This document shows, piece by piece, positions 1-64,000 of a stretch of DNA of 64,000 bases (within the stretch, counting starts at the first letter, position 1; every line of letters starts with the position of its first letter). This stretch comes from Octopus vulgaris. Its lineage: Eukaryota. Location of the stretch: the NCBI GenBank assembly GCA_951406725.2, contig OX597819.1, forward strand, positions 82,584,001-82,648,000, in the 5' to 3' direction. The translations under genes were made by a program, and so were the position numbers. The notes beneath the pieces are model-generated. The model worked only from the letters and a program-made list of their open reading frames with translations. It did no database searches and was not told the DNA's origin.

Positions 1-809
<809 letters not shown>

Positions 810-869
810 AGTATGAGGGTTTCAGTTCACTGGTGATTTAAATGAATAGGTACACTGAGCAAGTGCTAT

Positions 870-1400
870 AATTTGTCATCCACTAGGTTCCAATTTCACA
901 ACTGAGGCTAGAGCTAGGGATTTTGTATTAGGCTTGTGATTTAGCAGGTATATATTATATTAGAAGAAACTAGCACCAGTGTGTCACTGAGTAACATGCA
1001 AAAGAAAAATCCCTCATTTAAAGGGGCAGCAGTATTGTGGGAAATCAAATGGCACTGAAGATTTGATAGGATGAGTGGGCAAGTAGATTTGCAATGGTGC
1101 AAACGGAGAGTGGAAGATGGAAGGGAGAATGGAGTGAGGAAACACAAATGAAGGGAGAGGGTATTAGAAAGGTATGTTGTTGGGGAGAGATTTTTCAGGG
1201 ACAAACTATGTGTAGGTATGTTCACGAGAGTTCAGAAGGAGAGTAGGAGATAGGGTGTAGGAGAATGAATTGAGTTGTGAACATGAGTGGAATGAAGAGG
1301 TATTAGGAAGAGAGGTTGTGAGGTAGAAATTTGTGAAGGACAGATTATGTACAGGGCTATTGGTGACATGCTTATAAGGCCTTAATTCTACTACATATCT
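870..1400 (-). mobile_element. Highly decayed PLE-like fragment
   Basis: Minus-strand peptide remnants (CPLILS...LSDTLV.SS) resemble the PLE RT-endonuclease linker; frameshifted. Confidence 0.3.
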
Positions 1401-1619
1401 GTATGCACATGTGACCATCAGCCATCTTTCCTTTCCTCATGTGACCATCTTGGTTTTCCTGCACGGGCGCTCAATGGATTGGGCGTTTTTTTTCTCTCTC
1501 TTCTAACTTTTCTCTTTTCAAAGAAAATATTTCTCCAACCGTTTACTATTTTCCATTTGTTCTGGTCTAATAGCCCTCCATGTTTGTTTTCTTTCGGTTT
1601 CCTTGTATGTCTTCAATGT

Positions 1620-1835
1620 CCAATGCAAGATGCTGGTGCTATGATAAAAGCATCCAGTACACAGCAATGTAAAGATGTTGGTATTAAGATGTGCATCCAT
1701 CATAGAAATTATGTCAAAGAAGACATTGGAGCACAATGCAGTCTTTGGACATGTTGAATCCTGTCAAACCATCCAACCCATACCAATATGGAATATGGTT
1801 TTTAGAGGCTGACATTGGTGGTGATGATGATGATG
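1620..1835 (+). mobile_element. Decayed RTE 3' tail or RTE-tailed SINE
   Basis: Contains cctgtcaaaccatccaacccatacca and ends in (GAT)n, like the copy at 58050-58328. Confidence 0.5.
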
Positions 1836-2814
1836 TGTGTGTGTGTGTATGTATATATTTCGGGGAGCATGTGAAAAATTAGACAAAATACATAAGGTGA
1901 TGTCAATAAATAAAAAACAAAGAGGAAAATATTTTATTACCTTACATAGGTTGTTTAATGATCCTATAATACATTAGGAAAGATTACTTTTTTTCCAAAT
2001 AAAGGAAGGAAAATAAAATGTTCTGAGATTATTTGCTTTCCTTTATTTGAAAAGGAGAATCGTTCCCAAAATATTAGGAAATTCGCCTCAGTAAATTTCC
2101 TCTGATCCATGCCAGTGAGAAGAGGAGACATTAAAACAATAATGATGATAATGATGTGTGTGTACAGATGTTAATTTTTTTATTTTTATCTCTTAAAGCA
2201 GGTGGTATTTGTGTATATGTATTCATGCATGAACGAATGTGTATTTGTGCATGTGTGTGAATGTGTGCATTGGTTTGGACAACTGAGATTTTTGATTAAG
2301 ATCAATATGGTTTCTATTTAAGGATGGCGATTTGGCAATTAATAAGGATGAGGAAAAAATAAATTATAGGATATAAATTAGAGCTTTGACAAATATATAT
2401 TCCATTTGATGATTATAGGTTTCATTTGGGGAGTAAATGAAATAGTTTTTATCATGAGAGTGTGTGTTGAATGGAGGACATTTCATTCAGGTGAAAAGGA
2501 AGAGCGAGTAGAAAAGAGATGTTTGTAACTTCATATTGATGAAATTTCTTTGGGTTAAAAATACTTACATACACAGCTGGACATACAGACAAGCAGAGAC
2601 AGCCTTAAAGATTCCTAAACTGCTGGAACCTATTTCCACAATAAATGTTGCATATAGAGTTTATGTATTCATGTTACTTTGTTTCAGCTATCATGGCAAA
2701 GGTTATAACAGTTGATATATTTAAAATAATATAAATTAATTAATCTTATGTATTGGCTTAAGTTTTTCATTGTATGATTTGCCTAATAGTGGTTTTATCT
2801 CTAATTTAATATAA

Positions 2815-2913
2815 TATATATATATATATATATATATAAATATATATATGAATGTATGTGTGTATGTATTTATATACACACATATATACTTACATATACA
2901 TACATACAAACAT

Positions 2914-2975
<62 letters not shown>

Positions 2976-3290
2976 GTATATATTCAGTCATTCATTGTAG
3001 ATCTGTTTTTCCATGCTTCCATGAGTGGCACAAATATATAATTTGAGGCATTGCTGTACAGCTGGATGCCCTTATTGGCACTAAACCTTATTTGTTTTTT
3101 TAGTAAGGGATCTTTGGTATATATATATATGTATATATATGTATGTATGTATGTATGCATGCATGTATACATACATAATGCACAAACACATACTAACATA
3201 TACGTATATATATATAAATACACAAACATATATATATATATATATACACATGTGCGCACACAAAATAAACATACATACATGCATAAAGTA
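2815..3290. repeat. Degenerate (TA)n/(CA)n/(TG)n low-complexity tract with a short RTE-tail remnant (about 2990-3090)
   Basis: Direct reading; ttttccatgcttccatg...cagctggatgccctt remnant. Confidence 0.9.
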
Positions 3291-4848
3291 TATTATTGAT
3301 AGAATACTTCTTTATGAAATGCTCTCCAAAAATGTCGCACAAGATGAATTTTCATAAATTAGAATGATTAAATTTTCCTCGTTTGAAAAATGCAACCAAA
3401 TTATACACAACTGACATAGAAGGGGTCTTCACTTGAGCGCATGTATGTGTATATCTTTACATATACACCTGTGAAATTTTATACATAGATATACTGAGAT
3501 TTTATAGGAGAATTTCAAACCAAATGCCTTTCAGGATTTAATTATGTTCTGACCACATTTTCTGCAAGTGTTTATTTTACCTTCCATCTCTCTTTGGAAC
3601 TTATACAAGTACCAGTCATATACATGGGTTGATTGTATTGACTATACATCTATCCTACAAATTTGTGATCTCATGCCAATGTTAACAAATTGATATTTTA
3701 TGAATATGTGATGATAATATATACATACTTCTGTGATTTATTATAAATTGAGTGTGCACGTGTTTATGTTTGAACATCTATCATATATTTATAAATCTTT
3801 TCATTGTTTGAATAATTTTTGTGTGATCTGATACCTGAATGACTACAGATAATAGAAAAACTGGTATTTTTATGATCTCCCATGGACATTTGTAATATTG
3901 TTATGTTCACTGTAATTGATATTGTTAATAAACTATTATCAAAGTTGGAAGTTTTCTTGTAAATATTTTTTTTCAGTGAAACTTATCATAACTGCATGTG
4001 TCTGTCTGTGTGTGTGTACATATAACGTAAAGGAATAGGGATTTAACATTCAGGCAGGTACCTTATGAGCACTCTGATATAAACCAGATCTGGCCAACCA
4101 CATCAAATGATAGGGAACATTCAGAACTGTTTAAGATAAACACTAGGTAAATTTTGAGTTTGCTTCATGTAGCATGCAGAGGATAAAATCTAGACATCAT
4201 AATGAGGAATGGAGTATTACACATCTTCAAAATTTATTCATTAAAGTATTTTCTTCATATTCCATTCAAACACATGTTTCTGTTGGATAAGTGCCTTAGT
4301 GTCCTTTGATATAGCAGATATGTGCTTTGAGTTGATTTATGTTAAATCAATTGCAACAGATTCAGATATAAAGGTTGACAACTTTATGTAGCTTTATCTG
4401 AGGTGTTATCCACAGGTGGGCAAAGCGAACTGACGATTCAAGTATTAAATATACATTTTAAAGTATACTTTCGGTGAAGGAATATGAAATATCAGAGTGA
4501 AAGACATTGGAGATATTGGCACTACAGATGAAGTACTAAGAGGCTGGACAATCATCATCTGCCACTGATACATTTTTTAGTCTTTTTAACACTGTATGCT
4601 TGCTTATAAGGGATTCTCAGGGTGAATACTATAGTAAGTTAGACTTTCAGTAATCTTTCTTTTTTAAGTGATACACAGATTAATACTGAAATGATCATAC
4701 ATAACAAATATATGTATATATATATATAACTGGTTATATAAGGATCTCCTGATTTTAGTGCTTCTAAATATTTTATATTATTACTTCTATAAATTAGAAA
4801 ATTACTATTTTTAAATCTCACAACATGAGATATTCAGCAACAGTGCTT

Positions 4849-5247
4849 TGTAGTAAAGATTGTTTGCCAACATAACATGGCAGTCCTGGTTTAGGATGAA
4901 TGTTGCTGTAATTTAGCCCCAGGAGATATCGTCTCCAGCTGGCTATACATCACGATCTGTATCCTTATATTTTCAAACAGGGAATCTAGCATCCCCACTC
5001 AGCTCAAAACTGTATCTGTGTATCACGATTTCCGGGTTATTCTGTGCTGATGAAGGGAAATAACCTGGAAATCACATTACACGGATATTGTTTTGAGCTG
5101 AGTAAGGATGCTAGATTCCCTTGTTTGAAAATATAAGGATACAGATCGTGTTGTATAGCCAGCTGGAGACGATGTCTCCTGGGGCAAAATTACAGCAACA
5201 TTTGTCTTAAACCAGGACTGCCATGTTGGCAAAAAATGTTTACTACA
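4849..5247. repeat. ~400-bp fold-back palindrome, probably an inverted PLE pseudo-LTR
   Basis: 4849-5041 is the reverse complement of 5059-5247 with scattered mismatches and small indels. The 17-nt loop contains CTGATGA. Confidence 0.95.
5042..5084 (+). ncRNA. Minimal type I hammerhead ribozyme at the palindrome hinge
   Basis: CTGTG-CTGATGA-AGGG AAATAA CCTG-GAAA-T CACA T-TA-CACGG. Stem I is CTGTG/CACGG; the mirror arm reads CCCG GAAA T CGTG A TA CACAG. Confidence 0.7.
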
Positions 5248-8200
5248 TTATTACTTCTGTTACAAAAATTTTTAATTATTTAAAGGAAATGGTATGACGT
5301 CTTTGTGTTTTAGTTTATGTCATACCAGACTTCTTAATTACACATTAGAATTTCATTTTTGAAGATAGGGTAAATAGGCTGTTGTGATAATCACACCTTA
5401 TCTGAAGTAATTATAATAATGATGCAACTATTGGAAATAAAATGTCTAAAGCAGAAATCAGTGTAATGTAGTGCAATAATTCATTATGTATATCAGGTAT
5501 TATATGTTGCTTTAATACTGGAAGTGGCTGTTCTGGGTATATACAACACATATACATCTATCTGTGTTAACAGTGAAATGTACTCCTTGTAGAAGAACAA
5601 GACTTCCATTGATAGAACTGGTAAGTTAAGATCTGTTAATGTTGGGCATAATAAACAAGATAACACAGAATCAAAACATATATTAAAAACTGTTATACTT
5701 TTCCCAGCAACTTCATTTAATATATTTATTTCTTATTTGAAACAAAACCTTTTTATAAGAGAAAGTTAAAACTACAGTTGCTCTTATTTCATTGAAAGAT
5801 GTTTTGTAGTTGCAAGTCAACTGAATGTAGTTGCAGAAGTATGCAAGTGACATTTTTACACAGAACGTAACACAAGCAAGTCCTAGATTCCGAGTAACAA
5901 ATCTACCTAAACAACTTATTGAATTGAAAGAAATGAAAGTCAACACTATGGAAATTGAATTCAGGCTCACAAACTATTGAACTAAATATGCAGCTCTCTT
6001 TACTGTCTATGACAACTGCATTACCTTTCCTTGTGTAATATAATGACAGATTGACATTTGCACTGAACTGACTCTGATACATATTTTATCTTCATTCAAA
6101 TTTGCAAGTGTGTAAGTTTTAACAAATGGGATTGTAACTGAAAGCTATTTCCATTATAAAACTGCCAACAGAAAGATAGATTTCCATTGAATTGAATGTA
6201 TTTCATTGCAAGAAAAATTAAGATACATACAAAAATACAATACCTTCATCTTATTCTCCTGTTCAATTATTGTCTTTCTTTCAGAGATGAATGATTTCAA
6301 TAATGGTTAACAAAGAGATTGTTAGTGCTTTGCATTTGATCTAAATTGACAGATTTTAACTCATCTGGTAATTCGTGACTTTTGCAGTAGTCATAAATCA
6401 GTTTTATTAATGATAAAACAGTCGTTAAATTGGTATTATTCGCTGTTGTTGTTATGTTGGTGATGTTAGTGGTACTGGTGGTGGATATGTTGGAGGTGGT
6501 GGTGGTTGCTGCTACTGTTGTTGTTGTTACTGTTGCAGTTAATTGTTACTGTTGCAGTTAATGTTGTTGTTATTCTTGTTAAATCCTGCATCACCTTTAA
6601 ATGAGCAGACCTATGACCAGAGACATATATTTCAAAGAATAGAATGGACTTTAAAATATATTTTATCGTCAAAGATCATTCCACCCATGACCATCCTGTC
6701 TGTATGTAGGACTGCACTGTCTGATGTTTTCTTCTTATTATTAAGAAGGTAAAGTGTGATATGAGGATTAGTTGGCTGCCATTTTAGCAGGTTGGGCAGT
6801 CTTTATATGATATCATTCCTAAATAATACTTAGGATAATTTATAAATGTACTTTTGAAATGAAGGCTCTCACAGTGTTAAGCTTTTTCCCAATCTCCAAT
6901 AGTACAATCAGAATCACCATGTATTATTCTTTATTCTATTGTTCTAGTTTAGAATAATAGAATTTGAAATCTTTTATATTAGTTTTATTATATAGATATT
7001 TTATACAAATTTTGTTGCTTTAATATTGAGTTAGTTTTCAAAGACTATTGAGTTAGTTTTCAAAAAACCTTTTGCTTTTTACTTTTTAAAATTCGTATGA
7101 ATATTCTTGTTGTATGATGTTTAAAGTTAAAAGATTCATTTGTTTTCTCAATTTTTATTAATTAGAATCGTCACATATTACACAATGTTGAAAAGAAAAT
7201 TCAAGTATGATACTTAGTTATCTTAACATCTTTTTGTATTCATTGTCAGCATTAATATTATCTTATTCATTTTAACATCTATCTTTTCATGATGACATTG
7301 GGGTTCAGACGACTCTTCAATTTATAATATTTCTCTATTTATCTCTTCCCTGCATTAGCTCATATTCTAGCCTGAACTATTGTCATCCTCTAGTTATGTA
7401 GATCTGTCTTTATCTGCAATCCCAAATCAATGCAATTTTTCAGCTATTATGTATCACATATGTCATATTTGTCAGAATTGTAGTTCTATCTCACTGAATG
7501 CACTGGCAAATGTTTTTCAAGTACATTCCATCACTTTCACAGCTTATATATTCTCAACATTTTTTTTCTCGTTTAAAACTGCATATCTACAGATTTATGA
7601 GCCAAAACTCAGCTTTACTATTATGTTTCTTATATATACTTCATACAATGCGCTTTACACATAGCAAAAGACAAATTTTGCAGATAATATACACAGAGTA
7701 AGAGCAATTATTTCAGTTCCTAACCTATATTTCATCTAGCCAGCAGAACTATCCAATACTTTCAACTAACCATCTTAGCAGTTTATTTTCTTCATTCAAG
7801 GATTTATTAGATTGCTAATCACTCTAACATTTCTTGTGACTCTTAAGTTCCAGACCACAGTTTCTCTATTATCTCCTCCTGCATATTGAACAATACTTAA
7901 ACTGCAGGACTTTTGCTCTTAATTAAGGTCATTGCTTTTCTGTTCAGCTACTGGTGATCAATAAAGACCATGATTGTGCTTATGTGATTGAATTTTATGT
8001 CTGTAGATTGTTGATGAAACCAATTTTAACATGGAAATAATAATCACATGTAGGGAACATGTGGTCTGTAGCTCTATTTGGATTATCAGCTGACAAATTT
8101 ATGCGGAACTTACATCTGGTTTCTGAAGCTTGACTGCATGTCTCATGTAAGCACTTTTGCATCTTTGCCCATGAGGGGACACCATAGGTACCTTCTTAGA

Positions 8201-8259
8201 CTAAGCTGGTCATAGGATTCTAAATTAACAATCTTGCTTTTCAATCTTACTACTTCAAA

Positions 8260-9040
8260 GCTATTCTTGTAGAGCTACTTTTGGCTGGTAACTTTCCTTA
8301 TCCAGGGATACAGCATTACTACAGAGTAACAGCATTACTACAGAGATGTTGCTTTGGTATGTATGAATTACTTTTGTAGGTGACATGATCATTCTAGTGA
8401 CATTGGTTCTTTCGCACCATGGTATTATTGATGGAAGTACTGCCTGTTGGAGAACCATTTAATGTGGTACAATCTGCAGAGACATGTAGTGTGAAAGGAA
8501 TTTAGTTATCTGGTGTATCTGCTGTTGACAGTCCCAACAATGTGATATGACTGTCTGGTAGACATTTAGATTGATGACCACTGCATTCTTATACTATTGA
8601 ATGTTATCATCGAAAGCTAAGCTAACTTTAGCTATTCCAGAATTGACATCATCGACAATGTAAATATATCTGGGGAGAAAATTACCAAGGTAGTGAATTT
8701 CTCTACTGTCCAGCGGTAGATCTCTTCATTTGTTTTTCTTAGTTGATGCATCAATTTGGTCTTTTTGGTGCTGATGGTAAGACCAAAGTTGTCGCTGTCA
8801 CAGCAGATTTGTCTATATTTTGTTGTATATCACTGGAAGATACAGCATTTAATGTACAATTATCTGCATAGAAAAGATCACAAACATTGATAATTTGGAC
8901 CTTAATGACTACTTTTCAACAAAACAAGATTGTGAAGTTTGCTATCCATTCTGTAATGGATGTGATCATCTGGAAGATTATCCCTAAAGATGTCTGTAAG
9001 TATTGCTGGAAACATCAACCTGAACAGTGCTGGGACGAAT
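8260..9040 (-). mobile_element. Old RTE-clade (BovB-like) LINE RT fragment
   Basis: Minus-strand remnants VPALFRLMFPAILTDIFR, DLFYADNCTLNA and DNFGLTISTKKTKLMHQ, with stops and frameshifts. Confidence 0.75.
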
Positions 9041-9152
9041 AATTCTCTGCTGCATTATCCCCCCCCCCCCCGCCCTATTCACAACAAGACTTGGATCTAT
9101 TAACTTAGTTTTAAGTGGGGAGAACTTATGCAGCATCATACACACTCTTATG

Positions 9153-9786
9153 TTTCAAATGTATGTATGATGAAGAGATGGAAACAGCTAATTAATGCAT
9201 CTGCCTTACATTTCTTGATATAGAGAAGGTATTTGATAAAGCCTTATATTCTGTATTATACAAGAGAATGTTCTTTTGATTTACTGTTCTGTAAAATAGC
9301 AGGAATTAAAATGTTGGTATACTCACTCACTTTGAGAAATAAGACTGGATACAGGAAATCAATTAGTGAAATTAATTAGGTCATTCTTGGCTATATTCAA
9401 TACACTAAGGATTTGAATTTGGAGTTTTTCATCTCTTAGACAGATATTCTGACAAGAACTAAGGAACCATCACTCTCAGTTGACATACTGTACTCTTAGA
9501 CACGAATGCAAATATTTCTATCCCTGTGCATGAATTATGTTGTTATAAGTTGGGGAAAAAACTAACAAAATGTGATCAAAAGAATCTTACCTAATCTGTT
9601 TTCTCAAAGTGAGTGAGAATACCAATATTTTAATTCCTGCTATTCTACAGAACAGTAAATCAAAAGAACATTCTCTTGTATAATACAGAATATAAGGCTT
9701 TATCAAACACCTTCTCTATATCAAGAAATGTAAGGCAGATGCATTAATTAGCTGTTTCCATCTCTTCATCATAAATACATTTGAAA
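9153..9786. repeat. 187-bp inverted repeat (arms 9153-9339 and 9600-9786, ~260-bp spacer)
   Basis: Arms are reverse complements with about 5 mismatches by eye. The arm encodes the decayed RT motif LTFLDIEKVFDK. Confidence 0.95.
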
Positions 9787-10127
9787 ACTCATGGCCAAGA
9801 TACAAAACCAAACTGTACTGTATCCTGCCATCTCTATCTTTCACAATCTTTATCATATTCTTTCCATCATCTCCAAAGCTTGATTTATCAACTTGAAATA
9901 TTGCCCCTTCACTTTATCTTATTTGCCTTCACAGTATATGACAAAGGTATTTTTACACCTGTCCTTTTTACACCTGGTATAATTTGATGAACTGAAAGAA
10001 CAGAATGATGCTTATCATAGTGACATTTCCCCCATCACATTTATCTCATTACATACACTATGTTATCACATGACCAACGGTATGAAAAAGAAGAAAATAC
10101 AAGAATAAAGATAAACATGCAGGTATA

Positions 10128-10530
10128 GGTGCAGGAGTGGCTGTGTGGTAAGTAGCTTGTTAACCAACCACATGGTTCCGGGTTCAGTCCCACTGCGTGG
10201 CACCTTGGGCAAGTGTCTTCTACTATAGCCTTGGGCCGACCAAAGCCCTGTGAGTGGATTTGGTAGATGGAAACTGAAAGAAGCCTGTCGTATATATGTA
10301 TATATATATATGCGTGTGTGTGTGTGTCTGTGTTTGTCCCCCTAGCATTGCTTGACAACCGATGCTGGTGTGTTTATGACCCCCGTTACTTAGCGGTTCG
10401 GCAAAAGAGACTGATAGAATAAGTACTGGGCTTACAAAAGAATAAGTCCCGGGGTCGAGTTGCTCGACTAAAGGCAGTGCTCCAGCATGGCCGCAGTCAA
10501 ATGACTGAAACAAGTAAAAGAGTAAAGAGT
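10128..10530 (+). mobile_element. tRNA-derived SINE family A, full length; partial second copy at 10545-10705
   Basis: Head GGTGCAGGAGTGGCTGTGTGGTAAG...GGTTCAGTCCC (A/B-box-like), internal (TA)/(TG) tract and (AAAGAGT)n tail. Near-identical to 54553-54955. Confidence 0.9.
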
Positions 10531-12869
10531 ATGATGTATGTTAAGGATCTTACTTCCCAACCACATGGTTCAGGGTTCAGTCCTATGTGGCAAATTGGGC
10601 GAGTGTCTTCTACTATAGCCTTGTGAATGGATTTGGTAGATAGAAACTAAAAGAAGCTGTCATATGAGAATGTGTATGTGTGTGCGCGCACGTGTGTGTG
10701 TGTGTCCTTTATACTTTTTGGGTGTTGGTAAAAAATATATCAGGCCAAGACAGTGGATTATTGGAACTGCTAGAGTGGCGAATGGTATGCTTTGCAGAAT
10801 TTGTTCTGGCTATGAACATTCTGATCTCAAATTGTGCAACATCATTCCAAAACATAGTAACACTTCTGTCTGAAGTTGTAACTGAGAGATAGTATAAGTA
10901 AGAAAAACTAATAGAAATACAATTTCCTTGGTTCGGTTGGAAGATCAGCAACCATCACTACCATAGTTCTCTATTTCAGTAATGACAAAATTTGGTTTGT
11001 GATTAACAACCACTAGATAAGAAGCATTTTAAAATTACTTGTACTTGAAAAAATATTCTATACAATCAAGTAATTCATTTAGAACCACTAAGAATAGAAT
11101 AAGTTGGATTTTGGTAAATATAATCTCAAATAGCTAGATCTTACAGAGACTAGAATAAAAGTAGATGAAGAGAAAAGAGATTAATACTTGAGACATATCC
11201 CTCTCAAGCAATCAACTAGACATACATAAAACTTTAAGCAATGACTTGATATTGCTTAGTTTAGTTCCTTTATTAGAATTATGTTAGCTAAATATTAAAG
11301 AGTATGTTTCATCATGTTTTTCTTTTCTTATGGATATTATATATTCAGAAAATTATTTTGGAGGCATTATACCAGTAATGAATAAAACTGAAATAAAAGT
11401 ATATTTTGTTTTTTATTTACTTTTTTTGTTTTATACAGATGTATTGGGAACTGAATGACAACCATTGAGTGGCTGTCACACTAACTACAAAAGTGGATAA
11501 ATTACCATCAGTATCACATTTTCGTGATTCACAAGCTTTGTAGGCAGTTCATTTAATTTAAAATTTAGTACAGAAATGGGATAAAGGTTTAGTTCACATT
11601 AAATTTAGTAGTTATTTCTTTCTAGACAAATTTAGATTTGAAATAATGTTACAAATGAAATGAAGCAGTAATTGGAGTTGAATAATGTATGTCTTAAAAA
11701 TTGTGAAAGTAACAATCTGTTGGTTGTCCAGGAAGAAATTTTAATAAAATCCTACTTGAAGCTATTATTGTTATTATTACAGTAATGTTTATGGAATAGA
11801 GCCAATATTCCTGTTATCTCTTTAATAGAAACAGATTTAATTTAGACTTTGTGTGCACTCCTCTATCTCTTCCTGACTTCTCCTTTACCCACCCCTCTTA
11901 CTTTCTCTAATAGCTATTGATTCTTTAACACACATGCAAACATAACTGAGTTGCTTATATTTATTTCCATTATATATCTGAAGAGGTCCACATTGTAATT
12001 TATTATTGCTTGATATTTCCAGTTTATTTCTATGTGAAAGTTAGTTCCATTGAAATATATTTACTAATCTTTGTTTAATTTGTTGTTGGCAATAGGGTTC
12101 TTTAGTAAGTTTTGTTTATAAGTATCCTCTTTAAGGAATCCTTTCTTATCTATGATTAAAATTGTTTGACTACCTTATAGCAACAACTTCATAACAATAA
12201 ATTGTTCCATTTACAAGTAGGGTTGAAGTCAATTAACTCACCTTACACTGATCATTATAACTGCCAACATTTCAGTGATGTTCCCATTTTTCAATCCAAA
12301 AATAATTTTCTTTTAACTGCTCTACTGTCTTATATTTATATTTCAGACCTAGCACAGTTAACACAAATTTCATAAATTTGCAGAGTTTATTCAAACAGCA
12401 CTATTGCAAGTCTTCCTCCAAACAGTCTCTTCATGAGCGAATGAAATCTAACATCCTGTCACAAATGCTAAATATGTGGTCCTATTAATTTTTAATCCCC
12501 CACACACACACAAAGATATGCATATGCATGCATGTAATCATCATCATCATTGTCATCATTGTTTAATGTCCACTTCTCCATACTTGCATATGTCAGAAGG
12601 AAATAGTAGAGGTGGATATTCAACCATAGGGTGTCCTTGTTACCAACCCTCACCTATTCTCAAGCAAGGTAATATTCCCCATGACCAGACGTATTTTCAT
12701 GGAAGATTATATACAAAGAACACTGCTTGTGTAGTGATGACTTTCATTTACAACTATCGCATGAAGTCAAGGCAAGGATAGAGTAACACACATGCACACA
12801 CAAACACACACACTCTCTCTCTCACACACACACACATTCAAAGATACTTACATATATATATATATATAT

Positions 12870-13022
12870 ATGACTGATTTCTTACAGTTTCTGTCTACCA
12901 AATCCATTTACAAGATTTATGTCAGTAAGGGTTAAAGTCCAAAGCACCAGAGATACTCACAATGGAACTGAACCCAAGACTATGTGGTTGGGAAGTAAAC
13001 TTCTTACCACACAGCCATGCCT
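12870..13022 (-). mobile_element. SINE family A 5' half, decayed
   Basis: Reverse complement of the family A head (cttaccacacagccatgcc, ggaactgaaccc). Confidence 0.7.
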
Positions 13023-14770
13023 CTATATATATTCACATATGTACACTTACACATGTAAATAAACTTAGATTCATACATTTAATAATTAAGAAACCAAAAT
13101 AAAAGAAATTTATATTGAAATTTCTACTGGAAAGCTAAGCATTTTTTTAATTGAAATGAAAGATATATGATATTGCTGTTTCATATTTCTACAGTTAAAT
13201 GCTTTTGGCATTTTGAACTGGTTTTTTCCCTTTTGTTTTCTGAGTATAACTTCTACAGTGTTCCATTGAAAACTAGTGTTTGTATCATGATAAATTATTA
13301 CCATCACACTGGGATTACTAACAAAAGAATCAGCTCTAATCAATATCATTTTGTTGTAGCTAATTTTAGTGAATAATCTTATCTGTTTGTAACTTTATTC
13401 AACATGAACATTATCTGTTTTCAATGAAGGCTTTATCTAAGATATGTAACAGTTTGAGAATAAATTAATTGAAGCACAATTTTCATTGATTCAACTTTCC
13501 ATTTAATGTTTAGTTCAATTCCATGTCCAGCAACAACTACCAAAATCTTTTATCTACAAAAGACAAATGGTATCTGAGACAAAATACTCACAAAGCTGAA
13601 TGTAATGAGGTATAATAATAGCTTAGTAATATTAGAGTAATATGTTGGCAAAAATTACCTTGCAATGTGTAGTCTCCTCATCTCTGTCTATTTTGTTCGA
13701 ATCTAGGATTAACTTTACATTTCATTATTTTGGAGTCAATAAATTATACATCAGTAACATGGTTCACCTACAAAATTGGCCTTGTTCCTAGTTAGAAAAA
13801 AATCAATATCTTACTGATGCTTACAAACATAAACACAAAGTTGAGGTTTTGATCTCAACAATATGAGGAACTGGACCAGATACTGTAAAATTATTCAACT
13901 TCACTAAACTGTGAGAGTAAAAAGTGCTATGCTACTAATAGTATAAAGCATTTCCATAATTGTACATTTTCAGAAAAGAAAGGACCAAGGTTTTTGATAA
14001 TTTCTTTTTTTTTTTAAATAGACAGATACTTTCAACAATATCTCTGTTGAACTGAATAGTGTTAGGCTTGTTCATGGTGTTAGGTTTGTTCTTTCTTTTC
14101 TAAAGTATAAAACTGTCAGCTGTAAATCTTATTATCTCTCAGGAAGTCGAGAGTAATATTGTTTACACCAACAAACAGGTTTATGAGGTGGCAGCTACAT
14201 ATTGCTTCATTCACACCAAAATTGATTCTCCAAGCAGAATTATTCATGAAGAGAAACCGTTGATAAAAGGACACTTTAGAAACTAGCTACTGATGTTGTT
14301 AACAGGAGGTTTTAATAACTCCCTTTATTGCACTCTGTCTAAATGTATTTTGTCACATCATTGTGCAAGATTTTTATTTATATAGTAATAGATAATTAAT
14401 GAAGAGATCTATGTATAGAATTGTTGCTTAGTGTTTAAACTACTTCATTTGGAATTGTAATTCTCAACAGACTATTCCTGACGTCATTAACAAGCATTTG
14501 TTACACTCACATTCATTTAGTTTTGTACCCTTAGAGATATCTGCAACACCGGCAGATGTTTGATAAGTGAAAAGAAATATTGTTAGTATAATCATTTAAT
14601 GATAGTAAGCCATAGTCATGATTGCTAAAATGAGGCTAATTTCTCTGGTTTTATTGAAATAGGTATGCATTAAACAATAAGAGCAGAAAACAGAAAAAAA
14701 TTGTTAACTTCATATTGACAAATATTGACAAATTAATTTGGATATATAATACATACACGCACATATGAAG

Positions 14771-14839
<69 letters not shown>

Positions 14840-15153
14840 CACACTTGCAAAGAGACACACATAGATACATACTGAAGAGTTTTTTCTCCTTCATTATATC
14901 CTTGAGAACTTTGATGAAAGCAGTGTTTGTAGAAAATATCTTAGCTAAGATGATGGAGTTTATGGGCACTATGCATCTTCCATTTCTTGGACAGGAAATT
15001 TTCTGTCAAACTCCATTTCTATGTGCACTGACAGGAGTTCTTCCTCTCCAACCTACACTATATCAATTCTGGAGTACACCATGGTTTGGTCATGCTTCCC
15101 ACTCTTCTGTACGCTAACAGCTCAATTATTCCTATTTCTAACACACTATTTAG

Positions 15154-15219
<66 letters not shown>

Positions 15220-17491
15220 TGGGTATATTTTTAACATTTGTTCTTCATTTAGAATATATATCCCTCAAAGAAAAATCAAATATATTTTCATAAATGGTTT
15301 TTACCTGTGCCAATAGAACTGATTCACATATTCATGTAATAACTACATTCAATTTTAGCTGTTTTTTTTTTTTCTAAAAAAATTATCTAACGTTTTTGCA
15401 CTAGCAACTGTTTTAGCATTTCCTTAAAACAGAATTACTGTTTATTGATTTTCTCTTTGTATAGAATCTGAAATAATATAAGGGCGAAGAATACAAGTGT
15501 AAGGGGCCAGAGGCAGACTTCTGTGGAATATTTATGTAGTTTAGTTAGCTTTAGAAATCAAAACACCTATTTATTATTATTATTACTGTTTCTTCTGCTA
15601 TTACAGTGGGGCATCATCTATAAAACTCCCTTTTGACTAAAGGAATAGCAAAATATTGATAGCAAGGATGTGTATGATGAGAGGTTATTGCTGTTTAGCA
15701 CTATTTTAATCTTGATCATGAAGAGTTATGATCTATGATATTCTAACCATAACTATCTGACCTTTTTCCTATATCAGAGATTATATTGTCCAAAGCATTC
15801 TCCTTTATCTAGGATGATAAAATTATGACTTCAGAAGGACTTGACTTCTATTTTTATTAGTTTGAACAATTGTATGGAAATTCTTTGATTGATTCATATG
15901 ACAAAAGGTAATAAAATTTGTGACACATAAGACCTTAATCCATATCAGGAAAAGAAAACACTGTAATACTTATAGACAGACCAACAGACACAGCCCAACT
16001 GATAATATGTCTAGCAACTGAAAAAACAATCAATGAGTTGTGTCTGGTCACCAATACTGGTTTATGTGTTTCTCTAAAATATTTTGGCAAAGAAATATTA
16101 ATTGGTTTACCATTAGCTAATGCATCAGTATTTTCATATTTGATGAAAGGGAAGATGATCAGCTCAGTAGCTAATAATTTATACTTTTTCAAGTCATAAG
16201 GACTTGTTTCTGGTTTCCACAGTGTTACGCAGGGATGTTATAAACAGACTCTCTTTGTATAAGTTTTTGGTCCATTGCTAGTAGCAATACCAACTAGGCA
16301 AATTGAAATAAAGTTCACCAAGTGATGCTATAACTTAGTGGGTAAATTATACCTATAATATTTACATAAACCTAAACAGATGTCTTGAAGGCTAAATGTT
16401 TTGGTTATAGAAGCAAATCCACAAATCAGTATGGGTAACAGAATGCATGCCACAAATTCTTTTGTGGTTGTCATAGCATATTGACTTGCCTACTTGTTCT
16501 CTTCATGAAAGAAGAGCATCAGATTAATTACTCTATGATATCTTTAGTTTCATATCTGTCTGTCTATGTGTCTGTCTGCATGTCTCTCCCCCCCCCTCTC
16601 TCTCTCTCAAATTCATTGATATCTCCCCTATATTAACTTTCCTTTCTGACTCTTGAGGGTCAATAAAATAAATGTAATTTAATATATTAGTTCAGTTCTG
16701 TGGATAATACCTTTCTCCTTCAAACTTTGGCATTATGCCTAGCCACCAGAAATCAATATTTCATAGGTGAGACTGTGTATTATAACATTTCTCAGAAATA
16801 TTTAATGTTAACTTTTTCTAATGAAAATAATGTTGTGCTAGTTGTAGAGTTAAAGGCAAATATTTTTAGATAACCACAATATTCACAGAAGGAATTTAAT
16901 ATAATGCACCACTTTATCATGTTAACTTATTTTGCCATTCCCAGTTATATAACAGTATAAAATAACTCAATGTTTTTATTCATTTTATCTTATCCCATCA
17001 TTATAGTTAACTAAGCACTGTGTATTGTTTTCACTCATTACTCCTTTAGAAAGCAATTTCAACTTTAAATTCTATTAATTTTAAAGTAAAATAGCTAATT
17101 AATTTTGCTCTACATTATCACATTATTGGTTTATAGTATTGATACAGAATTTCTTCTGCCAATTATTTTCGCAAAGCCATCAGTTAATTATTTCAAATAA
17201 AAATAGAAATGTTGCTATGTACAAAAGGAGTAACATTTTGGCTAAAACCATTCATTGTAGAAACTTCTTTCTTCTTTGAAAAATACCTCTGATCTGGAAA
17301 TAAGATAGTAATTCGTGTCCTAGCACATTAGCATTCACTGCTTCTGTTTTTATTTCTAATCTAATACATACTGATGTAGATCATCCTTAGCCTAAAAATT
17401 CTGTTTACTACACTTGGTTCGAAATTTATATAGTTCTTTTTTTGCTTTATGATTCTTTAATCTGATAAAACAAATTTCCTAGAAATTTCCC

Positions 17492-17641
17492 TTAATGCCA
17501 ATGCAGAATTGGAAGACCAGTGAGGATACTGAATAAGCATAGAAGAGAAAAACCAAAACAAATAGTAACGATGATGGATGAAAATTTGTATTGTACAGCT
17601 GTAGTTCTTTCTCTTGATGTGAATGTGATATTAGGGACTAT
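17492..17641 (-). CDS. Candidate terminal coding exon with a hydrophobic C-terminus; gene unidentified
   Basis: Minus-strand acceptor ttccttttttttttaatgatatgcattttag, then IVPNITFTSRERTTAVQYKFSSIIVTICFGFSLLCLFSILTGLPILHWH*. Lies in unique sequence; no homologue recognised. Confidence 0.25.
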   Translation of the reverse strand: MVPNITFTSRERTTAVQYKFSSIIVTICFGFSLLCLFSILTGLPILHWH

Positions 17642-18904
17642 CTAAAATGCATATCATTAAAAAAAAAAAGGAAAAAATATTTGCAATCTTAAGAATTTTT
17701 ATAAAAAGTTTCATAAGTTATAAAATTTCATATTCTGTGTTCATAACTTATGTATTCCAACTACATCTCTATTATTTAGAGATTGAAATATGTTTCTCAG
17801 ATAAGAATAAACCAGTGTTTGAAGAACAGATTTTAAAATATAAGCTTTACTTCATTGGTAAACAAAAACAATTTGTATGACACTTCTAACATCTTAAAAG
17901 TGGTGGAAAAAGTAATAAACAACTACCCACTTCATCTTGAGTTTTTATCTTCTTAACAAAGCTTTCAGATATTATTATAGCCATATTAGCAACCTATGAG
18001 CACCATATAACTTTCATCTCTTGGATGAGAAATGGAAGTTGTCTCTCAAGCAACACCGTTGAGGTGTTCACTTATGCTCTCTCTTTCTCTTTCTTTCTTT
18101 CTTTCTTTCTTTCTCTCTCTCTCAATCTCTTGCCCTTTCTTTTTTTCTTTCTTTTTTTTTCTCTCTCTCTCTCTCTCTCTCTCCCATACTTTATTTATTT
18201 TAGAATACCACCATGGTTCCTCTCTATACATTAACAACTTACCTTGCTTTCATTTCTAACAAAGTCCGGTTCAGATTAATTTATTTTTCAATCCTTCTTA
18301 ACATCCACACATAACCTACACACTTCACACCAAAAGTGAACTCCCATGATCACAAATTTTAAAAATAGCTGGTCTCTTTCAAAAGCATAATGAACATATA
18401 ATTAGTATTCATATTGCCAAAATGTGAAAATTGTCATGTGTATATGTGTGAAATGCTTTAAATGTAATATTCACCACATTGTACATATGTTGGCTCAACA
18501 ATCAAATTAAATCAACAAGAGAAATGGTAGCAGACTCAAATCACTGAACAACACTTTTGGAAGTATTTCTTCTCTACACAGATTTTTTCAGCAATTCTTA
18601 TGGCTTCCCAATGGATTCATGTGAAGCAGTTTTACTATTTATTATTGTTGTATCTGTTACTACTGCTATTGCTACTATTATAACTATCACAGATGTTACT
18701 ACTGGTACTCAGGATTGGAAAATATTCTTTTAGGTAAGCAATATAAAACAAAATGTAGCAGTGTCATGAGAGTTATTCTGATTGGATTCCACATTACCAG
18801 GGGATGATGTATCTCTACTAGGAAAGAGAAGTAACATCTGTAAGAACATTTATACATGCATAAAATAATGGGCAAATGTTTACTGCCAAACTTTTTAATA
18901 TTAC

Positions 18905-19145
18905 TCTACGTTGTTCCATTTCACTCAGCTGTAGAAATGAGTTGTGATGTCACTGGTGCCAAGCTATATTGGCCTTTGCCTTTCCGTTGGATAACATCAG
19001 CAGCATGGAGAGTGGAGGCTGGTTTGCATAGGCAACTGCTGGTCAATTGTAAACAACCTTGTGCAGATTTGTGCCTTGGAAAGGAACTTTCTAGGTGCAA
19101 TCTCATGGTCATTCATGACTAAAGGGGATATTTATCCTTTACCTG
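18905..19145 (+). mobile_element. SINE family E, 5'-truncated
   Basis: Matches the reverse complement of 38520-38740 and also 59998-60165 (ttctaggtgcaatctcatggtcattc). Confidence 0.75.
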
Positions 19146-19299
19146 ATTTCAAAGTTTAGACAAAGTGATTGCATTAGTGTTGCACTTCTTAAAATTTTTC
19201 ACATAAAACCTTAGAATCAAAGGAAGATTAAAATTCTCAATGGTAAACTATATCTCTACAAATATTTAAGAAGGTATTACACCATAATACCTTTAATGA

Positions 19300-21410
19300 T
19301 TGCTAGAGTCTCTCTATATTAAATCAATAAACAAAGTTTTTGCCATTGGCAACTTGCAAACAGCAAGCATGAGAATCCATCACAGATTCTATTCATGCCT
19401 AACAACTTTTAAACTGAAATTTAAAGTAGTGTCTTCCAGTAAATATTGTGAAGACAGTATTCAGGATTCACTCATTACAGGTTTAGAACAGAATACTATA
19501 TGTTGAAAATTACTTGAAAATAATGAACACCAGTTAAATGATGCAATACATCAAGCACTTGCATCAAAATAGGCCCAGATGAATGCTAATTACTATAATT
19601 CACACTCACAACTTACTTTAATAATGCAGTATCTAGACCTTTACAATAGGGTTGAAGTAATGATTCTCTAATTATTCCCTTAATCTGCCTACTTTTAGAA
19701 ATGACAATAAATGCTTTGTGGTGGTAAGATCCATAGATGACAAGATTACCCTGCCAAGGAATTTCTGTTATTCATATGGTGAAAGGGTCATTACGCAAAG
19801 GTATGCTGATCTAATAATAAATCATCAAGAACCAATTTAATAATATTTACAGATGTTTCAGATTTCACTCAAAAGTCAATAGTGATAATTATTATTAAGA
19901 TGTTGACACTTCAATTGGTTCAAGAAGGTGAGACAATTTTATTCATACCTCTTTAACCATTAATATGAAATTGCCAATTAAATCAATTTTTTGCTTTATT
20001 ATATAATGTATTTAATACACAATAAAATATTCTTAATGGTAATATATATGTAACAATATGAAATTCTCAACAACAGATGATATTTGTGTATCTATGTGAA
20101 GACAAAGTTTTATGACTTTTCACAAAATATGATATTACTTCATTTACGCAATGAATATATACCCTTTTCAAACTTTTAAAGGTTTTGATAAAATTGGTAA
20201 AGCTATTACTATAACACCTAACCGGTTTTATTCTGGAAAAAAAAGGCTTTATCTATTTTGAAGAACTTATTGTTTATTGAGAGGTCTCAAGTGTGGCTTC
20301 TGTTTTTATGTGGTGAAGAAAGGGTTTAGTCATGGAAAATTTTCTAAACTAGGATTACTGTAGATTACTTAATAACTGTTAATTTCCTTGCTTTTTTGGG
20401 GGGGGGGGATGCACACCCCTTACCTTTAATTCTAACTTTGATTTTAAATAACAACTCTGTGAACTAGCTTATTAAATCTCACTGCATATTGATAATTGAT
20501 TCTTTATAGTATATGAAAGTAAAGGAAAATTACATCAGTTTTGTAAATGTCTTTTGATTTAGAGAATGTCATAGCTAATTTTCAAAGAATAATTGAGAGC
20601 ATAGTTATTGAACATCATCTAACTGCAACATTTGCTTATCCTGATGATGGGGAAAAATTTGGAGGATCATAATCAAAATTTAAATAAGGTTGTCAGTGAC
20701 TATTAACATCAACATATTTTAAATGAGGTTAAGTGTATATATATATATATAACATGCAAGCTATCCACTTCTAGAATATAAAATTTCTTACAGAACTCTA
20801 AAACTAGATATGGAAAAGTTACTTTTATCAGTTTCTCATTAGCCTTCAGCAGAAACACAAATATGTGATTTTAATAGTCTCAAAGTATATATTCCTAAGG
20901 CTACACTTAGAACAGTTGTTGAATTTGAAATATTTGTACTTCAAATTAATGCCTCTGAGATAACTATATCTGGTAGATTGCTGGAGAATAATAGCTTGCT
21001 TTTTAAGAACATTAACTACTCATAAACAAAAACATTATTTATTGAACTGGCAACATAACCATTATAAAAAGTGTCAGAAAGTGGAAACATTGGTTAATTG
21101 CAAAACCTATTTCAACTATTAACAGATCAAGAATCTATTATTTTTATTTTCAACTACAAGCATTCATCAAAGGTTCAGAATAATAAATTGGTATCTTATC
21201 GATTGGAATTGTCTAAATACTCATATGATATATTGCATTATCTTAAAAGAAAAAGAAAAAAACACTATTGTAGATGCTTTCTCTAGAATATATTTTATTT
21301 CTCTCAATTTTTTTCTCTTTCTCAACTTCATGAACATCTTTGACATCATGGCATCTATCAGTTTTAGTACCATATGAAATCCAAAAGTTTACCTTTCAGC
21401 ATATTAAGCC
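19300..21410 (+). mobile_element. Ty3/Gypsy LTR retrotransposon internal relic (gag, RT, RNase H, start of integrase)
   Basis: Remnants in Gypsy order: EDSIQDSLITGLEQNTI (gag); PAKE...KGHYAKVC (zinc knuckle); VIANFQRIIESIVIEHHLTATFAYPDD (RT YxDD); FVLQINASE and LLTDQESIIFIFNYKHSSKVQNNKLVSYRLELSKYSYDI..VDAFSR (RNase H); LHEHL*HHGI (integrase). No LTRs recognised. Confidence 0.85.
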
Positions 21411-21524
21411 ATAAATTTTTGCCCAAAATTTACTAATTAGTACATGCTGCTCAACCATTAAAAAGACAATCCGTTGACATCTTGGTGACTAGTGGAATTT
21501 TATAAATAAATTAGTACATTTTGG

Positions 21525-21915
21525 GCACAGGCATAGCTGAGAAGTTCGCTTCTCAAATTACAGTTCTGTTTCATTGCATGGTACCTTGAGTAAATGACTT
21601 CTACTATAGCCTCAGGCTGACCAAAGCCCTGTGAGTGAATTTAGTAGATGGTAACTAAAAGGAGCACATATCTCTAATATTTTAACTTTTCATCTCCCAG
21701 AATAAACCCCACTCCCAGTGTTTGTAGCTTTGTAAGTTACATGGCAATCTCATTAGTGTTGAAGGCATGAAAATAGCACCAAGTACACATTGCAAAGTGG
21801 TTGACATTAGGAATAGCACCCATGAAAGGCAGACACTGGAGCACAATGGATGCTGTTAAACCTTCTAGCCCATGCCAGCATAGAACATGGTCATTAAGTG
21901 TTGATAAGGATAATG
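21525..21915 (+). mobile_element. Decayed SINE family A head followed by a decayed RTE tail
   Basis: ctactatagcctcaggctgaccaaagccctgtgagtg, then agtggttgacattaggaa...cccatgccagcat. Confidence 0.6.
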
Positions 21916-22095
21916 ATTTCTGTAGCTACTGTAATTGTTGAGAATATAAACAGATTGGCTGCTCATTTCTCTGGGATTAATGAAATTGAAGTAGACACCT
22001 TGGATGAGAATCCAATAAGATACGAAAATTGATTAAGGTTGTTCATCACTTTTTCAATCAACAGAAAAATAGCTAAATTATGAAGGTACTATATG

Positions 22096-22127
<32 letters not shown>

Positions 22128-22131
<4 letters not shown>

Positions 22132-22434
22132 GATCACCGTGACCGACCAGGCCATCAGATGTTGTTACACATCGCTGGTCACAATGTGCTTCGCATTGTT
22201 TTAGCCTTCAAATGATGCCACCCCGCTAGCTAAGCGAGCAGGCCAACAGAAGAAAGAGTGAGAGAAAGTTGTGGTGAAAGAGTACAGCAGGGATCGCCAC
22301 CACCCCCTGCCGGAGCCTCGTGGAGCTTTTAGGTGTTTTCACTCTATAAACACTCACAACGCCCGGTCTGGGAATCGAAACCACGATCCTACGACCGTGA
22401 GTCCGCTGCCCTAACCACTAGGCCATTGTGCCAC

Positions 22435-22436
<2 letters not shown>
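22128..22436 (-). mobile_element. tRNA-derived SINE family C inserted in (TA)n
   Basis: Minus-strand head TGGCCTAGTGGTTAGGGCAGCGGACTCACGGTCGTAGGATCGTGGTTTCGATTCC with clear A and B boxes; CpG retained; (TA)n on both sides. Confidence 0.9.
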
Positions 22437-22504
<68 letters not shown>

Positions 22505-22852
22505 TAGATAGATATAATATATTTATATGTATACATACATGTATATGAAAGAAAATAAAACTGTAAGCTCACAAATTAGTTCCCTCATCTTATTTAGACA
22601 TCAGTAGAATTACCTTTCAATTATGTGTTCACAACCCTATCTTTCAATTTTCATTTTGCATCAGCTCATGCAGAACTCTTTTTTTATTTTAATATGAACA
22701 CATCTTCAATGTGTATCTCAATTAGTTTCTCCTTCTTTTGTGATGTGGACCTCTCTTTTACAACATAATCCAGGAATATTAAGGTTTACATATTTAGTTT
22801 ATATCATTTTTGAAAACTCTGCTTAAGATCTATTTTCATTATCTAGGAGCTT

Positions 22853-23155
22853 CATCATCATCATCATCATCATCATCATTTAGCGTCCGTTTTCCATGCT
22901 AGCATGGGTTGGACGGTTCAACTGGGGTCTGTGAAGCCGGAAGGCTTCATCAGGCCCAGTCAGATCTGGCAGTGTTTCTACGGCTGGATGCCCTTCCTAA
23001 CGTCAACCACTCCATGAGTGTAGTGGGTGCTTTTTACGTGCCACCTACACAGGTGCCAGACAGAGCTGGCAAACGGCCACAAACGGATGGTGCTTTCACG
23101 TGCCACCGGCACGGGGGCCAGGCGAAGCTGGCAGCGGACACGAACGGATGGTGCT
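22853..23155 (-). mobile_element. Young RTE 3' tail or RTE-tailed SINE
   Basis: (CAT)n tail on the left; near-identical reverse complement of 58050-58328; homologous to the 3' UTR of the LINE at 24070-24500. Confidence 0.9.
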
Positions 23156-23337
23156 TGACAATTAAATTAAATTTAGTGTATACCTTAAGGATGAATGACA
23201 GCTATATGCTTGTATTTAGGTAATATGTGCAACTACAAATTGTATTATGCCAAAAACGAATGAAACATTAGTATCTGCTGAATATATTTTAATTTCCAGA
23301 CATATGTATGTAACGTGTGCATGTATGTATATAGATG

Positions 23338-23389
<52 letters not shown>

Positions 23390-24069
23390 TATATATATAC
23401 ATCATAATAAGCAACAAGAATATCTTCGGTAATTTGGTACGATCGTTTCATGCTACATCATTTTATTAAACATTGTAAGTATTACAACAGTTTTAAAATG
23501 TCGAGCAATCATCAGCCATTTATAGAGGTTTTCCATTATTACATATTTTCGTATTAATTGACAACATTATAGAGAGGGTAGATATATAGACAGAGATGTT
23601 GATTTGAATTTTAAGAACATTAAGATAGTAGAATTTATCTTCTGACAGAAGAATATTCTTTGTTTTGAACTGCTAGAAGGTGGGGAAGTATATTCAGTTG
23701 AATAGAGACAAAAGAGATTTTCGATTTATAGAAATAGGGGTGAAATAAATGTCAGAAGTCATTCCTAAAGAAATTAAAGTAGAAAGGGGGTTATAATGCC
23801 CTAGGTGCTGTTTACTGCTTTTTGGCAAACAGCTCAATGTTAGATGGTCACAAGAAAACTAGCTCAATGTTAGATGGTCACAATGACCACCTATATACTA
23901 AAAAGTTATAGAGAATACAGAGATTCCTTTACACTTATATACATCAGCTTTATACTTAGCTAGTAGGTGTTGATTATTTTGATACGTTGGATTAAAGGAG
24001 AAATTATAAATCTAATATTTATTAATTTTGGAGAAAAATCTATCATTTTATCTAATAATAGATTTTATC

Positions 24070-25965
24070 TAATGGACGATTTGACTGAGGACTGGCAAAC
24101 CAGTTGGCTGCACCAGGCTCCAATCTTGATTTGACAGAGTTTCTACAGCTGGATGCCCTTCCAAACACCAACCACTCTGAGAGTGTAGTGGGTGCTTTTA
24201 CATTCCAATGGCATGAGGGCCAGTCAGGTGGTACTGGCAACAGTGACAGAAAATCGTGTTTTTTTTACATGTCACCTGTACACTGGCACAAGTGCCAGTA
24301 AGGCGATGCTGGTAATGATCATGCCCAAAAGGTGCTTTTTACATGCCACTAGCACGAATGCCAGTTAACTGCTCTAGCAACGATCATGCTCAGATGGTTC
24401 TCTTAGTGCTCCACTTGTACAGATGCCAGTCATCGAATTTGATTTCGATTCCGATTTCACTTGCCTCAACAGGTGTTCACAAGTAGTGTCCAATGAAGGG
24501 AAGGTATGCATAAGTGGGCTGGTTACACTCCTGGCTTAGGCTACAAAGTTATAGTCTCACTTGGCTTTCCCGTTCTTCTCAAGCACAGCATATTTCCAAA
24601 ATTCTCAGTCACTGGTCATTGCCTCGGTGAGGCCTAATGTTCAAAGGTCATGCTTCACCATTTCATCCCAGGTCTTCCTGGGTCTACCTCTTCCACAGGT
24701 TCCCTCAACCACTAGGGTGTGGCACTTTTACACAAAGCCATCCTCATCCATTCTCACAACATGACCGTACCAGTGCAGTCATCTCTCTTGCACACCACAT
24801 CTGATGCTTCTTAGGTACAACTTTTCTCTCAAGGTACTTACACTCTGTCGAGTATGCACACTGACATTACACATCCATTGGATCATACTGGCTTCATTCC
24901 TTGCAAGCTTACGCATGTCCTCTGCAGTCACGGCCCATGTTTCACTGCCATGTAGCATGGCTGTTCGTACACATGCATCATGCAGTCTACCTTTTACTCT
25001 GAGCGAGAGGCCCTTTATCACCAGCAGAGGTAAGAGCTCTCTCAACTTTGCCCAGGCTATTCTTATTCTAGCAGCTACACTTTCAGCGCACCCTCCCCGC
25101 TACTGACTTGGTCACTTAGGTAACGGAAGCTATCAACTACTTCTAGTTTTTCTCCCTGGAATGTGGCAGAAGTTGTTCTCTGCTCATTTTCAGTGTTTAT
25201 TGCTCCTGAGCATCTACCGCATACAAAAACTATCTTCCCAGTTAGCCTTCCTTTGATATTGATGCACCTCTTATGTGTCCATTGCTTACACTGGGTACAT
25301 CTTATAGAGTTTCTACCTTCGCCTTTTCTACACATCAGGCAGGGCCATCTACTTGAAGGGATTTGTGGTTTGCCTGCCTTCCTACTTATTAGGACTTTGG
25401 TTTTAGCTAGGTTGACTCTAAGGCCCTTCGATTCTAATCCTTGTTTTCACATCTGAAACTCCTCCTCTAGTTCTGACCGTGACTCAGCAATTAGAGCAAG
25501 GTTGTCAGCATAGAGGAGCTCCCAGGGGTATCCTGGCTTGAATTTCTCTGTTATTGCCTGGAGGACTATGATAAATAGGAGGAGGCTAAAGACTGAACCT
25601 TGGTGAACCCCTGCCTCCACCTGAAATTCTTCACTGTATTCGTTGCCAACCCTCACCTTACTGACAACATCCCTGTACATATCTTGCACAGCTCTAACCA
25701 TTCATCTATCCCTAGTTTCCTCATTGACCACCAGATAAAGGATCAGGGGACCCTGTCAAAGGCTTTCTCTATGTCAACAAAAGCCAGGTACAGAGGTTTA
25801 TCTTTTGCCAGGTATTTCTCCTGCAGCTGTCTTACCAGAAATATAGCAGCAGTGGTGCATTTCCCTGGCACAAACCCAAACTGCATCTCATCTAAACTCA
25901 CTCTCTCCCTAATTAGTTGGGCTATGACCCTCTCTGTGACCTTCATTACCTAATCTAACAACTAA
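24070..25965 (-). mobile_element. 5'-truncated RTE-clade LINE (RT pseudogene plus 3' UTR)
   Basis: QFGFVPGK..AIFLVRQLQEK..AFVDIEKAFDRVP, GVHQGSVFSLLLF, ELLYADNL, NLAKTKVL, PHD-like insert, LEVVDSFRYL, AMLHGSETW; frameshifted. Confidence 0.95.
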
Positions 25966-26952
25966 TATATATATATATATATGCATGTATGTAATATATA
26001 TATATATATTTGCATGTATATATTCTGTACTTGTGCACATTACTTTACTTTAATGTAAACATATATCTGGTATTAAATCTTAGATTAGCAACCAATGAAT
26101 TTAGTTAAATCTTTAGCTTTATTTTTTATGAAGCATCAAGTTATTTTCACATTTTTATTTATATATTATTTTTATTTTAATAGCATTTTATTTTTTTATT
26201 CCATGGAAACCAATTTTGTTGCTAATCTTTTCTCTAGTATCTTTTTTATCATAGCAATCATATCATTTTCTTTTCTCTATAACAATTATGTATGTGAGTT
26301 TTTATAACAGATGGTCTTTATAATTAATACTATATATACATAGAAGTGTTCAGTTTTCTCATTATTTAAAATGTTATTTTTGCTAAAATTTAACAATCTT
26401 TAGAATTTTCTTTATATTCAATAAAAATATTCTTTCTGTATAATGAAGTTTTTCTCTCTGATTTATTTGCTAATTAGTAATAATTAGGTATATAAGAATA
26501 TTAATGGGGTATGTTATCTTCACATGAATTTTTAAAATTGTCGACTATTAACTTTCTCAGTATCTTTATTCCATAATAAACAATAATGAATTTAAAAAGC
26601 CTTAAATTATTTAATCCATTAGTTATTATGAAATACGGAATATGGAAATGATACTGATAATTTTTTTTCTTTTTGAAGAGCCCTTTGCCTCATAGGCACA
26701 CACTAGGTTTAGTTTTACATTTTGATATTTAATTATTTTCAGTAATAATCTTAAAAAAAGGAAGTTCGGTAAAAATTAAATAGGTTTACTATTGTCATTG
26801 TCGTTGTAGTTCTCATCATTGCTGTCATTGACAGTGGTTGCAGCAACAGTGAAAATGTCAGTGACAATGGTGTTTAACCACAAGTCAATGCTGATTAAGT
26901 TGTTGCATCAAGAATTAAAACTATGCCATTGTTTTCTGTGTTTTCAGATATA

Positions 26953-27213
26953 AATAATAAATAAACGTGCCCTTTTAAAACCTAGCCAGGCTCATGGGCC
27001 CGGTTTCCCAGTTACTATGGTGTTTATGTTCTCCAGCTGGATGGGATGCCAGTCCATCGCAACATTACTCATTTTTGCCAGCTGAGAGGACTGGAGCAAC
27101 ATGAAATGAAGTGTTTTGCTCAAGAACGCAATGCATCTTCCGGTCCAGGAATCGAAACCACAATCTTACGATCATGATGCTGACACCCTAACCACTAAGC
27201 CACATGCCTCCAC
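26953..27213 (-). mobile_element. tRNA-derived SINE family D with 13-bp target-site duplication
   Basis: Minus-strand head GTGGAGGCATGTGGCTTAGTGGTTAGGG...GGTTTCGATTCC. TSD GTTTTCAGATATA at 26940-26952 and 27214-27226. Confidence 0.92.
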
Positions 27214-27892
27214 GTTTTCAGATATAGTGTATCTAAATCTACAATATGCAATGTGTCCTGATTTTTAAGATGTTAGGTTGTAATTTGGTGGATTTTAGTG
27301 AATATTTCAGACAGGTGCAGGAACTAAAGGTTTTCTCTTAACATAGATTGTTACTTGAGTAGCTTGATGTGAATGGTCTCAATTTGTCTGAGGTGTGAGC
27401 ATAGATATGTTGATCAAAACTTTTACTTCGATATTATTGGGTCTTCTGTTATCAGCACAACATGTACCAGCATTGCTCCACAGCTATCTCATGACATACG
27501 TTATCTGAAATGAAACCTTTTACTGAAGAGCAAACTGTTCTAGAGTTATCCTAGAGAACATGTAACAATGTCTAATTTTTCTGAGGACATAATCTCAGTG
27601 ATCTACATAATGATCTTAAAATATCATTAAGATGGATTCCACTATTAGAACAGAAATGTCTTGGAATATTTTGCACACGACAACAATATGGACTTAGTAG
27701 AAATGAATCTCTTAAATTATAAGCATTTATCAAAGCTCTATGATCCACAAGAGACAGCTAGGACTAAATGTCATTAACCCCTGAAAAATGAAAAGTTTAA
27801 TCAATCAAGGCTTGGTTTCAATGACTGACAGAGATACATTTAAGCTCTTGAATAGTTCAACAACATGACCTTGTTCTTTTTCTTTTCTGTAG

Positions 27893-28143
27893 TGTTGATT
27901 TACAAAGATATTGATATAAAACATACTGAAGCATTAACAACTCAAGAAGTTTTGACATGTTCTGTTGCTTTAATGGAGTTAATAAAGTTTTCTGCCGCAA
28001 ACTATGTGAGAAACAACTAAGATTTTAAATGAAACATTGTAATAGCTTTTGCATACAGCTACAATAACGACAGTTTGCAGTTGAATTTTTATTACTAAAA
28101 TATTCCCTCTGACATCAGACAATAAACATGAAAGTGAAGACAG
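27893..28143 (+). other. Candidate non-coding or 5' UTR exon
   Basis: Acceptor ttgttctttttcttttctgtag and consensus donor CAG|GTGAGT. Stops occur in all frames; an ATG at 28128 (MKVKT) is open to the donor. Confidence 0.3.
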
Positions 28144-30009
28144 GTGAGTTTGTTGTGGTATTATTTCTGAAGAGATTTGTCCACATTTGTGTTGATATAA
28201 ATTAATAAAGAAGCAATGTTTCCCTTCATTCATACAATATTTCATAATGGCTTAATTTTAGGTGAATGCTTTTATGGGAAGTTATTTTAGAATTTCCTAT
28301 AACATAAGAATTGTTATAAAACATTATTTAAAAACAGATTTTACACAAGCATTTACATGTGAGAAAAACAGGACTGGTTTAATGTGGATAACTGGATAGT
28401 AAAATTTTGGCAAATAATTTCTGGGAATTAGAGTTATATAAAGCAAAATTAAGCTTTGATTTGGATAATTAATTATGTCATATATTTGTAAAAATTTGAA
28501 TTCAATATAAATTACTTGGAAATGGATTATGCTTAGAGCACCTGTTGATTAATTATAAACTTCCATATGTAAATTTTTACATTTGATGATTGAATGAAAT
28601 GTCTTTTCCAGTCTCCAGCAATTCCCATAATTAGTTCATCTTAATATTTCTTCCTGTAACTATATTAGATTCATACTAAGCTAGGTTTAATGACAAACAC
28701 TAAACCAATTGTGTTTTCTAGCTCAGCAGTGAAGCTTTTTTTTATTTTTTAATACTTGTATGTATTAAGTTATTCTGAGGTATCTCAAATTAATTAGTTA
28801 TCTGAAGTATTTAAAATGAAAAAAATAGTAAAAATTCTGTAAACATACAAATTTACTGTTTATTGAAATGGTAGTTAACTAGTATTCCAAGCTTTATGCT
28901 TTTGAGATATGCCATTAACCATTACTATATATATCTGCTTTTATAGGAATTGTTCTTTTCAGTATTAAACTACTATTTTATAGTTATATGAATTATTTTA
29001 AGGAATGCCAAAGGCAAAGCTTTACAGATACCAGCCTTTGAGGATTATTTTAAACTATCAATTAGTTCTGTTTATATTTTCTCTCTAAACCCATTAGGTT
29101 TACTTGAATTTTAATATTTTTCAATCACTAATTTATATAGAATTTATTTAGTGTTTAATAAATTCTCTTTAAAATTTTGTTTTGAATTATTTAAAATCAT
29201 ATTTTGCTTTCCAAACATCAAATCATTTAAATATTAACTTTGTTACTGGAAAAAAAAAGAAAGGAAAATGTCTATTTTTATTTTAATATTTCTAATTTAT
29301 CAAGCTGATACTTAACATGGAAGGTTTTCTGCTGGAAAACTAGTTTGTCATTTAATCAATATGCATCTGTTATGCTGTCACTTCTCTAGGAGCAATCAAG
29401 ATTGTACTTGATGCAAATTCAAGAACTCTTACATATGTATGACAAAAAACAAAATTTGTTTCTTTGTAAATCAGTTGTTCCACTCTTATCGTTGTTGTTT
29501 CTCTTGCCTTTGCTAGTGTTTCACTTATTTTTGGAGTTGTCTTCCTTCACCTCCTCGCCCTCTCCCTCCATCTTCTTCCCCCTCCTCCTCCACCTCCCCT
29601 TCTTCTTCTTCTTTACCTATATTTTCTCTTTTCCAACCTCTAATCCAATATTCACATCCTACTTTGTGATTGATTCCAACAATATATCTCATAGTATTTA
29701 TCATTATTGCCATCATCATTTGCACTTCTAACCACTAATATATTTCTACTGTGACTACTTTACTCGCTGCATGTATTAGCAATATACATGGAAATTCTTT
29801 CATTTAATCTTATCTTTGCTATGTTAGAAGTAGAAATTCTTTAGAAACAGAATTTTTTTGTCTGAACATCTCTTGCTACAAATTTCCATTAAAAATTAGT
29901 TACATAAACAATGTTCATGCAGATATTGAGTTATCGACTGACTGGAGGAATAGTTTATTTTTACATTTGCTACTGCTTTAGAAATCATGTGTCACATTTC
30001 AGTTTTACA

Positions 30010-32050
30010 TACATCATCATCAGCATTATGTTCATGTTTATGCTTGCTTTGACTAGTTGGGTCTTCTCTATAACCGTGTCTAACCAGTGTTCCAGTCCTT
30101 TATCATCATCTTTGTGAATTTCACCACTTCTCCCCATGTTTCTTTGGTCTTTCTCTTTCACAGGTTGTTTCCAGTTTGGCTTGCTTGGCACTTCTCTACC
30201 CAATATACACACGCATCTGGCAGCTCTTATTCTAAGTTTTCCTCTCAATTCATTTGTGTTATGTTATTCATGTTCATGAACACATCAAGAAGAACATACA
30301 CACCTCATTTCTTTCCAGCCTTCACACATCCAGTACAGCATTGTACTTTGTACCCAAGTATCTTACAATCTGCTCTTCAGTTGAAGAATGGACTCCTTTA
30401 TTGCCAGTGGAGGTAATAGCTCCCTGAATTTTCTCACTCTATTCGTGCTCTGGTTATTAAGTTCTGTGAATACCATTTTCACTACTAGTTAGGTCAGCTA
30501 GGTAACAGAAGCCATCAATTACTTCTAGGGGGCATTCTGCATATTTCAAAGAATTTATTTCATGCATGTACTTGCAACTAATTATTCTTTTGCATCCAAT
30601 ATGTATGAAGTCTGCTTCTAAACACCATCAACGTCTTGGGCATTAGATCAGTTAGACTGGATTGGGTACACCATATGGAATTTCAACATCTTCCTTTTTT
30701 ATAAGTCAAGCATTTTTATGCTAACAAAAATGTTTGCTTCTATATTTGAAATTTCTCCTCCAATTCTGATAGTCATCTACGAAAACTATGAGATCTGATC
30801 AATAAGTATCCGTAGTGATGCCATAGTAACGAAGCTAAAGCATACAGAGTCAAGCAATTTGGCAAGAATTGACTTTGAACTCTGTTGTGTATGCACACTA
30901 AGTTTTAACATTCTAGCTCACTTCGGCTGCTTCCAGCAGTGCTTGGTAGGAAGGTGTGTAGTGTGTGATCATCGCATTGACCATGACAGAGAAAGCTGAC
31001 CTGGCAATACCTGCTCAGAAGCCTACATAAAGTGGCAGAAAGTGTATGGAAAGGAATGTATGAGCTGCACACAAGTGTATAAGTGTTTCAGATGTTTCCA
31101 AAAGGGCCAAAAATATGTCGATATTGATGAACGTTCTGGGAGACCTGCAACCATTAGAATTGAGAAAAACATTGCAGATGTGCATGCAATTCTGAGGGGA
31201 AACTGTCAAATCTCCATCAATGAGTTATCAGGGGATGTGCAGATTAGTTATAGTTCAGTTCAGTCCATTATCACTGAAGATTTAGGCATGAGACGCATGT
31301 CTGCCAACTTTGTGTCAAAACTGTTTTCAGCTGACCAAGAAGATACTCGGGTTTCAGTTGCACAGAATCTCCTTGACTGTGTTGCGAACAATGAAAACTT
31401 TTCGAAAACTTTGTGTAGGCCTCTGAGCAGGTATCGCCAAGCTTTTGGCAACATTTGATGTAGATTCTCTGTTCAACTTTCTCTCTCATGGTCAATGCAG
31501 TGATCACACACTACACACCTTCCTTCCAAACACTGCTGTAAAAAAAAGCAGAAGTGAGCTAGAAATGCACATGTGCAGAGTTTAAGGTCAATTTGTGACA
31601 AATGGCTTCACTCTGTGTACTTTAGCTTTGTTACTATGGCAACAATCTGGATACGTATTGATCAGACCATGTATAATAGGACTCAGAAATTCCTTGGAAA
31701 GAGTGTAAAGCAAAGATCTGATGGATGCCTATCTGCACATTAAATTCCTTATTGATCTCATTACTAATTGACACCTTACTAAGAGAATTTCTGTACATAA
31801 CTTGCAGGGCTCTCACCAACAATTCATCTATGCCAAAGGTACCCTGGCAAGGGCCTTCTTCAGGTTAATGATTGCTATATATTATAACCTGCCTTTTGCT
31901 GATATATCCTGATATTGTAGTCTCACTAAGGAGAAAGCATAACCCAAACTCTGTCCTACCATGATTTGAACTCTATTTCATCAGAGCTAATTTTCCTCAT
32001 TAGTTGTGAAATATTTTTTTTCTGTAACTTTCATAACTTGTCCATCATTT
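30010..32050 (-). mobile_element. Decayed RTE LINE interrupted by a mariner derivative
   Basis: LVRALQVMYRNSLSKVSISNE..FNVQIGIHQ right of the insert; LEVIDGFCYLADL and KVQCCTGC..(GAT)n remnants left of it. Confidence 0.7.
30789..31671 (+). mobile_element. Non-autonomous mariner with ~250-bp terminal inverted arms (fold-back derivative)
   Basis: TA on both sides; ends TGAGATCTGATCAATAAGTATCC and GGATACGTATTGATCAGACCATG. Internal transposase N-terminus (DERSGRPAT..ISINELS..IITEDLGMRRMSANFVSKL). The right arm carries inverted KVEQRIYIKCCQKLGDTCSEAYTK. Confidence 0.9.
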
Positions 32051-34489
32051 GTGTAAAATATTTTAGTTTACACTAGCAAACAATGTTTTGCAGCTTTTAT
32101 TTCTATACCTTTGATCGTATGGAATTAGAAATTTAGAATAATGCCTATATTCTAGCAGTAGGTATTTACCTTACACCATGACCTCTGTTACAATGCTATT
32201 TATTTTCCAGGTAAGTATGCCATAACAAACAGCATATTATTTCTTATAATAGTTGTAGTGAGGTCTAAGCACATTAATAACCTCACCATATCTTCAAAGC
32301 AAACAATTCAGTGTTAAAATTATTCTAAATTTTATAGTCTAAGGTATTTTCTCTTTTTTTTTTTTTTGCAAATTATAATGCCATTTTTATTTCTTTTTTC
32401 TGATATTAGCCATAAAAACACCATATAGCTCATACTTGATTAAAGATTCATAGAACATGCTTGTTAAAATGGAGATGATATAATTTTACATTACTATGAA
32501 GTCTAAACATTAGTGATCATAGCTTTCACATGATCAATAATTAACTGTAGCTGTACTCCACTTTCAAATCATTCTAGCAGCCAAAACACAACTATAATAT
32601 TTGAGCATTTATTATCAAAGCAACTAATGTAGTTATTTTCTTAACTATCAATCAAAACTCTAGATGTTGTTCTCAAACTCTACTTTTGTCATCTTCAGTA
32701 CAAGGCTTGAAATGGGTGTCTCTCGTAACTTTCCATAGGGACCTCTGTGTGTCTATTTCCTCCTTTATATTCCATTATATCAGTTACTGCAGATGGCTGT
32801 AAAAACTAAATGTCTAATAACCTCATCAAACTATTTAGTTATTCATACACACTATATTTATTTAGTGCTTTATTGCAGTTATATTAATGGTTATTGTGAA
32901 AGTCAAGTGATTGTATAGCATGAATACTCATTGTCATTATGGTTTTTATAGAAATCACAACAATACCAACATTGCTTGCTGTAAAAACATTGGTTGTTGT
33001 AGCCATAAGGATAGTAATAATAGTAGTGATTATTAAAACAGCTGTAGTGATGATGATTATGAGAACTGCAATAATGGTGATTGCAATTTCTGTAGCGGAT
33101 TTTTTCAAAAAGATAAAATATTTCCATTTTCTTAATTCAGATAAATTACATTCTAAGAGGTAATTAATAACCAACATTTTTTTCTATTGCTGTTTTAGAA
33201 GTGTGACCTCTTTCAAAAATGAATGTGTGCAGCATTTAAATTAAATTACTTTGCTCTAAAAATTAATTCTACTTGGCTTAATTTGCTTGTCTTTAGTATT
33301 AGTTTCAGATACACAGTTTCTGTATTAGTTAGGGTATCAAGCTATGAATTGTCTGCTTTGAATTTGTTATAAAAGTGTTCTATGTTGCATCTCAGAGCAA
33401 CAGCATTAAAGCATTAGTGAATTAACTATTCTTAGCTTAAAGAGTATTCAATTTCAAACTCACAAATCTCTCATTCTCCACCATTTGAAAGCTATAATCC
33501 ATGCATCTCCTTATTTAACATTTGAATTAGTATAATGTAAGCAAATACACTGAAAGATAGGTTGATATCATCATCATCGTCATATTTAACATCTATTTTT
33601 CCATACTTATATGGCTCTAACAGAATTTGCTAAAACAGATTTTTTATGGCCAGATGCCCTTTCATTGCCAACCCTCATCTATTTCCAAGAAAGTTAATAT
33701 TTCCACCCCAGCCAAACATTTTCACATATGACTGGAAATAAATGTGATATAAAGACAAGAAGACAAAAATACACACACACAATATATATGTGTGTGTGTG
33801 TATATATATGCTGTGTACATAAATCTTGTACATAAATAAATATATGTGGTGTGCATAAATCTTTTGTGAATGGCAACACTTTATAACAATAAATGGATGA
33901 TGTTGATCTATTTTATTTTTTTCAAAACATTGGTTAAAATCATAAATAAATAGGTTTAGAAAATTTTTGTATGTAAGAAAACTACTGGTTGTTTACTTAC
34001 TATTGCTATCTTTTGTTAGATGGATGACAGGACAAATTAATTCAGCTGTTCTCTTCACATCATCACAGTGTAATTTAACAACTGAGATGAAGTTTACTGA
34101 ACTACTTCTTATCTAGCAAGCTGATTAACTGCAAAGATGCACCCACATTGATTTGTAGGACATTTTTATCTTAATGATATATTTTATTTTGTTATTATTA
34201 TCACATGCATTTCTGACATAATAATAATGAAGAGTGTATTTTAACAAAGTTAAAAAAGAAACATTGTAAAGAGTAAGCTAAAGATGTAAGGGTACAAGTT
34301 TTTACCATTACATGGTTTCAATGCAGTCCATATCATTACTTTCAACATAAAGCGAGTATGTGCAAGGGAATCACTTGGCATGCATTTAAACATTGCAATT
34401 TATCTAAATAGGTTTTCTGTATAGAAGATAAAGGATACAGGTTTACCAATGGAACTCATTTACATGTGTGTGAGCCACATAGCCCTCCA

Positions 34490-34523
<34 letters not shown>

Positions 34524-34640
34524 CATAAGGGAGAGAGATACAGTTTGGCTTCGTTCAGTTAAGGATATCATTTTCCTTTTCTTACATAAAATGAGAAACA
34601 AACCCAACACACATTCATGTGAAAATATATACATACATAC

Positions 34641-34683
<43 letters not shown>

Positions 34684-34907
34684 TGCATATATATATGTTT
34701 ATATGTATACATATATGTATATATATATGTGCAAATATATGTATATAAATATATATGTATGTATATATATATGTATATATATGTATATATATGTATATAA
34801 ATATATATGTATGTATATATATATGTATATATATGTATATAAATATATATCTATGTATATATATATGTATATATGTGTATATATATATATGCATATATAC
34901 ACATGCA

Positions 34908-34942
<35 letters not shown>

Positions 34943-35484
34943 TCATATACATATGTGTGTCTATATGTGTATATATATATATGCTTATGCATAAATATAT
35001 ATATATATGTATGCATATATGTATATATATATGTTTATATATATATGTATTTACATATGTATATATATATGTTTATATATATATATATATGTATTTACAT
35101 ATGTATATATATATATATATATATATATGTTTATATATATGTATATATATTTATGCCTGTATATACATATGTTTGTATCTATGCACATATATATGCATGT
35201 ATATGTATATATATATGAACATGTGTATATATATATATGTGTGTGTGTGTATATATATATGTATGTTTATATATATATATGTATGTTTATATATATATGT
35301 ATGTTTATATATATATGTATGCTTATATATATATGTATGTTTATATATATGTATGTTTATATATATATGTATATATATATATATGTGTGTATATATATGT
35401 ATATATATATGTGTATATATATATATATATATGCATATATATATGTATATATATATATGTGTATATATATATATATATGCATGC

Positions 35485-35541
<57 letters not shown>

Positions 35542-35783
35542 TATTTATGTGTATACATATATATATATATATATACACGTATATATACATATGTATTTAC
35601 ATGTATTTATCTATATTTATGTGTATATATGTATTGCTATATCTTTGCTATATCTGCCAACATTCATCTCATAATTATTTAAATTTTATAAATTACTCAT
35701 ACTCCTCTAAAGATAACTGAATCAAAACTGGTGTCGGAGATATATTTTATTAGTTTCTTCTCCAATTTTTTCTTATTCCTTAA

Positions 35784-35831
<48 letters not shown>

Positions 35832-36399
35832 TCCTGTACACATGAACATACATACACATATACACACACACACACACATATATATATATATTCATAAACA
35901 TATATATATATAGACATATATACACATATATATGTGTACACGCATATATATATATGTATATATATGCATACATATATATGTATATTTGTGTGTATATCTA
36001 TATATATATGCATATATTTATATATGTCATCAGCATCATTATCATCATTATTGTTTAATGTCTGCTTTCCATGCTAGCATGGGTTGGATTATTTTACTAA
36101 TGTCTGGCGAATCAAATGGCTGCACCAGACTCCAATCTGATCTGGTAGAGTTTCTACAGCTGGATGCCCTTCCTAATGCCAACCACACTAAGAGTGTAAT
36201 GAGTTCTTTTACTTGCCACCAGCATGAGGGCCAGTCAGTGGGTGTAAAGGCAATGGCCACGCTCAAATGGTAAATTTTATGTGCCATCTGCACAGGAGCC
36301 AGTCCAGCAGCACTGACAATGACCTCGCTCGAATGTTTTATTCACATGTCACCAGCACAAATGCCAGTAAGCTAATGCAGTGCCAGTAAGTCGATGCTG

Positions 36400-36430
<31 letters not shown>

Positions 36431-36813
36431 ATATATATGTATATATTTATAAAATGGGGACATGGTACTGCAATAGTCTGGTTAACATCCCTATAAACTA
36501 GTGGTTCGGCAAAAGAGACTAATAGAATAAGTACTAGGCTTACAAAGAATAGCTCCTGGGGTCGATATATTCAACTAAAGGCAGTGCTCTAGCATGGCCA
36601 CAGTCAAATGACTGAAAAAAGAAATGTAAACATATGTTTATATATATATATATATATATATATGTGCATTCATGTATCTATACATATATATTTATGCATA
36701 CATGTATCAATATGTATATATGTATGCATACATGTATCTATATGTATATATACGTATGCATATATATGTGTGTATATACATGTATGTATATATATATTGT
36801 AGATATGTGTATA

Positions 36814-36896
<83 letters not shown>

Positions 36897-37136
36897 GTAT
36901 ATATATATTGTATATGTGTGTGTATATATATATATATATGTGTGTGTATATATATATCTGTATATATATATATATGTGTGTATATATATATGTATATATG
37001 TGTATATATATATATGTATATATGTGTATATATATGTATATATATGTTATATATGTGTATATGTATTTGTATGTTTATGTGTATATATATATATATGTAT
37101 GTATATATATACTTTACATGTATATTTATATATATA

Positions 37137-37190
<54 letters not shown>
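34490..37190. repeat. ~2.7-kb degenerate (TA)/(TG)/(CA) field containing an RTE tail (36028-36400, minus) and a SINE A 3' half (36480-36620)
   Basis: Direct reading; source of the YI-repeat ORFs. Confidence 0.95.
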
Positions 37191-37653
37191 ATAATTGGGG
37201 TTCCCTTCTATTTTAGATTTTATTTCATTTTAATGTGGTTAAATTAGGCTTACATTCTCCATTTATATCTGATGTTATTTTTTAGTATTTTTTTTATTAA
37301 AGTGTTATGTAGATACATAAAATTATGTTGGAAATGGTATGCATGCACAGTTTCCACATGAAGACTTTGTGGTTGTTGTAGAGCAGGTATAAAACATTTT
37401 CAAATTCAAATGCATTTGCTGTTATGTCACAACCTAATGGAATTCTTAATGTAGCATTTAATGTAGTGTGTGATGATACTGTATTACCAAAGTCAAATGG
37501 CCCTGTAGCAAGCTGAGTCTTATCAAATGATATTGTGTTCCTCTATATCAATGACTCAGATAAACTTTTACCAAAATTTCAATTAATGAATATAACAGTT
37601 TTAGCTCTATTAGTTCAGTTAATCTGTTACTTTTCATTATCTTTCAATGTGTA

Positions 37654-38180
37654 AGGTAGTGAGCTGGCAGAATCATCAGCATGCTGGAAAAATGCTTAGC
37701 AACATTTTACCTGTCCTTATGTTCTGAGTTCAAATTCTGCCAAGGTCAACTTTGCCTATCATCTTTTAAAAGACGGCTAGCTGGCAGAAACGTTAGCATG
37801 CCGGGTGAAATGCTTAGCAATATTTCATCTGTGCTACGTTCTGAGTTCAAATTCGGCCGAGGTCGACTTTGCCTTTCATCCTTTCAGGGTCAATTAAATA
37901 AGTACCAGTTACGCACTGGTGTTGATATAATCAACTTAATCCGTTTGTCTGTCCTTGTTTGTCCCCTCTGTGTTTAGCCCCTTGTGAGCAGTAAAAGAAA
38001 TAAAAATTGTTAACACACCAGGTGAATGCTTAGCAGTATTTCGTCTGCCAAACCATTCTGAGTTCAACTTGGCCGTTCATCCTTTCAGGATTGATAAATT
38101 AAGAACTAGTGAAACACTGGGAACAATGTAATTGACTAGTCCCCTCCCCCAAATTTCAGATCTTGTGCCTATAGTAGAAT
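37654..38180 (+). mobile_element. Three stacked copies of SINE family F
   Basis: The unit gagctggcagaa..gttagcatgccgg..aaatgcttagc..gttctgagttcaaatt..tttgcctttcatcctttc starts three times (about 37654, 37770, 38005). Confidence 0.8.
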
Positions 38181-38519
38181 GGATCATCTTTTAATGTGTA
38201 TTGTTCAGGTAGAGCTGGACAGCAATTCAAGATATCCTAAGTCCTTATGAAAAATTAAATTCATTTATTAGCAACATTTTGTCTATTTATACAAGCACCA
38301 ATGCATATTTTCATATATTTCTTAAGTAATAGCCTTGAATTTAAGAGAGAGTCAGACATATATAGAGAAGACACAAAATTGCATCTTTCTACTTCACAGT
38401 CGTCATGGATTGCACCGTTCATATACTTCTGAAAGTATATTAATACTCTACCAGAAGAAGACTATCCTGTAGATTTCTTGCCAGAAAACCTACTGTATTA
38501 GACTTTGAGAAATAGGGTA

Positions 38520-38850
38520 AAGACCTTCTTCAGTCATGAATGACCATGAGATTGCACCTAGAAAGTTCCCCCTCCAAGGCACAAATCCAGGCAAAGTTGT
38601 TTATGGAAAACCAGCATACCAACCTCCCCTCTCCATGCCATCGATATTATCTAAGAGAAAGGCAAAGACTGATACAGCTTGGGACCAGTGATGTCGCAAC
38701 ACATTTCTACAGATGAGTGATTTGGAACAACACGAAATAAAGTTTTCTTGCTCAAGAACACAACATACACCCTGGCCGGGAGTCAAACTCAAGACCTCTT
38801 GATTGTGAGTCTGATGCTCTAACTACTGAGCTAATAATAACATGCTTCTC
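38520..38850 (-). mobile_element. tRNA-derived SINE family E
   Basis: Minus-strand head TAGCTCAGTAGTTAGAGCATCAGACTCACAATCAAGAGGTCTTGAGTTTGACTCCC; body shared with 18905 and 59998. Confidence 0.8.
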
Positions 38851-40064
38851 AACACAAGGAAAACTGACAAGATGTGAAACATCTGCAAAGCTGGACAAAA
38901 TATCAAAAAATTGAAAAACATAATACATACACACACATGCACGCACTTGTGTGTGTGTGTACACAGACAGACAGACAGACACATACACATATATATAGGC
39001 AGATATGTATACCAATTTTTATTATCTTTCAGATGGTATGGTAGACAGTCAAAATGGTTTTAGATAAACATCTCATTTTGCATGAATAACAGGACACAAA
39101 CTTTAGTGTATTTGAAAATGTCTAGCCAGTGATTGAAATAAAATGCTACTATTCAAAGGTTTCATTGAAACAGTTCTGTTCTATTGTCATGTGGCCTAGA
39201 CAATAAAAGAATTTCTAGCAGAAGATAAAAATACTGGACATCACTGCTGCTTATGATTTTCTCTTGGAGTTCATTTTTCAGAATGAATAAATAATGCACA
39301 TTTAATTGCAAGAACAAAGACATTTGTCAGCTGTTACCATTTTATGTTTAGAAAGATTAATTTTGATTGCACATGCTTTGAGAAGATCAAATACACCACT
39401 AACCTTTCTTTTGAATCCCAAAGATACAGCTTTTCAAGTTTATTATTGTGTTGGGGCAGACTTACCAAAGACATATATATTCAACATTTATGCAGATTTA
39501 GCTAGATGCAATATCAAATAAAGTAGTATTATAGATTCATTCTAGGTTGGCGGCCCCAGAGGTGACCTAGAGATATCCTCCACTAAAAGGACAAATATCA
39601 GTAGAAGTAACATATCTTTACTTTGTATTAATCTTAGGGAAAACCTGGCGGATTTTCATTTGCCTTTATCAACATAGGTTATTATTATCACATGAAAAGA
39701 GAATATAATTCTAAACATCAGCTACAATACTACATTTTCATTAGAAGAGTGAAGGCTTTTAAGATTTACTGAGTTAAACTCTTCATTCATCAGATACTAT
39801 ATATAAGTAATGATCATAACTTGTGTATATTGATCATGGCCAGCAAGATGAGAAATAATCCTATTAAATAACACTTTAAGAAGAATTTTGTCTGGAATTG
39901 TAAGTAATGCAAGGTTCCGTTAATTTATACTGTATTCTTGATCTTTGTCACAATATAGATATGTTATGGTGACAACTTTGTAATCTTGTCATACAACTGT
40001 ATTTAATTCCTAATAGGTTTATAACAATTTACTTTCTGGTTAGGAAAAGTTTGTTAGCCTATGT

Positions 40065-40103
<39 letters not shown>

Positions 40104-40139
40104 GTGTGTGTGTGAGAAAGAGAGAGAGAGAGAGAGAGA

Positions 40140-40285
40140 GACAAGCTGCCACACAATTTCTGTCAGCCGAATTCACTCACAATACATTGGTTGGCCTAAG
40201 GTTATTATAGAAGACACTTGCCTAAGGTGCTGCACTGCAGAACGGAACCTGAAATCACGTGATTGCAAGGCAAGTTACTTAAGAC
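40140..40285 (-). mobile_element. SINE family A head, decayed
   Basis: tagaagacacttgcctaaggtgctgcac. Confidence 0.65.
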
Positions 40286-40364
40286 ATCAATGCTTGAATT
40301 ACGATATTGATATTTTCTGTAATTGGAAATTAGTTTGTTTCCATCATTAATGCACATATATGAC

Positions 40365-40905
40365 AAAGGAGGCTCTCTTGAGGTAGTAGATAATTTCTGC
40401 TATTTAGGTGGCCAAATTAGTAACGGTAGAGGATGCTCTGAAAGTATTGTTTCTAGAATAATAGTATTGAGGAAGTTCAGAGAACTACTACCTCTGTTGG
40501 CAGCAAAAGGTTTCTCTCTTTCTCTCTCTCTCTCTCAGAGTGAAAGGTAGATTGTGTGATGCTTGTGTGAGAACAGCTATGTTGAGACATAGGCTCTGAC
40601 TGCAGAGGACAAGCGTAAACTGGAGAGGAATGAAGGTAGTATACTCTGTTGGATTTGCAACATCAGTGTGCATGACCAACAAAGCTCAATTGTGTTGAGA
40701 GAAAAGTTAGGCAGGAGAGAAGAATGCTTTGGTTTGGACAAAGCATGAGTGAAGACACTGCATACAGAAGTGCCTGTCATTGAAAGTGGAAGAGGGAGAC
40801 CAGGAATACATGAGTGACGAACGATCTTAGGATGTTGGGATTCATGGAGGAAATGACAATGGAGCAAGATGTTTGGTGATATCTGGTTCTAGATAAGACC
40901 TGTCC
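40365..40905 (+). mobile_element. RTE LINE C-terminal fragment
   Basis: SLEVVDNFCYLGGQISNGRGCSESIVSRI..KFRELLPLLAAKG; homologous to 24560-25150. Confidence 0.85.
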
Positions 40906-41340
40906 ACAAAACTAAGTGCTAGAAGAGTTGTGTCCCACCCACATATAACAACACATTTTTCACCCACTCTACTCCAAGAAACCAAACTACCTCTCCTCTT
41001 CTAAGCCGCATCCTTCTCTTCTTCACATTTCCTCTTCATAAACTATGATTGCTTTCCAATCTCCTTTCTAGTCTTCACTGCCCTGCTCACTGTATTGCTG
41101 CTCCCCCACCCCCACCCCACCTTGATTTTCTACCCAGGTTCTATGCTTAGATCCTTGTTACTTGTGAGTATACCCTAGCATTACACCATATTTCTCCTGC
41201 TCTCTCTTACACTTTTGCTGTTTCCTACTCTCTCTCTCTCCCTTGGTCACTCTTTCTCCATGTTTTTCCCCTGACTAGGAAATCAAGTATCTCACACTTG
41301 TTTCTGGCCTCTTTCTTGTAACACACTCTAACTTTCTATC

Positions 41341-41424
<84 letters not shown>

Positions 41425-41699
41425 TGCATCAATGGATATAATATATGCCTATTCTACTCTCAGATGACAGAGGAAGTGATGGGTATAAGGGAATGAAATG
41501 TGGGTGGCAGAGAAGGTTGACGAAGCAGAGCTCTTCTTGGGCATGCATTACCAAGATGGTTTGGTTATATCAATTCTACTGTGGTGGGCAGATCTTGAAT
41601 ATACTTAGAGAGAGAAAAAGACCTTTGGTAGCCAACAGGGGTAAAAACTCTCAGAAGTTTCTCCTTCTTATTCTTATTCTAACAATTACACTTTAGGTA

Positions 41700-42130
41700 C
41701 ATCCTCCTCCAATGCTAATTTGATCACCTAGATGACAGAAATCATCTACTACCTCTAGAGAGCCTCTGAGGCATTTGAGGAGATCAGTTTCTTGTATCAC
41801 CTTAGTCTTTATGACTTCTGTATATCTTCCATATACAAACACTGCTTTCTCTATTAAATTTCCTACTATTTCACTGCACCTCTTGTGTGTCCATAGCTTA
41901 CACTAGGTACACTGAATGGAATTCCTACCTACACCATTCCTACATATCGAGTAGGTTTATTTACCTGAAGTGAATAAGGTCCTGTCTGATTTCTTGCTTA
42001 CTTGGACCTTGATCTTGGGTATGTTTACTTTAAAACCTTTTGATTCCTGGTTTTGTTTCCACTTCCAGAATTTCTATTCTAGTTCTGTTACAGATTCTAC
42101 TATCATCAGCATATAGCAGTTCCCATGGGC
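41700..42130 (-). mobile_element. RTE LINE RT fragment including the PHD-like insert
   Basis: ELLYADD..ESKGFKVN..SICRNGVGRNSIQCT*CKLWTHKRC..SLEVVDDFCHLGDQIS. Confidence 0.8.
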
Positions 42131-42878
42131 CTCTAATGTTCTACATAATATTGCTTTCAATGATAAACTTAAAATTGTATGTGTGTATGTTTGTGTGTTA
42201 TACATAGTATCAAGAGACATGTAGTTCCCCACTGGCTTTGTCTTTATATACTAGTGAACCATAGTAAAAACTATGTTCTGCAACTCTAGAACAAATAAAT
42301 TCTAGAAGTTTAAGTTTATGCAATGAAATTGCTAAACAGTTATATAAAGTATTTGTAGCTTTCAACAAGATGTAATGTAAAAGTTTGTATAAACCAATTA
42401 TTGTGAATGAATATGACATGGCTTTATAGTTTTATAATAAAAAAAATAATAATACATTACACACGTTAACTAGACATGTGGTTCTTTGTGTGTGTGTTTT
42501 ATGAGTGCATGCACAGTTGTGGACAAGATCTGCCCACTCAAGCAAGTACAGCAAACCAAGCATAAACCTGGTGGTGGTGATTTGAGTCTCTCATCCATTA
42601 TATTCATGTTAAGCACTATCTATTGTCTCCCTCTACACAGATATTCGCTTCATATCTTCTCATTTATCACTCATCCTTTTCTCTTATCACTGTGCCTTGT
42701 TACTGCTACCAGTGTGACAAAGAGTGGCATGTATCTCACCACATTCATCTCCCTACCATCATTCTTTATCACTCTATCTCTCTTCCATCATGCCACCTGT
42801 TTACCAAGAGTGAGAGCACTGGAACTATCACTATTCAATCTCCCTTAATCATTAACATTCTTTATAGTTATCACTCAC

Positions 42879-42920
<42 letters not shown>

Positions 42921-43804
42921 ACTCTGTCTCTTTCTCACACACCATTATCATTATTGCTACCCACCACACTCTCTCACATTACTTCCTTCTTTATTATTAT
43001 TATTAACAATAATAATAATAATACTTATTATTAACAATACATCATTCTCTCCTCATTGTTCTTTCTTTTCACTACTCACTTTTCTATCATTGTTTCTCTC
43101 TTATTGTTCTCTTGTCCTTTTATACCAGTCATGTCTTTCTATTTAACTTCTTGCTTCCATTACCCCTATTTCTTTTACCTTCTCACTCCTATCATTCCAT
43201 TACTCCCAGTCGCATTCTCTTTTTTTTCTAACTTGGTTCTCTCTCTTTTCTCCTCCTTGCTCTTTTTCTCTTTACCTCTCCCCCCACCACCTCTCTCTTT
43301 CTGTCATTCATTCCCTGGATCATACTGCTTTTAAACGAGCAGAGGCAATGTAGAGTAGAAAGAATTCTTTTTAGTCCTACTGAGGATATAATGACATCTT
43401 TGGTGCATGTGCTATAATAAACTGTACTCAATACACTGGACTGACTTTGACTACGATGACTCAATCCATCCATGCCAGTATAGAAAAGCAATTGTGAAAT
43501 GATGATATGAAAGATATGATATGATATGATGTTATGTGTTTATGTATAAATATCTGGACATATGAACATCATGCATTATTTATGTTTGTATGTATAATCA
43601 TAGTAGTGGGGTTTTTTTTAATATTTTGCCATGTGAATTTACTCTATTTCTCTGAGTTTCTTATGTTCCTTATTATTGTTCAGGTAACAAGAAAATAATG
43701 ATTCATAAGAGAACAAACACTTGGAATGGCTGTGAAATAAATAAAATTCAAATAATTATAAATACCTAAGTATGCACACACACACACACACATATTTATA
43801 TATG

Positions 43805-43844
<40 letters not shown>

Positions 43845-43849
43845 AGTAG

Positions 43850-44200
43850 GCATTGCTTTGCAATCACATGATTTCAGGTTCAGTCCCACTGCACAGCACC
43901 TCCCAATGTCTCCTAATATGTCGCAATACCTTGTGAGTAAATTTGACAAATGGAAACTGTGTGGAAGCATGTCGTGTGCGTGTGTGTTTTTGTGTCTGTA
44001 TTTGTCCCCTGCCACTGTTGGTAACTGGTGTGGGTTTGTTTACATTCCTATAAATTAACAGTTCAGCAAAAGAGACAAGTTGAATAAATACAAGGCTGGA
44101 GAAAAAGAAATAAGAACTTGTGTCAATTTATTCAACTAAAACTGTTCAAGGTGATGCACCAGCATAGTTCCAGTCTGATACTGAAACATGTAAAAGATAA
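43850..44200 (+). mobile_element. SINE family A, decayed
   Basis: caggttcagtcccactgc...cagcaaaagagac...ctgaaacatgtaaaaga. Confidence 0.75.
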
Positions 44201-46555
44201 GCTAAATGATACATACGGGAAAAGAGAGACTAACTATAAAATTAAGTCCCTATATTCTATTCTGCTATGATGTTTAAGTGCGAAAATGCAAATTTTCATC
44301 ATTTCTTGAAGCTATTCAATCAATGGACATTAAATGTTAGTATTGTAAATATGTAATCAGATAACATTAAATAGTTGAGTAATGAAACATTTTCTTCGTA
44401 TTCCTGCTAGGCATTTTTAACTGTAATTAACAAAGGAATATGGGTGAGTTATTTTGTTTGCTTGTTTGTTTATTTTTTTTGTGTATGTGTGTGTATGTAT
44501 TTATAGGTCTAAATCACTATCTCACACTGTTTGCATAATGAAAACCAATCAGACAAAAGAAAGCTGTAAGTGACAGGTTGATAGATGTGTTTCTTAAATT
44601 GAATAATGAAACAGTGACAACAGACTAAGATTGTTCCGACATATATCCAAACAAGAAACCAATTATACAGAGGAAAAGATAGGGAAAAAGAAATTGAATC
44701 AGCTTCATTTTACTGCAGGAAAGAAATAAACTAAAATATTAAACCATTCTACTTTATTGTATAATGTTACTATCTTTGTTGCGTTTCAGTTTTTAGAATT
44801 ATGCTTAAGGGAAAAAGGAAAAAAAAATTATTCACAAGAGTCTTCACAGGTATTATTTCATTAAATCTTAAATGTAGCTGAGTAGATAAGATACTAGTCT
44901 TCTGGCTTTCAGGCTTTGAATTTGTATTCATCTGCTCATATTACATTCTATCTTTGGGCAAAATCACTTAAATCTATTTGCCTTAGGCTTAATATCTGGT
45001 TAAGAAACCATTATTTCATTAAAGCAGCAGTACACCTATAAAGTTATTAATCACAAAATGAATGAGTCACTTTGATTCAAGGAGAACATTAGATTTTTCT
45101 TTCTTCCCAGATCATCAATGTTATTATTCTTGCTGCCAATTTTTATTGTTAACATCATCACCATGATTATTCTTTAACCCAGCAGTATTTAAAGTAAGAA
45201 TATCACATTCCTTCTAAACTCTATCTTCCTCTTGTTATAAGGCTTTTTGTTCTGTATTTATTAGTCCGTGAAATAAAAACAGTGCTATAGTATTTTCGAG
45301 ATCTCTTTTGTCTGGTTGATGCCAGATGGTTTTGGTCTCAAAAGAAAATTATTGGTCAGAATGAGACAGTTGGGTGCAACTGTTTGGATGCTGAGGCTTT
45401 GGTAATGCTGACTGGACATTCAACCTATTTTGGTGACAGTACTTTTTGGTGCAGGAGGCACACATACAGATAGAAAGAGAGGAAGAGAGAGAGAGAGAAG
45501 GAGGAAGGGCGAGCAAGATTACAATTTATTAATTGAATACAATTGGTGTATACATATAATGAGAATACAATTGGTGTATACACATAATGAGAAATATGCT
45601 CATACACATAAACAGAGAGAGGAACGTTAAAGCATCTGTAGTCAAATAAGTCAGTGTCAATTTTGCTATCAAATAGGCTCTGCCCCTATGTCTCATACTC
45701 ATAACTGATCGGGTATTTAGTATAGAATATGAGATATAAGACGGAAAGGGATAATGAAAGAAAGGGAGCCAGGCATGTCAAGTTCAGTTAGATACAAAGA
45801 AAAGAGAGACTCATCAAAGAAGCAGTAATCATTGGAGTGACAGTAAATGATGCATACTGAAGAAACAGCATGTAGCATGCTGGTAAATCATCTGGATTTC
45901 CTTATTTTCAATGTAATCAGTATCAATCATGTTTGTGTGTTTAGCAATAGCAGCAGAATCTAGCTATGAGCACAGTATTCTAATGTAGATTGCATGTAAG
46001 CTGTGTAGAAGGTCAGCAATAAATCAGAGGTGATGTATTTTCTGGCCTTGAACAGAAAGCCTTTCCTTTGAGATGAGATGCAGTTTTTACAACGTTATAG
46101 AGGTCAGGTTTTCAGAGAAGAATATGAGTGATTGTTAGGTATGCCGCAAGACTTGAATTACATATTGTTCATGAGTAAAGGGGTATGTTACAAGATTGGT
46201 TCCATGATGCTTATACACTTTTGTTTTATAATTCATTTGGGAAACAATAATATTGATGGTTCCAGATTTCTAAAGTGTCAATCACTAGATCACTGCATTT
46301 CTGATGACAAGATTTATGATGGATTGTCTGTACAACTGAGGCAGAACAAATGCTACACAAGGTATTTTTAGTTTTTTCAAAATTTGAAATTTTTACCAAT
46401 ATACAGTAGTAAAAGATATATGCAAACAAACCTGCACAAATATATTTATATATATATATATAAATTCAGCAAAATTTAGATTCAGATGAATATGGTACTT
46501 AAGTTAAAGGCACCAGAATTTTGTATGGTATTATCCACATAAATCAAATGGGGTG

Positions 46556-46591
<36 letters not shown>

Positions 46592-46595
<4 letters not shown>

Positions 46596-47491
46596 GTTAT
46601 CCCATAAATAATGCAGTTTGTTTTCAATTGCATGAGCTAAAAGTCAGAAGGGAGCAGGATAAACTACCTTCATCAACTTGCTATAAAAGCAAGTAGTAAT
46701 TTTACTTTGTACTTATTCTTAGTGCAAGTTTTGATGAGTGCAGTTCGATTTTAACAGTTATTTTTTCTAAGCTATAATGGAAGTGACAAAGGAGCATATT
46801 CAGCATATTTTGATTATGAGTTCAATAACGGCAACAACACAAAAGCAAGGGCAAAGAATATTAATGCAGTATATGGGGATCAGGTAATAAGCATAAACCA
46901 GTGTCAACGGTGGTTCCAGAAATCCTGAGCCAGAACTACTGGGCTAGATGAGCCTCATCCTGGAAGATCTGTAGAGCTTGACAAGGATGTCCTGCAAACC
47001 CTAGTGGAACAAAATCCCTTTGTAACTGTTGAGGAATTAGCAAAGAAACTTGGATTTGGTCATTCGACCATTCATTGACACCTGCATGCCATCAGAAAGT
47101 CAGCAAATTAGGTCAATGGTTTCTTCACAAAGTTTCTGAGTCTAATTGCACACAGAGAGTGAATATGTGCGTCTCTTTGCTGTCATGTCTCATGAATGAA
47201 CCTTTTTTGCCGCACCCACCATATTCGCCGGACATTGCCCCATCTGATTATCATTTATTCTGCAGTCTTCAAAATCATTTGGACAGAAAAAATATGAATT
47301 CTGTAAACGAGGAGGAGTATTTTTGTCATGGACAAGTAAATTTTGGAAGAGGGACCTTGTAAATCTACCAGATAGATAGATGGAAGAGCATTGTAGAAAA
47401 TGAAGGAGAGTATATTTTAGATTAAAAAAGAACTTTAATTTTGAAAAATATGAGAAGTATAAAAGAATGCATTATTTATGGCATGACCCAA
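46592..47491 (+). mobile_element. Internally deleted mariner, same family as 52795-54081
   Basis: TIRs TTGGGTTATCCCATAAATAATGC and GCATTATTTATGGCATGACCCAA within (TA)n. MEVTKEHI start; deletion at about 47209 joins NEPFL to PHPPYSPDIAPSDYHLF. Confidence 0.95.
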
Positions 47492-47499
47492 TATATATA

Positions 47500-47786
47500 T
47501 AGGGAGAATTCACACAAAAAAACAAAAGACGAAGACAGGTGGTGTAGACAACAAACAGATGTATTAGTATAATGCTTGGGAAGTCAAAAAGTCTTTAACA
47601 TTTCGAGCCAACGCTCTTCCACAGAAAGGAACACAGAAAAAATAAAGAATGTGTAGTGGCTAGCTATATATTAATGCAGTATATGGGGATCAGGCAATAA
47701 GCATAAACCAGTGTCAACGGTGGTTCCAGAAATCCTGAGCCAGAACTACTGCCTAGATGAGCCTCATCCTGGAAGATCATGGCGAA
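47500..47786 (-). mobile_element. PLE pseudo-LTR fragment with an atypical hammerhead-like motif and a 111-bp mariner-derived insert
   Basis: Reverse complement matches 59390-59540; motif CTTT-CTGTGGAAGA-GCGTTGGCTC-GAAATGTT-AAAG. Confidence 0.65.
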
Positions 47787-50700
47787 TATATATATATATA
47801 TATGGTGGGCTTCATAGTTTCCAGTTACCAAATTCTACTTCCAAGATATTAGTCAACCTGAAGCTAAAGGTAGAAAGCAGTAGTCCAAGCAGCTGCACAG
47901 TAAGATTGAATCTAGAATCAGATGGCTGCAAAGCTAACTTCTTAACCACACAACCAAGTCAGCACTCACATGTGTACTAATTGTGTATTTTACTACTAGA
48001 AAGGACTGTTCTAGACATCTTTATTGCAAGATATTTTCAAGGTTGACATCAGCAAAAAAACCTTCATAAAGGTGTGAAGTGTCAAATTGCATGAAGATCA
48101 CATTTATATGTCTAAAGTTAGGTAGGAATGCAAGTTGGCATCATCTTCATAGAAGTTGTCAGAAATGAAAAGATGAACACTTTTCAGAAGAAATAGTGTA
48201 GGAGATATAATCAAAGCTTGAGTCACACCAGAGTTATGAGAAAAGCAAACACATTGTACCCATCAGCAAACGTCTCAGTGGCATAAACTGACCGAAACAT
48301 TTGATCAACAAACAGGAAAATTTTTGAAGAACATAGAACATCATTAGATTTTCTGGTCAAATTAACTGAAACCTTGTTGATAGTAAAAGCAATATAACTG
48401 CTTTTATCACAGTTCGTATGGTGTGTGATGTACAAGGTCTTTGGTAAGTTTCTGGCAAATGTTGCTAATTAGAACCATAGTGAAATTTCTTCCTGTCCAT
48501 GTTTTACCTGCATATGTCAACTTACTGATGGATATAGATCAAATCAATCTCACTGGTCTCAGAGGAAATGAAAATGTTATAAGCTTTACCCACTTCCTTT
48601 TGACTAAATGATAAGGAAAAAACCACTACATTAGTGGACAGATTTAATTAAGTGCCTAACTGTCAAGGTTGGGCCAAGTGAAAAATTTATATCCTACTAT
48701 GTATTGCCAACATAAAACTAACACCTCCCCAAGTCGTTAGTTGTCTAATTGTATTATACACTGCAATAGACTACATATGTAAGGTAGGAAATACATCATG
48801 TGCATGAAAAATAATGACTTGCTCAAACATTTTTATCAACTTCCTTTCCAGTTGTTTGTTAGCATCTTACAAAATGAAGGACGCATTGATCAATGTAGTC
48901 ATAGATATACAAAAAATGGTATGTGGTTATGGCTGGAATAACCACGTACCATTGCTCAATCAGCTTCAGAATATGAAAGACATTCACTGTAGGATTTTGT
49001 GTAAAAAATATTTTAAGATTAGTTCCATATGACATATAGACTACCAAATCCACATTTCACTATCATGCAAAATCATAGCTCATATGCAAGTATCATACAA
49101 TTTGCCCATCTCTCTGAAGGAATAGATCTTTGTTATTGGGTAAAAGCTCCCTGGACATTTTTCAGTCTATTCTTAAACTGGCTACTATTTTTTCAGAACT
49201 ACCTTCACTGTTAATTTGCCACTTAGATAACAGAAACTATCATTTCTTTCTAGTGAGTCAAGCATTTTAGAGAATATATTTCCAATATTCCCTGAGTTCT
49301 TATTACCCCTGTGATTCCATTATATCTTATGTGCCTCCTTAGCTTATACAGGCATACCTACCTATATTTTTCCGCACATTGAGCAAGACCATCCACTAAT
49401 AATATAAAGGTCCTGATTTCTTTCTTACTTATTAACACCTTAATCTTTGCTAAGTTCTCTGGTATAGAATTTAGGGCCAGGAGAGGTAAAATATTTGAAA
49501 AACCTGAATGTGTCAGTTTTTTAACCACAATCATATTCTCCAATATTTAAAACAGAAGATGTATAAGGCAGAAAATAATTTCTAAATATATTATAAATTA
49601 AAAGGATATGATAGTAGATGTTTATTACACAGCACTGCTATATATTGTGTATCTATTGTATATAATATATGTTTCATATATTTAAAATATACAGGCTGGG
49701 TTGTCATAGCTAGAATGGCATTGTGTTATTTTCTTTTATAGTGGGTCATTGAAACGTGAGTAATATTTTAAGAAGTAAAAAAGTAACATGTATATCTCTC
49801 ACAAGTAATACACACATTGTGCTTGGAATAACAAATTTATGCAGAATTACAATGATTCTCATTCAACAAATTGGTCACCAACTGCATTCTATGTTTCCCT
49901 GGCAATGTTAACCATTCTTCCAATATAATATATTATTATAATATATGTATATGTATGTGCATGTATATACGTGTGGGTTTATGTACACACACACATATAT
50001 CATTATCATATTATATCTGCTTTCTATGCTGGCATAGTTTGGATAGCTTGCTTGCTACACTCAGACTCAGCACGTGTTCAAGAAATATTGCTCACCTTGG
50101 TGAAGCAGGGACATCTTATCTTGTTCGTGTTTGAACTTCAGCTAGCTTTTTATGACACACAATAAAGTGAAATTATTGTGGTGTCTCATGTGATTCACTG
50201 GTAAATGCAAATTTCAAAACATCTAAAATTTCAATCGTATTGTGTATCAGCCAGAGCTACCCGAGACCAGAATCTAACAAAAGTACAACTGTGATAAGAT
50301 ATTCCAATCTGAAACTGTCAGAATGTATTAATAATGAATGTATGCATTAAATACATGCTCAAATCAGCTGATACACCCATGTTTGCACCCACACACATAT
50401 ACACACACAACTGATAGCCTTAAACATACATTATATAACCTCACACAATCACACACGTCCACTCACACACAGATGCACATATAAATACACAGAGCACATA
50501 TGCACACATTGCTCCACATACATGCACATACTTGCACATGCATCACACATATTCACATACATACATACACACACCCACATAAGCTTTATATTCATGCATA
50601 TGTTTGCTCACATACACACACTTTGTCCATACACACATGCCTGTGTGCTCACACTTTAGCCAGGTTACTGTTGTCTCCCTTGTCACCCTTGTCTCCAACC

Positions 50701-51041
50701 ACTTCTTTTTTTCCAATCAGTTCAAAATGTGCAACTATTAATTACGATGTTTTTTTTTCTCTATATCAATCCTTTCTGAAGAAGAGCATTGGCTTGAAAT
50801 ATTAAAGACCCTTCCATTTTCCTGAACATCAAACTTAATACACCTTGTTTGTTGTTCCGTCACCTGTCTCTGTCCATTTTTTTTGTACACTTTTGAACCA
50901 TATATATGTCTGCATGCATGCATGCATTATCTATTTATTTATTTTATTAATATTTAGCAGAAGCAACAGAGTGACTCAAGGGCTGAGAGTTTCATGCATT
51001 AGCAATTATCAAACCTAAATATATATATAAGTATATATACA

Positions 51042-51110
51042 ATGAGCTTCTTTCAGTTTCCATGTATCAAATCTGCTCACAAGACTTTGGTTGGCCCAGA
51101 GCTATTGTAG
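51042..51110 (-). mobile_element. SINE family A fragment fused to an RTE fragment
   Basis: gcttctttcagtttccatgtatcaaatctgctcacaagactttggttggcc. Confidence 0.65.
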
Positions 51111-52240
51111 AAAAACTAGAAGTAGTTGATAGCTTCCGTTACCTAGGTGACCAAGTCAGTAACAGAGGTGGATGCTCTGAGAGCATAGCTGCTAGAATAA
51201 GAATAGACTGGGCAAAGTTCAGAGAGCTCCTACCTCTACTAGTAGCAAAGGGCCTCCTGCTCAAAGTGAAGGTAGACTGTATGATGCCTGTGTGTGAACA
51301 GCCATGCTACATGGAAGTAAAACATGGTCTGTGACTGCTGAGGACATGCATAGGCTTGAAAGAAATGAAGTTAGTATGCTCCTTTGGATGTGCAATGTCA
51401 GTGTGCATACACGACAGAGTATAAGCACCCTGAGAGAAAAGTTGGACATCAGATGTGGTGTGCAAAAGAGATAACTGTGCTGGTATGGTCATGTGGTGCA
51501 TATGGATGAGAACAACTGTGTGAAAAAGTGTTACGCCCTAACAGTGGAAGGAACCTGCAAAAGAGGGAGACCCAGAAAGACATGAGATGAGATGGTGAAG
51601 CACAACAGAGTATAAGCACCCTGAGAGAAAAGTTGTACATAAGAAACATCAGATATGGTGTGCAAGAGAGACAACTGTGCTGGTATGGTCATGTGGTGCT
51701 AGCTCACATATAGCAGAGAGGTGGTTGTTTAGACATATTTTAGCCAAAACAAGAACAAGTTGGTAAAAGTTCAGGGTACTATTATTACTACTGTTAGTAA
51801 TGAAGATTTTCTTCCTCAGATTGAAGGGTAACTTGTACGACGTTTACATTAAAACTGCAAGGATGCATGATAGTAAGTCATGAGCCTTAAAGGCAGTAAA
51901 CTTATGAAGATCAGGAAGAAATGAGGCAAGTATAAACCAATAAGTATATAATGTTAATATGCATAAATATCAGAATAAAATCAGCTGAAAGAAAAAACTA
52001 GGTGCTGTGTGCAAGAGAGAAAAATGTCACATATAAAGGATGATTGATACATAAAGATGTGCCAACTCTAAATTAGTGGAACCTAGAGAAATGGGGAAAT
52101 GGGGGACAGAAGAAGACTTACAATGAAGTAGATACTGCATTTCACAGAGCAGAAGACAAATTACTGTACCGATTGGTAATATGCAGTACTACAGAGGACC
52201 TGTCCACCTATGGCAAAACATAACTTCAGACAAGGATAGA
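51108..52240 (+). mobile_element. RTE LINE C-terminal fragments: a younger copy with internal duplication, then an older copy
   Basis: EKLEVVDSFRYLGDQVSNRGGCSESIAARIRIDWAKFRELLPLL; 51414-51499 is repeated at 51605-51698; a more decayed homologue starts at about 51720. Confidence 0.85.
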
Positions 52241-52269
52241 GTTTAGAAGCTGATAGACATATATATATA

Positions 52270-52432
52270 GGTGCAGGCATGGCCGTGTGGTAAGAAGCTT
52301 GCTTTCCAACCACATAGTTCCAGGTTCAGTCCCACTGCGTGGCACCTTGGGCAAGCATCTTCTACTATAGCCTTGGGCCAACAAAAGCCTGGTGAGTGGA
52401 TTTGGTAGATTGAAACAAGTAAAAGGATAAAA
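52270..52432 (+). mobile_element. SINE family A, internally deleted (head joined to tail)
   Basis: Head as at 10128, then gatttggtagattgaaacaagtaaaag. Confidence 0.85.
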
Positions 52433-52436
52433 GAAT

Positions 52437-52480
<44 letters not shown>

Positions 52481-52794
52481 TATGCGTTTTTGTGTGTGTA
52501 CACATATATACATATGCACACACACACACGTATATGCATGTGTGTAAATATCTATCTATCATCTATTTCTATCTGTCTATCCATTCATACATGCATGCAT
52601 ACATATAATACACACATGTAGCAGATGTACATACATATATCAAAACAGGAAATTGGAAAAATTTCTGCTATTAATTATTCACCATTACTCATGTTTCATT
52701 TGCTAATAAGTGTGACCAAAGTTTCGTGAGCAGGTTTGGTAGACAGAAACTGAAAGAAGCCTATCATGTGTGTGTATATATACATACATATTTA

Positions 52795-54081
52795 TTGAGT
52801 CATCCTATAAATAATGCAGTTTGTTTCAATTGCATGAACTAAAGGTTGGAGTGGGATGGGATAAACTACCTCCATTAGCTTGCTATAAAAGCAGGTAGTC
52901 ATTTTACCTTGTACTTATTCATAGTGCAAGTTTTAAAGAGTGCAGTTCGATTTTAACAGTTATTTTTTCAAAGTTATAATGGAAGTGACAAAGGAGCATA
53001 TTTGGTATATTTTGCTTTATGAGTTCAATAAAGGCAACAACACAACAGAAAGTGTGGAGAATATTAATACGGTGTATGGGGATTGGGCAATAAGCATAAG
53101 CCAGTGTCAATGGTGGTTCCAGAAATTCCAAGCTGGAAACTACAGCCTAAAAGAAGAGCCTCATCCTGAAAGATCTGTGGAGATCAACAAGGACATCCTG
53201 CAAACCCTGGTGAAACAAAATCCTATCGTAACTGTTGAGGAACTAGCAGAGAATCTTGGATTTGGTCATTCAACCATTCATCAACACCTGCGTGCCATCA
53301 GAAAAGTCAGCAAATTGGATCAGTGGGTTCCTCACAAACTTTCTGTGTCTAATCATGTGCAGAGAATGAACGCGTGCTCTTCTTTGCTGAAACATCTCAC
53401 AAATGAACCTTTTTTGGACTGAATAGTGACTGGCAATTAGAAATGTGTTCCCTATAAAAATGTCAAGTGCCAAAGACAGTGGGTAGGGAAAAGAGAAATA
53501 CCAGCACCCCAGGCTAAAGAAGGTCTTCACTCATGTAAGGTATTGTTATATGTCTGGTGGGATATGAAAGGTTTAGTCCATTTTAAGCTTTCAAACCCAA
53601 ACCAAATGATAACAAAGGAGATCTACTGCAAGCAGCTTCAGTGGCTGAAGTCAGCTCTAGAAGAAAAACGACCATCTTTGACTTCACAACGAAAGGTGAT
53701 TTTCCATCAGGATAATGCTCAGCCCCATGCAGTGAGGATGACATTCCAAAAGTTGGAGCAGTTTAAATAGGAAGCGATGACCCACCCACCATATTTGCCA
53801 GACATTGCTCCATCTCATTATTATTTATTCCGTAGTCTTCAAAATCATTTGGACAGAAAAAATATGAATTCTGTAAACGAGGTCAGAATAGTACTGGAGG
53901 AGTATTTTTCATCTCAGACAAGTGAATTTCAGAAGAGGGGTCTTGGAAGTCTTCCAGATAGATGGAAGAGCATTGTAGAAAATGAAGGAGAGTATATTTT
54001 AGATTTTTAAAAATCTTGGTTTATCTTAATTTTGAAAATAAAAGAAGTATAAAAAAACACATTATTTATGGGATGACTCAA
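52795..54081 (+). mobile_element. Full-length (1287 bp) inactive mariner transposon
   Basis: TA TSD; TIRs TTGAGTCATCCTATAAATAATG and CATTATTTATGGGATGACTCAA. Transposase from ATG 52979 with WVPHKL, IVTGN*K, FHQDNAQPH and HPPYLPDIAPSHYYLF; in-frame stops, first and third catalytic Asp mutated. Confidence 0.97.
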
Positions 54082-54284
54082 TATATACATATACATGATG
54101 AAGTGTGTGTATGTATCTTTATCTATATCTACATTTCCCACTACCACTTGACAACCAGTGTTTACATCCCTATAACTTAGTGCAGCACTCCAATCACTGA
54201 AACAGGTAAAATATAAAAGATACATACATACATACATACATAGATACATACATACATACATGTGTCTGTATAAATATACATATA

Positions 54285-56001
54285 TGAGGTGTGTTAAAAA
54301 TATCTGACTTTGTTTTGTTCTTGCCAAAACTAATGCTGTGTGGCCAAAATCCTTTAAGTGGGAAGTGAATCCACCCTTCCTAAGCATGAATGAAAATTTT
54401 TGGTACCAGTAGGCCATGTCAGCTATCAGCTGTTATGCTTAGAGTACAGATGTGTAGTTCACACTCATCAGATTTTTGTTTTCATATAAGATGACTGAAC
54501 ACATTGAGCATAGATATCGCAAAATGTTTTGCCAAAAGTTTGGTGATAATTAGGCGTAGGAGTGGCTGTGTGGTAAGTAGCTTGCTTACAAACCACATGG
54601 TTCCGGGTTCAGTCCCACTGCATGGCACCTTGGGCAAATGTCTTCAACTATAGCCTCAAACCAACCAAAGCCTTGTGAGTGGATTTGGTAGACGGAAACT
54701 GAAAGAAGCCTGTCATATATATGTATATATATGTGTGTGTGTATGTTTGTGTGTCTATGTTTGTCCCCCCAACATTGCTTGACAACCGATGCTGGTGTGT
54801 TTACGTCCCTGTAACTTAGCAGTTCAGCAAAAGAGACCAATAGAATAAGTACTAAGCTTACAAAGAATAAGTCTTGGGGTCGATTTGCTTGACTAAAGGC
54901 GGTGCTCCAGCATGGCCACAGTCAAAATGACTGAACCCAGTAAAAGAGTAAAAGAGAGAGTATACTCAATTTCAAACCTACCAGAAGATTCAGCAGGCCT
55001 TTGATAATGATGCCATGGGAAAACGTCAGATCAAGGAGTGGTAAAGCTGCTTCAAACCTAGCCACACCTCAGTGGAGAGTGAAATATGCACAGGCATGCC
55101 ATTCTCAAGCCAAAACAAAGAGCCAATTGGAAGACCCTTGTGTAACAATACAAGAAATTGCTCATGAAGTGGGAATCAGTACATTTCATTTTGACTGGCA
55201 ATTTGTACCTGTGGATAGTGTCAATGAAATTCGTTGTGAAAGTTCGAGCAGAACGCCAGAAGCAACTCCAGATGGAAACTGTGTAGGACATGCTGGACTG
55301 TGCAACCCATGACCTAGACTGCATGAAGACCATCATCACTGGGGATGAGACATAGGTTTATGGTTATGACCCAGAAACCAAGTTCCAGTCCTCCCAATGG
55401 AAGCATTAGTCATCACCAAGGCACAAAACAACATGATAGGTTTGCAGCAATGTGAAGGTAAGGTTGACCTGTTTCTTTGGCTCATGTAGTATTGTGCATT
55501 ATGAATACACACCACAAGGCCAAACAATGAATAAAAAATACCACTTGGAGGTTATACATTGCCTTCATGATGCCATGCATCAAAAGCAACCAGACATGTG
55601 GGCAGCGAAGAATCAGCAACTTCACCACAACAATGCGTCCACTCATTCTGCCCACATAATTCAAGTTATCCTGGTCAACAACAACACAACACTTGTTCGA
55701 CAGGTTCCCTACTTTTCCAACTTAGTACTGTGTGACTTTTGGCTCTTCCCCAAACTGGAAACCACACTGAAATGGAAATGACTTGATTAGTGAGAGGAAA
55801 TTATTAGAGAAGCAATGCTGAAGCAGCATATGATTCCAGAGACGATCTTCAAGGGCTGTTAACAGTAGTAGCAGAACTGCTGGGTGAAGTGCATGAACTC
55901 CCAAGGAGATTATTTTAAAGGCAATTAAATAAAATTTGTGAAATGTACAAAATTGTTTTTTTTTTATACCCAAAGGTCGAACACTTTTTGAATGCACCTC
56001 A
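54285..56001 (+). mobile_element. Second mariner family, decayed, with nested SINE
   Basis: Ends TGAGGTGTGTTAAAAA and TTTTGAATGCACCTCA; IITGDET*VYGYDPETK, LHHNNASTHSAH, PYFSNLVLCDFWLFPKL. Confidence 0.9.
54553..54958 (+). mobile_element. SINE family A, full length, nested in mariner
   Basis: Near-identical to 10128-10530; interrupts the transposase after FCQKFGD. Confidence 0.92.
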
Positions 56002-56669
56002 CATTCATGTACACACACACATACACATTCATACATACACAACCACACACATACTCAGATGCACACACACACACACACATATCTGTTCAGTATATTCTCA
56101 GGTTTACCAATCATATAAAGTGTCATTTTTCTTCGTAGCCTTCATGTTTGTCATAAGTTCACAACCATCACTAGTGCTACAATGTTAAAGGATTAAGTTG
56201 ATGGACATGTAGTTAAGTGATTTACAGCTTCAAGATTGAATCTTATCAAATAAGTGAAGTGTAACATTTGATAACCTGTCCCAATTTTATCACTGATCAT
56301 TACTGAGATTGTAGCAAAAGCTACAATTGTTACTGTTATTGATGTCTGTGATTGTTGTGATGAGGTTTGCTGCATTTATCATGAATTGATGTAAACCGTA
56401 GTAGAATGTGTGCATTAATGTCTGGTCAGATGACGCTGCTGCTTTGATGTGTAATGTTTTATACATATATTTATGTGCCTGTAACAACGTATGAGTGTAT
56501 ATAGGTGTGTGTGTACTTACATACACACAAGCACATACACACTCATACATACACACATATATATATACACTCACAGATATATGTATACATAATATATATT
56601 TATAATGTAGAAATGTTCATTATATATATTAATGATGTAGATATGTACATTATATATATATATATATAT

Positions 56670-56850
56670 TGAGAGAAGTACTACTAATGCCATCTTTTTA
56701 ATAAGACTGCAGAAGTATCTAGGTGAAAATAAACCACTGTACTTGGCATTCATTGACCTAGAGAAAGCCTTTGACAGGGTCCCTTGCTCTATGATACATT
56801 GGTTTCTGTGGAAGCTAGGAGTTGATAAATAGCTTGTGAGGGCCATACAA
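56670..56850 (+). mobile_element. RTE RT fragment
   Basis: RSTTNAIFLIRLQKYLGENKPLYLAFIDLEKAFDRVP. Confidence 0.85.
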
Positions 56851-57204
56851 GGGAGACACAAGCCTTGACGTAAGGCCACCTCCTCACCGTTAAATACTCT
56901 CCATCACCTAATAGAAGGAGGTTTTCCCTGTTTTCATTCTCCCTGTCTTGCAATTTATTTAGCAGCTAGACCTGGTGATATGGTACACATTGTAAAGCGG
57001 TTAGCATTGGGAAGGACATCCTGCCATCAGAAATATACCAAAACTGAACTTGAGGTCAACACAGCCCTGTAGTTCATCCATCTTCATCTCTTATGAACAT
57101 GCTGTGCTTAAAAACTGAGAAATGATCAAAGTATATGAAGAATCAGATATAATGTGCAAAGAAGGCAGCAGCATTGGTATGGGATTTTGTTCCACCATGG
57201 TTTA

Positions 57205-57599
57205 CAGGATGTCTTCATCAAGCTCTACAGATCTTCCAGGATGAGGCACTTCTTTTAGGCTGTAGTCTCTGGCTCGGAATTTCTAGTACCACCATTAACA
57301 CTGGCTTATGCTTATTGTCCAGTCCCCATATACTAAATTTGATATTCCTTGCACTTTTTGTTGTGTTGTTGCCTTTATTGAACTCATGAATCAAAATATG
57401 ACAAATATGCTCCTTTGTCACTTTGAAAAGATAATTGTTAAAAACGACCTACACTCTTCAAAACTTGCATTAAAAATAAGGACAGGATAAAATTACTATA
57501 TACTTTTATAGTAAGTTGATGCAGATAGTTCATAGTGCCCTGCTCCAAATTTCAATTTATGCAATTGAAAAAAAACACATTGTTTATGGGATGAACCAA
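57205..57599 (-). mobile_element. Mariner 5' fragment (52795 family)
   Basis: TIR ending at 57599 followed by TA; VTKEHICHILIHEFNKGNNTTKSARNI. Confidence 0.9.
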
Positions 57600-57636
57600 T
57601 ATGTATGTTTGTATGTATGTATGTATATATATATAT

Positions 57637-57794
57637 CATCATCATCATCATCGTTTAACGTCCGTTCTCCATGCTAGCATGGGTTGGACGGTTCGACCGG
57701 GGATCTGGGAAGCCAGAAGGCTGCACCAGGCTCCGGTCTTATCTGGCAATGTTTCTACAGCTGGATGCCCTTCCTAACGCCAACCACTCCATGA

Positions 57795-57797
<3 letters not shown>
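57637..57797 (-). mobile_element. RTE tail or RTE-tailed SINE fragment
   Basis: (CAT)n followed by gtttaacgtccgttctccatgctagcatggg. Confidence 0.9.
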
Positions 57798-57833
<36 letters not shown>

Positions 57834-57865
57834 CACACATACATACACATTTACATACATACATA

Positions 57866-57989
57866 TTGGGTCATCCCATAAATAATGCAGCTATTCAACT
57901 GCATAAACTGAAAGTTGGAGGGGGACAGGATAAACTACCTGCATCAACTTGCTATAAAAGTAGGTAGTAATTTTACCTTGTCCTTATTC
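57866..57989 (+). mobile_element. Mariner left-end fragment
   Basis: TTGGGTCATCCCATAAATAATGC...; truncated before the ORF. Confidence 0.9.
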
Positions 57990-58049
57990 CATGTATACTG
58001 AGTCCTAACAGGTTAGCAGTAACACTATGCTTAAGCAATATATATATAT

Positions 58050-58327
58050 GCCAGCCTCGCCTGGCCCTTGTGCCGGTGGCACATAAAAAGCACCATCCGT
58101 TCGTGGCCATTTGCCAGCTCTGTCTGGCACCTGTGTGGGTGGCACGTAAAAAGCACCCACTACACTCACGGAGTGGTTGGCGTTAGGAAGGGCATCCAGC
58201 CGTAGAAACACTGCCAGATTTGACTGGGCCTGATGAAGCCTTCTGGCTTCACAGACCCCAGTAGAACCGTCCAACCCATGCTAGCATGGAAAACGGACGC
58301 TAAACGACGACGATGATGATGATGATG

Positions 58328-58328
<1 letters not shown>
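58050..58328 (+). mobile_element. Young RTE tail or RTE-tailed SINE
   Basis: ggagtggttggcgttaggaagggcatccagccgtagaaa...(GAT)n; CpG retained; inserted in (TA)n. Confidence 0.9.
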
Positions 58329-58361
<33 letters not shown>

Positions 58362-58774
58362 TGCTTAAGCATAGTGTTACTCATAACCTGGTGTTAGAAC
58401 TCAGTATGCATATACTTCAGAGAATAGAGTGCAATGAAACGGGTAAATAAATGACAAGAGGTAAAATTATGTAATAAACTTCATTAGTTTACAACTGTTT
58501 CTGCTATGTTGTGCAATGTAGTCATAGTTGAGCCCTTGTGTAACACCGTAAAGCTTTGTGGGAGCTTAAAAATACGTGCAATTTTAGTGGGGAAGGCATT
58601 CATATATATATGTGTGTGTTTGTGTGTATAGAAAGTATTACAATCAAAAATATATAAACATATACAGGAAATAAAGTACAAAGATTGTACGGTAAAAGCC
58701 CCTCCTAGCAAAATGTAGTTTCAGATAGATTTTGTGTGTGTATGTGCATACTAAGTAGATAAGTATTTATACAC

Positions 58775-59835
58775 ATGCCATTTCCACTTTACTGGTCACT
58801 CTTTACAACACCTGTCTATGTTGAGATTGTCTTTGCACAGGGGTCATCCTGACTCCCGTCTTCACCGTGAGCAGGGATTAATATTCTCTCTTAACTTCTT
58901 TGTGCCACATGAGCTCAAATCTCCTCCCCTCTTCATCTAACCATCTCACACCTACTTCCTCCCACCCACATCTCCTCTCTTGCTCTGGCACCTACTTCCT
59001 CTCTTCACTCCTGCCCACCTCTTTTCTACCCTCTACCTTCATCATCATCCCCTGTTACCCCACCCCATCCCTTAGACCCCCACCCTTGCTTTCCCCATTC
59101 TCGCCTCCTCCACACTCCAACACCAACACACCACATCACACACCACCATACCACACCACACACCACCATTCCACACCACATCTCACCACATCGCACACAC
59201 TAGCACTAACCACTTCCCAGCACCTACATGAACATGCACACACACACACGTCAAGGTCACCAGCCCCCTTCCACACGCACATACACAGTCTCACATACAC
59301 ACAGATACACACCTTCATTTTGTGATCACCACTACTTTATTATCTCCCCTTCTTCCTCGCTCTCCTGTGTGACCCCTTCTATCCAGCATTCACCATGATA
59401 GATCGCTTGCCACTAAACCTTTTTCTGTTTTCTCTCCCTGTTTATTCCTGTGTTCTTTACTGTCAAAGAGCATAGGCTTGAGAAAGACTTTCTCAATTCC
59501 CACGTGTTAAACTAATACATCCGTTTGTTGTTTACATACCCACACATACACACAAACATATCTCCTTCTCTTGCACTCTCCTGTCTTAGAAAAATCTTTT
59601 TCTTCACCCATTCCCTTCCGGTCATTTCAAAATGTAACCGCGTGTGTATTGTTGGTGATTTTCTTCCTCTATCTTCTCTTCCTTTGGACTTTCCTCTATT
59701 TCTGAAGAACTTGGCTCAAAACGTTAAATCCTCTTTCCTTCTTTCCTTTCTTGAGCGTCTGATAATACAGTACTTGTACCACATCCTCATGTTATTGTAT
59801 TTTCTTGTTTTTTCTTCTTTGTTTGGATTCACTGT
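58775..59835 (+). mobile_element. PLE 3' end with two successive pseudo-LTR segments
   Basis: FTGHSLQHLSMLRLSLHRGHPDSRLHREQGLIFSLNFFVPHELKSPPLFI* (TAA 58938-58940) fits the GIY-YIG tail pattern HF..GHS..R..REQ.LIF.L...P.GLN. C-rich UTR; hammerhead-like motifs at about 59460 and 59702. Confidence 0.75.
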
Positions 59836-59850
59836 ATATATATGCATGCA

Positions 59851-59908
<58 letters not shown>

Positions 59909-59997
59909 TATACATATGTATGTACATATATATGTATGCATATGTATGTGTATATATATGTATGTATATGTATATATATATATGTATGTATGTATAT

Positions 59998-60165
59998 GTT
60001 GCCTTTCCCTTGGATAACACTGGTGGCATGAAGAGGGGAGGAGGTTATGCATGGGCGACTGCTGGTCTTCAAGAAACAACCTTGCCCAGACTTGTGCCTC
60101 AGAGGATAACTTTCTAGGTGCAATCTCATGGTCATTCTTGACTGAACGGGGTCTCCTCCTCCTCC
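59998..60165 (+). mobile_element. SINE family E 3' part
   Basis: Homologous to 18970-19130. Confidence 0.75.
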
Positions 60166-60264
60166 TAATATAGTATATATATATATATATATATAGTCTC
60201 CTTAAGAGAGAATTAGAAATATTAATATTTCTATATATATATATATATATGCATATGCGAAAGA

Positions 60265-60910
60265 TAAGTTTCTGTACTTGGCTTATGTTGACTTGGAGAA
60301 AGTTTTTGACAGTCTCCTGATCCCTTATCTTGTGATCAATGTGAATACTAGGGATAGATGAGTGGTTGGTGAGAGCTGTACAAGCCTTGTATAGAGACAC
60401 TGCCAGTGAGGTGAGGGTGGAATATGAGTATAGTGAAGAATTCAGCTTATAAGTGGAGGTTCACCAAGGACTTGTTCTCAGCCCCTTCTTGTCCATCATA
60501 GTCCTCCATGCAATAGCACAGGAATTCAAGACAGGGTGCCTTTGGCAGCTTCTTTGTGCTGATAACCTTGCTATTATAGCTGAATTACTACCTGAACTAG
60601 AGAAGTTTAAGTGTGGAAGCAAGGATGGACCTCATGGAGGCAATAACAAAGACCTTTGGTATTATGTCATGCTTGAGAAGAAGACCTATCAAGCCAAGCA
60701 AAATCACATTCATAGCAGATGCCAGTTTCACACATATTGGCACCTTTGCCAGTGGCACATAAAGGCACCCATTACGCTCACAGAGTGGTTGGCATTAGGA
60801 AGGGCATCTAGCAAGTAGAAAACCATGCCTAATCAGCCTGGAATCTGTTGCAGCCTTCCAGCATGCCAGCATGGACAACAGACGTTAAGGGATGATGATG
60901 ATGATGATAC
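60265..60910 (+). mobile_element. Internally deleted RTE (RT fragment joined to 3' tail)
   Basis: [36 protein letters not shown]; then UTR ending in (GAT)n. Confidence 0.85.
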
Positions 60911-60920
60911 ATACATATAC

Positions 60921-60991
<71 letters not shown>

Positions 60992-61276
60992 CATACATAC
61001 ATATGTATATATGTGTGTGTGTGTACAAATGGGATCCGCACTCAGTCAGTCTCCTTCTCAAATCACTATAACTCCAACAAATCACTCTAACTCTCCTATT
61101 GCTGCTCACCCACTCCTGGTGTCACTTTTCTTTCTTGCTAGCCCAAACCATTTCACTTGTTAACCATTCTTCATCCATTAATATTTCCTCTACACTTATG
61201 TTGCATTGGTCATCCCACTCCCAGTCCTCCTCTATTCACTGGACCACCAAAATTTTCTCTCTCATGCACTATTTCT

Positions 61277-61341
<65 letters not shown>

Positions 61342-61617
61342 CTTCTGCTGCCAACCCAAACATATGTCATCTTTCTCTTGTCTCCTCCATGTCAATTAAC
61401 CATATCATCATTACTATCCTGTTGTTAGTATTCCTCTGTCTTCCCAACTTGTGTACCATGGGTTGTCTCCCAGCCTTGTATCCAACCCCAATCAGCCATA
61501 CCCAATCTTTACAGATGTTGCCTACCTCCCTTCTCCCATTTCTTTTGCCTTCACCATACACTCTTGCAAACCCTCCCTACACACACTTGTAGCTTCTTTG
61601 CCCTCATTCACTGCTAC

Positions 61618-61892
61618 TCACGGAGGCAATAATCAAGACCTTTGGCATTCTGTCATGCTTGAGAAGAAGACCCATCAAGCTGAGCAAATTCACATTCACA
61701 GCAGTTACCGATGTCGCACAAGTTGGCACCCAGGCCAGTGGTACATAAAGGCACCTATTATGCTCACAGAGTGGTTGCATTAGGAAGGGCATCCAGCTGT
61801 AGAAAACCATACCTAATTAGCCTGGAGTCTGGTGCAGCCTACCAGCATGCCAGCATGGAAACAGACGTTAAAAGGTGATGATGATGATGATA
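61618..61892 (+). mobile_element. RTE 3' tail, direct repeat of 60630-60910; an older tail lies at 62130-62345
   Basis: ggaggcaataa..agacctttgg..gcttgagaagaagacc...(GAT)n is shared with 60630-60910. Confidence 0.85.
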
Positions 61893-62341
61893 CATACATA
61901 TATATTTATATATATGTATATATAGATAGATAGACAGGTAGAGAGTTGAGGTGCCAACTAAACACATCATCACCGATACTTCTGGTTCATTCTCACTCTC
62001 CCCTAAATGCAAATAGCCATGTCAGTCCTCTACAACTAGAATCTGCTCTGCCACAACTATTTTTCTAATACCTTAAACCACACATATCTTAGTGATTCCC
62101 TGCTCCTTGGATTTTGTAGATTTGTGAGTTGCATGGTGACCTTACTAGTGCCAATGTCATAAAACAAAGCACTCAGTAAAGTGGTTAGCATTGTGAAGTG
62201 GCTAGTATTTGGAAGGGCATACAGCTATAGTAACCATGCCAAAGATGATGCTTGATCACAATGCTCTCCTTGAACCCATCAAGTCCTGTCAAACCATTCA
62301 ACTCATGCCAACATAGAACATGTACATTAAATGACAATGAT

Positions 62342-62376
<35 letters not shown>

Positions 62377-62389
62377 ATATATTGCATAT

Positions 62390-62745
62390 ATATATATATA
62401 TATAAAGCTGAAATTGTCTGTGTATGGCAGGTTTGGTAGCCTTCAACTAACACTATCTCCTCCAAGACCATTGCAGTGCAAGTTGACCAAAATTGAGAGT
62501 ATGATAGAAGAAGGCTTGCTCTTCCTTCCGTAGAAGAAAAAATTCAAATCGTGCTTTTTTTCTATAGAAATCTCTATGTTTTATGATTTTTTGACTGCTG
62601 TGTCGCCATTTTTCGGTGTATTTCAACCAGAAAAACGTTCACTTAAAGAGAATAACAAGCTACATAATGCAAAATTTTTACTTTTCAAAAATTCAAATTC
62701 TAAAGGGTTGAAACAAACCTGAGCAACGCCGGGCGATACTGCTAG
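62390..62745 (+). mobile_element. Non-autonomous Helitron-like element
   Basis: Starts in tatatatataaagctgaaattgtctgtg; ends with a GC-rich subterminal hairpin (CCTGAGCAACGCCGGG) shortly before CTAG|T; no TIR or TSD seen. Confidence 0.7.
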
Positions 62746-62754
62746 TATATATAT

Positions 62755-62800
62755 AATAAAAGAATTTGAATAACACCGGTGTTTAACTTTTATTTATTTA
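62755..62800 (+). mobile_element. Short PLE terminal fragment, same family as 1-680
   Basis: taaaagaatttgaataacaccggtgtttaactttttattta resembles 635-678. Confidence 0.55.
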
Positions 62801-64000
62801 TATATTATATATATATATATGTATATTATATATACATATATATGTATACATACATATGCTGTATATATGATATATATTAACAATCCTTGATATTCATGTT
62901 AGGTTTGACTTGCCTCTGCCAGTTCAAATGTTTAAAGAAATAAAAGAAAAAATAATGTTTTATTTTGTTTATCCTTAAAAAATCATACACAAATTTTATA
63001 GACCAATCTCATTTCGTGCATAGTACTCATTTAGAATACGCTATCTTTTTCTGAGAAGTTCAATTATGTTTTGTTCCTTGAGAATTGCTCACATGATATT
63101 GCAAAATAAGGTAAATATATGTTCTTGTTATTGAAGTTGCTGACTTGTCAACCTTCATCATACAATCATACAGACTTGTGATCAAATGCATTCTAGCAAT
63201 GCATCTTTTTTTTTTTTTTTTTTGCTGTTTTTTTTTTGTTGTTAGGACCACATTATGTAATGCATCTTTTCCTTTTGAAAGCAGATACATTCACCTTAGG
63301 GACTTGAAATATGTATCTATATCAATTCATGAAAACTGAAGTGTGTAATACGAATGAACCTTACATAACCTCATCAAAATTCCTAGCCCCTTGTTTGTTT
63401 TTAATAGTGTTGATAGAAATAATCTGCTAACTTTCTCAGCAAAGCACCATATAGGCAAATTTGGATCATCTCTTGTACATTGTGAAACAGCATTCAGAAA
63501 ATTATGTTTGATTTCCTCTGTCAGAAATATTTGTTTTCCAAGTATTTAATCCTTAGATGTGTAATGAAATAGCTGTATGAATCCTTTTGCTGTCTTACTT
63601 TTAACAATTGTAATGCAAGCCAATCTTTTTGATGTTTGCCAGGGTATAGAGTATTAGAGGAAAATAAAATTTGCCTTTCATAAATCATTCCTCAGCAGAA
63701 TAACACGTAACATATGAAAAAAGTATCTTATTCCAAACATTTTTCTAACTTTCTCTTGTTATTTATTAGTGATATTGGAATCTCTAAGGGTCTCATTTTC
63801 AAGAACAAAAGAGCTATCATTTGTAGAACTCTTTTATTATTCCTACCAAAAATCTTGTATTAAACAACTTCTTTATATTTGATTATATTCTATTTGCATT
63901 TTATGCTTAACCCATCATATAGAATATAGTTTTATTCTTATGATATTATGTGGTGTATAATAAGAAATTTTGTAAATAAAATGGTTGATGAATTGTACAG

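Follow-up and report, generated by a model that had tools for sequence, protein, structure and literature searches.

The palindrome at positions 4849-5247 of the window, the 64,000-nucleotide stretch of Octopus vulgaris DNA analysed here, appears to be a decayed insertion of a non-LTR retrozyme, composed of two 5'-truncated copies arranged head to head and likely inserted in trans by the reverse transcriptase (RT) and endonuclease of a Penelope-like element (PLE). We hold this reading at a probability of roughly 0.84. The underlying family has a unit of 351 nt and, as judged from sequence, behaves like a PLE terminal repeat devoid of genes while carrying every retrozyme feature that can be tested at this level. 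The family is new, its kind already known: among the papers listed on octopus hammerhead ribozymes and on non-autonomous Penelope elements none was found to describe it, and Repbase/Dfam or supplementary files may hold one.

The preliminary description correctly recognised two arms of about 190 bp (4849-5041 and 5059-5247) around a 17-nt loop (5042-5058), with 170 of 188 columns aligned and 6 gap positions. It took 4849-5247 for the entire element, but the insertion actually covers 4789-5246 and is asymmetric, the left arm running on to 4794 or 4789 (bases 4789-4793 are either the unit continued or derived from the target). The extension is a 57-bp tail (4794-4850, minus strand, unit 295-351) that is absent from the right arm; each of the 24 top copies has such a tail on one of its ends, trimmed in a few of them. 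An exact 12-mer at 4777-4788 and again at 5247-5258 constitutes a 12-bp target-site duplication enclosing both arms. The long arm (4789-5041, antisense, 94% to the family consensus) is 5'-truncated and extends over unit 103-356 to a long 3' terminus, and the short arm (5037-5246, sense, 90% to the consensus), likewise 5'-truncated, runs from unit 81 to about 295, a short 3' terminus. They overlap at the junction by TTATT (5037-5041), a 5-nt microhomology common to both. Other copies stop at places equivalent to both ends of this insertion, in aligned copies as well as in reads and contigs, and in three DNA runs the contigs terminate at 4794 and at 4848-4852, the same two ends. An empty-site allele was not seen in three DNA runs. 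The window insertion is common to another organism, since one run of that organism spans both junctions.

The long 3' end (window 4786-4801, minus strand; unit 345-358) resembles a branch point with a 3' splice site, and among the RNA reads listed no spliced joint was found. Elsewhere in the window, 9153-9786 holds a 187-bp inverted repeat of 97% identity with a 260-bp spacer that is single copy in a genome search and thus probably a local inverted duplication, and there are stretches that we take to be decayed LINE-like or mariner-like coding fragments (24765-25953, 50987-51334, 31000-31458, 52937-53422 and 55440-55781).

What repeats in the genome is not the palindrome, which the preliminary description had proposed as the mobile unit of a ribozyme-MITE family, but a circularly permuted 351-nt monomer in which the sequence upstream of the ribozyme core leads back round to the tail. 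With the first base beyond the long end taken as 1, CTGATGA begins at unit 91, the predicted cleavage site follows 123, and the two 3' ends fall at about 294 and 351, 57 nt apart. The monomer occurs solo and in short direct tandems of at most 2.2 units. A 30-nt motif from the 3' end is matched exactly at 928 sites of the genome; with exact-match counts scaled by the fraction of independently selected copies that match exactly (10/59; 9/45), about 5,500 arms and about 1,800 ribozyme copies are estimated genome-wide, likely lower bounds. No stop-free frame of 110 aa lies over the element, and the window contains no match to a PLE protein. With a tandem unit that falls within 150-450 bp and bears one hammerhead, no coding capacity, a GC content below 50% (41%), highly self-paired RNA (z -8.2 for folding of the family consensus) and target duplications above 4 bp, the family has the sequence attributes of a retrozyme. 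It is strongly clustered, at 0-10, 104-116 and 201-206 Mb of C1 and 0-10 Mb of C2 in G000, and a subfamily marker at unit 294 differs between clusters (27 C and 4 A versus 3 C and 12 A), a hint of local hopping.

Hammerheads share the conserved core CUGANGA ... GAAA ... UH. All 11 core positions of a type I hammerhead are intact in 29 of 40 copies chosen by their 3' end, and a 27-nt pattern of the ribozyme core has 354 exact genome matches as opposed to none for the reversed control, which argues that the hammerhead pattern is not due to chance. Genomic copies have decayed at 12 of 440 core positions versus 122 of 1880 other non-CpG sites. The helices around the core are paired in 91.6% of 418 cells (19 of the 40 family copies together with 19 copies of a sister family), compared to 6-56% in slid controls. 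The ancestral ribozyme inferred in the preliminary description is identical to the family's majority sequence, and this holds for the CGCG loop and for the A/G pair beneath stem II as well.

The sister family, found by chance, has a 353-nt unit, inverted copies and two 3' ends 39 nt apart. Its hammerhead has the same core with identical spacing (367 exact core matches), and its copies (L190-L229, for example G000:C4:116249732-116250048) are about 88% identical, with the same 3' hairpin cluster and a GUC triplet at the cleavage site, where the 351-nt family has AUA. It looks evenly spread along the chromosomes. Between the two families both sides have changed in five of the six stem I pairs and in the inner one of the two helix III pairs, which makes six compensatory pairs in support of the three helices around the core. 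These changes represent a single divergence event from family to family rather than many, which counts against the reading, and they therefore point to selection that once acted on the master RNAs and not on the copies in the genome. Widely spaced pairs of sister-family hammerheads proved to be separate insertions. Two further palindromes, of 434 bp (L182, about 7030-7450) and 370 bp (L189, about 390-760), each hold a different hammerhead-like motif and are probably further families of the same kind.

A hammerhead is expected to close helix II with a Watson-Crick pair directly beside the core. This pair is absent: A stands opposite G or A in the 351-nt family and C opposite A in the sister family, and the A/G at the base of stem II is thus as non-canonical as had been suspected. 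A mismatch beneath a 3-bp helix II is retained in both families, and the A/G pair is therefore a lineage trait. Comparable departures have been published (PMC4209133, PMC7229834). A change of G to A at unit 100, present in 32 of 115 arms, weakens helix II and counts against the ribozyme. The Rfam hammerhead model gave no match at E<=10 within 4000-6000 of the window and none at E<=1 in the loci of six better copies. Stem I is prolonged as an imperfect rod spanning unit 36-183 (z -6.9; -61.7 kcal/mol in sense versus -48.5 in antisense) that pairs the sequences flanking the ribozyme on both sides, inside one unit. Two copies are predicted to co-fold into a dimeric hammerhead with CUGAUGA and GAA unpaired; for a single copy, the minimum-energy fold mispairs the core and lies 3.9 kcal/mol below the core-open fold.

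Which PLE might have mobilised these units? The genome harbours an intact, very young PLE (L182-L189, for example L185:3126-5471) with a stop-free frame of 781 aa that comprises RT together with a GIY-YIG domain at the C terminus, a further open frame upstream, partial tandems and copies up to 99% identical. It has two 3' ends of its own, about 35 nt apart, and (TA)n targets unlike those of the 351-nt family. The canonical hammerhead pattern was not found in its terminal repeat, and eight of its copies show no significant match to the unit; a resemblance of 12 nt close to the 3' ends is no better than in shuffles (p about 0.7). No significant match to the unit emerged from the top 30 of 6136 GIY-YIG candidates either. 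RT fragments near L038 and L235, and between two sister-family copies in L231, were considered as partners, but they sit beyond the target duplication or are separate from the elements. An ORF encoding RT and GIY-YIG is lacking from the window element. The view of an ORF-less, PLE-derived element stands as far as the missing ORF, the type I hammerhead and the PLE-style inverted insertion are concerned, but sequence shared with a PLE was not found among the elements compared.

It could be argued that the copies are simply 5'-truncated stumps of the pLTR of an autonomous PLE that is lost or was not sampled, with no separate retrozyme involved. All the structural marks are those of PLE ends (PMC8557442), most arms are shorter than one unit (median lengths 157 and 199 nt), and the partner search covered the top 30 GIY-YIG candidates. 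However, arms that exceed one unit continue into the same 351-nt unit rather than into an ORF (L038, L055-L058), the RT matches near family loci are not part of the elements, and the rod joins both sides of the ribozyme within a single unit. We therefore consider this scenario unlikely. At L235:2457-3366 a 910-bp insertion of the family contains an 854-bp palindrome, both arms of which are longer than one unit, with a perfect 15-bp target duplication.

The structure of the insertions was analysed in 87 loci drawn from the first 100 listed matches to the 3' motif (contigs C1 and C2 only), which after removal of two duplicates gave 85 insertions. Sampled in this way by their 3' end, they comprise 60 head-to-head pairs, 20 solo copies and 5 complex cases, with a tail-to-tail neighbour in one complex case only. 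Among the 52 pairs whose outer ends could be classified, 51 combine a short with a long end and one has two long ends (binomial p 2e-14 against an even split); eight pairs had an end at neither site, and the short-plus-long count ranges from 49 to 51 depending on cut-offs. Exact flanking repeats of at least 8 nt accompany 32 of 50 insertions versus 2.4% of 2450 mismatched flank pairs, and the target duplications, 8-15 bp, vary in sequence and length. An inverted, 5'-truncated head-to-head copy and a one-sided tail between fixed 3' ends are thus the rule, as in insertions of the PLE type. The inner ends behave differently from the outer ones: the inner break points of the 60 inverted insertions scatter over 650 nt (unit -366 to 284), without correlation between the arms (rho -0.23, p 0.11). 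Of 100 arms, 14 stop within the 45-nt ribozyme, a complete ribozyme is missing from 26 of 50 pairs, and the arms overlap by 1-10 nt at the junction in 30 of 50 pairs.

These data bear on the proposal that the palindrome itself moves, as a MITE or fold-back element that is centred on the ribozyme and hinged at a fixed point. MITEs have symmetric terminal inverted repeats, uniform length and a fixed short target duplication. The octopus elements are likewise short, non-coding, abundant and provided with a long inverted repeat, but their ends are asymmetric, their centre and length vary per copy, their duplications are variable and direct tandems occur; the 351-nt family accordingly lacks the hallmarks of MITEs. 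A DNA search with the palindrome did return about 40 full-length look-alikes among 3068 candidates, and nine of the top 24 share the window junction, though these were ranked by likeness to the query. In the 24 look-alikes fetched and aligned, one arm is about 57 bp longer, the left in some and the right in others, so that the asymmetric ends swap sides. Recurrence of palindromes with the same hinge had been suggested as a test; the hinge of the window copy was seen in none of 50 pairs sampled independently of it, and a pattern for its neighbourhood recovered only eight junctions genome-wide, six of them at the TTATT overlap; a wider pattern gave 19 matches with many different joins. Descent of the same-hinge copies from one ancestral palindrome was also considered, but copies less than 1 Mb apart share rare variants only a little more often than unlinked ones (3.6% versus 2.5%). 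The variable duplications and the existence of solo and tandem units complete the case, and the palindrome as a mobile unit, largely refuted, is very improbable.

The idea of an inversion point fixed within the ribozyme, also put forward in the preliminary description, fares no better. Given the scattered break points and the TTATT overlap, the hinge of the window copy is a chance stop fixed by microhomology, and its position inside the ribozyme is incidental. It is conceivable that ribozyme cleavage or folding nonetheless determines where inversion occurs, or that hairpin and ribozyme form a selected RNA switch or a source of dsRNA. Five of 100 inner ends do lie at unit 120-126, near the cleavage site predicted after 123, but with 17 ends in the flanking 50 nt about 2.4 would be expected per 7 nt, a weak excess at most. 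Moreover, the inner ends of the window copy (81 and 103) are not at the cleavage site, helix III is mutated and the microhomology accounts for the junction. A transcript through the window copy is predicted to form a hairpin of -304 kcal/mol that would exclude the ribozyme fold, and in this the mutual exclusion of the two structures was rightly anticipated; taken together, we regard a ribozyme-determined hinge or a selected switch as having very little chance of being correct.

The window hammerhead (5041-5085, plus strand) is arranged as originally placed, with CTGATGA at 5047-5053, GAAA at 5068-5071 and cleavage predicted after A5079. Stem I has its 5' strand in the loop (5042-5058), which also provides CTGATGA and the initial bases of stem II; stem I pairs 5041-5046 with 5080-5085, stem II 5055-5057 with 5064-5066, and helix III spans 5071-5078. 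The long arm contains the 3' half of a hammerhead (5015-5041, minus strand), again as described before, but no CTGATGA, and cannot fold a ribozyme alone. All 11 core positions of the window hammerhead are intact. Five changes within 5037-5100 break helix III and its palindrome: 5077 A>T disrupts the inner pair, and 5074 and 5076 turn the palindromic loop into CACA. With helix III broken, the upstream stem lost from this copy and the whole predicted to be buried in the -304 kcal/mol hairpin, the window ribozyme is predicted to be dead.

In three RNA runs, whose library type and species match are uncertain, family reads follow the 3' bias of the genomic copies, and 63-71% of them continue into unrelated sequence, which is what passengers in host transcripts would show. 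Read ends do not pile up at the predicted cleavage site and both read directions are alike, in libraries whose strandedness is unknown and which may miss circles. The suggested role of the palindrome as a dsRNA source finds no support: unique flanks beside the element attracted no reads in 6% of one RNA run, possibly from another species. Change spectra on the window are alike in RNA and DNA runs, and none of these data speak for or against circles or editing.

If a single copy had inserted first and DNA fold-back repair had later made it a palindrome, one arm should derive from the other, as proposed for rotifer PLE head-to-head palindromes read as self-priming products (PMC3846280) and as would fit the 20 of 51 short arms that lie wholly within their long arm; yet in 28 of 51 pairs each arm has sequence absent from the other, the short arm reaching further 5' and only the long arm having the tail, which indicates that neither was copied from the other, both window arms have such private sequence (left, unit 297-356; right, unit 81-102), the target duplication encloses both, and differences from the consensus are shared little more within an insertion (10%) than between insertions (7%), making this scenario extremely improbable.

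The favoured scenario is that both arms of an insertion arise from one PLE-catalysed event. The template would be a multimeric or circular RNA. The enzyme would nick both target strands about 12 bp apart, and each nick would prime a cDNA, with the long and the short start site used once each; the two cDNAs, made from the same or like templates, would then stop early and join via a few complementary bases. In the window copy, the stops at unit 81 and 103 would by chance have fallen on either side of the ribozyme's 5' half. The arms of an insertion tend to share subfamily variants: they are concordant at unit 294 in 58 of 80 cases (p 2e-4) and also agree at unit 111 (p 0.007), the remaining sites falling short of significance; private variants are seldom shared. 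For the active family, the hammerhead would process multimers into monomers, likely in dimeric form by way of the palindromic helix III. Consistent with such a scheme, a PLE protein both cuts the two strands and extends them, starting at two internal sites that set the limits of the tail (PMC11167929), inverted 5'-truncated copies with a one-sided tail and a target duplication have been published for PLEs (PMC8557442, PMC3846280), and retrozymes are known as 150-450-bp hammerhead tandem units with large target duplications (PMC7229834). The in vitro work reports no strand difference in the use of the start sites (PMC11167929), and the strict pairing of short with long ends is not thereby predicted. 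Perhaps both target nicks are always primed together, one per start site, and helix III, acting as a dimer signal, joins two template RNAs for a dimeric RT, so that the ribozyme would be retained for pairing templates in addition to cutting. We consider this addition unlikely, as Naiad PLEs do without hammerheads and yield inverted insertions with a tail (PMC8557442) and insertion in vitro persists with catalytic mutants of the hammerhead (PMC11167929), both of which count against template pairing by helix III.

The family combines traits of two known systems. Like metazoan retrozymes, it has a non-coding unit (351 nt versus 350-390 in mussel and 330/350 in axolotl), a type I hammerhead (helix III of 2 bp, tetraloop), and, as in axolotl HHR_Amex2, a mismatch at the base of helix II (PMC7229834; bioRxiv 10.64898/2026.07.22.740005); low GC content, strong self-pairing, large target duplications and thousands of copies are further points in common. 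Unlike them, the octopus family, known here from its sequence, is mostly dispersed, truncated and present as inverted pairs rather than in long arrays; the words 'inverted' and 'tail' do not appear for retrozyme insertions in the main texts of the two papers. With endonuclease-bearing PLE insertions, the family shares partial tandems, an adjacent inverted 5'-truncated head-to-head copy, a tail at one end, a target duplication of about 8-15 bp and a hammerhead in the terminal repeat (PMC3846280, PMC8557442, PMC11167929), but it lacks an RT/GIY-YIG ORF and has no match to the intact PLE examined. Published PLE tails measure 30-40 nt, as compared to 57 nt here and 39 nt in the sister family (same sources). 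The hammerhead also resembles those of PLEs and other metazoan type I motifs in its 6-bp helix I, short helix III, palindromic loop and predicted dimer, and an unpaired base 5' of helix II has been described for them; it differs in its 3-bp helix II, which is 7-8 bp in minimal PLE hammerheads, in having extra bases on both sides of helix II (A and G here, C and A for the sister family) and in a helix I that continues into a rod of about 55 bp (PMC4209133).

By itself the window locus is an ordinary decayed repeat. The family, by contrast, offers a direct structural argument on a point that is widely assumed but still open, namely that Penelope-like enzymes move animal retrozymes. Whereas the two retrozyme papers argue from co-occurrence and pLTR phylogeny (PMC7229834; bioRxiv 10.64898/2026.07.22.740005), the octopus insertions show the full PLE signature. 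Any model of PLE integration has to account for the near-strict pairing of a short with a long end, and a 351-nt template whose two start sites are mapped would make a compact substrate on which to test it.
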